Below are positions 1-64,000 of a stretch of DNA of 64,000 nucleotides, one piece after another. This stretch comes from Scenedesmus sp. PABB004 (lineage: Eukaryota): the NCBI GenBank assembly GCA_014905635.1, contig JABVCE010000022.1, positions 372,001 to 436,000 of the forward strand. Reading direction: 5' to 3'. A program made the translations under genes and the position numbers. The notes beneath the pieces were generated by a model. It was given only the letters and a program-made list of their open reading frames with translations. It ran no database searches and was not told the DNA's origin. The stretch's first letter is position 1; each line of letters begins with the position of its first letter.

Positions 1-17
1 CGCAAGCGCGCACGCGC

Positions 18-3000
18 CTTGTTGCGGCACTCGACCTCGGCGGCGCGCAGCGGCGCGGCGGCGGGCAGCTTGACCTGCAGCTCGAGGCTCGCGCCGTCCT
101 CAATCTCGAGCACCGCCGTGACCTCGCGCGCGGCGGGGCTCGCGCGCACGCGGAACGCGCAGCTGCCGCCGACCTCGCCGCCCGCGCCCGCGGCGTCGCG
201 CGCGATCGCCGCAAACTCGGCCGCGAGGATGGCCGGCGACTCGTGCCGCGACGTGTAGGCCTCCACCGCCGCCGCGGCGCCGCGGTCGCGCAGGTCACTG
301 AACCAGAGGCGCGCGCTCGCGGGCAGGCTGGACAGCACGCCGCGGTACGTCGCCGCGGCGGCGAGCCGCCAGCAGCCGGGGCTGGCCGGCAGGCCGAGCG
401 CGCGCAGCGCGGGCGCCAGCGCCCAGGCGCCGCCGGCGCCGCCGCCGCCGCCGAGCGCCTGCAGCCGCGCGCACAGCTGCGCCTGCGCGGCGGGCGGCAG
501 CGCGCCCGCGCCCCCGCCCGCGCCGGCGGCGGCGTCGGGCGCGCCCGGCTCCTGCCCGTGCTCCTCCGCGCCGGCGCCGGCGCCGCCGCGCGGCGCGCGC
601 CGGCCGCGCGGGGCCAGGCCGATGAGCCCGACCACGCGGTCCAGCAGCTCCGGCACCAGCTCCGGCACGTCGCGCAGCGCCTGCGTGAGCCGCGCGCGCG
701 CGTCCGCCTGGCGCGGGCCGAGGCCCGCGAGGTGCGCGAGAAGCAGCGCCCAGTGCAGCAGGTGCGCCTGCCACGGCCGCGGGCTGGTCAGGCCGGCCGC
801 CATCTCGGGGCGCAGCCCCGCGCGGACGAGGAAGGTCGCCGGGTCGTCACCGACACCAAACTCCAGCGCCTCCGCGTCGCCCTCGTCGCCGCCGGCGTCG
901 GCGGCGTGCGTGACGCGCGCCAGGCTCGCCGGGTGCAGCGCGAGCCGCCACGCGAGCGCCTGGAGCGGCTCGCAGGGGCCGTGGTGGTGCACCGCGCCCG
1001 CGCCGCCGCCCGCGTGCGCCATGGGCGCCGCCAGCAGCGCGAGGCAGCAGCTCACGGCGTCGACGCCCAGCAGCTCCAGCCGGTCGTCCGCCGCGGCGAG
1101 CGCCTTGCCGGCCGCCTCGTCGTCGGCGCCCGACAGGCAGCGCGCGAGCAGCGCCCACGTCGCGCCCTCGCCCGCCAGCGCGGCCAGCAGCGCGCCCGCC
1201 GCGTCGGGCCCGCAGCACGACGCGAGCGCGGCGGCGCCGCCGAGCGCGAGCAGCAGCGCGAGCAGCTCGCGCCGCGCCGACGCGAGCGCGAGGTCGAGCT
1301 GCGGCGCGCGGCCGGCCGCCTGGATGGGGCCCTGCAGCCCCAGCACCGCCGCCAGCAGCTGCAGGCCCAGCGACAGCGGGCGCAGGCCGAGCCCCGCGGC
1401 CGCGCCGCGCGCGGCGTCCGCGAGCGGCCCCGCGACGGCGGGCTGGCGCGCGAGCAGGCCCTTGCGCGCGAGGCGGCGCAGCAGCTCGATCGCCATCGCC
1501 GGCGTCATCACCGGCGCGTCGCCGCCGCCCGCCGCGGCAGCGGCGCCGCCGAGCGAGCCCGCCGCGGCGCACGCCGCGCCCGCGAGCCCGCCGGCGGCGC
1601 GCTCGACGTCGCGGCGCGCGGTGCTGAGCCGCGCCTGCGTGTCGCGCAGCACGACGTGCCACTCCGGCGCCGACATGTCCTGCCAGCAGTAGGCGACGCA
1701 GCAGAGCTGCAGCCGGCACAGCAGCAGCGGCATGGCGCCGCCGCCGTCGCCGCCGCCCGCGGCGGCGCCGCCCCCGCTCGGGCCGGCGCCGCAGGCGTGG
1801 CGCAGCAGCGCGGTGAGTCCCTGCCGCTCCACGCCCGTGCTCGCGCCCGCCGCCAGCGCGGGCGCGGGCGCGGCGCGGCCGTGGTGGCCCGCGTGCGCGC
1901 CCGCGTGCGTGGGCTCCTGATGCACCGGGAAGCACGCGACCGCCAGCTGCAGCAGGTCCTGCAGCTCCGCCGCCGCCGCCGGCTCGCTGCAGGCCGCGCC
2001 GGCAGCTGGCGCGGCCGGCGGCGGCTCCAGCGCAAGCGCGCGGTTGATGAGCCCGACTGACAGCGCGCTGAGCCCCGCGGCTGACACGCACGCGGCGTCA
2101 ACAAACCTGAACGACCCCGCCAGCGCCTCCAGCAGCGGCACCAGCACCCACGCGGGCGCGCCGCTGTCGCCGCCGGCGTAGCCCACGTGGCGCGCCGCCG
2201 CCGCCGCGACCCGGTCGCTGCAAAAGGCCTGCAGCAGGGGCAGCAGCTGCGGCGCCGCCGCGGGGCGGGCGGCGAGCAGCGCGAGCGCCTCGTGCAGCAG
2301 GCCCAGCAGCGTGCTGCTGAAGGTCGCCGCCGGCGACCCCGGCGCGGCGGCGGCGGCGCCGCCGCCCGCCGCCGCCTGCGCCGCATCGAGCAGCGCCACC
2401 AGGGCGCTGGCCAGCAACGAGCGCGCCGCCGCCGGCGCGGCGCGGGCGCTGGCCTTGGCGGCGCCGCGCAGCAGGTGCCGCCGCGCCGCCGCGGCCGCGG
2501 CGGGGACGCACTGCAGCAGCCGCTGCGCGGCCGCGGCCTCCACCGCGCCGCGACCGGCGTCGGCGTCGCCGCCGCCGTCGCTGCCGGCCGCCTCCGCCGC
2601 CGCCAGGCTGGTGGCCGTGCAGAGCAGCTCGAGCAGCAGCCACAGCCGGCTGGTGTCCGGCGTGGCGCTGCTGCTGCCCTGGCCGCTGGGCTGCGCGTGC
2701 AGCGGCAGCACCACGCCGCAGCCGGCCTGCAGCAGCAGCGCCGAGCTGAAGCATACCATGAGCGCCTGGCGGGGGCAGTCCAGGCCGCACAGCCCGTCGC
2801 TGCTGGCGCCGCCCGCGCCGGCCGCCACGCCCCAGCGCTGCCAGTCCGGCACGGCCGCCAGCAGCGCCGCCGCCAGAGCCTGCTGCTCCGGCCGGCCCTC
2901 CAGCCCCGACAGCACCGCGGCGGCGCGGGCGCCCCAGCGCACGCCCGCCTCGACGGCCGCCGGCGCGCCGCCGGCCGCGCCAGCCGCGGCCACGAGGCCG

Positions 3001-3514
3001 GCCACCAGCAGCTGCTGCAGCTGCGCCGCCAGCTGCGCGCCGGTCGTCGGCGGCAGGTCGGCCAGGGCGGCGGACAGCACGTCCGCGCCCCACACGCTGC
3101 GAGCGGCCTGCTGCAGCGCCCGCCAGGCTGCGCCGCCGCCGGCGCCTGCCGGCTGCTGCGCGCCGCCGGCGTCGCTGCCCTCGCCGTCTGTGCTGCCAGC
3201 GTCGGAGGCCTCGTCGTCGTCCAGCTCCGACCCCAGGCTGCTGCTGCTGCTCCCGCTCCCGTCACCGCTGCTCGCGGCCGCCTCGTCGTCGTCACTGCTG
3301 CCGGCGCCGTCGCCGCTGTCGCCGACCGGCAGCTCCAGCTCCTGCGGGCCGCCCCACGACAGCTGCGCCAGCAGCAGCAGCAGCTCCACGGCCTGCCCTG
3401 GCTGCTGCCACAGGCTGCACGAGCCCGGTCCGCCACCGTGGCTGCCCGAGTCCAGCGCCATGTGCAGCGCGGCCACGCTGACTGCTGCGGCCGCCGCCGC
3501 CGTGGCCTCCCCCG

Positions 3515-3552
<38 letters not shown>

Positions 3553-6461
3553 GCGAGCGCCGCGGCGAGGCAGGCCGCCATGTCTGCCAGCACCGCCGCA
3601 AGCGCGTCGCGCCCCAGCAGCACGGCCTGCTGCTCGTTTGCGCCCAGGCAGCAGCCGAGCAGTGAAGCGGCCGCCGCCTGGCTGCGGGGCAGGCCGCACC
3701 GGGCGCCGTCGCCGGCCGCCAGCCAGTCGGGCGCGGCGGCGGCGCCGTCACCGCCGCTGCCGGCGGCCGCCAGCTGCGCCGAGAGCCGCAGCGCCTGCGC
3801 GTCGAGCTGCGGGTGCGACCAGCCCGGCTCGGCGCCGCCGGCCGGGTTCTGGCCGCTCGCGAAGCGCCGCAGCAGGCCATCCAGGAAGCGCCAGCCGGCG
3901 ACGCACGCCGCGCCGTCGCCGTCGCCGTCGCTGGCCGGCGGTGCGGCCGCCGCGAGCACCGCGTCCCAGGCGGCCGCCGCGTCGCCGCTGCCGGCGATAC
4001 AAGTGAGCAGCAGGTCGGCGTCGGCCGGCGCCATGTGCCCGCCAGAGGCGCAGCTCGCCACGCCGAGGCGCACCAGCGCCGCGACGCTCCCGCCGCCGCC
4101 GCCGCGCTGCGCCGCGTCGGGCGACGGCGCCGCGTCAGCGCCCGCCGCCGGGTGGTCGCGTATGAGGCGCGCCACGAGCTGGCTGGCCGCGGGCGGCAGC
4201 TGCTGCCCCGCCTGCAGCCGCGGCAGCAGCGCGCCGCAGCACGCGCCCGCGAGCTGCGCCGCCGCGGCGCCGCTGTGAGGCGCGGCGCTGTCGGCGAGGG
4301 CGTCGAACAGCGCCTGCAGACGTTCGCACACCACCACGCCGGGCGCCGCACCCGCGCTGCGCTCGCCGTCGCCCGCCTCGCCCCCGTGCGCGGCGGCGGC
4401 CGCCGCGAGGTGCTTCTGCGCCGCGCCGCCGAGCGCGCCCAGCAGCACCTGCAGCTGCGCCGGCAGCGCCGCCTCGGCCCCGCCCTCGCCGCCGGGCGCG
4501 GCGCCGGCGCACTGCTGCAGCAGCAGGTCGCGGGCGACGCCCGCGGCCAGCTGGCCGTCGGCGCCCCCGCTGCCCAGCGCCAGGTCCAGCACGGCCGCGG
4601 CGTGGCCCTCGCACAGCAGCTGCTCCGCGTACCGCCGCGCGCCGCCCGCGGCCGCGCCGTCGCCGTCGCCGGCCGCCGCGAGCGCCGCCGCGTTGGCGAG
4701 GCCCCATCCCAGCAGCTCGCCGTACGCGGCGGCCGCGGCGGCGCGCGGCGCGGCGCCGCCCATCATGGGCGCGCCGAGCCCCGCCCACACGCCCTCGAGC
4801 AGCGTGTCCAGCACCAGCACCGGCTGCGGCGCGAGGACGCGCCGCGGCAGCAGCGCCACGAGCGGCAGCAGCGCGGGCAGCGAGCCGAGCGCGGAGCCGT
4901 AGCAGCCGTGGCGCAGCAGGCCGAGCAGGCGCGGCAGGACCGCCTTCTGCAGGTTGACCGCCGCCCAGCAGGCGGGCGCCTGGCTGCGTATGAAGCCCAG
5001 CAGCATCTCCCACATTGCCGGGTGGTTGGCCGCCTCCTTCTCCTGCGGGCAGCGAGCGCAGCAGAGTCGCAGGCCGGCCGGGCAGCGGCGCCGGCGGCGC
5101 GGCGGCGCGGCGGCGAGGCGCGCGCACCTGCAGCGCGCCCAGCACCGCCGGCGCGGCCGCCGCCTGCACGCCCGCCAGCAGCGCGGGCGCGGCGGCGGCC
5201 AGGGCCGCCACGAGGCCGTAGGCCGCGCGCCGCACGACGGGGCTCTTCGACGACACAAACTTTTTGAAAAAACCCGGCGTCGCCAGCAGCTCGCCCAGCT
5301 TGGCTTGCACCTCGTCCGCCGCGGCGTCCCCCCGGGCGCGTCGTCGGCGCCCGGCGGGCCGCCCGGGCGCGCCGCGGCCTGCAGCGTGGTCAGCAGCGCC
5401 GCGGCGCCCGCGAGCGCGGCCGCGCACACGCGCTCGTGGCGCTCCTCCAGCTCCTGCGGCGTGTCCTTGCGCGCGTCGCCAAACGTCTGCGGCGTGGACG
5501 CGAGGCACGCCGCCACGTGCGCGAGCACCTCCGCCCTGCGCGCCGGCGGCGGCGGCCGCGTCAGCGCGTGCCGCCTGGCGCGCCCCGCCGCGCGGCATCG
5601 CCCGCCCGCCCCGCCCGGCGCCGCCGCGGCGCTCACCGCGCAAACGCGAGCGCGTCGGCGGTCTTGCGGCCGGGGAAGACCGCCTCCAGCGCGCGCCGCG
5701 CCGCGCCCGCCGCGTCGGCGTAGGGATCGAAGCAGGCCAGGTACCAGGGCCCCAGCAGGCCCTTGAGCTGCGGCGCGAGCGCCTTGCCGGCCGCGGCGCC
5801 GACGACGCCCATGGCGGTCGCCGCCTCGGCGCGCACGGCGCGCGCGGGGTCGAGCAGGAGGCGCTTGAACGCGTAGCCCCACGGCGGCAGCAGCAGCGCG
5901 ACCTCCGCGGGCGACTTGCCGGGCACGAGCTCCCGCAGGCTCTGCGCGGCGGCGGCGGCGGCGGCGGCGGCGCGCAGGCGCGCGCGTGGGCGCAAAGCGC
6001 GGGGCGCGCCGCGACCGCCGCGCAGCGACCGCGCAGCGCCCTGCGCTGCGCGCGCCTGCAGCGCCTTGAGCTTTGTCGTCGCGTCACGTTTTGACAGGTG
6101 CCGCAGGCACTGCGCCAGCTCGCCGTCCAGCTGCGCCGACAGCTCCAGCGGGTCGGCGCCGGCGGGGCCCGCAGCAGCGCCGGCGGCGGCCGCCGCGGCG
6201 GCGGCCGGCGCGCCAAAGCCAAAGCCCGCGACGGGCCGGCCGCCGCTGAAGCTGCGAGGGCGGCGTGGGCGGCACACAGCGCCGGCGTGGGACGGGCGGC
6301 GCGGCGCGCGCGCCGCCTGCTGCGGCCGCTGCCGCCGCAGCCGCTGCTGCGCACCCGCCAAAGCCGCCGCCGAGGCCGCCCTTGGCCGCGAGCGCCTCCG
6401 CGGCCTTGGCGCTGGAGGTGGCCTTGTAGGACTTGCGGTCCCCGCCCTTGCTGCCCCCCAT
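18..6461 (-). CDS. LTN1: E3 ubiquitin ligase Listerin (RQC), multi-exon; C-terminal RING lies off the left edge
   Basis: ATG 6461 MGGSKGGDRKSYKATSSAKAAEAL; N-terminal motif LRHLSKRDATTKLKALQ, then LLLDPARAVRAEA and LKGLLGPWYLACFDPY; long helical body; RWD-like AREVTAVLEIEDGASLELQVKLP near 30-200; an intron (AAG|GC) starts at 17 and runs off the window. Confidence 0.9.
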
Positions 6462-6815
6462 GGTGGCGCCTGCCGGGCCAAGCCGACGCGATGGCGTCCG
6501 CGTGCGCGTGCGCGGCGCGAGAAGGGCCCGCGCGTGCCGGAGGTGGACGGCGCGATCGCGCGCTGTGCGTGGGGGTGGATGAGCGGTGGTCGCTCCGCCG
6601 GCGAGCGGCGGCGGCTCTGCGCTCGTGACGGGCGGCACGCCGCTCGTGACGCGGGCTTGGCTTCACGGCGTGAGCGCTCTCGGCCATTCCCCTGCTCCAG
6701 CCCTCACTCGTCCGCGCGCGATCAGCACCGAAGCCACACACGGCCGTGCGCACCACGCTGCTCGGCGCCGCTCCGTCGCCGCTGCTCGCCGGGCAGGCCG
6801 CCCGCCCGCGCCGCC

Positions 6816-7951
6816 ATGGCCGAGCCGCAGGCGGAGGCGGAGGCGGTGCTGGTGGTCGGCCCGCCGGGCGTGGGCAAGCACGCGCTGATCGCCGCGCTGC
6901 AGCCGCGCGGCGCGCCGGCGCCGGCCAAGCCGCGCGGCGACGCCGGACCGCGGCGCTACGTGCTGCCGCTCGACACGCGCTACTACACCGCCAGCCTGCG
7001 CCTGCGCGCGCACAGCACGCCGGCCGACGCGCGCGACGCGCCGGGGCCCCCGCAGGACACGGCCGCGCTGCAGGGCGTCGTGCTCGTATTTGACGCCGCG
7101 TGCGCCGCCAGCTTCGCCGCCGCCGCGGCGTGGGCGGACGCGCACACGCTGGACGGCGCCGAGGTGCGCCTGCTGGTGGCGGGCAAGGCCGACACGCTGC
7201 CGCGCGGCTGCTGCGACGGCGGCGCCGAGAGCAGCGCCGCGCGGCCGGACTGGCTGCGGTCCGCGATGGACTGGGCGGTGGAGCGGGGCTTTGAGTACGT
7301 TGAGGCCGCGCCCGGCGCGCCGGCGGCCGACGCGGCGCTGCGGCTCGACGGCGAGCCGCAGGGCGCGGCGCGCGTGCGCGCGGCGCTCGAGGCGCACGCG
7401 TGGCCCGGCGCGGCGCGCAAGGCGTGGGCGCCCGGCGGCGCGGCGGCGGCGGCGCAGCGTGCCGACGGCGCCGGCGCCGCCCGAGACCAGCGCGATGCCG
7501 CGGCGGCGGCCGGCGACGACGGCGCGGTGAGCGGCGGCGTGGGCGGCGCGCAGCCGCGGTGCGGGCAGCGGCCGCAGCCGGAAACGCCGGCGCCGGCGCC
7601 GACGGAGCAGCAGCAGCTTGCACCGGCGCCGCCGGCGCCTGGCAGCCTGGACGGGCTCGCCGACGACGGCGACGCCCTGGGCGGGGAGCTGGACGACCTG
7701 GACGAGCTGATGCAGCAGATGCGGGGTGCGCCATGCGCGCACGGCCCCGCGCACGCGGGTGGTTGGCCGGCGCGCTCCGGCGCGAGCAGCTCACCGCCGG
7801 TGCCCGCCGCCGCTCCCGCCGCCCAGGCATGCGCGCGAAGCTGTCGGGCCTGCCCGACGACCAGCGCCGCGCGGCGGCGGCGGACGCGGCGCTGAAGCTC
7901 GCCGCGCTGATGGGGCTCGACGACGACGCGAGCGACGACGCGGCCGGCTGA
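6816..7951 (+). CDS. Alpha/gamma-adaptin-binding protein p34 (AAGAB/Irc6)-like, 2 exons
   Basis: VLVVGPPGVGKHALI (degenerate P-loop), LDTRYYTASL, GVVLVFD, WAVERGFEYVE, RVRAALEAHAWPG; after a ~7725-7827 intron, C-terminal helix LPDDQRRAAAADAALKLAALMG. Confidence 0.8.
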
Positions 7952-8232
7952 GTGACCGACGGAACCCCAGCCGCGGCGTGACCCTCGCCGCTGCTCGCCC
8001 GCCGTGCTGCATCAGAAAAGAACAACCCACGCCGAGCAGCAGCAGCAGCAGCGACAGCACACGCGCACACGCCCTCGGCGCGACAGCAGCAGCAGTGGCG
8101 GCGCGCGAGCTGCGCCACGCCCGACGGCGGCGACCTCCGCAGTCCCGTAATGCACGAAGGCGCCTCGCCGAATAGCTGACGGGCCTGCGCGGGCGGCCCC
8201 AGCCTTCCGGCGGCGGCGGCGGCGGCGGAGGG

Positions 8233-10877
8233 ATGGCCGACCCGCGCGCGTCTGAGGCGCTGGCAGGTGCGCCAGCGGCCGATCCGGCCGCGCACAGCCT
8301 GGTGACGCCGAGACGTCGGTCTTTGGACGGGCTCCAGCGGCGGGGGGCCGCCCTGGCACGCGCACGGGCGCGGGCAGCAGCGGCGCCCGGCGCCGCGCGC
8401 GCTGCCGACGGCCGCCCCCCGTGAGCGCGCAGGCCTCAGCACGGTGCTGGCGGACATCACCCAGGAGCTGGCCAACGCGCGCGCCGAGGCCGCGGCGGCG
8501 CGCAGCCAGGCGCGGCACTGGCAGGTCGAGGCTGACGCGTGGCGCTGCAGGTGCGCGCTGCTGCCGCGCTGCTGACGCCGCACTGCGGACCGGCGTGGCG
8601 TGACCTCGGCGCCCCGCTCCCGCCCCCGCCGCGCCGCAGGCATGAGCAGGAGGCGGCGCGAAACGAGCGGCTGCGCCGCGTGCTGCGCTGCACGCCCGGC
8701 CCCGCCGGCCTGGCGGCGCAGCCCTCGCTGGCGCTGTCGCCGCGCGCGGCGTCCGCCTTGGGCGTAGGGCTGGCGGGGCCGTCGCTTCTGCGGCGCAGCA
8801 GCAGCAGCAGCAGCGGCGCCGGGCCGGGGCGGGCGGCTGCGCTCGCCGGGCCGGCGCGCAGCCCGCGCAGCAGCACGGGCGCGCCGCTGCAGTGCCTGGC
8901 CGAGGAGGCGGCGCCGGCCAGCAGCGACGGCGCAGCGCTGGGCGTGCGGCACAGCACCGCCGGCCTTGCCCGGGACGCGCCGCAGCAGGGCGGCGGCGCC
9001 GCGGCGGCGGCTGCGGCGCGCGGCGCGGCAGAGCCGCAGCCTCGACGGCTCCAGCGGGATGCAGCCGGCAGGGGCCGAGGACGGCGGCGGCGCGGCGAGC
9101 CCGACGTGGCGGCAGCCGCCGGCGCCAGGCGGCCAGCCCCTGGCCGGCCGCGTCGCGTCGCACGCGCTGCCCGATCCCTTTGCCGCCTGCAGCAGCCTCG
9201 CCCCGGGCTTTTCCGGCACGGCGAGCGGCGACGTGCTGTCGGCCGTGGGCAGCAGCAGCAGCGCGTGGGACGGCGAGGCTGCGGCGGCGGCGGCGCAGCA
9301 GCGGCGGGAGCGGGAGCAGCAGCTGGGGCAGGGCGGCGGCGGCAGCGCGGGCGTGCCCTCGATGGCGGACGCCGTGGCGGGGCTGGAGCTGCTGCTGCAG
9401 GAGCAGGAGCAGCAGGAGCAGGCTGCGAGCGACCAGGTGCCGCCGGTGCGGCGCTCGCGCACGCTGCCGCGCAGCTTTGTGGTCGGCGGCGGCGGCGGCA
9501 TGGCGAGCGCGCGCTCGTGGGCGCTGCCGCCGCCCTGGGGCGCCGCCGCCGGCGCGCACCCGGGCGGCAGCAGCAGGCACACGGTGGACCAGCTGCTGCG
9601 CATGATGATGGCATTCACCATCATGCAGGGCGGCGCCCCGGGCGGGCCCGGCGGCGCGGGTGCGGCCCGCGCGGCGCCGGCGCGGCGCGCGCGGCGCAGC
9701 GCGCGCGGCGCGGCGAGCGCGGCGCGCGCTGACCGCCGCCGCCCGCAGACGGCGCGGCCGACGACGGCGGCGAGGGCGGCGAGGACGAGCCGCTGCCCAC
9801 GGTGTCGCTGGACGACGACGACGGCAGCAGCGGCGTCGGCCTCGCCGCGGCGGCGGCGGTCTCGGCCGCCATGGCGCGCGCGTGGGCGAGCGCGGCGAGC
9901 AAGGAGCAGCGCGCCGTCGCGGCGGCGCAGGCAGCCGCGGCGGGCGCGGGCGGCGGCGGGCCCAGCGCCTGCGGCGGGGGGCAGCGCGCCGGCTTCCGGC
10001 TCGTGGCGACCGTCACCAACAAGATGGGTGAGGCCCGGGTGGGGTGGGGTGGGGGGTGGGGTGGCGGGGGAGGGACGGTGGTGCAGCGGCCAGCGCCGCC
10101 GTCCGCTCGCGCAGGCGCCCAGCCCGCCGCTGCCGCCGCCGGCGCCACGCCGCGCGCCGCGCGCGCCGCAGGCAAGCGGCCGCCCAGCAGCGCCGCGCTG
10201 GCATCTTATTACAGCCAGGACTCACTCGACGGCGGCGCCGGCGCCGGCGGCGCCGGCGGCGGCGGCGGCGGCGGCAGCAGCCCAGACCTGCCCGGCATGC
10301 TGCGCAGCAGCGGCGCCGCGCCGTCGGCGCTCGCCCGCGCGGGGTCCGGCGGGCCCGGTGCCGCGGACGGCGCGCCCGGCGCCGACGCCGCGGCGCCCGG
10401 CGCCGGCCGGCCGCCGCTCTCGCCCGGCGGCAGCGCCAGCGGCGGCGCCAAGGGCCTGCCCACGGCGGGCGCGGCGGCGGCGGCCGCCGCGCGCGGCGCC
10501 GCCGACGCCGCCGCGCCGGGCACGGGGCAGGCGACCGCGATCAGCCTGCACTGGCTCAGCCGTCCCCACACCGTGCTGGTCATGCGCAAGCTGGCGCCGA
10601 GCACCGAGGCAGCCTTCCTGCGCGCGCTCGACTGGCTCAGGCGCGGCGGCGCGCCGCGCGCGGCAGCCGGCCTGCCCGCGCGCACGGCGCCCCCTCTCAC
10701 CACGGGCCTGCCCGTCCGCCCGTCTGCCCCGCCGCCTGCCCGTCCGTCCGTCTTCCGCCGCCGCCCAGGCGGCACCGCATCACCATCTACGTGGAGCCGA
10801 GTGTGTACCAGGAGCTGCTGGCCAGCGGGCGCGTGGTGCCGCTGTCCGGCGGCGGCGACGGCGGCGGCGCCAAGGAC

Positions 10878-10908
<31 letters not shown>

Positions 10909-12307
10909 GCGGCGGCGGCGAGCTGCCGCGCAGCGGCAGCGGCAGCGGCCGCGGCAGCAGCAGCTGCATCAGCGGCCTGCTGGTGAGCACAGAGCCGCAG
11001 CCGCCGGCGCAGCACGCGGCGCAGCAGCCGCCGCAGGACGGCGGCGGCGCCGGCGGCCAGCTGGTGAGCGCCTGCAGCTGGCCCGCGGCGCAGCAGCCGA
11101 GCCGGCTCGGCCACGGCGCGGGCGGCGGCGAGCGCGGCGGTGTGATCAAAACGTGGCAGCCGGGGCTCCCCAGCGACGCGCAGCGCGGCGGCGGCGGCGG
11201 CGGCGGGGGCGAGGCGTCGGGCGTGCCGCGCGACCTGCTGCCCGAGGCCGTCGCGGCGCAGCTCGACCTGGTGCTCGTCCTCGGCGGCGACGGCACGGTG
11301 CTGTGGACGTGCCACATCTTCGGCAACAGGCGCGGCGCTGCACGGCGCGCCGTGCCGATGGGCACGCCAGATGGGGCTGGGCTGGGCTGGCTGCCGCTGG
11401 CGCGCCGAGCCCTGCGCGGCTCGCCCCTCCCTGCGCGCCGTGACGCGCCGGCGCCGTGACGCCCGCGCGCGCGCGCGTCAGGTCGGTGCCGCCGCTGGTG
11501 CCGTTCAACCTCGGCAGCCTCGGCTTCCTCACACCCTTTGACCCGGACCGCCTCGAGGGCGTGCTCGCGCGCGCGCTGCGCGGTGCGGCGCCGCGCCGCG
11601 CCGCGCGGCCGGGGCCGCGGCCGCGGCCGCGCCGCGCGCGGCGGCCCGCACGCCGCGCGCCGCGCGCGCTGCGCTGCCGGCCTCCGTGCATCAGCCGCGC
11701 CGCCCGCCGCTCACCACACCGCGCCGCGCCACGCGCCGCGCCACGCGCCGCGCCACGCCCCCCCCCCCCCCCCCCCCAGGCGGCTTCCCCATCACGCTGC
11801 GGCACCGGCTGCACTGCACCATCGTGCGCCGCAGCGCCGCCGGCGCGGCGTGCGTCGCCGCGGCGCCGCCGCCCGACGGCGGCAGCCCCGGCGCGGCGGT
11901 CGGCGCGCTGCCTGTGGTGCGGCGCGGCTGCCTGGGCGCCGCGGTGTACGGGGAGGAGCACGTGGCGCTGAACGAGGTGGTGCTCGAGCGCGGGCTGAGC
12001 CCATTCCTGACCAACCTGGAGTGCTTCTGCGACGGCGCGTTCGTCACGCATGTGCAGGCACGCCGCCGCGGCGGCGGCGGTGGCGGCCGGCGCTGGCGCG
12101 GCGCGGCGGCCCACGCGCCGCCGCCGCCGCCGCCGCCGCGCGCGCAGGGCGACGGCCTGATCCTGGGCACGCCGACCGGCTCCACCGCCTACTCGCTCGC
12201 GGCGGGCGGCAGCATGGTGCACCCGCAGGCGCGTGCGCCGCGCCGCCACCTCAATCACACGAGGTCTCTATCACATGTGAACACGCTTGCGCCTCGCCGA
12301 CCAGCGC

Positions 12308-12344
<37 letters not shown>

Positions 12345-12798
12345 TGCGTGTGCGCAGGTGCCGTGCATCCTCTTCACGCCCATCTGCCCGCACAGCCTCT
12401 CCTTCCGGCCCCTCATGTTCCCGGACTACTGCCAGCTCTGCATCCAGGCGCGGCGGCGCGGCCTGGCGCGGCGCCGCGCCGCCGCCGCGCGCTCCCTCCC
12501 GCGCGCGAGCGAGGCCGCGGCGGGCCGCGCCGCCGCCGCCGAGCGCGCCCGCCCGCCCCGGCCCGCCCCGGCGCCATGCTGTGCAGGTGCCGCTCGACGC
12601 GCGCGGCGGCGTGTGGGCGAGCTTTGACGGCAAGGACCGCACCGAGCTGGGCCCCGGGGACGCGGTCGTCGTGCGGCTGAGCCGCTGGCCCGTGCCGAGC
12701 GTCGCCGCCGAGGCCGACCCAGCGGCGACTGGTTCAGCGCGGTGCGGGAGTGCCTGCACTGGAACGTGCGCAAGGTGCAGGGCGGCGCCGGCGCGTGA
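8233..12798 (+). CDS. NAD(H) kinase, multi-exon, long low-complexity N-terminal extension
   Basis: VLGGDGTVLW (~11275), VPFNLGSLGFLTPF, ALNEVV, GDGLILGTPTGSTAYSLAAGGSMVHP, FTPICPHSLSFRP, SFDGKDR, DWFSAVRECLHWNVRK; apparent 1-nt loss at ~12720; start codon tentative. Confidence 0.93.
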
Positions 12799-13188
12799 AG
12801 GCGCGAGGCGCGGGCGTGAGCCGCCGCGGTGCAACGGCGCTCGAGCCCTGCAGGCGCCGCGCCGGCAGCGCCCTGGCCGCGGGCCGCCGCCAGCCGGGCC
12901 CCACTCTCCCCCGGCCTCAGCATCGGCCAGCGCCCCGCCCGCCGCCCGCCGCCGCGAGCGCGCGCCCGGCCGCCGCTGCCGCCGCCGCCGGCGGAGCAGC
13001 CCGCCGCACTTCCGCCGCATCCTCCCCCCGCGCGTCGCCATGGGCTGGCTGGTGAGGGGGCGGTAATGGGCCCGCGATCGGCGGCAGGCGCGCGCGGGCC
13101 GCACAGGCGCCGCGCTCGCCGATGCTGCGCCCGGGCAGCCTCGCCCCCCCCGCTCGGAGCCGGGGCCGCGCCGCCGGGCTGGCGCGGC

Positions 13189-16100
13189 ATGGCGTCAATG
13201 ATGAGCGGCGGGAGCGGTCGTCTCGCGAGCAGTGGCGCGCGGCAGCTGCGCCGGCGGCAGCAGCAGCAGCGGCAGCGGCGCTCGGCGGGGCGGCGGCAGC
13301 AGCGCGGCATCAGCGGCCGGCGGCGGCAGCAGCAGCAGCAGCGGCGGAGGTGGCGGCAGGCGGCAGGCGACGGCGGCAGGCGGCGCCTGCGCACGAACGG
13401 GCAGCTCACGGCGCCGCGACCGCCGCGCCGGCACGCCGCGCAGAAGGAGGCGGTGCACGAGGCGGAGGCGGAGGACGAGACAGTGCTGGCCAGGATGGGC
13501 TACAAGCAGGAGCTCAGCCGGCAGGCGAGTCCTGGCTTGAAGGGGGGTGGGGCAGCTGCTGCCGCCGCCGCCGCCCTCGGCCGCCCGCGCCGCGCGCCGC
13601 GCGCCGCACTTCGCCGCCACGCCGCCGCGTCTGCGTCTGCGTCCGCGTCCGCAGCTGAGTCTGTTCAACTGCTTCGCCACGACCTTCAGCTTCCTCTCCC
13701 CCATCACCGGTGCGCGCCCCGCCGCCGCCCGCCCGCGCCGGCCGCCCTCCGCCCGCGCTGGCCGCCCTCGCCTCGCGCCCACGCGCCCGCCTCCTCCCTC
13801 CTCCTCTCCACGCCTCCTCCCCCCCCCCCCCTCCTCCTGGCCAGGGCTGACCGGCACCTACGTCTTTCTCTGGCTCTACGGCGGCCCGTCAGCGCGGTGT
13901 GGGGCTGGCCGCTCGTGAGCGCCGCAAACTTCATCGTCGGCCTCATTCTTTCAGAGATCTGCAGCGCCATGCCCACCGCCGGCGGGTGGGGCCGCGCGCT
14001 GCGCAGCCGCCGCCTCCACGCGCCGCCGCCCGCCCACCTCTGCCCGCCCGCCCGCCCGCGTCCCGCCGTGCCTCCCGCCCACCTCTGCCCGACCTGCCCC
14101 CCCCCACCCCCCCACCCACCCCCGGCCAGCGTCTACTACTGGTCGCACCACCTCGGCGGCCCCCGCGTGCGCGGCTCGCGTCGTGGTGGGCGGGTTGGTT
14201 CAACCTGCTCGGCCAGATCGGCAGCAGCGCGGGCGTGGCGTACACGAGCGCGCTGCTCATCGGTGCGCACACGCGGCGACCGCGCGGCGGCGGCGGCAGC
14301 GCCGCCGAGCCCGCGCGCGCCAGCGGCAGGCTGGGCGGCGCGCGCCGGCGGCAGGCCGAGCGCCGCGCTGCCCTCCCCCGCCTCCCCCCTGGCGGCCAGG
14401 TGACTTCATCAAGGCCGGCAGCGGCGGCAGCGCCGGCGCGCCCGCGGGTGCGGCGCCCGCGCGCGCCCGCGCGGGGACTGCGCGCGCCGCGCCGCCGCGC
14501 GCGCGCCGCGCCGCCGCGCGCACGCCACGCCGCTGCCTCCCCCGCCACACACACACGCACACACCGCCGCCGCCGCGGCCGGCGGTCAGGCGTGGTGCTG
14601 AGCCAGCCGGCGCTGCTGGGGCTGTACGCCGCCGTCCTCATACTCATCGGCCTCGTCAACACAGTCACCGTGCGCGCGCTCGGCGTCGTCGGGGAGATCT
14701 CGAGTGAGCCCAGGCCGCCCGCCCGCGCACAGGCCGCGCCCAGCCCGCGCCGCGCCGCGCGGCGCGGCGCGGGGGCCTCGGGCGCCGCGCGCGCCGCGCC
14801 CAGCAGGCCGCGCCGTCTCACGTCACGACCTTTAGAATCCTCCCCTCCCCCTAAAACCCTCCCCTCCCTCAAAACCCTGACCCCAAAACCCTCCCGCCGC
14901 CCGCGCCGCGCAGTCTGGTTCCACCTGATCGGCTGCACCGCGTTTGTGGTGCTCCTGCCCGCGCTCGCGCCGACGCACCAGAGCGCGGCGTGGGTGTTCA
15001 CCACGTTTGCGCCAAACACCGCCTACAGCGGCATCGAATCCCTGCCCCTCATGTGCGGCCGGCCGGCGGGGCCTTGCTGGCTGCGCGGTTCATTGAGTTT
15101 TGTTTCGGGTTCAGGGTTTAGGGTCGAGGGTTGAGCCTCTCTGCCGCTGCCTGCCCACGAGCGCGGCGGCGCGCGCACGCGCGCCCACGCGGTCGCAGGT
15201 TCATCCTCTCCCTGCTCGGCTGCCAGTGGGCCATGGTCGGCTACGACGCCGCAAGCCACCTCACAGAGGAGACGCACGCCGCAGACGTGTCGGGTGCGTT
15301 TTCCCGCCGCCCCCGGCGGCGCTGTGCACGCCTGCGCCGCGCCACCCACCCCTAAAAACCCTTGCCCGCTCGCACCCCCTCGCTAAACCCTGTTGCCAGG
15401 CCCGATCGCGATCCTCGCGACGATCGGCTTCGGCTTCCTGCTCGGCATGGCCTTCCTGCTCTCGGTGACCTTCTCCATCCAGGTGGGTGTTCTGAGCGTG
15501 CTGTGCGTGCTGAGTGTGCCGTGTGTGACGTGTGTGATGTGTTTGTGCGTGTGCGGCTCCTCCCGCGCGGCCCTGCCACAGCCCGCCGCCGCACGCGCAA
15601 CACCACCACTCAACCCTGACGCAGGACCCCGCGAGCGTGTCTGGGTCGACGATCAACCCCGTCATGCAGATCGCATGGGACGTCTTCCAGGCCCGGTGCG
15701 CGCGTCGGGCGCGCACGCGGGGCGCCGCGCGGCGCACGCGGGGGGCGCGCGGGGCGCCGCGCGGCGCAACGCCCCGGCGGCGCGCCCTCGCAGCAAGCAG
15801 CCCTCCACGGCGCCGCCGCCGCGCCCCGCCGCCCTGCCCCACACGCGTCTGCGCGCGACCGCGATCGCGCACACAACACGCCCGCTCCCCTCCCCACGCG
15901 CGCCGACAGCTTTGGCAGCGGCCTGGGCGGCCTGGGGCTCATGGTCGTCCCGCTCGCCTGCTCCCTCTTCTGCGGCAACGCCTGCGTCACCTCCACCTCG
16001 CGGTGCGGCGCCGCGGGGGCTGTGAGCGGGGCGCAGCGGGGCCTTGGCTGAGACAGGGGTGTTGAGGGAGGAGGGCTCGAGTGCCCCCGCGGCCCCCGCG

Positions 16101-17327
16101 CCGGCAGTCCTCCCCCCTCACCGCCCGCCCCCCGGCCCACCACACACACACGCACGCGCAGCATGCTGTACGCCTTTGCCCGCGACGGCGCGGTGCCGCT
16201 GAGCGGGTGGTGGACCGTCGTGTCGCCGCGCTTCGAGGCGCCGGTCAACGCCGTGTGGTGCGGGGCGCCCTGCGCCGCCGCGCCGCCCCGCCGCCCGCGC
16301 CCGCGCCCCGCGCGACCCCGCGCGCCGCCCTCCTCTCCCCTCCGCCCCGCAGCCGCCGCCGCTCGTCAGCGCGCCCGCCCCTCCCTCACGCCGCCCGCCC
16401 CACACACCTCCCCCCCCCCCCCCCACACACACACACGCACACACGCGCCAGGTGCATCGTGACGTGCTGCTTTCTGCTCGGCCTGCCGCTACTGTACAGC
16501 TACACGGTCTTTGCCGCCATCACCAGCATCGGCGTCGTGGGGCTATACATCTCGTATTTGGTGCGCCAACCCCCTTGCTGCGGCCGCCGCACGCTGCGCC
16601 CGCCGCATGCTGCGCCCGCATGCTGCGGGCGCCGCGGCGCAGCCGCGCCCGCTGCGCCGCAGCTGCGCCGCGCCCGCCCGCCCACACGCCCACGCCCGTC
16701 CGCCTCTTCCCCCCGCCCAGATCACCATCGGGCTGCGCCTGCTCGCCGACGACGCGTCGTTCACGCGCGGGCCGTTCCACCTCGGGCGCATGAGCAAGCC
16801 CGTCGCGGGCGTCGCGTTCGCCTGGTGCCTCTTCGCCTGCGTCATGTGCGGCTCCGGGGAGGGAGGGAGCTGGGGGCGTGCGCGGGGGGCGGGCGGGCGG
16901 CGGGAGAGGATGGGGCAGCGCGGGGCGGCCCGATGGCGCTGTACGAGCGCGCGCCCGGAGCTCGCGCCGACCCGCCCGCGCGCCGCGCGCCGCGTCGCTG
17001 CAGGTTTGTGCTGCCCCAGGTCCTGCCCGTCACGGCCGCGGTGCGGCGCGCGCCGTGCGCGCGCGGGCGCCGCCCTCGCAGGCGCCGCACGCGCCCACGC
17101 CCCTCCCACGCCCCTCCCGCCCCTCCCCACCGCCCCCCGCGCGCTGACAGAGCCTGAACTATGCGCCCGTGGCCGTGGGCGTGGTGCTCCTGATCAGCGG
17201 CGTCTACTACATCCGCGCGCGCAGCTGGTTTGACGGGCCCCGCAAGACGGTCGACGAGCCGGAGGACCCGTCGTCCAAGGACGTGATGCTGCCGCCCGGC
17301 GGCGGCGCCGGCGCCAAGGTCGAGTGA
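13189..17327 (+). CDS. APC-superfamily amino-acid/GABA permease (BAT1/UGA4-like), many exons
   Basis: VLARMGYKQELSRQ, FNCFATTFSFLSP, GGP..VWGW, SEICSAMPTAG, SVYYWS, GWFNLLGQ, VGYDAASHLTEET, MLYAFARDGAVP, FTRGPFHLG, LNYAPVAVG, SWFDGP; start approximate. Confidence 0.92.
15103..15135 (+). repeat. Degenerate plant-type telomeric heptamers in an intron
   Basis: TTTCGGG TTCAGGG TTTAGGG TCGAGGG TTGAG in exact 7-nt register. Confidence 0.7.
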
Positions 17328-17955
17328 GCGCCGGGGGGGGGGGGGGGCGGCGGCGGCGGGCCCGGGGGCCCGCGGGGCGGGGCGGGGCGGGGCGGGCCGC
17401 TGTGCGCGATGATGGCGCTGGTGATTTGAACGGCGGGGGGATGGCGGGGCGGGATGGGGGGACTCTCTGCGCGTGCGTGCGTCCGTCGGCGCCGCGTGCG
17501 GCGCACGCCGCGGTGCGGGCGCCGTCCTTTCAGCTGCACGCGCGCGCGCGCCGCGCTGGCTGCATCTCTCTGTGCGACGCGGCATGTGAGCACTGCCGCG
17601 CCGGTGCGCCGCGCCCCCCGATTCGCCGCCCTGTGGTGAGTGTGTGCGTGCGTGCCCGCACAGCGGCCCGCGCAGCGGCGGCCCGGCATGGTCGCACTTG
17701 AAGCCTTTCTGACGCCTCGGATGATGCGACGGGACCGTGGCGCCCGCCCGATGAACGTTGTTTTGTGATGTGCCTCCTCGGGCGCGGCGCACGCGCAGGC
17801 GCGGCGCCGTTGACTCGGCTTTGACTCGGGCCGCATGGGGCGCGCGCGGACGGGCAGCGCGGTCGCAGCCCAACTACATGGCTGCGCGCGCACGGCGCAT
17901 GGCGCGCCTGCAACGCAACGCCCGGCCGAGCCTTTCGCTCCGTCCGCGCGCGCGC

Positions 17956-20570
17956 TCACGCCGCGCCCGCGCCGCCGCCAGCCTCGCTGCCGGCCTCGCC
18001 GCCGGCCTCGCCGCTCCCCGCCGCGCGCAGCCAGGCCAGCTGGCGCGCCACCTCGGGCGGCAGCTCCGCCTCGGCGCGCGCCCAGCGCCCAGCCGCGCCG
18101 CCGCGCCGCCCGCCCGCGGCCGCCGCCTCCTCCCACGGCGGCGGCGCCACCCAGCACGCGCCCGACTGCGCAAATTGCAGCGCCGCCAGCAGCGGGGCCA
18201 GGCCGAACTCGTCCTCGTCCTCTACGAAGAAAGCGCGGCCGGTGCGGCCCGCGCCGTGCGGGCAGGCGCGGCGCGCCGCGGCGGCGTCCCCGGCGCGCAC
18301 GCCTGCGGCGATGGCGGCAGCGCGCGTGGGCGGCGGAGGGGTGGCTGCGGTGCCGCCGAGACCAGGCTGGGCTAGAAGCATCCCCCCTCTCCAGCCGCTC
18401 ACCCTTTTTGAAGCGCGCCTCGACCTCACTGGGCGCTGGCAGGGCCAGGCTGATGCTCAGCAGCTTGCCGGGGCGCGCGCCGCCCGCGCCGGGCGCCGCG
18501 CCGCCGCCCGGCGGCGCCTGGCGCGGCCACGGCGGTGGCGCCGCGCCCGGCGGCTGCGGGTCGACCGACCAGGTGCTCGCGGCGGCGTCGATCGCAGCCG
18601 ACGCGGCGTCGCCGCGCCAGCAGGCGCGGGTCACCCGCAGCAGGCCGTCCACCTCCACCTCCAGCCCGCTCCCGGCCAGCGTCACAGCCACGTCCTCCCG
18701 CGCGTCCACCCACCACGGCAGCGCCGCCTCGAGCAGCAGCTCGCGCGCGCTCACGCGCGTCAGGCTGTACGGCGGCGCCGCGCAGCGCGCGCCGTCGCTG
18801 TCGCCCTGCGGCGGCGGCGTGCGCGGCGGCGGTGTGGGCGGGCGCCGCCCGGCGCGCCGCGGCCGCGACGGTGCGCGCCGTGACCGCCGCCGCCGCGCCG
18901 CGCCTCGAAGCACGCGCGCCAGGCCTGCCCCGGCTGGGCCTTGGGCACCACCAGCGCGGCGAGCCGGCCGTCGCCCGACACCCAGCTCGCGGCGCCGGCC
19001 GCCGCGTCGACGCCGCCCGCCCAGGCGCGCGCGAGCACGGGCGCAAAGCCCGCGTGCTGCAGGCGCAGGCCGCCGGGCGTCGCCTCGATGGAGAGCTGCG
19101 GCGGCGCGCTCGTGCCGCCTGCGGGGCGCACGGCGCGCGGGCGGGCGGTTTGCGGCGGCGCGCGGCCGCGCCCCGGTGCGCCGCGGCCGCGCCGGCGCAC
19201 CCGTGGGGAGGTGCACCGCCAGCAGCACCGCGGCAGGCGTCTGGGTCCAGCAGTAGAAGCGCGCCAGCCGCGCGTCGTGGGTGCGGCGCAGCGCGTCGCG
19301 CGCCGCCGGCGCCGCCGTTGCCCACGCGCGCCAGCAGCAGCGGGCGGGTCCGCCGCCGGCGTCGGCGCCGGCGACGGTCAGCGCGCCTGACGCGCCGGCG
19401 GGAACGATGCTGCCGGCGGCGCGCGCCGGGTGCGGCCGCGGCGCCGCGGCCGGCAGCGCAAACGGCGAGCGCGCCGCGCCGGCCGCCGGGGCCTCGGCGC
19501 GGGCGCCGGCGCGCTGCGGGTGCTGCCGCTGCCGCTGCTGCCGCTCCGCGCGCGCCAGCAGGTCCACCACGGCGTCCTGGAACTCCCGCAGCAGGTGCAG
19601 CTCCGCCTGGGGCCTGCGCGGGGCGCGCGGGGGGGCGCCGCAGCGTGGGCCGGCCGCGCTCGAGCGGCGGCGCCGCGGCGGCGCGGGCCTCGCCTGTGGC
19701 CCGGCAGCGCCGCGGTGTGTGCCTCCGCATCTTCCTTGCGCTTCGCCTCCAGCTCCTGCCACCCCAGCGCCTCGACCACCCGCCCCGGCGCGTTGACCAG
19801 CGGCCAGTGCAGCGGCACGGCGCCCTGCGAGCGATCACGCGGGCCAGCGCCCCGCGGTGGCCGTCGGCGCGCGCACGCGGCCGGGACCAGGCCGGCCTGG
19901 TCCCTGGTCCCCGGCGCCGCACCCGCCAGTGCTGGACGCGCGTGCAGAAGCTGCAGATCGGCATGCCGCACACACACGCCTCGGTCGCGGGGCGGCTGCA
20001 GAGCTCGCACACCACGACGAGCTGCCGCGCGGGGTCGGCGTCGCGGCCCGCGCAGCCGCGCAGCAGCGCCGCGAGCAGCGCCGCCTCGGCCGCGCCGCGC
20101 GGGGCGCCGCCCGCGTCACCGTCGCCGGGCGCGCGGCGCGCCGCCGCCGCGGCGCGTGCGCGTCGTAGACCGCGCGCGCGGCGGGGTCGCACAGCACCTC
20201 GTGCGCCGCGCTCAGCGCCGCAAACGCGGGCCCGCTGCCGCCGGGCTTGTCGGGGTGCACCGCGCGCGCGAGCCGGCGGTAGGCCTGCGCGTGGCGCGCG
20301 GCGGGCGCGCGGTCGGCGCGCGCCGGGCGGTCCAGCCAGCCCGCGCAGCCTCCACGCGCCTGCTTCACGTCCGCCGCGCTCGCGCCGCGGCGCAGCCCCA
20401 GCACGGCGTAGTGCCGGGCGCCGTGGTCGGGCGCGCCCGAGGCGGCCAGCACCTGCGGCGGGCGCCGCGGCGGCGCGCTGGCCAGGGCAGCGCAGCGCGG
20501 GCGCGGGCCGCAGCCGCACGTGCGCGGGCCGCACCGCCGCCGCGGCGGCGTTGAGAGCCTGGGGCGCCAT
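17956..20570 (-). CDS. J-domain (DnaJ) protein with Cys/His zinc-finger and two CS/HSP20-like segments
   Basis: HYAVLGLRRGASAADVKQ/AYRRLARAVHPDK (HPD motif); CELCSRPATEACVCGMPICSFCTRVQH..LHW; FYCWTQTPAAVLLAVHLP...VPKAQPGQAW; PYSLT..LLLEAALPWW..DVAVTL..STWSV..LSISL. Confidence 0.8.
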
Positions 20571-21410
20571 GGCCGGAGCGCCTGGCGGCTCGAGGGAAGG
20601 GGGCCGCCGCAGCGCGCGGCCGCTGCTGGCAGCGCAGCGCGCGCGCCGCCGCTGCCGCCGCCGGCGCCGCCGCCGGAGCATGCAAGGCCACCGCCGGCGT
20701 GTGGGAGCTTTTGTGGGACGAGGGTAGCAGGCGAGAGCTGGAGCGCCCGCGTCAGTTCGGGGGGCAGCAGCGCGGTTCGCGTTCAGTCGCCGGCGCGCGC
20801 AGCAGCTCCACTCCAGCCCACGAACGAGGCGCAGGCCCGCGCTCCGCGTTCGTCGCTGCCCCAGTCGCTGCTCGCGCGCCCCGCGTTCCCGGTTGAGCCT
20901 GGCGCCCGCCCCGCGCGGTGAGTGTCCTGCGGTGTGTGGCGCTGCGCACGCCCCGCGGCTCCGCGGCGCCTGGCGCCCGCCCTGCGCCGACAGCAGCAGC
21001 GCCGGCAGCGCCGGCACCACCAACGCGGCGGGAAAGGCCCGCCAGCCCGCGCCCACGGCTCGCGGCAAAGCAGCCGGGATGCCCTGGGCCCCTGCCGGGC
21101 GGCCGCGGGGGCCACCGCTGGCGCGGGGCGGGCAGCGCCCGCCATCGCGCGCCCCCGCGCGCCCCCGCGCCACCCTGGGCCGCCGGCCGCGCATTGACCC
21201 GCCAGACGCTGGCCAGACGCGCCGCGCACGCGCCGCCGCCGCGAGCGGCGCACGACGACCTCCGGCGCCGCCGCCGCTTCCGGCGCGCTGCCCGCGCGAC
21301 GCGCCGGCGCATGCATGGCATGCCGGCCGCCGCGCCTCACCCCGCCGCCGCCGTCGGCCCGCCCCTCCGCCGCAGGCCCTTCTTGCACGCACGCTTCGCG
21401 CAGCAACAGC

Positions 21411-22133
21411 ATGCAGCTCGCCTGCAGGCCCGCGGCGGCGGCGGCCCGGCCCGCGCCGCGCGCGGCGCGGCGCCCCGGCGCGCTGCGCGTGGACGCGACC
21501 GCGGTCCCTGCCTATGTGCCGCCCTCGCCCGGCTCGCTCGACCGCCCCGCGGGCGGCGGCAGCCGCAGCTTCGACCCGCCGCGCAGCAGCGACATCAGCT
21601 ACTGGGGCCCCTCGAGCGACCTCATGCGCCCCTCGGGCGGCGCCAACCGCGGCGCCGTGTTCGCAGCGGCCGCGGCGCCGAGCGACGGCGGGCTCGTGGA
21701 CCGCCCCGGCGGCCGCGGCGGCCGCGGCGACGCGCCGTCGAGCAGCGACGTGCCCCCGCCGGTCGACCCCGCGTCGGCGCGCCCCGGCGGCCGCGGCGGG
21801 CGCGACATGTCGCTCTCCGGCGGCGGCGACGCGCCGTCGGCGCCCGTCAGCCTCGACCGCCCCGGCGGCCGCAGCGGGCGCGGCGGCCCCGGCGGCGGCG
21901 ACGACGGCGGCGCCGGCGGGAGCGGCGGCGGCGGCGGCAGCGGCGGCGACGGCAGCGGCGCCGGCGGCGCCGGCGCCGGCGGCGGCGGCTTTGGCAAGGC
22001 GGTCGGCAGCGTTGCGCTGTACGCGGGCGTGATTGCCGCCGCGTGGGCGGGGCACTCGGCCTTCTTCGCGCCCAAGCCGGAGCCGGCCAAGCCCTGCTGC
22101 GCGGGCAAGGGCAAGGGCAAGGGCAAGAAGTGA
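21411..22133 (+). CDS. Hypothetical plastid-targeted Gly/Arg-rich protein with C-terminal TM helix
   Basis: [27 protein letters not shown] resembles an algal transit peptide; GC3-biased codons; repeated DRPGG(R)GG; hydrophobic AVGSVALYAGVIAAAWAGH followed by a Lys-rich tail. Confidence 0.65.
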   Translation: MQLACRPAAAAARPAPRAARRPGALRVDATAVPAYVPPSPGSLDRPAGGGSRSFDPPRSSDISYWGPSSDLMRPSGGANRGAVFAAAAAPSDGGLVDRPGGRGGRGDAPSSSDVPPPVDPASARPGGRGGRDMSLSGGGDAPSAPVSLDRPGGRSGRGGPGGGDDGGAGGSGGGGGSGGDGSGAGGAGAGGGGFGKAVGSVALYAGVIAAAWAGHSAFFAPKPEPAKPCCAGKGKGKGKK

Positions 22134-22850
22134 GCGCGCCGCGCGCGCGCGCGTGGGAGCGAGCGCGCGGCGCGGCGCGGCGCGGCGCCGAGCAGCGGCC
22201 CGCGCCGCCGCCGCGAGGAGCGGCGCCGTCGGGCGCCGCGAGCGGCGCGCGCGCGTGCGGCCGCCCCGCAGCCGGGGCGCCGCCGCCGCGACACTTGCGG
22301 GCGAGGGGAGGGCGGGCGAGGGGAGGGCGAGGCGGGCGGCGCGGCGCGGTGGCACCCTCGTGCGGCCGCCGGTCCCGCAGTTGTGCTCGGCGGAGGGCGT
22401 TTTTGACGGGCGGCGCATTCACAGCAGAACAGAATCAACACCCGTTGGGGTGCAGGGGCGGCGGGCGACCGCCGCATCATCATCGGCTCGCTCGCTCCGC
22501 GCGGCGGCTGCGCGCGGGCGCCCACGACGGGCGTCGCACTTGCGCGCACCGCAGGGCCCCGCGCGCCGCGCCGCGCGGTGCGCGATCGCTGGTTCAGATT
22601 TTTTCGGCGCGGCAGCAGCAAGGCCGGCGAGCACGAGCGCGTTCAGCGGTGAGCGGCGGGCGCGGCGTCGGCGTCGGCGCCGCCGACTCGGCGGTGGCGG
22701 CACACGCCACTGCGCGGCGCCGTGGGCGCCGGACGTGTGGGTGGTGGTCACACGCCAGCGCGGCCGCGGCTCCCCCAGCCCGCTCGTTCCCGCTCGCTCG
22801 CGTCCGTGCGCCGCCGCGTCCACGCTCGCGCGCGCAGTGAGTGAGCCAGC

Positions 22851-24549
22851 TCACTTGGCGCCTGTGAGCGTGGCCACGATAACGTCCTTGACCTCCCCGC
22901 CCTCGCCCCTGGGCGCCGTCACGACGCCGCACGCCAGCGCCGGGCCCGGCCCGGGCGTCACGACCGCGGTCAGCCGCGCCGGCAGCGGCGTGGGGCGCTT
23001 GAACTCGGTCGACAGGCTCGCGGGCCACTTGTGCACAGAGTAGCCTGCCGCAGCGCGGCGCGGCGGCAGCGCGCGGCGCGGCGGCAGCGCGGTGAGCGAG
23101 CCGCGCCGCCTCCGCAGGCCGGCGCGCCCCGGGCGGCCAGCCGCTCGCACCCGCGTTTGTGAGCTCCGCCTCGAGCCGCGCGACGAGGTACATCGCGTGC
23201 GCGATGGGGCGCGAGAAGCCAAACAGGCGCGCGGTGAGGCCATAGAGGTGGATGGGGTTGCGGTCCCCGCTCAGCGCGCCGTACGACCGCCCCGCGTCGC
23301 CCGGCACCGACAGCGCCGCGAGCGCCTCGCGCGCGGGCGGCGCCGCCTGCGCGGCGGCGGCGTGGTTTGTCAGTGCGGCGCGCCGCGCGTGGCGTGTGGT
23401 GCGGCGAGCGGCGGTGCGGGCCGCGGCGCCGGCACGCACCGCGTCGGCGGCGGGCTTGCCGGGCGCGCCGCCTGCGCTGCGGCGCGCCGCGTGGTTGATG
23501 ACGATAACGGTCAGCGTGTTGCGCCACACCTCCACGCCTGGCGCGCGGCGGCGACCCGGCGCGGCGGTGACGCGGCGCGGCGGGCGGGGCGGAGTGTCAG
23601 GGGCTGGCTGCCTGCGGCGCGCGCGCGCGGCGGCGCGTGGCGGCGCACCGCCGTCGTCGGCGGCGGTGCACACGACGCGGATCTCGGTGTGGCCCTTGGC
23701 GTTGCGCACATAGGTGGGGTCGATGCTCGCGCTGCGGCACGGCACGGCGGCGGCGGCGGCGGCGGCGCGGCGGGGCGGAGCGTCCGACGCGCGGCTGCGC
23801 GGCGGCGGGCTTGGCTGCGCGCGGGGCGCGCGGGGCGCGCGGGGCGCGCGGGGGCGCGCAGGGCGCTGCGGCAGCGGCGGCGGCGGCGGCGCGGGGGCGC
23901 GGCGCGGGGGCGCGCACGTGTATGTGAGTGCCTCGTCGGGCTGGATGGCGCGAGCCATGGTGCTCTCGTTGCGCGCGAGGACGGCGCCGAGGACGTTGAA
24001 GGGGAACGCCCGGTGCGCCATGGCCAGCATGCTCAGCCGGAAGCTCTCAACGAACGGGTATGCCAGCGGCACCTGCGCGCCGCCGCCGCGGTTCAGGGGT
24101 CAGCGCGCGCCGGCGGCGATGGCCCCCGCGTCTGCTGCTGGCGGCCGCCGCGCCGAAGCAGCCGGGCGCGGGCGGGCGCGAGCGGCGCGCGCCTGCTGCG
24201 GCGTGCCCTTGTAGCCGACAAGGCGCAGGAAGGCAGCATAGCGGCGGGCGTTGAACCGCGCCGGCGCCGTGAGCTTGACCTGCGCGCGGCGCGCCGCGCG
24301 CGTCGGCGCCGCCGGCAGCCGCAGCGGCTGCGCCAACCGCCGCCGGCCGCCGACCTCGATGGGCGTGCCCTTGAGGTCCGCGGGCGGCGTCTTGCGCATG
24401 AGCGCGCTGCGCACGATCTGGAGGTACAGGAATCCCAGGCTCGGCCACGTCCGCAGCGTCGCGGGCACCGCCGGCGGCGCCGAGAGCAGCGCGGCCAGCG
24501 CCGCCAGGCCAGTCGCCGCTGCGGCGACGGCGAGCCAGCAGACGTCCAT
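22851..24549 (-). CDS. MaoC-family double-hotdog (R)-specific enoyl-CoA hydratase/dehydratase, multi-exon
   Basis: Hydratase-2 motif YGALSGDRNPIHL..ARLFGFSRPIAHAM; N-terminal half LAYPFV..FPFNVLGAVLARN; C-terminal TEFKRPTPLP; hydrophobic N-terminus. Confidence 0.88.
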
Positions 24550-24863
24550 TGCGGGTCCGCCGAGTCGCAGCCGCAGCGAGGGTGCTGGGATCCGGCGCGC
24601 CGCGCGGGAGCAGCGGCGGCAGCAGCAGCGCCGTTCTGCGCACGGCCCGCCTGCCCGCTGCCGACGCGTCTGGTGGGTGGGGGCTGCGCGGCGCGCGGGC
24701 CCGTCGTCGGCGCGCTGAAGACTGGAGACAGAGCGCGCCGGCGGCTGCGGTCGACGCGGATCGCGGCGCTGTGCGGCGGTTTGCCAAACCAGAACCGCCC
24801 CGCGGCGCCGCCCTCGACGCTCAACTCTCAACGCGCCCCCAACGCCGCCGCCATCAACCGCCC

Positions 24864-27800
24864 TCAGCACAGCGGCCTGGGGCCGTCGGGGCCGTTGAGC
24901 GCGGCGAGGCGCTCGCGCAGCGTGCCCAGCACGTCCGCGACTGGCGGCAGCTCCCCCGCGGGCGGCAGCGCCTTGGCCGCCGCAACCAGCGCCGCGCGCG
25001 CCTTGCTGCCGCCACCGTCGCTGCCGTGCGGCGACGGCGACCGGCCGCCGGCGCCGTTGGCGGCGGGCGCGGCGCCATTGGCGGCGGCGTCCCCGCCCGC
25101 GCCGCCGAGCGGCGGCAGCGGCAGCGCGGCCTCCGGCACGAACCAGGCGGCCAGGCGGTCCGCAAACTGCTGCGGGTGCTTCGCCAGGATGGCCTCCCAG
25201 TCGACCTGCGGCGCGCGCGGGGCGTGCGACGGGGCGCTCCCAGTCGGCGGCGGCGCTCGGCGCGCGCGGCCGGGCGCTGCCGTGCGCGCCGCCGCCGCCG
25301 CGGTGCCGGGCGCGCCTGGTAGTCCTGCGGGATGGGCGCCGTGGCGGGCGCGCCGGCGGCCCAGAAGAGGCCCAGCATCGTCGCGTAGCCCACCGCCGCG
25401 GTGCCGCGCGCGAGCGGCATGAAGTTGTACCTGCGCGGCGCGGGCCGGTGTGTGTTATCCACTGTGTGAGCCTGGTCACGAGCCCTAGTCTTTATTGTAA
25501 TGTAATTCGAGCCTTTTTGGGCCCGGCGCGCACCAGTAGTAGGCGTAGCTGAGGATTGCGGCCGCCGCGGCGGGCGTGTCGCGCGCCGACAGCGCTGCGA
25601 GCACGCGCTCCCAGGCTGCCTCGAGCTCCGCGTCAAACTCCTTCCACCTGTGTGGCCCCCCCGGCGGGCGGGGCGGATGGGGCGGGGCGGGCGGGGCGGC
25701 GGCGGACGAGGCGTCGTGGGTCGGCCCGGCTCGGCAGCCGCCGCGCAGAGGCTCGCCGGCCGGAGGGGCGAGGGTGGACGCGGCCCGCGCGGCCGGCGCC
25801 GCGGCGCGCACCGCGGCGGCGTGACGGGCGTGCGGATGCTGAACTCCACGGCGTCTGGCTGGTTGGGCACCTTGACGAGCGTCAGCCGCGTGCCCTCAAT
25901 GCACCCGGGCGGCACCATCGCGTCTGGCGAGGGGGACGAGAGGGACGAGGGAGGGCGGGAGGGAGGCGTCAGTGGGGCGAGTCGCGACCGGCGGCGGCGC
26001 GGCGGACAGCGCGCGGCGCGCGGCGCACGCACGCACCCGAGATGCGCTTGGGCGGGCTCGCGCCGCGGCGCGGGCTCGCACCCGCGCCGCCGGCCGCGGG
26101 CGCGTGGCCGCTGCCCTTGCCGCCGCCGTCGCCGCCGCTGCTGCTGCAGTCCGCGCCGGCGGCGCCGCCCTCGGCGGCCTGCTGCGCCTTGAGCAGGGAG
26201 TGCAGCGGCACCACCACCCAGCTGTCTTGCCTGCGCACGCAGCGCGCGGCGGCGTCGGCGCCGGCGCCACCAGTGCAGCGCAGCCCAGCCCAGCCCGCAG
26301 CCCAGCAGCCGCCCTCGCGGCGCACCCACCCGATGATGTTGTACAGCTCCAGCGCCGTGGTCGCGCGCCGCACCGCCTCCTGCTTCTCCGCGCTGCCCAG
26401 CGGCACCTCGCGGTTGGCCGCGTCGTACGCGTGCCCCCGCTGCGCGGCGCGGCGCGGCGGCGGCCGGCGGCGGACGCGGACGCGGACGTCAGCGGCGGCA
26501 CGCTGCTGACGCACACAGGCTAACGCGGCGCCGCGGGCCTCCGGACGCGCGCGCGGCGCGGCGGCTGCCCGCGCGGCGCACCTCGAGCAGGCAGTCCTTG
26601 GCGAGCTGCAGGGCGCGGGCAAAGTTCATGTAGTAGCGCACGCACTTGGTCTGCCCGCTATACATCGGCGTGTGGCTGCCAAAGCCGGCCTCGAACTCGC
26701 GCCGCGTGAGGCGGTCGACCCACACGACCTGGTCCGCCGGCTCCGACAGCTGCCGCCACCTGCGGCGGCCGGGGCGCGCGCGCGCGCGGTCGGCGGCCGG
26801 CGGCGCGGCGGCGCGGCGCGAGGGCGGCGTCGAGCGCCCGCCCGCGCCGCGGCGCCGCCCCCGGCGCGGGGCGCTCACTTGACGACGATGTCCATGGCGT
26901 CCCGCCAGCCGAAGAGGTGCCGCCCGCTGCAGCCGCCCTGCCCGCTCGCGCCGGCGCTGTTGACCCACAGCCCGTCGCGCCCCGCGGCGCGCTCCGCCAG
27001 CACCGCGCCGACCGCCTGCGCGAGCTCCGCGGCGGCGTAGCCCGCCGCGCGCTGCTGGCGCACGTTGGGCAGGAAGCCCTGCGCGGGGCGCGAGGCGCGG
27101 GGCGGGGGCGGGCGTGAGGGCGGCGCGCGGCGCGGCGCCCGGAATCGTCCCCGGCGGTGTGCAGCGCGTGCTTCCCGCTCGCCGCTCCCCGCTCCGAGCC
27201 GCCGCTCCCTGGCCGCGCACACCTGGTGGTAGTTCTGCAGCAGCGCCCCCACCGTGTCGGCCGCGCCCGTGAGCGCGGCGACCTGGTCGGGCCGGCCGGC
27301 GCCGCCGCCGGCGCCGTCGCGCGCGCCGCCGCCGGAGCCGCTGCCGCGGCCCTCCGCCGGCAGCGGCGGCTGCAGGCTGTACGTCGCAAACAGCTCCTGG
27401 CTGGGCGGGCCCTTCTTGCACCAGCACTCCTGCGCGCCGTGCACGGACGGCGCGGGCGCGTGAGCAGCGCCGGCCGCCGAGGGCGCGCAGCGCGCCCGGC
27501 CGCCGCATCGCGGCCCGCGGCGCGGCCGCCATCGCGCCACCCCCGCCGCGCCTTGAACAGCGGCGGCAGCTCGCTGTCGAGGCAGAGGTCTGCCGCGCGG
27601 CGGTGCGCCGCGTGCGCGGCGAAGAGCGCCATCTCGCGCTGGTAGAAGCAGAGGAACTGCGCGGTGCTGCGCGGGGTTTAGCGGCGCGGGGCGGCGCGGG
27701 GTTTAGGGGCGCGGGGCGGCGCGGGGTTCACAGGCGCGCGGCGCGGGGTTGAGCGGCGCGCGGCGCGGGGCCCCCGGGCGCGGGGCGCGGGGCGCGGGGC

Positions 27801-30763
27801 GCGGGGCGCGGGGCGCGGGGCGCGGGGCGCGGGGCGCGGGGCGCGGGGCGCGACGGGAGCCGCTGAGCTGCACCGCCGCTGCCGCTGCGGCGGGGCGGGG
27901 CCGCCGGGCCGCGCGCACCGGCTCTCCTCGCCCGCGGGGCCGTCGTCGGCGCGCGGCGGCGCGTTCATGCAGGCCTCGTAGTCGGCGACCGCGGCGCGCG
28001 TGGACCCGAGCGCGTGGTGGCAGATGGCGCGCAGGTACAGCAGCTCCACGCGCTGCGTGGGTGGGTGGGCGGGTGGGGGGGGGTGTGGGGGGGAGTTGAT
28101 GCGGGCGTGAGTGGCGAGGGAGGTGCGAGGGGGCGCGAGGCGGCGCGGCACGCGGGAGGCGTGCGGGCGGCGGCGCGGCGGCGAAGGCGACAGAGCGGCG
28201 CGGCCGCGTGCGGGGCTCACCTGCTCGGGGCGCTTGAAACCCAGCGCCTTGTCAAGCAGCTTGATGGCGTCCGCCTGCCGCCCCTGGCCCTGCCGCATCG
28301 TGGCCAGCAGGCGGTACGCCGCGAGGCACGGCGCGCCGTCCAGCGTCATCGCCTGCGGGGCGGGCGCGGGGGCGGGCGGGCGGGCGCGGCGCGGGCGGGC
28401 GGGCGCGCGCGTGGGCGGGCGGTGTGCGAGCATTCGCCGGCACAGAGGGTGGTGGCGCCGGCGCGGCTGCGCGGCGCCCCCTGCGGCGCTGCGGCGCGGC
28501 GCGCGCCTGCGTGAGCGCGCGCTCCGCCTCGCGCACGCGGCCCTCCTCCTTTAGCGCCTGCCCGAGGTTGAGCACCGCCTCGCGCAGCCCCGGGTCGAGC
28601 GACAGCGCGCGCTCGTACGCGGCGCAGCCCGACCGGATGTCACCCATGCTCACGCGGCAGAGGCCAAGGTAGTTCCACGCCTGCGGCGGCGCAGCGGTGG
28701 CGACAGACGAGGCCGTGGGCGGCGGGCGGCCGTGGGCGACGGGCGGCCGTGGCCGCCCGCGCCGCGGCGGGGCGCGGGCGCAGGGGCCCTCGGCCGCGGG
28801 CGCCGGGCGAGGCGGCCCCGCGCCTGCGCGTTGGAGGGGTCGAGCTCCGTGGCCTTGGCCAGCGCGCGCGCCGCGCGGCGGTAGTCCCGCAGCTTCTGGT
28901 ACAGCATGCCGCGCTCTGCCGCGCGGGCGCGGCGCGGGGGGAGGGAGAGGAGCGGCGTGGGCGCGGCGGAGCGGCGGAGCGGCGGCGGCGGGCGAGCAGC
29001 GGCCGTGCCCCGGCGAGCGCGCGCGCGCGCACCCGCGTGGCAGTCGCCCGCGCCGCCGCCGGCGAGCGCGTCGGCGCCGGCGGGCAGGTCGGCCATGAGC
29101 TTAGCGGCGCGGTCGAGGTCCTCCAGCGCGCCCGCGTGGTCGCCGAGCGCGCTGCGCGCCTGCCCGCGGCGCTTGTAGGTGTCAGGGTAGCTGCGGGCGC
29201 GGACGCGGGCGCGGTGGGCGCGGACGCGGTGGGCGCGGACGCGGACGCGGTGGGCGCGGCGCGGACGCGGAGGTGGTGGCTCGGCGGCGGACGTGGCGGG
29301 CGCGGCGGCGGCCGTGCGGCGGCAGCACTGGCGCTCCCCCCCCCCCCCCCCGCCGCGCACCGCGGCTCGATGAGGATGGCGGCCGAGAAGTCCTCGACCG
29401 CCTCCTTGAGCCGGCGGCGCAGCGCGCGCGCCGTGCCGCGCGCGACGAGCGCGCTGAGGTCGGCCGGGTTGGTCGCGAGCACGCCGTCGAGCAGCCCCTC
29501 AGCCTGCTCCACCTGGCCCGCGTTGATCTGCGGCCGAGCAGACCGCACAAGCGGCCCGGCCGATCAGGACGCAGCGGCGCGGGCAGGGCGCGGCGGCGGC
29601 GCGCGCGCTCGCGCGCAGGCAGCGGCGCCCGGGCAGCGGGGCGCGCCCACGCACCTGGTTGATGGCGATCTGCAGCGCCGCGCTGCTCTGCGCCATCTGC
29701 TGCACCTGCTGCCCGAAGCTGCCCGCCGCCGCGCCGCCGCCAGCGCCCGCCGCCTGCTGCTGCTGCTGCTGCGCGGCGCAGTCAATCTCCTCCACGCCCT
29801 CGGCCGCGCCGCCGCCGCTGCCGGCCGTGGCGCGCTTGCCGCCGCCAGCGGGCACGGCCGCCGCGCCGCTGGCGGGCTTCAGGAAGCCCTTGGCCAGCCG
29901 GGGCTTGGCCCCCGTCGCGGGCGCGGCAGCGCCGCCGCCGCCGCCTGCCACGCCGTTGGCCTTGGCCGCGGGCGGCGCCTGCGCGGCCGCGCCGCTGTCC
30001 ACCGCCGCCTCGGCCGCCGACGTGTCGGGCGTGCCCGGCGCCGCCGCCGCCGCCGGTGCCGCGCCCGTCGCTGGGGCCGGCCCGGCCGGCGGCGGCGCGG
30101 CGGCGCCGGGCGCCTGCAGGGCCACCTGGATCTCCAGCAGCACCTCCAGGTCCGAGGCGGGGTCGGCGAGGCCGGCGGCGGTCTGCCACACGGCACGCGC
30201 CTCCTGCGTTGGCAGGCGGCGCGGGCGGCCTGCGCGGCGCGGCGCGGCCCGCGGCTGCCGCGCACCGGCCCCGCCGCGCGCGGCGCCGCTGCGCGCCGCC
30301 GCGGCCGCGGCCACTCACCGCCAGCTTGCCCAGCGCGCTCAGCACCTGCCCCTTGCGCAGCAGCGCGCTCACGTTGCTCGGCTGCAGCACCAGCGCGGCG
30401 TCATAGTCCTGCGGCGCCCGGCGGGCGGGCCGTCGGCGGGCTGCCGGGCTGCCCGGCGGCCGCCGCTTGGCGCGCATGCTGGCACGGCGGCGCGCGGAGC
30501 AGCAGCGGCGCCGCGCTGCCCGCTGCCGCCGGCCGGTCGCGCGCGCGGCGGGCGCGCCGGCGCGCCTTGAGGGCGGCGCGGGACAGGCCGAGGCGCTGGT
30601 TGCACAGCCCCCGGTTGAGGTGCAGCGCCGCGAGGCGGTGCAGCGCGGCGCTGGCCTCCGCGCGCGCTTCGCCCAGGGCCGCGTCCACCGCCTTCAGCGC
30701 GGCGCCAAAGTCCGCCTGCAACGCCAGAGCAGCGAAGCCAGGCGGTGACGGTGGAGGCGCCAT
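24864..30763 (-). CDS. TPR protein of the SRFR1/TTC13 family, multi-exon
   Basis: Several TPRs (LHLNRGLCNQRLG, ALVARGTARAL, YKRRGQARSALG, AWNYLGLC, LNLGQALKEEG); RWRQLSEPADQVVWVDRL..FEAGFGSHTPM; FSIRTPVTPPRW; YYW/YNFMPLARGTAAVG; QVDWEAIL. Confidence 0.88.
27776..27852. repeat. (GGGGCGC)n heptamer microsatellite, intronic
   Basis: About 10-11 tandem units in an SRFR1 intron. Confidence 0.9.
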
Positions 30764-31249
30764 GGCGCGCGCCCAAGCGTGCCGGCGAAGGCGCGCGAGG
30801 TCTTGATGGCCCGCCCCGGCCGATCGCCCCCGCTGCGAGGCGGACGCGCAAGCCGTGTCGACGCGGCGGGACGCCGGCGACCGGCAAGCGCGGCGCGGGA
30901 GGGCGAGGGGGGCGCGCAGCGCGGCGCGGTGCAGCGCGGGGCCCTCGTGACAGCTGCTGCCACCACCACGCGCGCGCAGCGCCTGCCCACTCCCACAGTC
31001 CCCCCGCCTGTCAGGCACGCACCCCGCAGAGCAGGCGCCTGGAAGCAACAGCAGGCAGCAGCACCCCGCTCCGTTCGCGCGTGCGCGCAGCCAGGGCCGC
31101 CACACCCTCTCGCCGCCGCTCCCCCGCGCGCCCGAGGGGGCCCCCCACCCGCCCGGCCCGCCGCATGGCGCGGCGCTGAGCCGCGAGCCGGCGGCGCGCG
31201 TCGGCGCGGCCTGGCGTCGTCGCCCGGCGGCATCGGCCCGCGGGCACCG

Positions 31250-32434
31250 ATGGCGGGCCTGGGCGCGCTGCTGGGCGGCTACGGCAGCGATGACGACGAC
31301 GGCGAGCAGTCCTCGGGTGCGTCGCGCGCCGCGGCCGGCAGCAGCGCCGGCGACGGCGGCAGCAGCGGCGGCAGCAGCAGCAGCGGGCGCGGCGGAGAGA
31401 GCAGCGGGCGCGGCAGCGGGCGCGCGGGCACGCGGGCGCGCCCCCGCCGACGGCCCCCGCAGCGCACGCGCCGCCCGCGCGCGCGCCGCCCACGCGCGCC
31501 CGCGCGTCTGCCCGCGCCCGCAGCCTCCTCGCCGCGCGCGCCGCTGGCGGGCATGCTGCCGGCGCAGTCGGGCTCGCTCAGCCCGCCGGACGCGGGCGCG
31601 GGGCCGCCCGGCGCCGGCGACGCGGGCGGCGTGCGCGTGATGGACGGCCCGTCGACCAACCCCGAGCCGCCGCCGGAGGGCCTGTCGCCGCCGCGCGGCG
31701 CCGGCGACGACGGCGCGCCCGGCGGCGACGGCGCGCCGCCGCCCGACGACGGCGGCGCGCCGCCGGCGGGGCACCCGTGCTGCGCGCTGCCGCCGGAGCT
31801 GCGCGAGCCGGCGCCGGGCGAGCTGCCCGCGTTCACGCGGCGCGAGATGGCGGGGCTCGCGGCCAAGGTCCGCGCCGCGGCCGCGGCGGGCAAGGGCCCC
31901 GACGCCTTTGTGGAGCACTTTCGGGCGCAGCGGCGCTGGAACAACCCTGACTTCCTGGAGAAGATGGTCGCCTTTTACTCGCTCGACCAGTACGGCTCGG
32001 CGCTGCCGCGCGAGGTCTGGGACCCGTCGGCCGTGCCCGACGAGGACCGCTGGCCCGCGCTCGCGGCGGCGCTCGCGGCGCGCAAGCGCGCGCGCGGCGC
32101 CGAGGTGCGCTTCACGAGCGCCGGCCCCGCGGCGCCGCTCGGGCTGCCGCCGCACCCGGGCGGCGGCGGCGGCGGCGCGGCGCTCGCGGGCGCGCCTGGC
32201 GGCATGGCGGCGGCGGCAGCGGCCGCCGCCGCCGCGGCGGGCCTCGCCACGCAGCCGGGCATGGGCGGCGTCGGCGCGGCGGCCGCGGCCGCTGCCGCCG
32301 CGGCGGCGGCGGCCGCCGCGGCGGCGCCGAAGATGCTGCCGCCGGACCCGCGCAAGCTGGAGCAGCTGCAGGCGCTCGCCAACGCGCTCGCCGCCTCGGG
32401 CGGCGCGGCCAAGCGGTCAAAGTGGGACAAGTGA
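31250..32434 (+). CDS. SAP30BP: SAP30-binding protein (HCNGP family)
   Basis: N-terminal LLGGYGSDDD; core RAQRRWNNPDFLEKMVAFYSLDQYGSALPREVWDP; C-terminal KRSKWDK; probable in-frame intron ~31317-31523. Confidence 0.85.
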   Translation: MAGLGALLGGYGSDDDDGEQSSGASRAAAGSSAGDGGSSGGSSSSGRGGESSGRGSGRAGTRARPRRRPPQRTRRPRARRPRAPARLPAPAASSPRAPLAGMLPAQSGSLSPPDAGAGPPGAGDAGGVRVMDGPSTNPEPPPEGLSPPRGAGDDGAPGGDGAPPPDDGGAPPAGHPCCALPPELREPAPGELPAFTRREMAGLAAKVRAAAAAGKGPDAFVEHFRAQRRWNNPDFLEKMVAFYSLDQYGSALPREVWDPSAVPDEDRWPALAAALAARKRARGAEVRFTSAGPAAPLGLPPHPGGGGGGAALAGAPGGMAAAAAAAAAAAGLATQPGMGGVGAAAAAAAAAAAAAAAAAPKMLPPDPRKLEQLQALANALAASGGAAKRSKWDK

Positions 32435-32618
32435 GGCCGGGCGGGTGGGCGGTGGTGGGCGGGCGGCGCCGCGGCGCTGCACCGCGCGGCGGGGGCGCGC
32501 GAGAGCCGCTGAAACGCCGGATCGGGGCTCGCCGCCGCCGCGCGGAACAACGCGGTCCGTTGTTTAACTACGACGGGCGCGCCCGCCCGGCAATCCGCGC
32601 GCCGCACGCCGCCCGCGC

Positions 32619-33748
32619 TCACGCCGCCACGAGCTCGGGGCGCGCGGCCTCGCACCACTCCGCCACGCCGGGCTGGGCCACGAACGCGCGGAAGAAGCCG
32701 TGCAGCTTGGGGTGGTCCGCCCAGAGCGCGTCGTCCGCGCCAAACATCGCAATGTCGTCCCACAGCAGCGCGGCGAGCTGGCAGTCCGCGTAGCTCGGGC
32801 CAGCCGCGAACAGCGCCGCCCCCCTGCCGCCGCCGCGCGCGAGCAGCGACTCAAATACACCGTAGTGGTGGCGCCGCTTGCCGGCGTCGTCCTTGTATGC
32901 GGCTTTGGAAGCCTCGTCGCCCATCGCCGCGGCGTGCCACGCGGTCCTGCGCGGCGCGGCGCGGCGCGGCCGCGGGCGGCCGGGGTCGCGGCGTGCCGCG
33001 TGCTTCGCCCGTGCTCGGCCCGCGCGCCGCCGCGCGCGCCGCCTGCGCCGCGCCGCGCTGCGCCGCGGCTCCACCTGAACTCCACGGTCATGTCCGCCGC
33101 CACGTCCTGCTCGAAGTCATGGTCCGTGTCGTCCCCGTAGCTGCCCAGGGCCTTGGCCATCTTTCGCAGCGTCGCGAGGGACTCGACGTGCGGCTTGCCG
33201 CCCAGGTGCACGACCGGCAAGTGCCCCGTCAGGCTCTCGCCGCTCGCCACCGCCGCGGCCTTGGCCCCGGCCTTCCACTCGTCGAGGGTGAGCGTCACGT
33301 CCTCAAACCTGCGCGCGCGCGGCGGCGCACGGCGGGCGCGGCTCGGCTGCGCGCGTGGCGGCCGCTGGCAGGTGGCGGGCGGCGGGCCCGACCGCGGCGG
33401 CGAGCGCTCAGCCGCGCGCGCGCGGCGGCCGCTGGCAGGTGGCGGGCCCGACCGCGGCGGGCGCGGCTCGGCTGCGCGCGCGGCGGCCGGTGGCGGGCGC
33501 CCGACCGCGCGGTCTCACTTGATGTCGTTCACCAGGAAGAAGAACCTGCGGGGCGGGTGCCGCGGGGGGTGGGATGGGCGTGCGGCCGCGCGCCGAGCAG
33601 CAGCAGCAGCAGCGGCGCCGGCGCCGGTGCCGCCGCGCGAGCCGCCTGCCGGGCGTGCGCGCCTGATGCCGCCCCCCAGACCACAGAGGCCGCCCCATCC
33701 GGAGAGGTCGAAGTACTTCAGCGTCGGCGTGCCCAGGGCGGCGGCCAT
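32619..33748 (-). CDS. Glutathione S-transferase (Tyr-type N-terminus), 4 exons
   Basis: TLKYFD..GIR/FFF..IK/FEDV, GHLPVV (cis-Pro loop), ESLATLR, C-domain N-capping PSYADCQL, HPKLHGF..PGVAEW. Confidence 0.88.
33335..33510. repeat. Intronic minisatellite, three ~55-70 bp units
   Basis: Repeats of gctcggctgcgcgcg..ggcggccgctggcaggtggcgggcccgaccgcggcgg in a GST intron. Confidence 0.8.
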
Positions 33749-33993
33749 CTCGGCGAGCGGCACGCTGACGAGGGCAGGGAGGTCGTGCTGGGCGGAGGAC
33801 GAGACCTCTGCGGCGGGCGGTGTTTGTGGCGGTCGCGGGGGGCAGGAGGTGGTTGCGGCGGCAGTTCGGCGGTCGTCACACCCGGCGGCGTCACCCCGCG
33901 GTCGTCCGCTGCCCTCGCGGCGCGCCGTCGCGAGGCTGTGTCGGACGCGCTGCCTGCGGGGCTGCCGCTGCGCACTCGCTGACGGTGCAGGCG

Positions 33994-33998
33994 TTACA
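33994..33998 (-). promoter_or_regulatory. Candidate chlorophyte poly(A) signal TGTAA for the LUX-like gene
   Basis: TTACA on +, ~690 nt past the stop; the pentamer is rare at this GC content. Confidence 0.45.
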
Positions 33999-34687
33999 TG
34001 ATGGGACGCGCGCGCGCGCGCGCCGTCTGGTCAACCCCGCCGGCTGCTCAACTCGGGGCAGCCCCCGCGCCGGTCCGCTGCGCGCGCCGGGAGGCGGCGG
34101 ACAGGATGTCAAGGATGCAAAGGATGCACGGATGCTGGTAGTACTAGGACAGAGGCTGTTCGTCTTGCCGCTGCCGGGGGGCAGCACGCTGGGGGGCAAC
34201 ACAGGCCCGTGACGCCCTCGACACCACACCACCCCGCGCGAGCGGCAGGCCCTCTGGGGAGGACGAATGGAGGCGCGCCGCACGCGCATCCATCTTATCG
34301 AACACCGCCGCTCACTCACAGTGCCCTCAGAGCGCCCTCGGAGCGCCGCACCGTGCCAGGTCGGGCGGCGGCGCGCGCTCCGCGCAGACGCGCGCCGCCG
34401 CAGCCGCTCGCCACAGTCCCTCACCCCCACCACACCACACAGACACACACACCAAGTGCTGCTGCGCCTCGGCGCCGCGCCCCAGCGGCAAGGCGCCGCG
34501 CGCCGGGCGCCCACATGGGGCGCGGACGCGAAAGGACGGTGGCGGCCTGGGGCCCCACACGCGATGCGCGCGCGCGCGGCGGGGACCACGGCCTGCTTCC
34601 ACAAAGCACAGATGCCTCCGCACACGTGATCAGATCAGATGGTCGGCCGCCGCGCGAGGGTGCGGCGGCAATGCGGACAGCTGTGCA

Positions 34688-36598
34688 TCACCCCTCGCCC
34701 GCGCCTGCTGCCTGCGCCGCGTCGGCCGCGCCGCCGTCCGCGTGGGCCGCGGCGGCGGCGGTGGCGGCCGCCGCCAGCGCCGCGAGCGCGCCAGGCAGGC
34801 CGCTGGCGTCGCCGCCCGCCGCGTAGTGCGCCTGCGGCTGGCCGGCCGGCGCCGGCGCGGCGCCGCCCAGCAGCCCCAGCTGGTTGGCCGCCAGCAGCAG
34901 CAGGCTCGGGTTGAGCGCGGCGCTGCCATGCCCAAAGCTGCCGGCGCCGGCGGCCGGGCCCCGCACCCCCGCCGCCGCTGCGCCGAGGCCGGCGAGCTGG
35001 CTCAGGCCGGCGAGCGCGGGCAGGCCCTGCAGGCCGCCGAGCCCCGCCGCCGGCGTCGCGCCGTAGCTTGCCGCTCCGCCGACGCCTAGGACGCCCAGCG
35101 CCGCCAGCAGCGAGGAGGGGCCGGCGCCGCCGCCCGCCGCCGCCGCCGGCGGCGCCGGCGCCGCCGCGCCGTAGCTGGCCGCTCCGCCGCCGCCGCCGCC
35201 GCCGAGGGCGCCGAGCGCGGCCAGCAGCGAGGAGGGGCCGGCGCCGCCGCCCGTCGCCGCCGCCGCCGCCGCCGCGAGCAGGGACTGCGCGGCGCACGGC
35301 GCCTGCGGCGCGGCGCCGGCGCCGCTGCCAAAGATGGCGGCCAGCGCAGCGAGGACGACGGGGTTCATCGCCTGCAGGTTCTGCAGGCCGTGCATGAACA
35401 CGCCGGGGCTGATGCCCGCGGCGGCGGCGAGCGCGGCGGCGGCGCCGACCGCGCCCGCCGCGCCCGGCGCGGCGCTCGTCGCGCCGCCGCTGCTCGCGGC
35501 CGCGGCCGCGCCGCCCGCGAGCTGCGCCAGCATGTCGGCCAGCGCCCCGCTGCTGCTCTGGCTGCCGCCGCCGGCGGCGGCGTAGTGGTAGCCGCCAAAG
35601 CCGGCGGGCGCGTACGCCGCGCCGGCGGCGGCGTGCTGCGCGTAGCCGCCGGCCGCCGCCGCGGCGAGCTCCGGGCCGAGGCCGCCGCCCGTGGCGGGGT
35701 GCGAGGCGGGGTGGTGCGGGTAGTGCGCGAAGGGCGAGCCGCCGGCGCCGCACGGCTCCGGCGCCGCGCCGCCGCCGCCGGCGTAGCGCGCCGGCACGCC
35801 CACCGCGCCCCCGCCGCCGGCGGCGCCGGCGGCGGCGCGCCGCGGCGCGCGCTGGCCGGCCATCGCGGCCGCGATGTGGTCGAGCGCCTCGGCGCTGAGC
35901 GGCGTGCCGGGCGGCAGCCCCGCGACGCGCTTCAGGTAGAGGCGGTACTTCTGCAGGTGGCTTGCCACGTTCTCACGCGTCATCCCCGGCACGCCCATCA
36001 TCGACAGGATGGTCTTGGGCACCGCGTTGCGGATGCCCAGCTGCGCCACGGCGGCGAGGAAGCGCGCGTGCAGCTCGGGCGTCCAGATGAGCCGCGGCCG
36101 CTTGCTGCCGCGCCGCGCGCCGCCCGGCGGGTCCGCGCCGGGCTCGCCGTCGCCGTCGGCGTCGTCGCCCTCCGCCTCGGTCTCGCCCTCCTCGCCCATG
36201 CCGTCAAACGCGTCGGCGTCGCCGCCCAGGCTCGCGCCAGCGGACGCCGCGCGGGCCGCCTGCATGCCCGCGGCGTCGCCCGGCGCGCCCGCCCCGCCGC
36301 GCCGCCTGCGTCGGCGGCGGCGGCGTCTGGCATGGCGGCGTCCTGCGCCTCCTGCTGCGTCGGCGAGGCGCCCTCGCCCGCCGTAAGCAGCTTGGGCCGC
36401 TTGGCGAGCTGCAGGGCCTGGCCCTCCTCGCCGCTGGCCTCGCTGCTGCCGCCGCCGCTGCCAGCGGCGCCCGGCTCGTGGCCGCGCTTGTGGTGCGGCT
36501 GCTTGCGCGGGTCGGCGGCCGCCGACGACTGCGGCTCCTGCTGCTGCGAGGCCTGCATTGACTGGAGCTGCTCGCGCACCCAGCGCTCCGCCTGCTGC

Positions 36599-36630
<32 letters not shown>

Positions 36631-37768
36631 GTGCTGCTGTTCATGCTGCTGCTGCTCCGCGCCATGGCCGTGCTGCCCGTGGCGGCCGTGGGCGTGGCGG
36701 CGGTGCGCCGGCAGCGCTGGCGGCGCCGGCGGCAGGCGCGACAGGCTGAGCAGGTTGTGGGCCTGCTGCAGCATGGCCTGCTGCTCGGCCGACAGCCGCG
36801 CGACGTCGGCCGCGGCCGCGTCGTCATCGGCGGCCCCGTCGTCCGCGGGCGGCGCGCCCCTGGGCGGCCGTCCAGCCGGCGGCGTCGTCGTGCGGCCGCT
36901 CTGCTGCCGCGACTGCTGCAGCTGCTGGCTGAACTGGCTGAACGCGCCGGCGGTGGCCGCCGACTGCCCGGATGCGTCGTTGCTGGCGCCGAGGGAGCTG
37001 GCGCCGTCGCCCGCGGCCGGCGCGACGGGCGCGCTGGGCGGCAGCTGCGCGCGAGCGCCCGTGCCGCTGCCGGCGCCGCTGCCGCCCGAGCCGCTGCCGT
37101 CGCTGGCATCGTCGCCCTGCTGCGCAACACCCAGCTCCGGCGCGGCATGCGTCTGGCCGCCCGCGCCGTGCGCCAGCAGCGGCTGCAGGCCGCCCAGCTG
37201 CTGCTGCATCAGCAGCGCCTGGACCTCGGGGGCCAGGCCGCCGCCGCCGGCGCCGCCGCCCAGCTGCGCCTGCAGCTGGGCCACCGCCGCCAGCGAGGCC
37301 AGCGGGCCCGCCGACGCCGCCGCGGCGGGGCCAAACACGCCGCTGGCTGCGGCCGCGGCCGCCGCGCCCGCGCCGGCCGCGGCCACGCCGCTGCCCAGCT
37401 GCGCGAGCAGCGCCTGCAGCTGCGTCGCTGCGGGGCCGGCGGGGCCGGCGCCGCCGCCCGCCGCCGCCGCCGGCAGCTGCTTGCTGGTCGCCGCCACCGC
37501 CGCGGGCTGCGCCGCGCACGCTCCCACGAGCGCCGACAGCAGGGCCGGGTGTGCGCCCACCAGCGCAGCCGCCGCGGGGTTCGCCAGCAGCGAGGCCAGG
37601 TTCTGGTGGCCTGCGCGCGCAGCGGCAGCAGCGGCGGTGAGCCGAGAGGCCGCCGTCGATTGCCGCGCCGGCGGCGCCGCGCCGCGACCGGCCGCGCCGG
37701 CGTTGCCCGCGCCACGCACCTCCGTCGCCGGTTACCTCAACTCCTGACTTTGGAGTTCCCGATTCCAT
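34688..37768 (-). CDS. GARP/SHAQKYF Myb transcription factor, LUX ARRHYTHMO/PCL1-like
   Basis: [59 protein letters not shown] (~35925-36105); Gln/Ala-rich N-terminal part in another frame, joined near ~36290; first exon [16 protein letters not shown], intron ~37612-37719; no receiver domain seen. Confidence 0.85.
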
Positions 37769-37855
37769 GGCCTGCGGAGCGCCGGCGCGCGTGGGCTCGC
37801 CAAACGTGCGGAAAGGAGCAGGGGCATGCCCTCCTCCCGATCGCTCCGCGCGCCA

Positions 37856-40101
37856 CGGCCCCCGCGCGCACGCCCGGCGCCGGCGGGCGGCGCCCCGGCG
37901 CCGTCGCGCGGGCGCGGCGCGCCCCCGCGCCCTGGGCGGCGCTGATTCGCCGGCGCCAGCCGGAGAGCTGCCTGATTTTCCGCCCGCGCCGCGCGCCGCG
38001 CGCCGCAGGCCCCGCGCGGTGGCGGGACCGCTCACCCTGGGCAGCGCACGGCCGCCGCTGGGCCAACCGCCGCAGGGGCGCCCCGCGCGCCGAGCGGTGC
38101 TTCTGGTGGCCCGTGCGCGGAGCCGGCGTGCGGGCCGCCGCCGAGGCCCTCAGCCCTCCCCGTCCTCCTCCTGGGCTGCCTGGGCCATGTGGGCCGTGCA
38201 GGCCGGCGCGTGGCGCTGAGGCTGCCTGTGCGTGGCCCCGACTGGTGCGCTTGTGGGCGCTGCGCTGGCCGGCTGCCGCGCGTGGTGCTGGCGGGTCGTG
38301 GAGCCCGGGATCGATGGCCGCGGGCGCAAGCTGCGCGGGGGCAGTCGCGAGCGCTGATTTTGTCACTATTTGCAGATATGGTCACATATGCTTGGAGGTC
38401 GCGCCCGCACTGAGCGGCCAGCCTTCTGAGCGCGCGGCTGTGGTCGGCCGCCGCCGGCAGCGCTCGGCCGGGCGCGCGCGCGACGCCGGCCCGCAGGCCC
38501 GCACAATCCTGGTCGCGCCCGCCGCGCGCCAGCCCGGAGCCGCGCGGTGCGTGCGGGCGCTGTGGGACGAGACGGTGCGGCCACGCGGGCGCCGCGCCAG
38601 GGTGGCGGCCCCAGCGCGCCGCGCGCGGGCGGCGGAGCCGGGCGCCGCCGCGCGGCGCGGCCGCCGCCGCGCGGGATCATCCCGCATGATGCATGCACCC
38701 CGGCGGGGCACGCCGGCGATCGCCTGGCTCGCGAGCCAGGCCGGCGCCTGCGGGGCAGCGGCGGTGCGGCGGGCGCGCGCTGCGTCAAAGCCCCGCGCCG
38801 CGGGGCCCTGGCGGCGAGCCGCCCGCCGGCTGCCGCGCGCCTGCGCCGCAACCGCGTGCGAGCGGGCAGGCCCTGCATAGCAGCAGCAATGGCCCCGCCG
38901 GGCGCGGGCAGCCATCCCCCGCAGGCCAGGCATTGGCGGCCGGTGGGCCGGTGCTGCCGAGCGGGTGCAACCCGGCCCCCGCGTCGTGAGAAGCGCTGAT
39001 TGCCGGCGCCAGCCGCCAGAGCTGCTGCCTGGTTTTTCGCGCGCGCCGCGCCCCGCGCGCCGCAGGCCCTGCGCGCGGACGCGGCGGCGGCTCACCCTGG
39101 GCCACCCCCGCGCCGGGCGCGCCCCCGGGGGCGCGCGAAGCCATTGCTAATGGCTGCTGCTATGCAGGGCCTGCCCGCTCGCACGCGGCTGCGAGCGGCG
39201 CAGGCGCGCGGCAGCCGGCGGGCGGCTCGCCGCCAGGGCCCTGCGGCGCGGGGCTTTGACACAGCGCATCATGCGGGATGATCCCGCGCGGCGGCGGCCG
39301 CGCCGCGCGGCGGCGCCCGGCTCCGCCGCCCGCGCGCGGCGCGCTGGGGCCGCCACCCTGGCGCGGCGCCCGCGTGGCCGCACCGTCTCGTCCCACAGCG
39401 CCCGCACGCACCGCGCGGCTCCGGGCTGGCGCGCGGCGGGCGCGACCAGGATTGTGCGGGCCTGCGGGCCGGCGTCGCGCGCGCGCCCGGCCGAGCGCTG
39501 CCGGCGGCGGCCGACCACAGCCGCGCGCTCAGAAGGCTGGCCGCTCAGTGCGGGCGCGACCTCCAAGCATATGTGACCATATCTGCAAATAGTGACAAAA
39601 TCAGCGCTCGCGACTGCCCCCGCGCAGCTTGCGCCCGCGGCCATCGATCCCGGGCTCCACGACCCGCCAGCACCACGCGCGGCAGCCGGCCAGCGCAGCG
39701 CCCACAAGCGCACCAGTCGGGGCCACGCACAGGCAGCCTCAGCGCCACGCGCCGGCCTGCACGGCCCACATGGCCCAGGCAGCCCAGGAGGAGGACGGGG
39801 AGGGCTGAGGGCCTCGGCGGCGGCCCGCACGCCGGCTCCGCGCACGGGCCACCAGAAGCACCGCTCGGCGCGCGGGGCGCCCCTGCGGCGGTTGGCCCAG
39901 CGGCGGCCGTGCGCTGCCCAGGGTGAGCGGTCCCGCCACCGCGCGGGGCCTGCGGCGCGCGGCGCGCGGCGCGGGCGGAAAATCAGGCAGCTCTCCGGCT
40001 GGCGCCGCGAATCAGCGCCGCCCAGGGCGCGGGGGCGCGCCGCGCCCGCGCGACGGCGCCGGGGCGCCGCCCGCCGGCGCCGGGCGTGCGCGCGGGGGCC
40101 G
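37856..40101. repeat. Long inverted repeat: arms ~37856-38893 and ~39140-40101, ~245-bp spacer
   Basis: Read directly: ttttgtcactatttgcagatatggtcacatatgcttggagg (~38358) vs cctccaagcatatgtgaccatatctgcaaatagtgacaaaa (~39560); identical ORF translations on opposite strands (e.g. 38032-38385 - and 39573-39926 +). Confidence 0.97.
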
Positions 40102-40494
40102 CCCTGCTGGGCGGGGCGCGCGGAGTGCTGGGTGCCCTACTCCTGCCGCCGTGTGGGGCCCTGCCAGCACGCACTCGGCGCCCACAGCGCGCGCGGTGCG
40201 CGGCCGCAGGGCTCGCCGCCAGGGCTCGCGCGGCGCGGGGCATTTGGCGCGGCGACGACAGCCCACGCCCGCCGCGTCCGCCGGTTGTTCGGGTGCTCGT
40301 CGGGCTCACCGGCGCGACCGCAGGCGCACGCGCTCTCGCACGGGAGCAGAGCGCCCGGGCGCCAGCGCGGGGGCCGCTCAAACAGGGGCAGCCGCGCTCC
40401 ACGCGACCCGCGACCGCCTGGAGCGCGTGGCGCCAGCCTTGGGTACGCGGCGTGGGGGCATGGAGGTGCTCAGGTGGGCGGGCAGGGCCAGCTG

Positions 40495-42243
40495 ATGGAT
40501 GGAGCAGCGGCGGCAGCTGCGGGAGCAGCATGCCCAGCGGGCGGCCATTCCCGCACGCCCATCTCCTTCATGCTCCCGCGCGCCGCTGCCTCGCGGCTGC
40601 CCGCTGCCGCGCGGTCGGTGCGCGTCGGCGGCGGCCTGGGCCGCGCGTCGGCGGCGGCCTGGGCCGCGCGCCGCCGCTGCAGCCCCAGCCGCCCCGCGCT
40701 GCGCCGCGCAGGTCGCTGTGTGGCGGCGAGCCGCCGCCGGTCACGTGCACCACGCGGCCGGGGCAGGTGGACGCGGTGCCGGAGCAGACGGCGAGCCTCA
40801 TCGCGCCGGGGCCGGCCGTGCTGCACGCGCTCACCGGTCCCGGCGACGGCGCGGCCGGCGCCAAGCACAAGCTCGCCGGTGCGGCGCGCGGCGGCAGCGC
40901 GGCCAGGCCGCGCCCGCGCGGTCGGCGCTCACCCGCGCCGGCGCGCGCCGCGCAGAGCTCGGCGTCGCCTGGCAGCCGCAGGCAGAGGAGCCGGCCGGCG
41001 CGGCGCGCGGCGGCGGCGGCGGCGGCGCGCAGCAGCAGCCGTGCTGCTGGGGCGAGGCGCTGTCCCTGTACGACCGCGACCCCGCCACGGGCGCGCGCAA
41101 CGGCGAGCCCGTGGCCGACTGCTTCGCGGCGCTCGCCTACGCCGACGGCGGCGCCGTGCTGGCGCTCGCCGATGGCGTCAACTGGGGCGAGCGCGCGGCC
41201 GCCGCGGCGCGCGCCGCCGTGCACGGCTTCGTCGTGCACGTGCATGCCGAGCTGGCGGCCAAGCAGGGTGCGCGGCGCGGCCGGCGCGCGGGGCACGCGG
41301 GCGGCCGCGGCGGCAGGCGGCGCTGCGGCAGCCGCGCAACACAGCCCCGCAGCCCACGCCGCCGCCGCCGCCGCCGCCGCCGCTGCAGGCGGCCGCCCCG
41401 TCGGCAGCGCCGCCGCGTTTGGCGTCCTGCGCGCCGCGGTGCACGCGGCGCAGGCACAGGTGCTGGCGTCGGACGGCACGCTCACCACGCTCGTGGGCGC
41501 GCTCGTCGCGCGGCCGCGGCGCGGCGGCGGCGCGCGCGCGCTGTGCGTGGTGATCGGCGACAGCCCCGCGTACGCCTGGCGCGCCGGGCAGCGCGCCGTG
41601 GAGGAACTGAATTACGTTCCGCCCCCGCACGGCTTCCACAGGTGCGGCCGCGGCGCACGCGCACGCGCACGCGCCGCCGCTCGCCGCGCCGCGCCGCCGC
41701 CCGCCGCGCCGCGCCGCCGCCCGCCGCGCCCGCCCGCGCCGCGGCCGCGGCCGACGCGCCGGCCCACGCGCCGCGCCAGGGACCCGCGCGCGTGCCCGGG
41801 GTGCCTGGGCTACGCCATCGGCGAGGCGCCCGACCTGAGCAACATCAGCTACAGCCTCACGCGCCTCGACCCGGGTGCGGCGCGCGGCGCCCGCGCCCGC
41901 CCCGCCCGCCTTTCCGCCCTCGCGCCCGCGGCCCACCGCGCCCGCGGCTCACCGCTCGCCGCGCCTGTGGCTCACCGCGCACCGCGGCCGCGCCCGCGCC
42001 GATCCGCCGCGGCCGCGCCCGCGGCGCAGGTGACGTCATCTTCCTGGCCAGTGACGGCGTGTCGGACAACTTTGACCCGGTCGTGCGCAAGCACGCCTCC
42101 GCGCGCCCCAGCAGCGAGGGCAGCAGCCGGCTGCCCGGCGTCGGCGCGCTCAGCCCGGCGACGTGCCACAGCATGGCCCTCGCCGAAATGGCGGCCACGC
42201 TCGCAGACGCGTGCCGCGGCGGCGCGGCGGCGGCGGCGGCGCT

Positions 42244-42306
<63 letters not shown>

Positions 42307-42612
42307 GCCCCGGGCGCGGCGCAGCGCGGCGGCGGGCCGCAGACGGCGGCGGCGCCGCAGGCCGGCGCCAGCGGCTCGCCGCTGCCGCTCCCGCCGCCAG
42401 ACGGGCGCGCGCTCACGGCGCGCGGCGCGGTAGCGGCGCTGCTCGGCTTTGCGTCGGCCGGCACCGCCGCGCAGCGCGCCGCGCTCGAGGCGCCCGAGCG
42501 GCCGCGCGACGCCGCGGAGCTGGCGGACGAGGTCGCGGCGCTGCCGGGCAAGATGGACCACGCCGCCGTCGTCGCGTTCAAGGTCCCGCAGCGCCCCGCC
42601 GGCGGGCGCTGA
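40495..42612 (+). CDS. PP2C/SpoIIE-fold protein (CG9801-like), multi-exon
   Basis: SLYDRDP..GEPVADCF, LALADGVNWGE..AARAAVHG, TLTTL, VIGDSPAY, PDLSN, DVIFLASDGVSDNFDP, PGKMDHAAVVAF; frame change just after the poly-Q (~42310); start tentative. Confidence 0.82.
42245..42304 (+). repeat. (CAG)20 microsatellite encoding poly-Gln
   Basis: Perfect CAG run in the last exon of the PP2C-like gene. Confidence 0.95.
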
Positions 42613-42971
42613 GGCGTCGCGCCGCCGCGGCGGAGTGCGCGCGGGGAGGGGCCGTGCAGAGAGGAGCGGGGGCTCGGTTGCGCGGCAGCTGCCTAGGCAG
42701 GATGGAATTGCTTGCGCGTTGACCAGAGTGGGGGCAGCAGCGGCAGGGACCTGGGCGCCATTGAATCAAGCATCCGCGCGTCACACGGCACGCGCCCGCC
42801 GCCTGCGCGGCGGCCGTGCTGTGGCGCCGCGCTGCGGCGCTTGACCCGGGCGACCGCCCCCCGGCGACGCCGCGCGCGCACGCACCACCATTGCCATTCC
42901 TTTGCCCGGCCGCGGGGGCCACCGAGGTGACGCGGACACCGCCGCCGCCGCCGCCGCCACCGCCACGACGG

Positions 42972-44645
42972 TCAGTGCTTGCGCCCGGCCCGCTTGCCGC
43001 CGCCGCCCTTGCCGCCGCGCGCGGCGCTGATGAAGCCGCGCTGCTCCAGGAGCTCGCGGGCGGTGTTGTTGATGATCCCGAAGCGCGCCGGGCCCAGCAG
43101 CACGCCCCCGAACCAGCGCGACACGACCACCACCGCGCCCTGCACGTCCGCCGCCTGCGCGCGGCGCGGCGTGGCGGGCGCGGCGCTCCGCGCGGCGGGC
43201 GCTCCGCGCCGCACGGCGCACGCGGCGCGGCGCGCCGGCCCGGCCCCGCCCGGCCCCGCCCGGCGCGCGCGCCTGCAGCAGGTGCAGCAGCCGCCCGCCC
43301 GCCGCCGCCTCGCCGTCGTCGTCGTAGTCCATCCAGGTGCGCCCGGGGTCGCCCGGCGCGGGGATGCGGTACGCCTGCGACGCGCGGCGCGCGCGCGCGC
43401 GCGCGGGGGCGGCGCCGCGGCACTGGGCGCGCCGCGCCGGCGCGCGGCGGCGCTCAAGGCGCGGGGCGCGCGGCGCGGGACCGCCAGGCACGTCAGGCAC
43501 CACCAACCATGATGTTGTGTGTGGCGTGGCGGATCTTATTACTCTCAAGCAGCACCGCGAGCACTGCGTGCACCTCGGCCACGCTCGACACGGGCGCGAC
43601 GTGCGCCTGCGGCGGCGGCGCGGGGCGAGCGTCGCGCGCGGCGTTCCCCGCCCGGGCGGCGGCGGCCCGGCCGCAGCGGGGCCGGCTCGCGGCGCGCGCA
43701 CCTGGAACGTGGACTTGCGCTCGGTGTGGGGCTCGCCCGAGACAATCAGCCCCCGCATGCGTGCCACGACCGCCGACTCGGCAGCAGGCGCGGCGGCCAG
43801 CTCGCGGCCGTCCTGCGGCGGCAGCGGCGCGGCGGCGGGGCCGGGGGGTCGTGCGCTGCCCCCGGCGCAGCACCGCCTGGCCCTGCCCGCCCACCGCAGG
43901 CCAGCCCCTGGCCGTCCGCCGCACCCGCCCAGCTGCCTCGGGCAGGCCGCGCAGCTCGGGGTCCAACGCCTCGTCGCTGCCGCTGCCGTCGCCGTCGCTG
44001 CCGCTCCCGGCCGCCGCCGCTGCCGCGGCCGCTGCCGCCGCCGCCGCCGCCGCCGCTGCTGCGCCCTCCTCCGCGGCCGCGTCTTGCCACGCCGCAAGGC
44101 GCTCGCGCAGCCACTCTATGCATGTGAACATGCACACCTCCCCTGTCGACGCGGCGGCGGCAGCGCACGCCCCGGCTCGCGCGGCCGCGCGAGCTGCCGC
44201 CGCCGGGCGCCGCCCCCGGTGTGCAACACCCGGCGCGCGGCCGCACCTGGCACGAAGAGGGCCTCCATCTCCCGCACCGCCCCCTGCAGCTGCGCGTCCG
44301 GCACGTGGCTCGCCTCGACCTCCAGCACCGGCCCCACGCGCGACGGGTAGCCCCCCGGCAGCAGCGCGCGCAGCACGCAGCGCGGCGCGGCGGCCCTGCC
44401 CGGCAGGAACGCCTGGCGGCCGCAGCGCGCCGCCGGGCGCGCGTGGCGGCGCGCGCCGCCGGCGCCGCGGCGGCGGGCTGCCGCCGGGGGGCCGCGGCGG
44501 CCGCGCCGCGCCCCCGGCGCCGCACCTTGACGACGTTGCCGGCTTCGTCCAGCTCCAGCTCATCCGAGCCGTAGATGGCGGCCAGCGCGCCGCGCTCCTC
44601 CTCGCGCGCCACCGCGTCAGGGTCAGCGGCGGCGCCGGCGCTCAT
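42972..44645 (-). CDS. IMPACT: IMPACT/YIH1 (RWD + UPF0029 domain), GCN1-binding regulator
   Basis: EEERGALAAIYG, LPGGYPS (RWD), GEVCMFTCIEWLRE; GEPHTERKSTFQ/AH, KIRHATHNIM/AYR, DDDGEAAAGGRLLHLL, VVVSRWFGGVLLGPARF. Confidence 0.93.
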
Positions 44646-46869
44646 GCCGCCGCCGCCGCTGCCGCCGGTGGCTGCGCACAAGAGGCAGCTGGCACGACCG
44701 CGGCTGTCGGCGCCGGCAGCGACGCTGCTGCGCCGCCTCTGCTTCCACCTCTGCTACCAGCACCTCTGCTGCCGCGCCTCTGCTGGTCAGAGAGCGCAGG
44801 CGGCTGGGGGTTCAGGAGGCGGCAGCGGCACGAGCAGAGCAGCGCAGCAGCGCTGTCGCCGGCAGCAGCGAGTGCCCTGCTCTCGCCCCAGTCGCGCTCG
44901 CTCCGTGCGCCACGCGACGCGGGGGAGAGCGTGTTGCTGTCGCGTTGGGGCGGGCCGGGGCGCCCAGGGCCCAGCGGCGCCGGCGCGCGCAGGCGCAGCG
45001 GCGCGGGCGGCGGCTGCGTTGCGATCGAGTTGCGGCGGCGGCGCTGGCCTAGGGAATGTCGTGCCGCTGCTGCTGCTGCTGGAGGGCGCTGCGGCCAGTT
45101 GGGCTTGACAGGAAGGCGCGCTGGGTTGTTACAGCTGAACCTCCGGACGCCCCCGCGCGCGCAATCGGCGCGCGAGGCGCGTGCGCAGTGCTGTTGGGGC
45201 AGTGGGGGCAGTGCTTAGCAGTGGGGGCAGTGCTTAGCAGTGCCCCTGTGCACAAAGGAATGCATTGCTGCTGCTGCTGTCAGCTGTAGCTGATGATGGC
45301 TGACGGGCGTGCGCTGTCAGCCAGCAGCTCAGCACACACGTCAGTCAGTCACGCGCGCACGCGAGGCGTGGGGGGAGGCGTGGCTGGCTGGCCGAGAGAT
45401 TCATTTTCTCCGGCCAGCGTGGTTGTGGGGGGCGGGGCGCATCCAGCAGCAGCTCAAAAGAAGGTCGGGAAAGAAGGAAGGAATGGCAGCAGCAGCGACG
45501 CGCGGCGCGCGCACGAGGCCGCTGCGGCACACCACCACGCTTTGGCACACAAAGCACACAACCACGTGCGCGTGCACCAGCTCAGCGTGGTGGTCGCATG
45601 CTCCCCTCTCTCAGCAGCACACACACAACGGGAACACGAGCCATCATCATCGGGTGCGGTGTACTTTGACGTTTTGATGGTTTGCGAGGAGCGGCCGCCG
45701 CAGGGTGCGCAGCCCCTCGATCAATCACAGGTTGGCAGGACCAACCGGCACGCAGCCCTCAATCGAGGGCCGGCGGTGGGAGCGGAGCCCAGCAGCGGCA
45801 GCGAGCTGCCAAGCGTGGGTGCCCACGGAGCAGTGCGTGCTGCTCCCAATCACTCAATCGCGGGCAGCCCGCGTCGGGCCGTGCCCAGGTACACAACAGC
45901 CACGCAAGCGTCAGGGCTCCAGGCAGGGGCGGGCGCGGGCGCGCGGCCCCGCCGCCGAGCCGGCGGCCCCGGTGCAAGGCAACTGAACTGAACGGGGCAC
46001 ACGTGCGCGCGCCTGTCGCGCGCGCACAGAGGCTCTGCCCCAGGCAAGTGAGTGAGCGTGCGCAACGTCTGGCTGCTTGGTGGTCGTGCCAGCCAGGTGC
46101 GCAATGACAATGCAGGATCGCAGTGCGGGGCTGATCAAACGTGGTGCGTGGGGTGGCGCAGCCGCGCAGACGCGAGCGAGCGCTGCGATCAAGCTGACAA
46201 AACGCTGCCGGCAGCAAGCCCGCCGCTGATGCTGCTGCTGATGCTGATGAAAAGCAAGAGCAAAGCAAAGCAACCAGGCGGGGTGTGCGAAAGACAGACA
46301 AGCGCGGCTAAGTACCCTTGCGGGGCAAAAACGTACGTACGTACAGCGGGCCGGGCCGCAGGCGCCAGGCACCGAGCATCGCGCGCCGCCAGTCGGGGCC
46401 AGCACGGCGGCCGCGCAGGCCGAGCAGGCCGAGCAGGCTAGAGGCTTCCACCGTCGCACAGTCACGTTGCGGTAGGGTTGAAAGGGATGCATACAGTGAG
46501 ACAGCGGCCGCCAGCCAGCGTCGCGCGCGTGAGCGCGCGTCGGCAGACCGCCAACCGGCTGTTGGAATCATCGGAGTAGATATGTGCACACATTGCCACC
46601 GACCGCGCTGCGCCGCGAGGGCCGGAAGCACGGGTGCTGAGCAGTGCTGAGGGTCGCGGGCGCGCGCGCGCGCGCGCGGGCCAGTGGGGGCCCGCGCGCG
46701 CGCGAGGGCGCCGCGCAAGAGAGATGCTGGGACGCCCTTGGGGCGTCGCACGCAGGGAGACTGCACAGAGCTGCTACGCGCTGCACATTGGTGCAGCGCG
46801 GCGCCGCAGGCCGCGCGGGCGCCGGCAATCGCCCGGCCCGCCGGCCGCGGCTGCGGCGGCGGGCGGGGC

Positions 46870-47511
46870 TCACAGCGGCGCGGGGCGCCAGCTGCTGCAC
46901 GCCTCGTCGCCGCCCTCCTCCTCCTCCTCCTGCACCGCGTCGAGGTGCTGCGGGCACTGCAGCGCCGCCATGAGGCCCGCCAGGCGCTGCTGCTCCGCCG
47001 CCTGCGCGGCCGCGGCCTCGCCGGCGCGCTCGCGCTGCAGCACCGCCGCGGCGAGCTGCTGCGCGATCTGCATGCGGTGGATGGTCCGGCACATCGCGCC
47101 CTCCGCCGCCTCCAGCGCCGCGCCGGCGGTCTCGCCGTCGGGCGAGAGCGCCCAGCAGCTGCACGCCGCCTGAAACGCCTCCATGGTGCGGCTGAGCGAG
47201 CGGCTGGCGAGGGCGATGGCGATGTCGAGCAGCTTCTCCAGCGGCTGCTCGCGCAGCGCGCCCACGCCGGCGCCGCCGCTGCTCGCCGCCGGCGGCGCTC
47301 CGGCGGCCTGGAGACGCGGGCTGAGCGGCTGCCACGCCATGGCCTCGGGCTGCGACGCCGCCGCCGCCGCCGCCGCGGCCGCGCGCGGCGGTCCGCAGGC
47401 GGCGCCAGACCCCGAGCGGCTGCTGCTGCTCGCCGGCCGGCTGGGCGGGTACGGCGACAGCCGGCTGGCGCCGAGGGTCTTTCGCCGGATGCTATAGCTG
47501 CTGGTGCTCAT
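46870..47511 (-). CDS. Hypothetical protein (Ser-rich N-terminus, helical C-terminus); the frame is open further upstream to 47835
   Basis: MSTSSYSIRRKTLGASRLSPYPP..EQPLEKLLDIAIALASRSLSRTMEAFQAACSCW..; coding-like residue mix and GC3 bias; a CGCAG acceptor lies just upstream; no family recognised. Confidence 0.6.
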   Translation of the reverse strand: MSTSSYSIRRKTLGASRLSPYPPSRPASSSSRSGSGAACGPPRAAAAAAAAASQPEAMAWQPLSPRLQAAGAPPAASSGGAGVGALREQPLEKLLDIAIALASRSLSRTMEAFQAACSCWALSPDGETAGAALEAAEGAMCRTIHRMQIAQQLAAAVLQRERAGEAAAAQAAEQQRLAGLMAALQCPQHLDAVQEEEEEGGDEACSSWRPAPL

Positions 47512-48223
47512 GCCGGACAGCTCCTCGCACGCCTGCGCGCGGGCGGGCGGCGCGCGGGATGATGGTGATACAGCGCAATCGCGGTGACACCGCGCCCCGG
47601 CCGCGCGGACGCCGCGGGAACGGCCTCCTGCAACCTCCCGAGCACAACGAACGGCGCGGCGCGGGCGCCGGGCGCCTGGGGCTCCGCGTGTGCCGCCAAG
47701 CTCCCCGCGCCCAGTCACCGCCATCGCGCCGCCCCGGGCCGTGCAGGCGGCGTCCAAGCGCACCTGGGGTTGCTTGCAGTCGAACGCGCAGCCCGGCGCC
47801 AGCAGCGGCGCCGGCAGCGGGGCGATGAGCGCCATCGTCGCAGCGGGCGGGCTGAGGCCTGCGCCTGAGGGGTCCGGGCGGGGCGGCGGGGCCGCGTGAG
47901 GGGAAGGGGCCCAAGATCAGCGCGCGGGGCGGGCCCGCAGGGGGCGCCCGGCCCGCACGGCGCGGCAGCGGGATGCCTGGCCAAGGGGGCAGCCCTGGCC
48001 CCGCGGCGCGCCGCGGCACGCCGCTGCCACGCGCTGCGCGTCTGGCAGGCTCCGGCGCACCTCAGCAAGGGCGCGTGCGCTGCGCAGAGTCGTGGGCGGG
48101 GGGCCCTGCTCTCGACGCCGAACGTGTGCGAGCTATTTGCTCGGGTAGGGGGCTGAAAGAATAGTGCGTGGGAACCTGGCCGTCGGCACTGGGGGGGGCG
48201 GGGCGTGGCGAGCGGTGGGTGCG

Positions 48224-50617
48224 GCGCGGCCGCGGGGCAGCCGCGGCGTCACATGTTTCGCCCCCGGCGCGCGCCCGGCGCGGCGCGGCAGGCGGCTGCA
48301 GGCGCGCAGGCGCGACGCCCCAGCGGAGACGCGGCGCGGGGCCGCCCGAACGGCCAGACGGTGCGGCCTCGTAGTCGGACGCGTGAGCAAGATGCCTGCC
48401 GTCCGCCGCCAGCGCGCGGTCGCTGCGATCGGCCGCGCCCGGGCCGACGCCCGGTCGGTGCGGTGCCGCGGCGGCGCGGCAGGCGCAGCACGGGCGGCCG
48501 GCTGGCCCCCGCGGGGGCCGGGCGCGGCGGCACGCCCGCGGGGCGCGGGCGCCGCGGCAGCCGGTGGCGGCGGCGGCGCCGCCGCCGCAACGCCAGCGCC
48601 GGGATCTCAGGGCGCGCGGTGGCCAAGCTGCTGCTGACGGTGGCCACGCACCGCTGCGGGTGCGCGGGCGCCGGTGCGCGCCGCCACGTGGCACGCACAC
48701 GTGGCACGATGCGTACGTGCCGCGGTGAGCTGCGGAGGCGTCCGGCTGCCGCGGCGCTGCGGCGGCGGCGACATCCCCGCCGCGGCGGCGGCGTCCCTGC
48801 CTCACCCCAAGAGGCGCGCCGCGCCGGGCGCAGCGGCGGCGGCAGCCGCCGCCGCCGCCGCCCGGGGCGGCGCGGTGGCGCAGCCGATGCCCGGCGCGGC
48901 ACGGCAACAGTGTGGAAAAGCTGCGGGGCATGCACCGGGCGGGCCGAGAGTCGAGCAGGGATGCTCCGGCGAACATTTATATAAAAAAAATGGGCGCCGC
49001 TCCCGGCGCGCGCCGCCGCCCCCGCCCCGCACGCCGCCCAGGTGCCTCCAGCGCGCGTCGCACCCCCGGTACGGATGCTCTGACATGCCATGAGCACGTG
49101 GGTCGTCACGAGCAGCCGCGCGGCGCTGCGGGGCGCGCGCGGGCGCCGGCGTGACGCGTGCTGCGGCGCGTGCTGCGGAGGCTGCCGGCTGAGCTGCGGA
49201 GGCTGCCGGCGGCCGCCGGCCGGCCGGGCAGGTCCGAGCGGCCTGCAGGGCAGAGCGGCTGCGGGCCGGCCCGCGCCCCCGCGGCGCGCAGCGAGCTCGC
49301 AGCTCGAGGCAGCTGGCATCGCAGCACGCGCAGCGCCGGCGTGGCGCCACTCCAAGCCGGGGCAGCTCCGGCGCGCGCAGCCAGCGCAGGGCCGCATGCG
49401 GCCCTGCGCCCTGCCTGCCTGCGCGCAGGCAGGCAGGGCGTACAGTCAGGCGGGCCCCGCAGGGCCCAGCTGGGCGGCGGCGGTGAGGCGGGCTGCCTCA
49501 GGCCTCAGGCAGCAGGGCACGCCCTGCCGCCTGACCTGCTGCCCTGCTCGTGCGCCTGGACCATGCTGCGCGCGCTCGCCGCCCGCCACCGTCCGCCGCC
49601 CGCTTGGAGCCCCAAACAGATTCCACGCGCGCAAGAACGCCGGCAGGCACGTGCGTGCGCTCCCCACTCTGGGCGGTGCAGTCAGCCCTGCAAGCGTGGG
49701 GGCGCGCGTGCTGGCGGCGGCGCGCGGCCGTGGGGCAGCCGCGACGTGTCGCCTGTGTCGCCCCGGCGCGCGCCCGGCGCGGCGCGGCAGGCGGCCGCAG
49801 GCGCGACGCCCCAGCGGAGACGCGGCGCGGGGCCCGCCCGAACGGCCAGACGGTGCGGCCTCGTAGTCGGACGCGTGAGCAAGATGCCTGCCGTCCGCCG
49901 CCAGCGCGCGGTCGCTGCGATCGGCCGCGCCCGGGCCGACGCCCGGTCGGTGCGGTGCCGCGGCGGCGCGGCAGGCGCAGCACGGGCGGCCGGCTGGCCC
50001 CCGCGGGGGCCGGGCGCGGCGGCACGCTCGCGGGGCGCGGGCGCCGCGGCAGCCGGTGGCGGCGGCGGCGCCGCCGCCGCAACGCCAGCGCCGGGATCTC
50101 AGGGCGCGCGGTGGCCAAGCTGCTGCTGACGGTGGCCACGCACCGCTGCGGGTGCGCGGGCGCCGGTGCGCGCCGCCACGTGGCACGCACACGTGGCACG
50201 ATGCGTACGTGCCGCGGTGAGCTGCGGAGGCGTCCGGCTGCCGCGGCGCTGCGGCGGCGGCGACATCCCCGCCGCGGCGGCGGCGTCCCTGCCTCACCCC
50301 AAGAGGCGCGCCGCGCCGGGCGCAGCGGCGGCGGCAGCCGCCGCCGCCGCCGCCCGGGGCGGCGCGGTGGCGCAGCCGATGCCCGGCGCGGCACGGCAAC
50401 AGTGTGGAAAAGCTGCGGGGCATGCACCGGGCGGGCCGAGAGTCGAGCAGGGATGCTCCGGCGAACATTTATATAAAAAAAATGGGCGCCGCTCCCGGCG
50501 CGCGCCGCCGCCCCCGCCCCGCACGCCGCCCAGGTGCCTCCAGCGCGCGTCGCACCCCCGGTACGGATGCTCTGACATGCCATGAGCACGTGGGTCGTCA
50601 CGAGCAGCCGCGCGGCG
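48224..50617. repeat. Direct repeat of ~900 bp (48224-49125 and 49722-50617), offset ~1492
   Basis: Near-identical over most of the length (e.g. gaacatttatataaaaaaaatggg at 48971 and 50463); duplicated ORF translations in the track; 5' ends more diverged. Confidence 0.97.
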
Positions 50618-51079
50618 GGCGGGGCGGGAAGGGGCGCGGGCGAGCTCAGCATCGTCTCCGCCTGAACGCGTCGCGCTTGAGGCGCCGTACGTCCGCAAAG
50701 GATTGCGACTCCTAGTTATGCATTTCGCACGCGTCCAGCGGACAGGCGCCGGCCTGCCGAGCAGGCGCGCGCCGGCCGCGACCTGCAGCGCAGCCCCTGC
50801 GCGCCGCCGCGGCGCCGCGGCGCGCTGGGTTGAGGTCGGGGCACCCTGGCAGGCTCAGGGAGCGTGGGCGCCGGGCGGCGGGTCGTGGTAAGCGGGTGAC
50901 GGGGCTCGCCAGAGCTCGGCAGGCGGGAGCCGGAGCCTCGCTCTTCATTGCGCCCCCGCTCCCTGGCCCGCCACAGACTCCGCCCGCACACCCCATCGCG
51001 ACTCTTAGACCAAGCTCACAGCCCATATCTTGACGCGCCAGCCCCAATTCCTAGCAAAACGCCCAACTAGGTTCCGCAC

Positions 51080-53514
51080 ATGATGGCCTCCGCGCTCTGC
51101 CTCCTCGTGCTCCTGGCTGCCGCGCAGACTGTGACCGGCCGCGTACACACATTCAAGCCCGTTGCGGGTGCGCGCCGCGCCGCGGCGGGCTCGGGCGCGC
51201 GCCGCGGGGGGCGGCCAATGCGGGCGGCGTTGCCGCGCCCTACCGGCGCGCGCCGCGGCGCCGCCGTGCGGCCCAGGCGCCGTGCACCATGCCGCCCTCT
51301 CACAATCTCGCGCCTCCCGCCGCCCGCGCCCGCAGGCGACTCCGCGCCGCGCTTCGCCGGCCGCGGCCTCCGCGCCGCCGCCCCGTCCGTCCCCGCGGGT
51401 GAGCGCCGCGGCCACGAGCTTGTCGCCGCTGACCGCGCGCCGGGGCGGCGCGGCGGGGCCGCGGCGCGGCGCGGCGCGGCAGCGCCCCGCGGCCTCGCAC
51501 CCATGTTCGCACCCCCGCTCACGTCCGCGCCGCGCCGCCGCCCGCGACCCCCCCGCAGGCCTGGGCGACGTGATTGAGGGCCAGTTCATCGTCACGCTCG
51601 CGCCGGACGCGGGCGAGCCCGCCGACGTCGCGGGGCAGCTGTCCGCGCACGTGGCCAAGGCGCTCAGCCAGCCCCTGCGCGGCGTGGCGGCGGCGGCTGC
51701 AGGCGCAGGCGCCGGCGCGTTCGAGCTGGTGTCCACCCTGGGCGGCGCCCCCGCCAGCGGCGCGCGCGGCGCGGCCGCCGCGGGCGCCGGCCGCGGCGTC
51801 GCGGCGGTGCGCGGCCTCGTCGTGCGCGCGCGGCCCGCCGCGGTCGCGGCGCTGCGCGGCAGCAGCCTCGTGTCGGCGGTCTTCCCCGACCGCGTGGTGG
51901 CGTCGCAGCAGATCGGCCGCGGCACCGCGGCGCTGGGCTGCGTGGACGCCGCAGCGCTCGCCGCCGGCGTGAGCGCGCCCGCCAGCCCCCGGCTCAAGTG
52001 GGCCGGCTGCTACGCGGCCGCGACCACCAAGCTGGTCTGGGTCGGCCGCCCCTGCGGCGACGGCAGCCAGGTCGAGTACACCGAGGTGCGCGCGCGCGGC
52101 GCGGCACCGGCAGCGCCAGCCCGCCCCGCGCCGCGCCGCGCTCTCGCCTCGCCCACCGCGCGGCGCTCACCCGCCCCCCGCGCCGCGCTGCCCGCCCCAG
52201 ATGCGCGCCGTGGACAGCACCAGCAACGCTGTGCTCTCGGCGGCCGGCCGTGCGTGCGTCGCGCTGCCGGAGCCCAAGCGCGCGGCCCTCACCAAGCAGC
52301 GCTTCGGCGCCTGCGGCGTCGCGCCCCTGCACGCGCCCTCCCTCCCCACGCGCGTCTGCACGGCCACCGGCGGCGGCAGCAGCAGCAGCAGCAGCAGCCG
52401 CGCCGACACCGCGCCCGTGGCCTCGCCCGCGCCCGTGGAGGTGCCGTCGTCGTCGCCCGTGGCGGTGCCGTCGCCGTCGCCGTCGCCCGTGGAGGCGGCC
52501 TCGCCCTCGCCCGCGCCCGCGTCGTCGCCCGCGCTCCCGCGCGTGCCCGTCACGGCCGGCGAGTCGGTCGCCGCCGGCGTGACGCGCATCGAGGCGGTCA
52601 CGCCCGCGGGCGCCGTCGACGGCGCGTCGTCCGGCCGCGTCGTGGTCGTCGGCATCGTCGACAGCGGCGTGGACGGCACGCACCCCGACCTCAACCTCGT
52701 CGGCGGGACCTCGTTCGTGCCGTCCGAGCCCGCCGCCGACGCCGACGGCTACGGCCACGGCACGCACGTCGCGGGCATCATCGGCGCGCGCAACAACGGC
52801 GCCGGCGTCGTCGGCGTGTCGCCCGGCGTGCCCCTGTACAGCCTGCGCGTGCTCGACGCCTCCGGCCGCGGCTCGCTCAGCGGCGTGCTCGCCGCCGTCG
52901 CGTGGGCGGCCGGCCCCGAGGGCGCGGCCGCGGGCATTCGCGTCATCAACCTCAGCCTCGCCGCGTACGTCGACCCCACCAGCGCCGACTACCCGGCCAC
53001 GCGCGACGCGGTGTGCGCGTCGTTCACCGCCGCCGCGGCCGCGGGCGTCGCGGTCACCGTCGCGGCGGGCAACTACGGCAGCGCGATCGACGGCTACCTG
53101 CCCGCCGCGTGCGCCGACGTCGCGGTCGTGACCGCGCTCAACGCCGACGGCAGCGCGCCCGCCGACTTCAGCAACTACATGTCGGCGGACGCGTCGCCGG
53201 CCGACCGCGCGCGCGTGCTCGCCGCGCCCGGCACCGACGTGCTCAGCACCGTGTCGTTCGCCCGCGACGCCTCCGGCTACAAGCGCCTCTCCGGCACGAG
53301 CATGGCCGCGCCGTTCGTCGCGGGCGTGGTGGCCAACTGCCACCTGTCGGGCGCGTGCGCGCCCGGCGCGCCCGCGGGCGCCGCGCTGGCCACGGTCGGC
53401 GCCGCCGCCGCGGAGCGCGTCGCGTCGGGCGCCTCGTACGGCTTTGCCGGCGACGCGCGCGCGTCGCAGTTTGGCAAGCTCTACGGCCTGCTGGCGTGGG
53501 CCGGGAAGTTCTAA
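51080..53514 (+). CDS. Secreted subtilisin-like serine protease (S8A) with I9-like propeptide
   Basis: Signal MMASALCLLVLLAAAQTVTG; DVIEGQFIVTL..VFPDRVV propeptide; IVDSGVD (Asp), GHGTHVAG (His), AAGN (oxyanion Asn), SGTSMAAPFVAG (Ser). Confidence 0.95.
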
Positions 53515-54862
53515 ACGGCCCCAACGGCCGGAACGACCCGCGTCCCTGCGCCTTTTGTGCAGGCACCAGCACCATTCTTCTTGTACGCTCCCCTCGCGCT
53601 GCGGCACCTGCTAAAACGTCGCTGCACGCGCACCCACCTTGCCTCCCTTTCTTCACATTCCTTTCTTTGCCTCCCCTTTCTTCTTCACACGATCGCTTTG
53701 CGTGATCTCTCGGGTCCCCCGACCCTCGGCCTTGGCTCAGCGGCTCAAGCTGCACGTGCGACGAACGCGCCCCCACGCGCCTAGCAGACTGATCCCTTTG
53801 GAGCCGCAGCCCTGCATGCACATGATTTGACACGGCCCGCCCGGGCCGCCCAGCGGCACGTTTTTTTGGCTGGCGCGACCGCTGCCCTCTAGGACACGAC
53901 GTCGGGTGCTCTCTCTCTCTTGAGCGCTCCCTAGAAGGAACACGCTAGAAGGAACACGCGAGTGTGCGCACTCGGAGCCGGCAGCACACCGGCGCGGGCC
54001 CCCCTATGCACGTGTGAGGCCCACACTCAAAAGCAGGTCTGGGCCGGCTGATGTGCATGCGACGGCGCCACCACTACGGCGCTGCTGCCGACCCCCACCC
54101 CCACGCGACCATACCAGTCGCCACACTCCCTACCTACACCCTACGCCCCACGTACGTACGGGGCTCGTTACGCTCATCGTTCATCGCCCAGTCGATGCCG
54201 CGCGGCAGGAGGTGGGCATGTCTTGCATGTCTTTGGGGCCGCTGAGGAGCGGCCTCCGCACTTGTGCTCCCTTCCTTGCGCCTTCCTTTGGACGCACTGT
54301 GCTCGCGCGAACGAATTTGATGCCTTTGAGGAGATCCATACATGCCTTCATCCGCCTTGAGCAGACCGTGTGTGCAAGGCGTGTCGCGTGCTCGAGCTCG
54401 AGGGCAAGTGCCCCTGTTGAGAGTGGCGCGCGCTCGGGACCGCAAGCACGGGACCGCGAGCGCGCACCGGCAGCGGCCCCGGCGGTGCCGGTGTGCTGTG
54501 TGCCTGGTTCTGTGTGATCGATCGGTCTGTGGCGCACGGCTGATCGTGAGAGAGTGTGCCCGGTCTTACCGGCGCCTGCCCGCCTGCTGGGGCACACATG
54601 GTGTTCGACAAATGGTTGACGGTAACCGAAGCCGTCCCAACCAAGTCGGCCCCCGTCGCTCAGCAAGCCACGCAGCGGCAGCGGCAGCCCCCGCCCCGAC
54701 CGACCGACTCCCAGCAGCAGCAGCAGCAGCAGCTTGCCAGCTGCGCGTTCTGCGTCCGCAGCTGCCGTTCTGCGACAGACTCGCGGCGCCCCAGCCCAGC
54801 CGCGCCCCCACGCGCACGCAGCACGCAGGCGGGCCCGCTGCGTGCTGCGGATCTGCGCTCGC

Positions 54863-57154
54863 TCACGAGTGCTGGCGGTGCCGCCGACCGACCCTCACCA
54901 CATCCCCGCTGCGCTCACCGCAGCCCGGCAGGAAAGCAGCTCGCACGCGCGACTCGAGCACCGCCCCCGCCGCCACCGGCACCAGCCACGCGAGCAGCAG
55001 CTGCGCCGCCACGGCGCTCGGCGGCGCCGGCCCCGCCGCCAGCCGCGCCGCGGCCAGCACGGCGCCGGCTGCGGCCGCCTGCACCAGCGCGTGCAGCGGC
55101 AGCGGCAGGTGGCCCACCAGGCCCTGCATCACCAGCAGCCCGCAGCCGGCGACCTCCACGGCCGACCAGCACAGCGCGCCGTGGCAGGTGGGCCGCCTGG
55201 CCGCGCTGCGCGGCAGCCGCGCGGCGTCCGCCAGCAGCAGCGCCGGCCGCAGCAGCCGCACGCCCGCGACGCACGGCCCCCGCCAGGCCAGGTAGCGCCG
55301 CGCCGGCCACGCCGCCACGTGCTGCGCGCCCGCCACCGCCACGAGCGCCGCCAGCACCAGCGCCGCGCCGTCGGTCACGGGGCGGCCGGTGAGGCCGCCG
55401 CGCAGCCGGCCGCCGAGCGCGGACGCGAGCGAGAGGAGCAAGAGCGCGGCGTCCAGGCGGCGCAGCCACTGCCCGCAGGCCGACCGGAGGAACGCCGCCT
55501 CCAGCGCGGGCTGGCTGAACGCCAGGCTGCAGCGCAGGCGTGGCGCGCGGGGCGGGCGGCGGCTGGGCTGCGGCTGCGGCGGCTGCGGCCGCGGCTGCGG
55601 CTGCTGCGGCGGCTGCTGCTGCTGCTGCTGCTGCGGCTGCTGCGGCTGCTGCGGCGGCTGCGGCGGCTGCGGCTGCTGCTGCCGTTGCTGCCGTTGCTGC
55701 CACCGCTGGCGCGCCCGCGTCGCCATGGTGACTGATGCAGGCGCGTGCTGCCCGTTCGCAACGCTCGGCCCTGCCAGGTGCTCTGGCTGCGGCCCAGCCG
55801 CGGCGCTGCTGCCAGCGCCGCCCGCCGCGCCGGGGCCGCCAGCTGATCTCGCTGCGCCGCCCAGTCCCTCGTCGTTGCCGCCTGCCAGCAGCGGCTGCGG
55901 CGCCGCTGCCGCCGCCTCGCGCAGCTGCAGGGCCACGCGCAGGGGCAGCGCCCGTGTCACCAGGCCCTCCAGCACCTGCGGCGTCAGCGGCGTGGCGGCG
56001 CCGCGCGGTGGGCGGCGCGGCGGCCGGATGCCGGCGGGCGCCGCCGGCCGGCGGGCGCGTTTGCGCACCAGCAGCTCCTGGTGAGAGCGCACGAGCGTGA
56101 CGTAGGGCGCACACATCGCGGCGACCACGCGCAGCAGCTCCTCGCGCCTGCGCCCGGCGCCGCCGTGCGCGCGCGCGTGCGCGGTGTGGCCACAGCCGCG
56201 CGCGCGCACCGGCGGCGCGCACAGCCCCTGCCGCCGCGGCCGCGGCTGCCGCGCAGCGGCTGCTCACCCTTCAAACGCGCCGCGCCGCGCCGAGGCCAGG
56301 CAGAGCGCGCCGAGCGCGGTGTGCGCGAGCACGAGCGGCGCTGCGTAGAAGCACTCGGCGCCGTGCTCCGCCGCCAGCCACTGCAGGTCGTCGAGGTCGA
56401 GGCCGCTGCTGCGCGCGGGGGCACGCGGGCGCGCGTGGGCGGAGGCGGCGGCGCCCACGGGGCCGCCGGCCGTCGCCGCCGCCGCCCGGCGCCCGGCGCC
56501 GCCGCGCCAGCGGCCGCGGCCGCTGCGGCCGCCGCTGCATCAGGTGCGCGGCGGGGCCCGCACACACCCCGCCCGCAGGTCGCGCGCATGCACCGCGGCC
56601 TTGGTGTCGACGGCCACACCGGCGGCGGCGGCGCCCGCCGGCAGCGGCCCCGGGCGCGGCGCGCCGCGGCGCGCCGCGTGCAGCACCGTGTAGCACACGG
56701 CCTGCCGGTCGCGCGTGGGCACCGCCAGCCTGCGGCGCCGCAGCGGTTGAGAGCCCCCACCTGCGCGCCGGCGCCGCGCCCGCCGCGCCGCGCCGCGCCG
56801 GCGCCACGCCCTCCGCGCCCGTCGCGCCGCTCACCCCACGAAGACGGTGCCCGGGACGCGCGCGGCGCACGCGCGCGCGGCCTCGGCCAGCGCCGCCGCG
56901 GGCGCCGGCGCGGCGCACATCGCCGCGGCGAGCTCGCTCACCTGCGGCGCGGCAAGGGGGAGGGGCGGCGGCTCGCGCGGGCGCGCGCCCGGGGCGCGCC
57001 CGGCGCCGCCTGTTGCCGGTACGCGCCCCCACTGCGCGCCACCGCACCAGGCGCGCGGCGTCGGCCGGCATGGCCCGCGCGCGGCGCGCTGCCGCTGCTG
57101 CCGGCGCGCCGGGCTCAGCAGCTGCCCCCCGCCGCGCCGGCGCGCGGCGGGCAT
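54863..57154 (-). CDS. GAF-like domain plus multi-pass membrane protein, multi-exon (start uncertain)
   Basis: Spliced: [113 protein letters not shown] followed by ~5-6 hydrophobic segments. Confidence 0.68.
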
Positions 57155-57512
57155 GGAGGGCGACGCACGGCGGCGGCGGCGGCGGCGGGACGAGCCGGCG
57201 GCGGTGCGCGGCGCGGGCGCGCGCGGGCGAGCAGCGGCGGCAGCGGCGCGGGCGGCGGGCGCGGCGGCGGCGGGCGCGGTGGTGCTGCGTCGGCGAGCTC
57301 GTTCGGCGTCCCGGCTGCGCGTGCGCACGTTCCCAGCTCCGTCACGCCCGCGTCCCGCCAGCTGGCGCCTTCCGAGTTGCCTCCCTTCCGGCCCGCCCAC
57401 CGCGCCGCGCCGCGCTGGCCGCCCGCAGAGGTCATGGGAGCAGCCCCCGCCTCGAGACGCACGCGAACTGCCCCAGCGCAGCAGCCCACGCCGGCGCGCC
57501 GCCCGTTCGAGG

Positions 57513-60064
57513 ATGGCCAGCCCCCTCGCGATCGCGTCCAGCCTCCCGCTGCCGCCCGCGGTGGCGGACAGCCACAACGCGCACGTCAGCGCCGCCAACG
57601 GCGGCAAGGGCAAGCTCAGCGCCGACCAGGCGATGCAGCTCAACGCGGCCACGGCCATCGCGCCCTACTGCGCGCTCGGCGTGGCGGGGCCGGTCATCAC
57701 GCACCACCGCGCCAGCGCCCTGGACGTGCTGGAGCCCTGCCCGAGCATGAGTGAGGAGGTGCGCGGCGGCGGGCGGGCATGGCGCATGCGACCCGCCCCC
57801 CCGCGCCGCTCGGCGCCGCGCCGGCCGGGCGCGGGCTCCCGGGGGCCTCTCCTGACCCCTCTCTCGCCCACGCAGGAGCGCATGGCCGCGGTGCACGAGA
57901 CGCTGGCCAAGTACACCAAGAAGCTGGCGGAGCGCACCAACCACCACATGGGGTGCGCCCCGCCGCGCCGCACCGGCCTCCAACCCCCCACCCCCGCGCC
58001 GCACCCAGCGCCGGCGCGCGCCGCCGCCGCGCCGGCGGCGCCGCGCCGGCGCCGCGTTGACTCACCCGGCCCCGCCGCCGCCGCCGCCGCGCGCCGCCGC
58101 AGCTACCCCTACAACCTCGACTTTGACTTTGGCGCCCTCGAGGGGCTCAACAAGTTCTCCATCAACAACCTGGGCGACCCGTTCATCGAGAGCAACTACG
58201 GCGTGCACTCGCGCGAGTTCGAGGCGCGTTGCGGCGTGTACCTCGGCGGCGCGGCGCGCCGCGCCAGGGCGGCCGCGCGGCAGCGTCCAGCAGCGCCCCC
58301 ACGCCCGCCCGCCCGCCCGCCCGCCCGCCCGCCCGCCCGCCCGCCCGCCCGCCCGCCCGCCCGCCCGCCGCCGCGGCCCCCAGGTCGGCGTGCTCAACTG
58401 GTTTGCGCGGCTGTGGGAGATTGACGAGCAGGAGTACTGGGGCTACATCACCAACTGCGGCACCGAGGGCAACCTGCACGGCATCCTCGTGGGCCGCGAG
58501 AACCACCCCGACGGCGTGCTCTACGCGAGCCGGGAGACGCACTACAGCGTGTTCAAGGCCGCGCGCATGTACCGCATGGACGCGGAGAAGGTGCGCGGGC
58601 GGCAGGGCGGCGGGGAGGGGGGTCGCGGCGCGGCGCGGGGGACGGCGGTGCGGCGCGGGGGACGGCGGTGGGCGCGCGGGCGCGCGGGAGGGAGGGAGGG
58701 AGGCGGGGGTGTGGGGGAGGGAGAGAGAGGCAGGGAGCGAGCGAGTCAGGCAGGGGCGTGCTGCTCCCCCAGCAGCCGCCGGCCTGACCCCCCCGCCCCC
58801 GCGCCCGCTCCCCCCCCCCCTGCAGCTGGACACGCTTGAGAGCGGGGAGGTCGACTACGCCCACCTCGCGGCGCGGCTGGCGGCCAACAAGGGCCGCGCC
58901 GCGATCGTCAACGTCAACATCGGCACCACCGTCAAGGGCGCGGTCGACGACCTCGACCGCGTGCTCGACGTCCTCGCCGCCGCGGGGTGCGCGCGCCGCT
59001 GCGCGCGGCCGTGTGTGGGTGTGGCTGCGCGTGTGTCTGCGCGTGTGACCCTGCGTGTGTGACTGTGTGCATGTGTGACTGCGCGTGTGACCCTGCGTGT
59101 GACTGTGTGCTTGTGTGACCGTGTGTGTGCCTGCGTGCGTGTGCGCGGTGCTGCTCCCCCTCGCGCGCCCGCCCACGCCCCTCCCCGTGCCCCGTGCCCC
59201 CCCGCGCCCCGTGCCCCGCGCGCGCCGCCCCGCAGGTACAGCGAGGACCAGTTTTACATCCACTGCGACGGCGCGCTCTTTGGCATGATGCTGCCCTTCA
59301 TCCGCGAGGCGCCCATGGTCACCTTCCGCAAGCCCATCGGCAGGCGCGCCACGGCCGCCGCGCCGCGCCGCGCCGCGCCGCGCGCTGCGTGCGCTGCGCG
59401 CCGCCCGCGCCCGCGCGCCGCCCTCGCCCGCGCGCCACCCTCGCCCGCGCGCCACCCTCGCCCGCGCGCGCCGCCTCGCCCTCACCCGCCCCCGCTGCGG
59501 CCCCGCGCCGCGCCCCCCGCGCCGCCGCGCAGCGTGAGCGTGAGCGGGCACAAGTTTGTGGGCGCGCCGGTGCCGTGCGGCGTGGTCATCACGCGCACGC
59601 GGTACGTGATGGCGCTGAGCAGCGACGTCGAGTACCTCAACTCGCGCGACGCGACGATCATGGGCAGCCGCAACGGCCACGCGCCCATCTACCTCTGGTA
59701 CACCCTCACCGTCAAGGGCTACGAGGGCATCCGGGCCGACGTGGAGCGCTGCATGCGCAACGCGCACATCCTCAAGCGCATGCTCGAGGCCGCCGGCGTG
59801 CGCACGATGCTGAACGACCTCTCCAACACGGTCGTGTTTGAGCGCCCCGGCGAGGAGGCGTTTGTGCGCAAGTGGCAGCTCGCGTGCGAGGGCGACATCG
59901 CGCACGTGGTCGTCATGCCAAACATTACCCTCGACAAGCTCGACGAGTTTGTGGCAGACCTGGTCAACTCGCGCGCGCGGCTCGCGATCAGCAGCGCCAA
60001 GCGCATCGCCTGCGACGCGCGCGCCGCCGAGGCGAGCGAGGCCAGCGACGGCGAGTGCTGCTGA
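57513..60064 (+). CDS. SDC1: Serine decarboxylase (group II PLP decarboxylase, makes ethanolamine)
   Basis: [78 protein letters not shown] (PLP Lys), [14 protein letters not shown]. Confidence 0.95.
58303..58367. repeat. (GCCC)n tetranucleotide microsatellite, intronic
   Basis: Tandem run in an SDC intron. Confidence 0.9.
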
Positions 60065-60875
60065 GCGGCGCGCGGGGGCGACGCGACGCGCGCCGCGCGC
60101 CCCGAGGGAGGCAATAAACCGCGCGGCGCCTCGGCAGCGGGCCGCCGCCGACGCTCGTGCGTCGGCGGCGCATCGGTCGGGCGCCCCTTCCAACGCGCGG
60201 CGCGGCGCGGCCGCCGGCGCACGCCGGCGGCCGCCGGCGCGGCAGCCCGCGGCGCGGCGCGGCGCGGGGGGCGGGCGCGTTTGGTTGGCAGCGGGCGCAT
60301 GAACTTGATTGATTGCGGCGTTTAGGCGTCGGGGCACGGCCTTGGCCCGGGCACGCGCACACATCCCTGCCCCGCCGCCGCGCACTGTGTTTGTGCTCTG
60401 TGTACTCTTGCCGACCGCCCTGGCCCAGGGTGATCAATGGTGTGTGCATGTCGAGGGGGGAGGGACGCCGCGCGCGGCGCGGCGCTGCGCGCTGCCGGCC
60501 CGGCAGCGGCCGCCCCGGGGTGTCAAGAGCGGGCGGGGCTGCGCGCGACCATCACGGCGCGCCCGGCTGCCGGTCTGGGCGTGCGACCGCGCACGAGTTG
60601 TGCTGGGGGCTGCGCCGGCGCCGCACAGGCGCCGGGCGGGAGCAGCAACGACGGACGAGGCCCGCGCATGCGCGGGCCCATAGCGACTCGCCTCGGAAGG
60701 GCTTCACGGCAGGTAATGCTGCCGATGTCGCTGGCCGCGCAGCGATCGAGGGCGGCGCGGTGCTGCAGCGTGCGGCCAGGCCCGGCGGTCACACAGCTAG
60801 CAGTGTCGCGCCTCTCGCACCAAGGGGGGGGGGGGCAACTCTCAGCTTGCCTGGCCACAGCTCACGACCGAGTGA

Positions 60876-63608
60876 TCACGGCGGCACAGCAACACGCGCG
60901 CGGCGCGGCGCGTTGGCGGGCGCGCTCGCGTTGGCGGGCGCGCTCGCGTTGGAGTCGAATGCCGCCACCGCGGGAGCCGGCGGCGCGCGCGTCGCGCCCT
61001 TGACTGTCGCGGCCGGCTCGCAGTCGAGCCACGCGGCGCCTGCCGGGTGTCGCAGGCGCGCACGCATGCGGGGGCGGGTCGCGCGTGCGGTGGCGGGGCT
61101 CAGCGGCAGCCCCAGGCCTGGGCGGCAGCACCGCGCGCGTGGCCAGCCCGCGCCGGCGCACCTGGGTACGCGCGGGACGGCGTGGCCGCTGCGCAGCTGG
61201 TCGCGCCGGCCGTGTAGCAAAAGAACGTGGGGTCGCCAAAGTCCAGGCCGTGCTGCCGGCAGCCCGCCAGGCCGACCGCCACGCCGCCGCTCGTGCCGTC
61301 GGCGGAGCAGGCGCAGGGGTCGGTGCGGCTGGCGGCGCCTGGGCCCGGCGGCGGCGCCGCCGGCGCGGGTGCGGGCGTCGCCGCCGGCGCCGGCGCGGGC
61401 GCGGGCGCCGGTGCGGGCGCCGCCGCCGGCGGCGGCGCCGGGGCGGCGATGCTGACCGTCACGCCGTCGCCGCTGGCGGCGGGGCTGAGCCCAGCGGTGA
61501 GGGGCTCGTACGAGACGCCCTGGGCCTGGCGGCGCGCGCGCGCGGCGGCCGCGGCGGCGGCGGCGGCGCGGAGCGGGTGACGATGGCCAGGGGCTGAGCG
61601 CGCGGCGCCAGCCTCGGTGAGGCTCGATGATTGAGCTGGCGCGGCGCGCACCAGCAGCTCGCTGCCGATGAAGCGACTAAAGGCAGAGACGTCAGTGTAC
61701 ACCCCCGGCGTGTCGGGCCGCCCGCAGCCGACGCCGTAGCTCACGATGCCGACCTGCGGGCGCGGCGGGCGCGGCGGCGCGCCGCCGCCAGCGCGCCCTC
61801 GGCCTCGGCCGGCCGGCCGGCCAGGCGCAGCTGCGGCTGCAGCCTCGCCCCCGCCCCGGGGCGCAGCGCGGCGCGGCGGCTCCCGCGCCTGCACGTCGCG
61901 CTCCGGCGCGCCGCCCTCGACGATGAGGGGCCCGCCGCTGTCGCCCTGGCACGCGTCGGCGCCGCCGCCAGGCAGGCCCGCGCAGAGCTGGGTCGCGGCG
62001 ATCGCGCCCGAATACGTCGCGCCGCACTGCGCGGCGCTCGACACGTTGACGCGCACGCTCAGGAGCGAGGGCGCGTTGCCGGCGCCCTCCGCCTGCGCGC
62101 CCCAGCCCATCACCGTCACCGGCGCGCCCACCGGCGGCCGCTCGCCCTCTGCGGCGCGCGCGCGCGACCGGCGTGGGGCGGGGCATGCGCCGCGCGCGTT
62201 GCGCGCTGCGCGCTGCAGGGGCCGCCGCTCGGGGCCGCGCTGCGGGGCCGGCCCCGGGCCGCCCATGCGGCGGCGCGCACCGCGGGCGAGCGCGACGGGC
62301 GCGAAGCGCGAGGCGCCGGCGAGGAAGCAGAGGGCGACGTCGTTGGTGCCGGCGTCGAAGCTCCACCCCGCGTGCACGACGCTCGTCGCGCAGCGCAGGC
62401 GGTCGTAGTCGTTGCCGCCGGTTGCGTTGGGCGCGGTCAGCCAGTAGCGGCCCACCTGCGCGGCGCGCGCGGCGACAGGGCGCGTGAGCCTGCGGAGGCT
62501 CGGCAGCGCGCTCTGGTCAAGGCCGCGGGCGCGGGGCCGCCGCCGCCGACCGCCCCGCCCCGCCCCGCGCCCCCGCGGGCCGCGCCTCGACCCAGGGGTT
62601 GCGCAGCGCTGGGTCGTCGTGGTCGAGGCAGTGCGCCGCTGTGAGCACCACACTCGGCGCGATCACTGCGCGGCGCACGTCGCGGCGGCGCGCGCGTCGG
62701 CGGCGGCGGCGCGCGGTGGGCTGACGCGCACACACGGCGCGCCTCGCGGCGCCGCGCGCCCAGCCCGCGCCGCGCACGCGAGCAGCCGCAGTAGTGCGAG
62801 TCGTCAGCCGTCCTCAGCGAGCAGGCCCACTTGAACCTGGGCGCGGCCCGTCGCGCGCGCGCGCGGCGTGTGTGAGCTGGCTGCGGCCAGCCCCCGCGCT
62901 GCGCCGCTGGCGCTCCAGCGCGCTGGCAGCAGCGAGGTGGGGGAGGAGGAGGAGCTGGGGGGCGCGGGCGATGACTGGCCGAGCGGACCAGCGTGCGCGC
63001 GCGCGCGCGCCGGCGCGCCGGCCCGCCGGCGCCGCCGCGCGCCTGTCGATGGGCGCCTCCACGCCGCCCACGATCCTGAACGGCGGCGGCGGCAGCTCCT
63101 CGCGCGCGGGCCCGGGCGGCGCCGGGGCCTCGCGGCTGCTGCCCGCAAACGCGGCGCGCGCCGAGAGCGCGGTGGTGGCCGACCAGGACGCCACAGACGC
63201 GACGGCCGCGAGGCGGCGGCGCCAGCGCGGCGCGCCCTCGGGCGCGGGCAGCGCGTGCAGCAGCAGGGGCGCGCTGCCGCCCAGGTCGAGGAGGGCGCCC
63301 GCGACGTACGCCAGCGTGCCGCGGCCGCACAGCGCGCGCAGCTCGGCGGCCGCGGCGCGCGGCCGCGCGGCCGCCGCGTGCGCGGCCAGGCGCGCGGCGC
63401 GCGCCCGCGCGCCGCGGCGCGCGGGCGCGAGGTCGTTCAGCAGCCCGGCGAGCGTTGCGCGGCGCGCGAACTGCGCGGCCGCCCAGGCGTCGGCCGGCGG
63501 CGGCGCCGCTCGCGGCGGCGCGGCGGCCGCAGCGCTGGCCGCAGTGGCGAGCAGGCAGAGGGCGACCGGCAGGAGCGCCGCAGCGGTGAAGCGGCACCGG
63601 CGGGCCAT
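60876..63608 (-). CDS. Secreted trypsin-like serine protease (S1A) with long pro-region and C-terminal Cys-rich module
   Basis: Signal MARRCRFTAAALLPVALCLLATAASA; activation site FR^IVGG; HYCGCSLIAP, LTAAHC, NDVAL, DACQGDSGGP, SYGVGCG, PGVYTDV. Confidence 0.93.
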
Positions 63609-64000
63609 GCTGCGGGGCGCGTAAGCGGGGCGCGGGCGCGGGCTCTCGGCGCGTGCTCTCGGCGCCTGCGCGTGGAGCGGATGACGCGGTGAATTTGGGC
63701 AGCAGACAGCGGGCAAGGGGCGAGCGCACCTTGGCCGGCAGGTGCTGCGCCGGGTGGCGGCCAAGACCCCAACCGCCGCGCTCCGCCGCCGCGCCGCCGG
63801 CGGCGCGCCCCGCCGCTCGCGTGCGCCACACGCTGCGCCAGGCGGGTCACCGTGGATGCTCGCGGGCGGGCACGGCGCCCGATCGCGCGCGCGCGCGGGC
63901 CCTTGGCCGGGCCGGACGGGCGCGCGCAACGCCAGGTGACCGCGCGGCGCGCTGGCGCCGCGCGTTAGATCGGGCAGCGAACTGGGAAGCGCCGTCCGGC

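Follow-up and report, generated by a model that had tools for sequence, protein, structure and literature searches.

As compact arrangements of divergent genes, bidirectional promoter pairs are head-to-head genes whose opposite-strand start sites lie less than about 1 kb apart. The palindromes of primate Y chromosomes are kept identical by arm-to-arm gene conversion, and segmental duplication can cause the capture of a promoter or 5' exon, giving chimeric 5' ends. Long hairpin precursors of small RNAs are known in Chlamydomonas, as are ROC15 and ROC75, GARP factors of its clock. A receiver domain separates the type-B ARR proteins from GARP/LUX-type factors.

The locus described here lies in a 64,000-nucleotide window (the whole stretch of DNA that was analysed) from a chlorophycean-like green alga with about 80% GC, and consists of a 2.7-kb non-coding gap with head-to-head genes on either side: a LUX-like gene on the minus strand, running leftwards, and a PP2C-like gene on the plus strand, running rightwards. 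As in bidirectional-promoter pairs, both genes point away from a single non-coding spacer, an arrangement from which co-regulation would be expected; the locus differs in that the candidate start codons (37769 and 40460) are 2.69 kb apart instead of under 1 kb, and in that the gap holds two inverted copies, one for each gene, rather than one common promoter. As in the primate Y palindromes, near-identical inverted arms surround a unique spacer and their identity is far above that of older paralogous copies nearby, but the arms are only 0.84 kb long, non-coding and without genes, and gene conversion would be deduced from the contrast between 99.9% and 93% identity. As in promoter or 5'-exon capture, a duplicated upstream segment now adjoins a different gene, with the derived junction at 37855/37856, although the captured segment is here a putative promoter or exon.

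The repeat itself is non-coding. Codon-position GC periodicity disappears between about 37600 and 40650 but is seen on either side of this interval, and of the 17 stretches listed, 37501-40501 is one of only two that lack periodicity over more than 1.4 kb. Inside the palindrome, none of ten open reading frames (ORFs) matched Pfam, and searches for Rfam families and tRNAs gave no hits; together with the missing periodicity, these results rule out a coding or RNA gene inside the arms.

The arms align over 837 nt (37856-38692 against 40101-39266) with 99.88% identity and one gap, the sole difference between them being a 1-nt indel, a single C at about 37950 / 40007. The left arm (37856-38692) comprises segments A (37856-38042) and B (38042-38692), the right arm spans 39266-40101, and between the two lies an asymmetric 573-nt spacer (38693-39265) made up of 84 nt found on the left only (38693-38776), a pair of inner arms (38777-38890 and 39150-39267, 93% identical over 118 nt) and a unique centre of about 260 nt. 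The arms are thus much more alike than the inner arms that adjoin them. An attempt to extend the palindrome past the arms was rejected, as the flank-to-flank score of 38 was not significant against 29.1 +/- 4.0 in 200 shuffles (maximum 48).

An error of assembly or polishing could produce such near-perfect identity; the genome itself would then have no second arm, which would have arisen, for example, from a chimeric or fold-back long read or from a collapsed or duplicated haplotype. The arms are identical bar one single-base indel, and 1-nt indel errors are apparently present in this assembly: two homology-supported genes shift frame where no GT..AG intron is available, and with apparent frame errors of this kind in each of the flanking genes, the assembly looks prone to indels. 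A fold-back should, however, be symmetric to its centre, whereas here the inner arms have diverged to 93%, 84 nt occur on one side only, and a central stretch of about 260 nt is unique. The older diverged copies at the locus, described below, record a real duplication history, and a 97.3% direct duplication elsewhere in the window was kept apart by the assembler. We consider an artefact unlikely; the structure is a real, layered, small natural intergenic palindrome.

Long and perfect inverted arms are also what would be expected of a fold-back or long-TIR transposon, or of an inverted-repeat locus whose read-through transcript forms a hairpin of about 840 bp and yields small RNAs. Each arm contains an AT-richer island (38337-38413 in the left arm, mirrored at 39545-39621; 56% GC in the 80% GC window) that holds GCGCTGATTTT, and both the island and the recurring GCGCTGATT and CTGATTTT motifs are confined to the arms, which speaks for an element of this sort. 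Low-complexity matches aside, no further copy of the arms is present in the 64-kb window, which was the extent of the search, and the arms may belong to a family of repeats dispersed elsewhere; there is no target-site duplication or other flanking direct repeat at 37855/40102, and neither a transposase nor any Pfam domain was found in the ten ORFs. A metagenome scan with a 24-mer taken from the island returned zero loci. A mobile or RNA-producing element is, on balance, a very improbable account of the palindrome.

The locus contains further, more diverged copies of the same material. An older direct copy of the outer left arm, A' (38920-39102, plus strand), is 78% identical to 37867-38042, and an older copy of the inner-arm segment, C'' (40157-40254, minus strand), lies outside the right arm; across the locus the copies fall into layers of 99.9% and 93% identity and older ones of 78%, 74% and 72%. 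The interval 39916-40254 aligns to 39102-38778 (72% over 349 nt) and in doing so runs across the arm boundary at 40101, so that the central old copy aligns with the right flank across that boundary, and the left flank shows no such alignment. Because the right arm runs on into older homologous sequence in this way, the left junction (37855/37856), 84 nt from the start region of the LUX-like gene, is the derived one.

We propose that a non-coding unit of about 1 kb was duplicated here several times, so that copies at 72-78%, 93% and 99.9% identity remain. In this history the youngest layer is the inverted pair of 837-nt arms, which would either be very recent or be held identical through arm-to-arm gene conversion. 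The order of the duplications can be only partly reconstructed, as no simple two-step scenario accounts for the plus orientation of A'. The original prediction held that both genes received an identical promoter and non-coding first exon by inverted duplication, which would tie a PP2C-fold protein to the rhythm of a clock transcription factor. The arms do supply identical DNA on both sides; as for the direction of capture, the derived junction lies beside the LUX-like gene and suggests the opposite.

The gene to the left encodes a GARP/LUX-type Myb factor, as judged from its domain content. Its single SHAQKYF-class Myb domain with a SHLQKYR helix (35942-36085, minus strand) matches PF00249 with an E-value of 1.9e-7 and 31.5 bits, above the cut-off of 24.4. 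Among known structures, the DNA-binding domain is matched best by the chains of LUX ARRHYTHMO/PCL1 of Arabidopsis (6qec, E 8.8e-27; 5lxu, E 1.2e-25), and ARR1 scores almost the same (E 1.1e-25); the names among 330 database matches span LUX/PCL1, ARR1, MYBC1 and G2-like. No receiver family was found among the nine minus-strand ORFs scanned, in a gene whose 5' model is ambiguous. Of 8000 candidates scored for the N-terminal ORF, not one came to E <= 0.001; this ORF is collinear with a single algal transcript protein, P0161. The similarity is at domain level, and a role as a rhythmically expressed clock-gene orthologue (LUX or ROC75) is hypothetical.

Two start codons are conceivable for the LUX-like gene, and the choice between them is ambiguous, these being the only minus-strand ATGs between the arm and the coding region. 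The one at 37769-37767 directly follows an acceptor-like CCGCAG (37777-37772; the motif CCGCAG/GCC ATG as a whole occupies 37767-37777), as the original prediction had described, but its frame differs from that of the coding ORF (35998-37731), and reading from it gives G or C at the third position in 4 of 11 codons, against a GC3 of 0.957 in the modelled PP2C-like coding sequence. The alternative at 37825-37827 is in the frame of the coding ORF, but a TAA (37734-37732) intervenes. The gene model would join 37737 to 37602 with the start at 37769, and 37806 to 37610 with the start at 37827. The left arm ends 29-86 nt from these two candidates (29 nt from the upstream one), and because this distance is so short, it is very likely that the transcription start of the LUX-like gene lies in or at the arm.

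What is observed directly is that each gene is preceded, in sense orientation, by the same sequence, the arms facing outward; the two genes share upstream DNA. The most likely consequence is that transcription of the LUX-like gene would now begin inside the left arm or at its edge, and that the LUX-like and PP2C-like genes would then have upstream cis-regulatory DNA in common. We give this reading, a palindrome built by repeated duplication with the LUX-like gene now starting in or at its left arm, a probability of roughly 0.6. The position of the promoter and any co-regulation of the two genes are putative; on the right, the arm ends 359 nt from the PP2C-like ATG at 40460.

This ATG was assigned to the PP2C-like gene by homology to an orthologue from Tetradesmus obliquus. 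In the proposed model, a first coding exon at 40460-40473 (ATG GAG GTG CTC AG) ends at the donor CAG/GTGGGC (40473/40474) and is spliced to 40712, across an intron (40474-40711) that includes both the ATG at 40495 and a second AG at 40484-85. Exons 2-6 (40712-40878, 40956-41267, 41389-41641, 41780-41874 and 42030-42230, plus strand) are collinear with the T. obliquus protein P0007 (E 1.9e-27, 69% identity), and the spliced model aligns with its residues 5-302 with a score of 964; from exon 2 onward the exon structure is established by this homology. The modelled introns are 77-238 nt long. Starts at ATG 40499 or 40530 are possible and not favoured: for the first, G or C occupies the third position in 30 of 39 codons, and for the second in about 51 of 61 (hand count), and their likeness to Chlamydomonadales N-termini is only a short LREQ patch.

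Collinear homology also makes the gene PPM/PP2C_2-like, akin to the Chlorophyceae PPM-type phosphatases of the PP2C_2 family (PF13672), and phosphatase activity is predicted only. Three of the four close hits carry PF13672; the gene's own exon differs in that, taken singly (41045-41263), it stays below the cut-off of that family (E 0.031, 14.3 bits against 24).

The original prediction went further than shared upstream DNA. In its model, both genes start inside the proximal arm, with an identical non-coding first exon that ends in CCAGG/GTGAGC and is spliced to each gene's own coding exon, producing co-regulated mRNAs with the same leader. All of the letters that it quoted, including both outward-facing CCAGG/GTGAGC motifs, CCGCAG/gccATGg, the right-hand AGs and the ATG at 40495, are at the positions given. 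The donor-like motifs (38030-38040, minus strand; 39918-39928, plus strand) are identical mirror images that face outward; they are, however, the same base of the 837-nt inverted repeat, and therefore constitute one observation and not two. A third exact CCAGGGTGAGC, overlooked in the original prediction and lying in the central old copy A' (39090-39100, minus strand), points at no gene, and these three are the only exact matches in the window. The proposed right-hand sites lack support: in the homology-anchored model the AG at 40472-73 (put at about 40473, with another at 40485) is the exon side of a donor and the ATG at 40495 is intronic.

Other features would suit a spliced leader. The CCGCAG acceptor adjoins ATG 37769, and splicing on the left would take out the upstream ATG at 37827; on the right, good CCGCAG/G acceptors are available upstream of ATG 40460 (40204-40209 and 40318-40323), and the introns that would result are close to the lengths modelled for the PP2C-like gene, with 264 nt on the left and either 287 or 401 nt on the right. 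The 11-mer is moreover kept exactly in the 78% copy. Against the leader, other blocks of that copy are conserved over equal or greater lengths (for example, a 17-mer), and the putative leader would hold a 12-codon upstream ORF (39770-39808, mirrored at 38188-38150). All four homology-supported donors of the PP2C-like gene are GTGCG[GC], not GTGAG.

The motifs in question are also common, splice-site look-alikes being everywhere in an 80% GC genome. GGTG[AC]G occurs 203 times on both strands of the window (1.59 per kb per strand), with six per strand inside 37770-40500, and [CT]GCAG has 843 occurrences (6.6 per kb per strand). When up to one mismatch is allowed, the CCAGGGTGAGC 11-mer has five matches where 2.53 are expected, a count reached in 6 of 100 shuffles. 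The pairing of donors with acceptors is no better than chance. A shared spliced first exon is speculative and we judge the model built on it very unlikely; the donor-like 11-mer would instead be a passenger of the duplicated unit.

If both arms do act as promoters, so that one and the same DNA drives the genes of a transcription factor and a phosphatase, an inverted duplication of under a kilobase would have rewired regulation, and the locus would be a clean example of this in nature. With no more than one base of difference between the copies, such a promoter role would be easy to test. As things stand, the value of the locus is mainly practical: identical motifs within one repeat count once, and the homology-anchored model shifts the start codon of the PP2C-like gene to 40460.

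A bolder version of the leader model would have a conversion-maintained palindrome give two unrelated head-to-head genes identical promoters and leader exons with the same 12-codon upstream ORF, coupling transcription and translation, and would make GCGCTGATT, CTGATTTT and GATTCG shared control elements; there is little probability that this is so. Binding sites for LUX are not enriched in the window, where GATWCG has four matches against 11.1 expected, and each arm carries one LUX-site-like GATTCG.

Between the divergent flanking genes, a GARP/LUX-type Myb gene on the minus strand (LUX-like) and a PPM/PP2C_2-like gene on the plus strand (PP2C-like), lies an inverted repeat whose 837-nt arms (37856-38692 and 39266-40101) are 99.88 % identical and enclose an asymmetric spacer of 573 nt. 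The spacer comprises an 84-nt segment on the left (38693-38776) without counterpart on the right, a pair of inner arms of 93 % identity (38777-38890 and 39150-39267), and a central older copy, A' (38920-39102), which repeats 37867-38042 in direct orientation at 78 % identity. Another older copy is located outside the right arm (40157-40254, 74 % to 39167-39266), and 39916-40254 matches the reverse of 38778-39102 at 72 % over 349 nt, unbroken across the arm boundary at 40101. An alignment check of the left flank found no comparable homology running past the arm boundary, and flank-to-flank similarity was not significant (score 38 vs 29.1 +/- 4.0 in shuffles). The differing identities of the copies and the homology crossing the right boundary indicate repeated duplication, in which a unit of about 1 kb was copied at least three times at this locus, at different ages; the right arm is in old context, with the junction 37855/37856 as the derived one. 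The best-supported picture is a palindrome built up in layers within the intergenic region, its youngest arms providing both genes with identical upstream DNA and the copy adjoining the LUX-like gene being the derived one. We found no simple order of duplication events that also accounts for the orientation of A'.

The window has a G+C content of ~80 % throughout and its proteins find their nearest relatives among chlorophycean green algae, so we assign it to the nuclear genome of a green alga with a very high GC content. Both flanking genes contain homology-supported frame shifts with no available GT..AG intron, at ~36270-36330 in a G-run region (minus strand, left gene) and at ~42230-42400 in a (CAG)n region (plus strand, right gene), which are likely 1-nt assembly indel errors or non-canonical introns. 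Because they suggest single-base assembly errors, they call for caution regarding the palindrome, which might itself be the artefact of a fold-back read; the sole difference between the arms, one single-base gap, is likewise an indel of this kind. A fold-back read would, however, be symmetric to its turn, whereas the observed centre is asymmetric and the inner arms are just 93 % alike, which argues against such an origin.

Both genes show a strong codon-position GC periodicity, which is missing from ~37600 to ~40650; among 17 non-periodic stretches listed, this palindrome stretch and 47761-51181 are the sole two that exceed 1.4 kb. None of the 10 palindrome ORFs matched Pfam, and Rfam and tRNA searches of the palindrome gave no matches. 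Each arm carries one AT-richer island (38337-38413 and 39545-39621), a 24-mer of which had no match in a metagenome scan. Two motifs are confined, window-wide, to the palindrome, where either arm has two independent sites for each, and may be candidate cis-elements: GCGCTGATT (5 matches vs 0.35 expected; 37939, 38351 and 38993 plus, 39599 and 40010 minus) and CTGATTTT (4 matches vs 0.05 expected; 37972, 38354, 39597 and 39979). GATTCG occurs once per arm (37944-37949 plus, ~175 nt upstream of a LUX-like ATG at 37769, and 40008-40013 minus) and fits the LUX binding site, GATWCG, a motif that is not enriched in the 64 kb (4 matches, below the 11.1 expected).

The PP2C-like gene yielded four relatives at E <= 0.001, led by the T. 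obliquus orthologue P0007 (69 % identity); three of the four contain PF13672 (PP2C_2). Homology begins at 40712, immediately past an acceptor, and in two Tetradesmus-like read-through ORFs, P0118 and P0147 (2 of the 8 N-terminal matches retrieved, among 150 listed), the match begins at the same residue and ends at the same donor, which indicates a conserved exon. Only nine residues precede this exon in P0007, the ninth spanning the junction, so the first coding exon of P0007 is very short. The window offers an ATG at 40460 followed by 11 nt and the donor CAG|GTGGGC at 40473/40474, in the same phase into 40712, and on this agreement of phase and length, without strong similarity, we propose exon 1. 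The resulting six-exon model has no stop, a GC3 of 0.957, and aligns from its first residue to P0007 residues 5-302; all four homology-supported donors read G|GTGCG[GC].

The left gene encodes a Myb domain (PF00249, E 1.9e-7) at 35942-36085 on the minus strand, whose top structural matches are to LUX (6qec, E 8.8e-27), ARR1 being a close second (E 1.1e-25). The names of the domain's 330 database relatives range over LUX/PCL1, ARR1, MYBC1 and G2-like; the label "LUX-like" accordingly holds at the level of the domain and no further. Upstream of it, ORF 35998-37731 aligns collinearly with the N-terminal region of a single algal transcript protein, P0161 (score 240 vs 108.7 +/- 13.6 in 100 shuffles), and lacks any ATG up to residue ~176, so that splicing must supply the start codon. 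Just two minus-strand ATGs lie between this ORF and the arm, and neither is favoured over the other: 37769 is out of frame, has GC3 in 4 of 11 codons, and requires splicing from GAG|GTAACC to a phase-0 acceptor, e.g. 37602; 37827 is in frame but is separated from the ORF by a TAA at 37734-32, and requires C|GTTTGG joined to a good phase-1 acceptor at 37610. Either candidate is 29-86 nt from the left arm, a geometry by which the LUX-like promoter is very probably inside the arm.

The original prediction proposed that one outward-facing 5'-UTR donor, CCAGGGTGAGC, is spliced into both genes. Every string it quoted is present in the sequence, including exact donor-like matches at 38030-38040 (minus) and 39918-39928 (plus), and CCGCAG (37777-37772, minus) directly before GCC ATG G, whose ATG occupies 37769-37767. 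The two donors are indeed identical, but they are one inverted-repeat position seen twice, hence a single observation, and a third exact copy had been overlooked in A' (39090-39100, minus), where it faces no gene. Splice-like motifs are also abundant in the window (GGTG[AC]G at 1.59 and [CT]GCAG at 6.6 per kb per strand), so a donor and acceptor pair in a 2.7-kb spacer is expected by chance. On the right, the proposed acceptors and ATG 40495 conflict with the six-exon model, in which the AG at 40472-73 forms the exonic part of a donor site and both the AG at 40484-85 and the ATG are intronic; on the left, use of ATG 37827 would likewise render the acceptor and ATG intronic. Common cis-regulation of the two genes is plausible from their shared upstream sequence; a common spliced leader is a speculative possibility drawn from motif geometry, its right-hand details being contradicted. 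A 12-codon uORF (39770-39808 plus, mirrored at 38188-38150 minus; context cacATGg, TGA stop, outward-facing strand) would fall within that putative leader.

Elsewhere, the non-periodic stretch 47761-51181 includes two direct copies of a ~930-nt segment (48224-49151 and 49722-50642; 97.3 % identical, with 13 gap positions) whose sequence has no relation to that of the palindrome, each copy holding an identical AT-rich island (48943-49014 and 50435-50506). Degenerate telomere-like motifs of the CCCTAAAA type (14840-14895) and the reverse GGGTTTAGGG type (15095-15135) flank a segment of ~200 nt that is exon-like, bounded by ...gcgcag| and |g....

What the first reader, a model, noticed from the sequence alone, without database searches (positions are those of the whole stretch)
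37856..40101. ~1 kb near-perfect inverted repeat fills the region between a LUX-like clock TF and a divergent PP2C-like gene
Seen: two arms of ~1040 and ~960 bp that are almost exact reverse complements around a ~245-bp spacer; the left arm begins under 100 bp from the LUX-like ATG. No transposase and no obvious target-site duplication. Known: long inverted repeats are major miRNA/siRNA sources in Chlamydomonas. Inference: this is either a read-through long-hairpin RNA locus able to act on the LUX-like 5' UTR/promoter, a mirror-image bidirectional promoter, or a foldback element.
Basis: partly seen in the sequence, partly recalled or inferred. Interest (0 to 1): 0.8.

Follow-up and report, generated by a model that had tools for sequence, protein, structure and literature searches.

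The report
Inverted duplication between two algal genes
The non-coding DNA between a LUX-like transcription-factor gene and a PP2C-type phosphatase gene is a real, roughly 1-kb mirror-image duplication, most likely a local copying event kept identical by gene conversion, and nothing yet shows that it does anything.

Summary
Arms 37856-38692 and 39266-40101 are reverse complements with 0 mismatches and one 1-nt indel over 837 nt. The pairing continues inward at 93% (38777-38890 / 39150-39267) around a 259-nt centre.

The anatomy is layered. The centre holds an older 78% direct copy of the arm's outer end. The right flank (40143-40276) holds an older ~72% copy of the inner segment. So an old tandem (X-A) repeat was later duplicated in inverted orientation, and its 837-nt A part was then homogenised.

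The region is non-coding: no codon periodicity, no Pfam hit inside the repeat, no Rfam hit, no tRNA. There is no target-site duplication and no other copy in the 64-kb window.

A freshwater metagenome holds exact 151-nt pieces of the arm at low depth. It also holds one piece with a 428-nt microhomology deletion near the centre.

Best reading (0.55): a local palindromic duplication of upstream DNA with arm-to-arm gene conversion. As a by-product, the same 837-bp cassette lies in front of both divergent genes, and any read-through RNA would form an 836-bp duplex.

The hairpin-siRNA, shared-promoter and foldback-transposon readings could not be tested. No genome, RNA run or close relative was available. 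Assembly artefact is unlikely. Interest is modest.

The parts
37856..38692 (+). A1: left arm, high-identity tract (837 nt)
   Evidence: Reverse complement of 39266-40101 with 0 mismatches and 1 gap column. No codon periodicity.
39266..40101 (-). A2: right arm, high-identity tract (836 nt)
   Evidence: Its outer 186 nt plus the flank X0 are colinear with X1-A3' at 71.9% over 349 aligned nt.
38693..38776 (+). Segment present only in the left arm (79-84 nt). The 100% tract ends exactly here.
   Evidence: Alignment A1. Its last ~19 nt align with the right flank, so the right arm has probably lost it.
38777..38890 (+). X1: inner part of the left arm
   Evidence: 93.2% over 118 aligned nt with 39267-39150. 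There are 3 substitutions and 2 small indels.
39150..39267 (-). X2: inner part of the right arm
38891..39149 (.). Spacer (259 nt). It holds A3' (38920-39102, + strand), an old direct copy of the arm's outer end (37867-38042).
   Evidence: 78.3% over 184 aligned nt, E 1.6e-32.
40143..40276 (-). X0: old diverged copy of the X segment, just outside the right arm
   Evidence: Local alignment score 84 against shuffles with mean 34.1, sd 4.9, max 53. BLASTN 74% for 40157-40254 vs 39167-39266.
38340..38404 (+). AT-rich island inside A1. Its mirror copy lies at 39554-39618.
   Evidence: These are two of only 21 places in 64 kb where a 40-nt window has G+C below 0.5. CTGATT words lie at 37942, 37972 and 38354, with mirrors at 40010, 39981 and 39599, plus 38996 in A3'. 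That is 7 of the window's 8 matches, against 2.49 expected.
38490..38917 (.). 428 nt skipped in one 151-nt contig of an independent freshwater metagenome. The join lies between two 10-nt direct repeats.
   Evidence: record 7: 38418-38489 joined to 38918-38965, 0 other letters, depth 2.7.
34691..37768 (-). LUX-like GARP/Myb gene. ATG at 37768, exon 1 at 37768-37720, intron at 37719-37611, Myb domain at about 35942-36085.
   Evidence: Pfam PF00249, E 1.6e-07. PDB best match is LUX 6qec. Periodicity. Frames and splice phase read.
40499..42612 (+). PP2C/PPM-like gene, multi-exon. Candidate ATG at 40495 or 40499, stop at 42610-42612.
   Evidence: Periodicity. Exons and GTGCG...CAG introns read. PP2C_2 E 0.047. 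PPM-type homologues at E 8e-12 to 5e-10.

Best explanation
This is a locally generated palindromic (inverted) segmental duplication of non-coding upstream DNA. It is not a gene, an RNA family or a transposon.

Inferred history:
1. A unit of about 1.05 kb (A, 837 nt, plus X, about 200 nt) was duplicated in tandem long ago. Those copies are now 72-78% alike.
2. Later, part of that array was copied in inverted orientation, probably by a fold-back or template-switch repair event. This gave (+) A1-X1-A3' facing (-) X2-A2-X0. X1 and X2 are now 93% alike.
3. Intrachromosomal gene conversion between the two arms then erased all differences across the 837-nt A tract. The conversion stopped at a 79-84-nt heterology.

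Small deletions near the centre are the usual decay of a palindrome. These are the 79-84-nt indel and a 428-nt microhomology deletion seen in an independent sample.

Consequences (inferred, not shown): the LUX-like gene and the PP2C-like gene each have the same 837 bp in the same relative orientation upstream. The arm ends 87 nt from the LUX-like ATG and about 395 nt from the PP2C-like ATG. Any transcript crossing both arms would be an 836-bp perfect hairpin. The arms could also flip the centre by recombination.

I think a dedicated function is less likely than none.
For: Shown:
- The arms are exact: 0 mismatches and 1 gap column in 837 nt.
- Divergence is strongly uneven along the arms. Substitutions are 0 of 836 in A against 3 of 114 in X (Fisher p 0.0017). 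All events are 1 against 6 (p 1.9e-5). The switch falls exactly at an indel. This is the pattern expected of a conversion tract.
- Older paralogous pieces sit in the order expected of a tandem unit, on both sides. X1-A3' is colinear with X0-A2 (349 nt, 71.9%). A3' is a 78% copy of the A start. X0 scores 84 against a shuffle maximum of 53.
- The right boundary is therefore inside old homology and is not an insertion site.
- The region is non-coding. GC periodicity spread is 0.16 or less across 37600-40400, against 0.26-0.62 in most 150-nt windows of the flanking coding stretches. There is no Pfam family in the repeat, no Rfam match at E up to 1 and no tRNA.
- There is no other copy in the window.
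- A second non-coding duplication of similar size lies about 8 kb to the right in another divergent intergenic region. It is direct, 931 aligned nt, 97.3%. Local kilobase duplications therefore recur here.
- An independent freshwater metagenome holds an exact 151/151 piece of the arm (38186-38336) and a piece of the LUX-like gene with 1 difference. Depths are similar, 3 against 2. It also holds a same-strand A-to-A3' join with a 428-nt deletion between 10-nt repeats.

From the literature: large palindromes keep over 99% arm identity through gene conversion (PMC8981503, abstract as shown in the listing).
Against: - Gene conversion is inferred from one genome only. A very recent second duplication of just the A tract would give the same picture.
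- The direction and order of events are reconstructions.
- Genome-wide copy number of A is unknown because no genome is held. A low-copy mobile element is therefore not excluded.
- Three CTGATT words per arm, one surviving in the old copy, and a rare AT-rich island suggest that A carries real cis-elements. That would favour a functional reading over a neutral one.
- No read or contig shown spans either outer junction. Only the left half was laid, and 11 of the 19 pieces were not listed.
Confidence: 0.55

Rival explanations
1. Hairpin-RNA / siRNA locus (proto-MIR type). A transcript starting in one flank or in the centre reads through both arms. It folds into a perfect duplex of about 840 bp and is diced into small RNAs. 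These act on the promoter or 5' leader of the LUX-like gene, and on the identical cassette before the PP2C-like gene.
For: A read-through RNA of 37856-40101 folds at -2754 kcal/mol with 836 arm-to-arm pairs. Five shuffles give -1460 to -1482. In Arabidopsis, inverted-repeat loci with stems of 97-1872 bp are transcribed and diced, and are seen as young MIR genes born by inverted duplication (PMC2582634, passages). [quoted passage not shown] The arm ends 87 nt from the LUX-like ATG.
Against: There is no evidence of transcription. The arms match no coding sequence in the window, so the only targets would be the two copies themselves. It is unknown whether this organism has Dicer or Argonaute. Both flanking genes point away from the repeat. 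One sample carries a 428-nt deletion in the left arm and centre, which argues against strong constraint on the inner stem.
Confidence: 0.15
2. Selected mirror-image promoter module. The A cassette is a cis-regulatory unit that was copied so that a clock-type GARP factor and a PPM phosphatase are driven by the same sequence. Identity is maintained because both copies are used.
For: Each gene sees the same 837 bp in the same orientation. A carries 3 CTGATT words, and 7 of the window's 8 matches lie in this repeat against 2.49 expected. One sits in a GATTCG word, which I recall as the LUX binding-site type GATWCG. A also holds one of the window's 21 AT-rich islands. The block around two of these words is the best-kept part of the old copy A3'. 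With only 87 nt between arm and ATG, the LUX-like core promoter very likely lies in A1.
Against: Distances to the two ATGs differ (87 nt against about 395 nt). No transcription start data exist. The motif argument rests on effectively one independent sequence plus one old paralogue. Gene conversion keeps arms identical without any selection. The LUX binding motif is recalled and was not tested.
Confidence: 0.12
3. Foldback-type transposon, or two oppositely inserted copies of one mobile element whose arms were later homogenised. An earlier case in this scan, in a red alga, was read this way.
For: The element has long inverted arms around an unrelated centre and no coding capacity. It has short tandem subrepeats in the arms (29 nt x 2.2, 7 nt x 5.4, 27 nt x 2.8). 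It sits in a promoter region, a common landing site. Finding e1-552245 shows that such a palindrome can be an inverted transposon pair.
Against: There is no target-site duplication and no other copy in 64 kb. The right boundary lies inside older homology, X0. Metagenome depth of the arm is about that of the single-copy gene, 3 against 2, and the arm is only patchily covered. A 24-nt word of the arm has 0 matches in the metagenome and viral contig collections.
Confidence: 0.12
4. Assembly artefact: a fold-back chimeric read, or a mis-join, created one of the arms.
For: The arms are suspiciously perfect. The only difference is a 1-nt homopolymer indel, typical of long-read consensus error. The neighbouring gene also shows a frame change near 36270-36300 with no GT-AG intron nearby, which suggests indel errors in the assembly.
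Against: Both arms sit between distinct sequences: the LUX flank and X1 on the left, X2 (7% different from X1) and X0 on the right. X0-A2 is colinear with the old X1-A3' junction. No chimera of one arm can create the diverged inner copies, the 79-84-nt indel, or unique genes on both flanks. An independent sample has the A-to-A3' same-strand adjacency.
Confidence: 0.04

Closest known systems
Genomic palindromes with arm-to-arm gene conversion (mammalian X/Y palindromes; PMC8981503, abstract seen in the listing)
   Same: Two inverted arms over 99% identical around a unique spacer. Identity is best explained by intrachromosomal gene conversion. Structural decay is concentrated at the centre.
   Different: The arms are ten to a thousand times smaller (0.84-1.0 kb). 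They carry no genes. The palindrome lies between two divergent single-copy genes. Conversion is inferred from uneven divergence within one genome, not from comparing species.
Inverted-repeat small-RNA loci / proto-MIR genes (Arabidopsis IR-MIR loci with 97-1872-bp stems, PMC2582634; long hairpin precursors in Chlamydomonas, PMC5511227)
   Same: A near-perfect inverted duplication of hundreds of base pairs could give a long hairpin RNA. It arose by inverted duplication.
   Different: No transcript or small RNA is known. The arms derive from intergenic or promoter DNA, not from a target gene's transcribed region. RNAi machinery is unverified in this organism.
Foldback (FB-type) transposons and inverted transposon pairs (earlier scan finding e1-552245 in a red alga)
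   Same: Long inverted arms, a non-coding body, and a position in a divergent promoter region.
   Different: There is no TSD, no dispersed copies are seen, and the boundary is embedded in older local homology. The arms are not built of short tandem subrepeats.
Fold-back / template-switch inverted duplications arising at DNA breaks (the literature on inverted-repeat fragility and palindrome formation; PMC3855049 and PMC6007334, abstracts seen in the listing)
   Same: Head-to-head duplication with an asymmetric spacer and microhomology-bounded deletions near the centre.
   Different: The event itself cannot be reconstructed. No ancestral allele is available. An 18-nt GC palindrome in the spacer (about 39118-39135) is not at the axis of symmetry.

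Membership tests
Gene-converting genomic palindrome | Two inverted arms with over 99% identity and a unique spacer | tested here: met
   837 nt, 0 mismatches, 1 gap column. The spacer is 259 nt, or 573 nt between the perfect tracts.
Gene-converting genomic palindrome | Arm identity higher than the age of the duplication allows (conversion) | tested here: inconclusive
   Substitutions are 0 of 836 in A against 3 of 114 in X (p 0.0017). The switch falls at an indel. No orthologous locus is available to date the arms.
Foldback transposon / long-TIR element | Target-site duplication flanking the inverted termini | tested here: not met
   The bases outside 37856 and 40101 are not direct repeats.
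Foldback transposon / long-TIR element | Multiple dispersed copies with the same termini | not testable with these tools
   No genome is held. There are none in the 64-kb window. The word scan found 0 hits. Low-copy depth in X1 is only a weak hint.
Foldback transposon / long-TIR element | Sharp break of homology at the element ends | tested here: not met
   The right flank 40143-40276 is an old copy of the internal X segment, colinear with X1-A3'.
Inverted-repeat hairpin small-RNA locus | Arms able to form a long, near-perfect RNA duplex | tested here: met
   MFE -2754 kcal/mol with 836 arm-to-arm pairs. Shuffles give about -1465.
Inverted-repeat hairpin small-RNA locus | One transcript through both arms, and small RNAs mapping to them | not testable with these tools
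   No RNA holder is listed for the stretch.
Inverted-repeat hairpin small-RNA locus | Arm sequence shared with a target transcript | tested here: inconclusive
   There is no match to coding DNA in the window. The arm could overlap the LUX-like 5' leader, but its start site is unknown.
Classical bidirectional promoter | Divergent genes whose starts lie within about 1 kb (definition recalled) | tested here: not met
   The candidate ATGs at 37768 and 40495/40499 are about 2.7 kb apart.
Known RNA families (Rfam) / tRNA | Covariance-model match | tested here: not met
   0 matches at E up to 1 in 36500-41500. There is no tRNA there.

The most novel reading that the evidence does not exclude
The palindrome is a working regulatory device. 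A gene-conversion-maintained, mirror-duplicated 837-bp cis-module places a LUX-like clock factor and a PPM phosphatase under the same control. Occasional read-through of the module gives a perfect hairpin whose small RNAs feed back on both promoters. This would be a paired transcriptional and RNA-silencing switch at a clock gene in a very GC-rich green alga.
Probability: 0.1. Interest if true: 0.65.

Novelty: new member of a known kind. Interest (0 to 1): 0.3.

Why it matters
If it is only a structural duplication, it is a tidy small-scale example of palindrome birth, homogenisation and decay in an extremely GC-rich alga, where biased gene conversion is probably strong. That has local interest only. 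It would matter more if the identical cassettes co-regulate a clock-type transcription factor and a phosphatase, or if the locus makes hairpin small RNAs. It would then be a caught-in-the-act example of how promoters are shared or how new silencing loci arise. Both ideas can be tested directly with RNA data from the organism.

Tried and rejected
- **Whole-genome copy count:** no genome is held for this window.
- **Public runs:** one run was listed, X1, a freshwater metagenome holding 0.05 of the sampled words. No RNA holder was listed.
- **Laying X1:** I laid it on the left half only (36300-39149), because the tool turns away stretches with a long repeat. The right arm and right junction were therefore not examined. 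Parts without cover say nothing, and 11 of the 19 pieces were not listed.
- **Exact 24-nt word from the arm's AT-rich core:** 0 matches in metagenome contigs and 0 in viral contigs.
- **Orthologue and synteny search:**
  - The LUX-like ORF found 16 proteins at E up to 1e-5. All cover only 8-17% of the query. 15 of the 16 carry the Pfam Myb domain; the sixteenth, P0017 from Micractinium, has no Pfam domain on record.
  - The GARP region found 7 metagenome loci at 56-83% identity over the domain, with 55-69% G+C. None has a PP2C-like neighbour or an inverted repeat longer than 187 nt. The synteny test therefore failed for lack of close relatives.
- **Earlier findings of this scan:** none by place or by sequence. 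The word search gave only analogies.
- **Old X copy on the left flank:** alignment scores were z 2.2 and 4.3, not clearly above unrelated control regions, which reached z 3.5. Rejected.
- **PP2C-like gene against solved structures:** only a polyglutamine match.
- **Organism:** a paper on *Mychonastes* (72.4% G+C, passages) shows only that 80% is above that reported value. I did not identify the organism.
- **Alga-type poly(A) word TGTAA and TATA words:** none within 37000-41000.
- **Periodicity-based map of non-coding stretches:** too crude to say whether a 2.7-kb spacer is unusual here.
Full report

Yes. The repeat finder reports complementary arms at 37951-38692 / 39266-40007 (742 nt, 100%) and 37856-37950 / 40007-40101 (95 nt, 100%). 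BLASTN joins these into one 837-nt alignment at 99.88%. A global alignment gives 0 mismatches and a single gap column, one C in a C run.

Moving inward, the left arm carries 79-84 nt (38693-38776) that the right arm lacks. Then 38777-38890 pairs with 39267-39150 at 93.2% over 118 aligned columns.

The window is 79.8% G+C and has no N. Short GC-rich pseudo-repeats abound, but nothing else compares. In the whole window the other 19 of 22 inverted pairs are 80-116 nt at 70-85% in low-complexity DNA.

**2. Anatomy beyond the two arms**

The structure is layered.

- The spacer contains a third, older piece. 38920-39102 is a direct 78.3% copy of the outer end of the left arm, 37867-38042 (184 aligned nt, E 1.6e-32).
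- The DNA just outside the right arm, 40143-40276, is an old inverted copy of the inner segment X. The local score is 84, against shuffles with mean 34.1, sd 4.9 and maximum 53.
- BLASTN aligns 38778-39102 with 40254-39916 in one piece (349 nt, 71.9%). The X-to-A junction is therefore itself old and occurs twice.

Writing A for the 837-nt tract and X for the roughly 200-nt inner segment, the locus reads:

(+) A1 - X1 - A3' | 47 nt | (-) X2 - A2 - X0

These are two short tandem (X-A) arrays facing each other. The left flank shows no convincing X copy. Its scores (z 2.2 and 4.3) are no better than unrelated controls, which reach z 3.5.

**3. What the DNA is not**

- It is not coding. The difference in G+C between the three codon positions is 0.16 or less in every 150-nt window from 37600 to 40400. 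In most windows of the flanking coding stretches it is 0.26-0.62.
- None of the 12 open frames of 150 aa or more that overlap the repeat has a Pfam family inside it.
- Rfam gives no match at E up to 1 in 36500-41500.
- The window's only predicted tRNA lies at 20467-20544.
- Tandem Repeats Finder finds only short arrays in the arms: 29 nt x 2.2, 7 nt x 5.4 and 27 nt x 2.8.
- The bases outside the two ends are not a target-site duplication.
- BLASTN of the region against the window finds no other copy. It finds only 46-110-nt GC-rich low-complexity hits.

**4. The neighbours**

*Left gene (- strand).* It has a Myb/GARP domain (PF00249, E 1.6e-07) at about 35942-36085. Its best solved-structure match is the Arabidopsis LUX Myb domain (6qec, E 5.6e-26, 94.5 bits), narrowly ahead of ARR1 at 92.8 bits. 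No receiver domain was found. 'LUX-like' is therefore fair but not exclusive.

The ATG at 37768 is followed after 49 nt by GTGCGT. A CAG at 37613-37611 then rejoins the frame that shows coding periodicity, in phase. Three introns I read in the right-hand gene carry the same G|GTGCG...CAG|G signals. The arm therefore ends 87 nt upstream of this ATG.

*Right gene (+ strand).* It is multi-exon, with a candidate ATG at 40495 or 40499, about 395 nt from the arm. One exon scores PP2C_2 at E 0.047, below the cut-off (1 of 4 exon pieces). That same exon finds 4 proteins at E 8e-12 to 5e-10 with 50-53% identity. One is named a PPM-type phosphatase and one carries PF13672. 'PP2C-like' is therefore moderately supported.

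Other genes in the window mark a eukaryote: LTN1, HCNGP, a subtilase and a trypsin-like protease. The best GARP hits include volvocine and Micractinium proteins. This suggests a green alga, but the organism was not identified.

**5. Independent data**

No genome is held. No RNA run holds the stretch.

One freshwater metagenome, X1, holds 5% of the sampled words. I laid it on the left half, 36300-39149. It gave:

- a 151-nt contig identical to 38186-38336, inside the arm, at depth 3;
- a 151-nt contig on the LUX-like gene with 1 difference, at depth 2;
- a 151-nt contig that matches 38418-38489 and then 38918-38965 exactly, on one strand, skipping 428 nt between two copies of a 10-nt word, at depth 2.7.

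So the organism, or a near-identical strain, exists in nature. The arm is not high-copy there. The same-strand adjacency of A and A3' is confirmed. A deletion variant, or a paralogous junction, exists near the centre.

No listed piece spans an outer junction, and 11 of the 19 pieces were not listed.

Searches for relatives failed. A 24-nt word of the arm has no match in metagenome or viral contigs. The 7 metagenome loci found with the GARP domain are distant (55-69% G+C). They have neither a PP2C-like neighbour nor a long inverted repeat.

**6. How it most likely arose and behaves**

Three levels of identity are present:

| Comparison | Identity |
|---|---|
| X0 vs X1, and A3' vs A1 | 72-78% |
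| X1 vs X2 | 93% |
| A1 vs A2 | 99.9-100% |

These imply at least two duplications of different age plus a recent homogenisation. The unevenness within the arms is significant. Substitutions are 0 of 836 against 3 of 114 (p 0.0017). All events are 1 against 6 (p 1.9e-5). The perfect tract stops exactly at the 79-84-nt heterology. This is what a gene-conversion tract blocked by non-homology looks like.

Large palindromes elsewhere keep over 99% arm identity in this way (PMC8981503, abstract seen in the listing). Inverted repeats are known break-prone sites (PMC3855049, abstract seen in the same listing). That fits the indels and the 428-nt microhomology deletion near the centre.

A second kilobase-scale duplication lies in the next large divergent intergenic region. 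It is direct: 48224-49151 against 49722-50642, 931 aligned nt, 97.3%, and non-coding. This shows that such local duplications recur here.

I therefore read the locus as a local inverted duplication built on an older tandem repeat, with arm-to-arm gene conversion (confidence 0.55). The order and direction of events are inference.

**7. Why an artefact is unlikely**

Each arm is embedded between distinct sequences. The LUX flank and X1 bound the left arm. X2 (7% different from X1) and X0 bound the right arm. The X0-A2 junction has an old paralogue in X1-A3'. A fold-back chimera of one arm cannot create these.

The single 1-nt difference may well be a consensus error. So may a frame change in the LUX-like gene near 36270-36300, which has no GT-AG intron nearby.

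**8. Possible functions (untested)**

*Geometry.* Both genes see the same 837 bp in the same relative orientation.

*Cis-elements.* The cassette carries 3 CTGATT words. 7 of the window's 8 matches lie in this repeat, against 2.49 expected, and no shuffle out of 100 reached 8. One sits within GATTCG, which I recall as a LUX-type site. The cassette also holds one of only 21 AT-rich islands in 64 kb. The block with two of these words is the best-kept part of the old copy. This hints that A holds real cis-elements. With 87 nt to the ATG, the LUX-like core promoter probably lies in A1.

*Hairpin.* A read-through RNA would form an 836-bp duplex: -2754 kcal/mol against about -1465 for shuffles. This is the kind of substrate that gives small RNAs at inverted-repeat loci in Arabidopsis (stems of 97-1872 bp; PMC2582634, passages). 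The same has been proposed for Chlamydomonas (PMC5511227, passages). Inverted-repeat transgenes also attract methylation of the repeat and the adjacent promoter in plants (PMC9263138, abstract seen in the listing).

None of this could be tested here.

**9. Comparison and verdict**

The locus works like a miniature gene-converting palindrome. It fails two defining tests for a foldback transposon, the TSD and a sharp boundary. It meets only the structural criterion for a hairpin small-RNA locus. It is not a classical bidirectional promoter, because the ATGs are 2.7 kb apart.

An earlier finding of this scan (e1-552245) described a similar palindrome in a red alga as an inverted transposon pair homogenised by conversion. 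That keeps the transposon rival alive until a genome-wide copy count is made.

Novelty: a new member of a known kind. Interest 0.3. It would rise to about 0.65 if the shared-promoter plus hairpin reading proved true, which I put at about 0.1.

Noticed in passing
window 48224-49151 and 49722-50642: A second recent non-coding duplication, this one direct: 931 aligned nt, 97.3%, with 570 nt between the copies. It lies in the next large divergent intergenic region. Each copy holds an AT-rich, TATA-like island (48946-49004 / 50438-50496). Its sequence is unrelated to the inverted repeat.
   Followed up: partly
window ~36260-36300 (- strand): The LUX-like reading frame shifts by one base here, and no GT-AG intron is nearby. 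This is either a 1-nt indel in the assembly (a G/C run) or a real frameshift or non-canonical intron.
   Followed up: partly
window 36592-36656 and 42240-42305: Both genes flanking the palindrome carry long pure CAG/CTG (polyglutamine) runs of about 21 codons each. These simple repeats also produce spurious inverted-repeat hits between distant genes.
   Followed up: no
window 20467-20544 (- strand): ARAGORN predicts a tRNA-Arg (GCG). It lies in a stretch that shows no coding periodicity.
   Followed up: no
window ~15100-15132: A short degenerate run of GGGTT-type words (TTTAGGG-like, telomere-repeat-like) sits inside an AT-richer island.
   Followed up: no
window 39118-39135: A perfect 18-nt GC palindrome lies in the spacer, close to the inner end of the right arm. 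It is not at the axis of symmetry of the large repeat, so a role in a fold-back event is only a guess.
   Followed up: no
window 25461-25530: An AT-rich island holds two adjacent TGTAA words, the poly(A) signal type I recall for green algae. This is consistent with a chlorophyte origin of the window.
   Followed up: no
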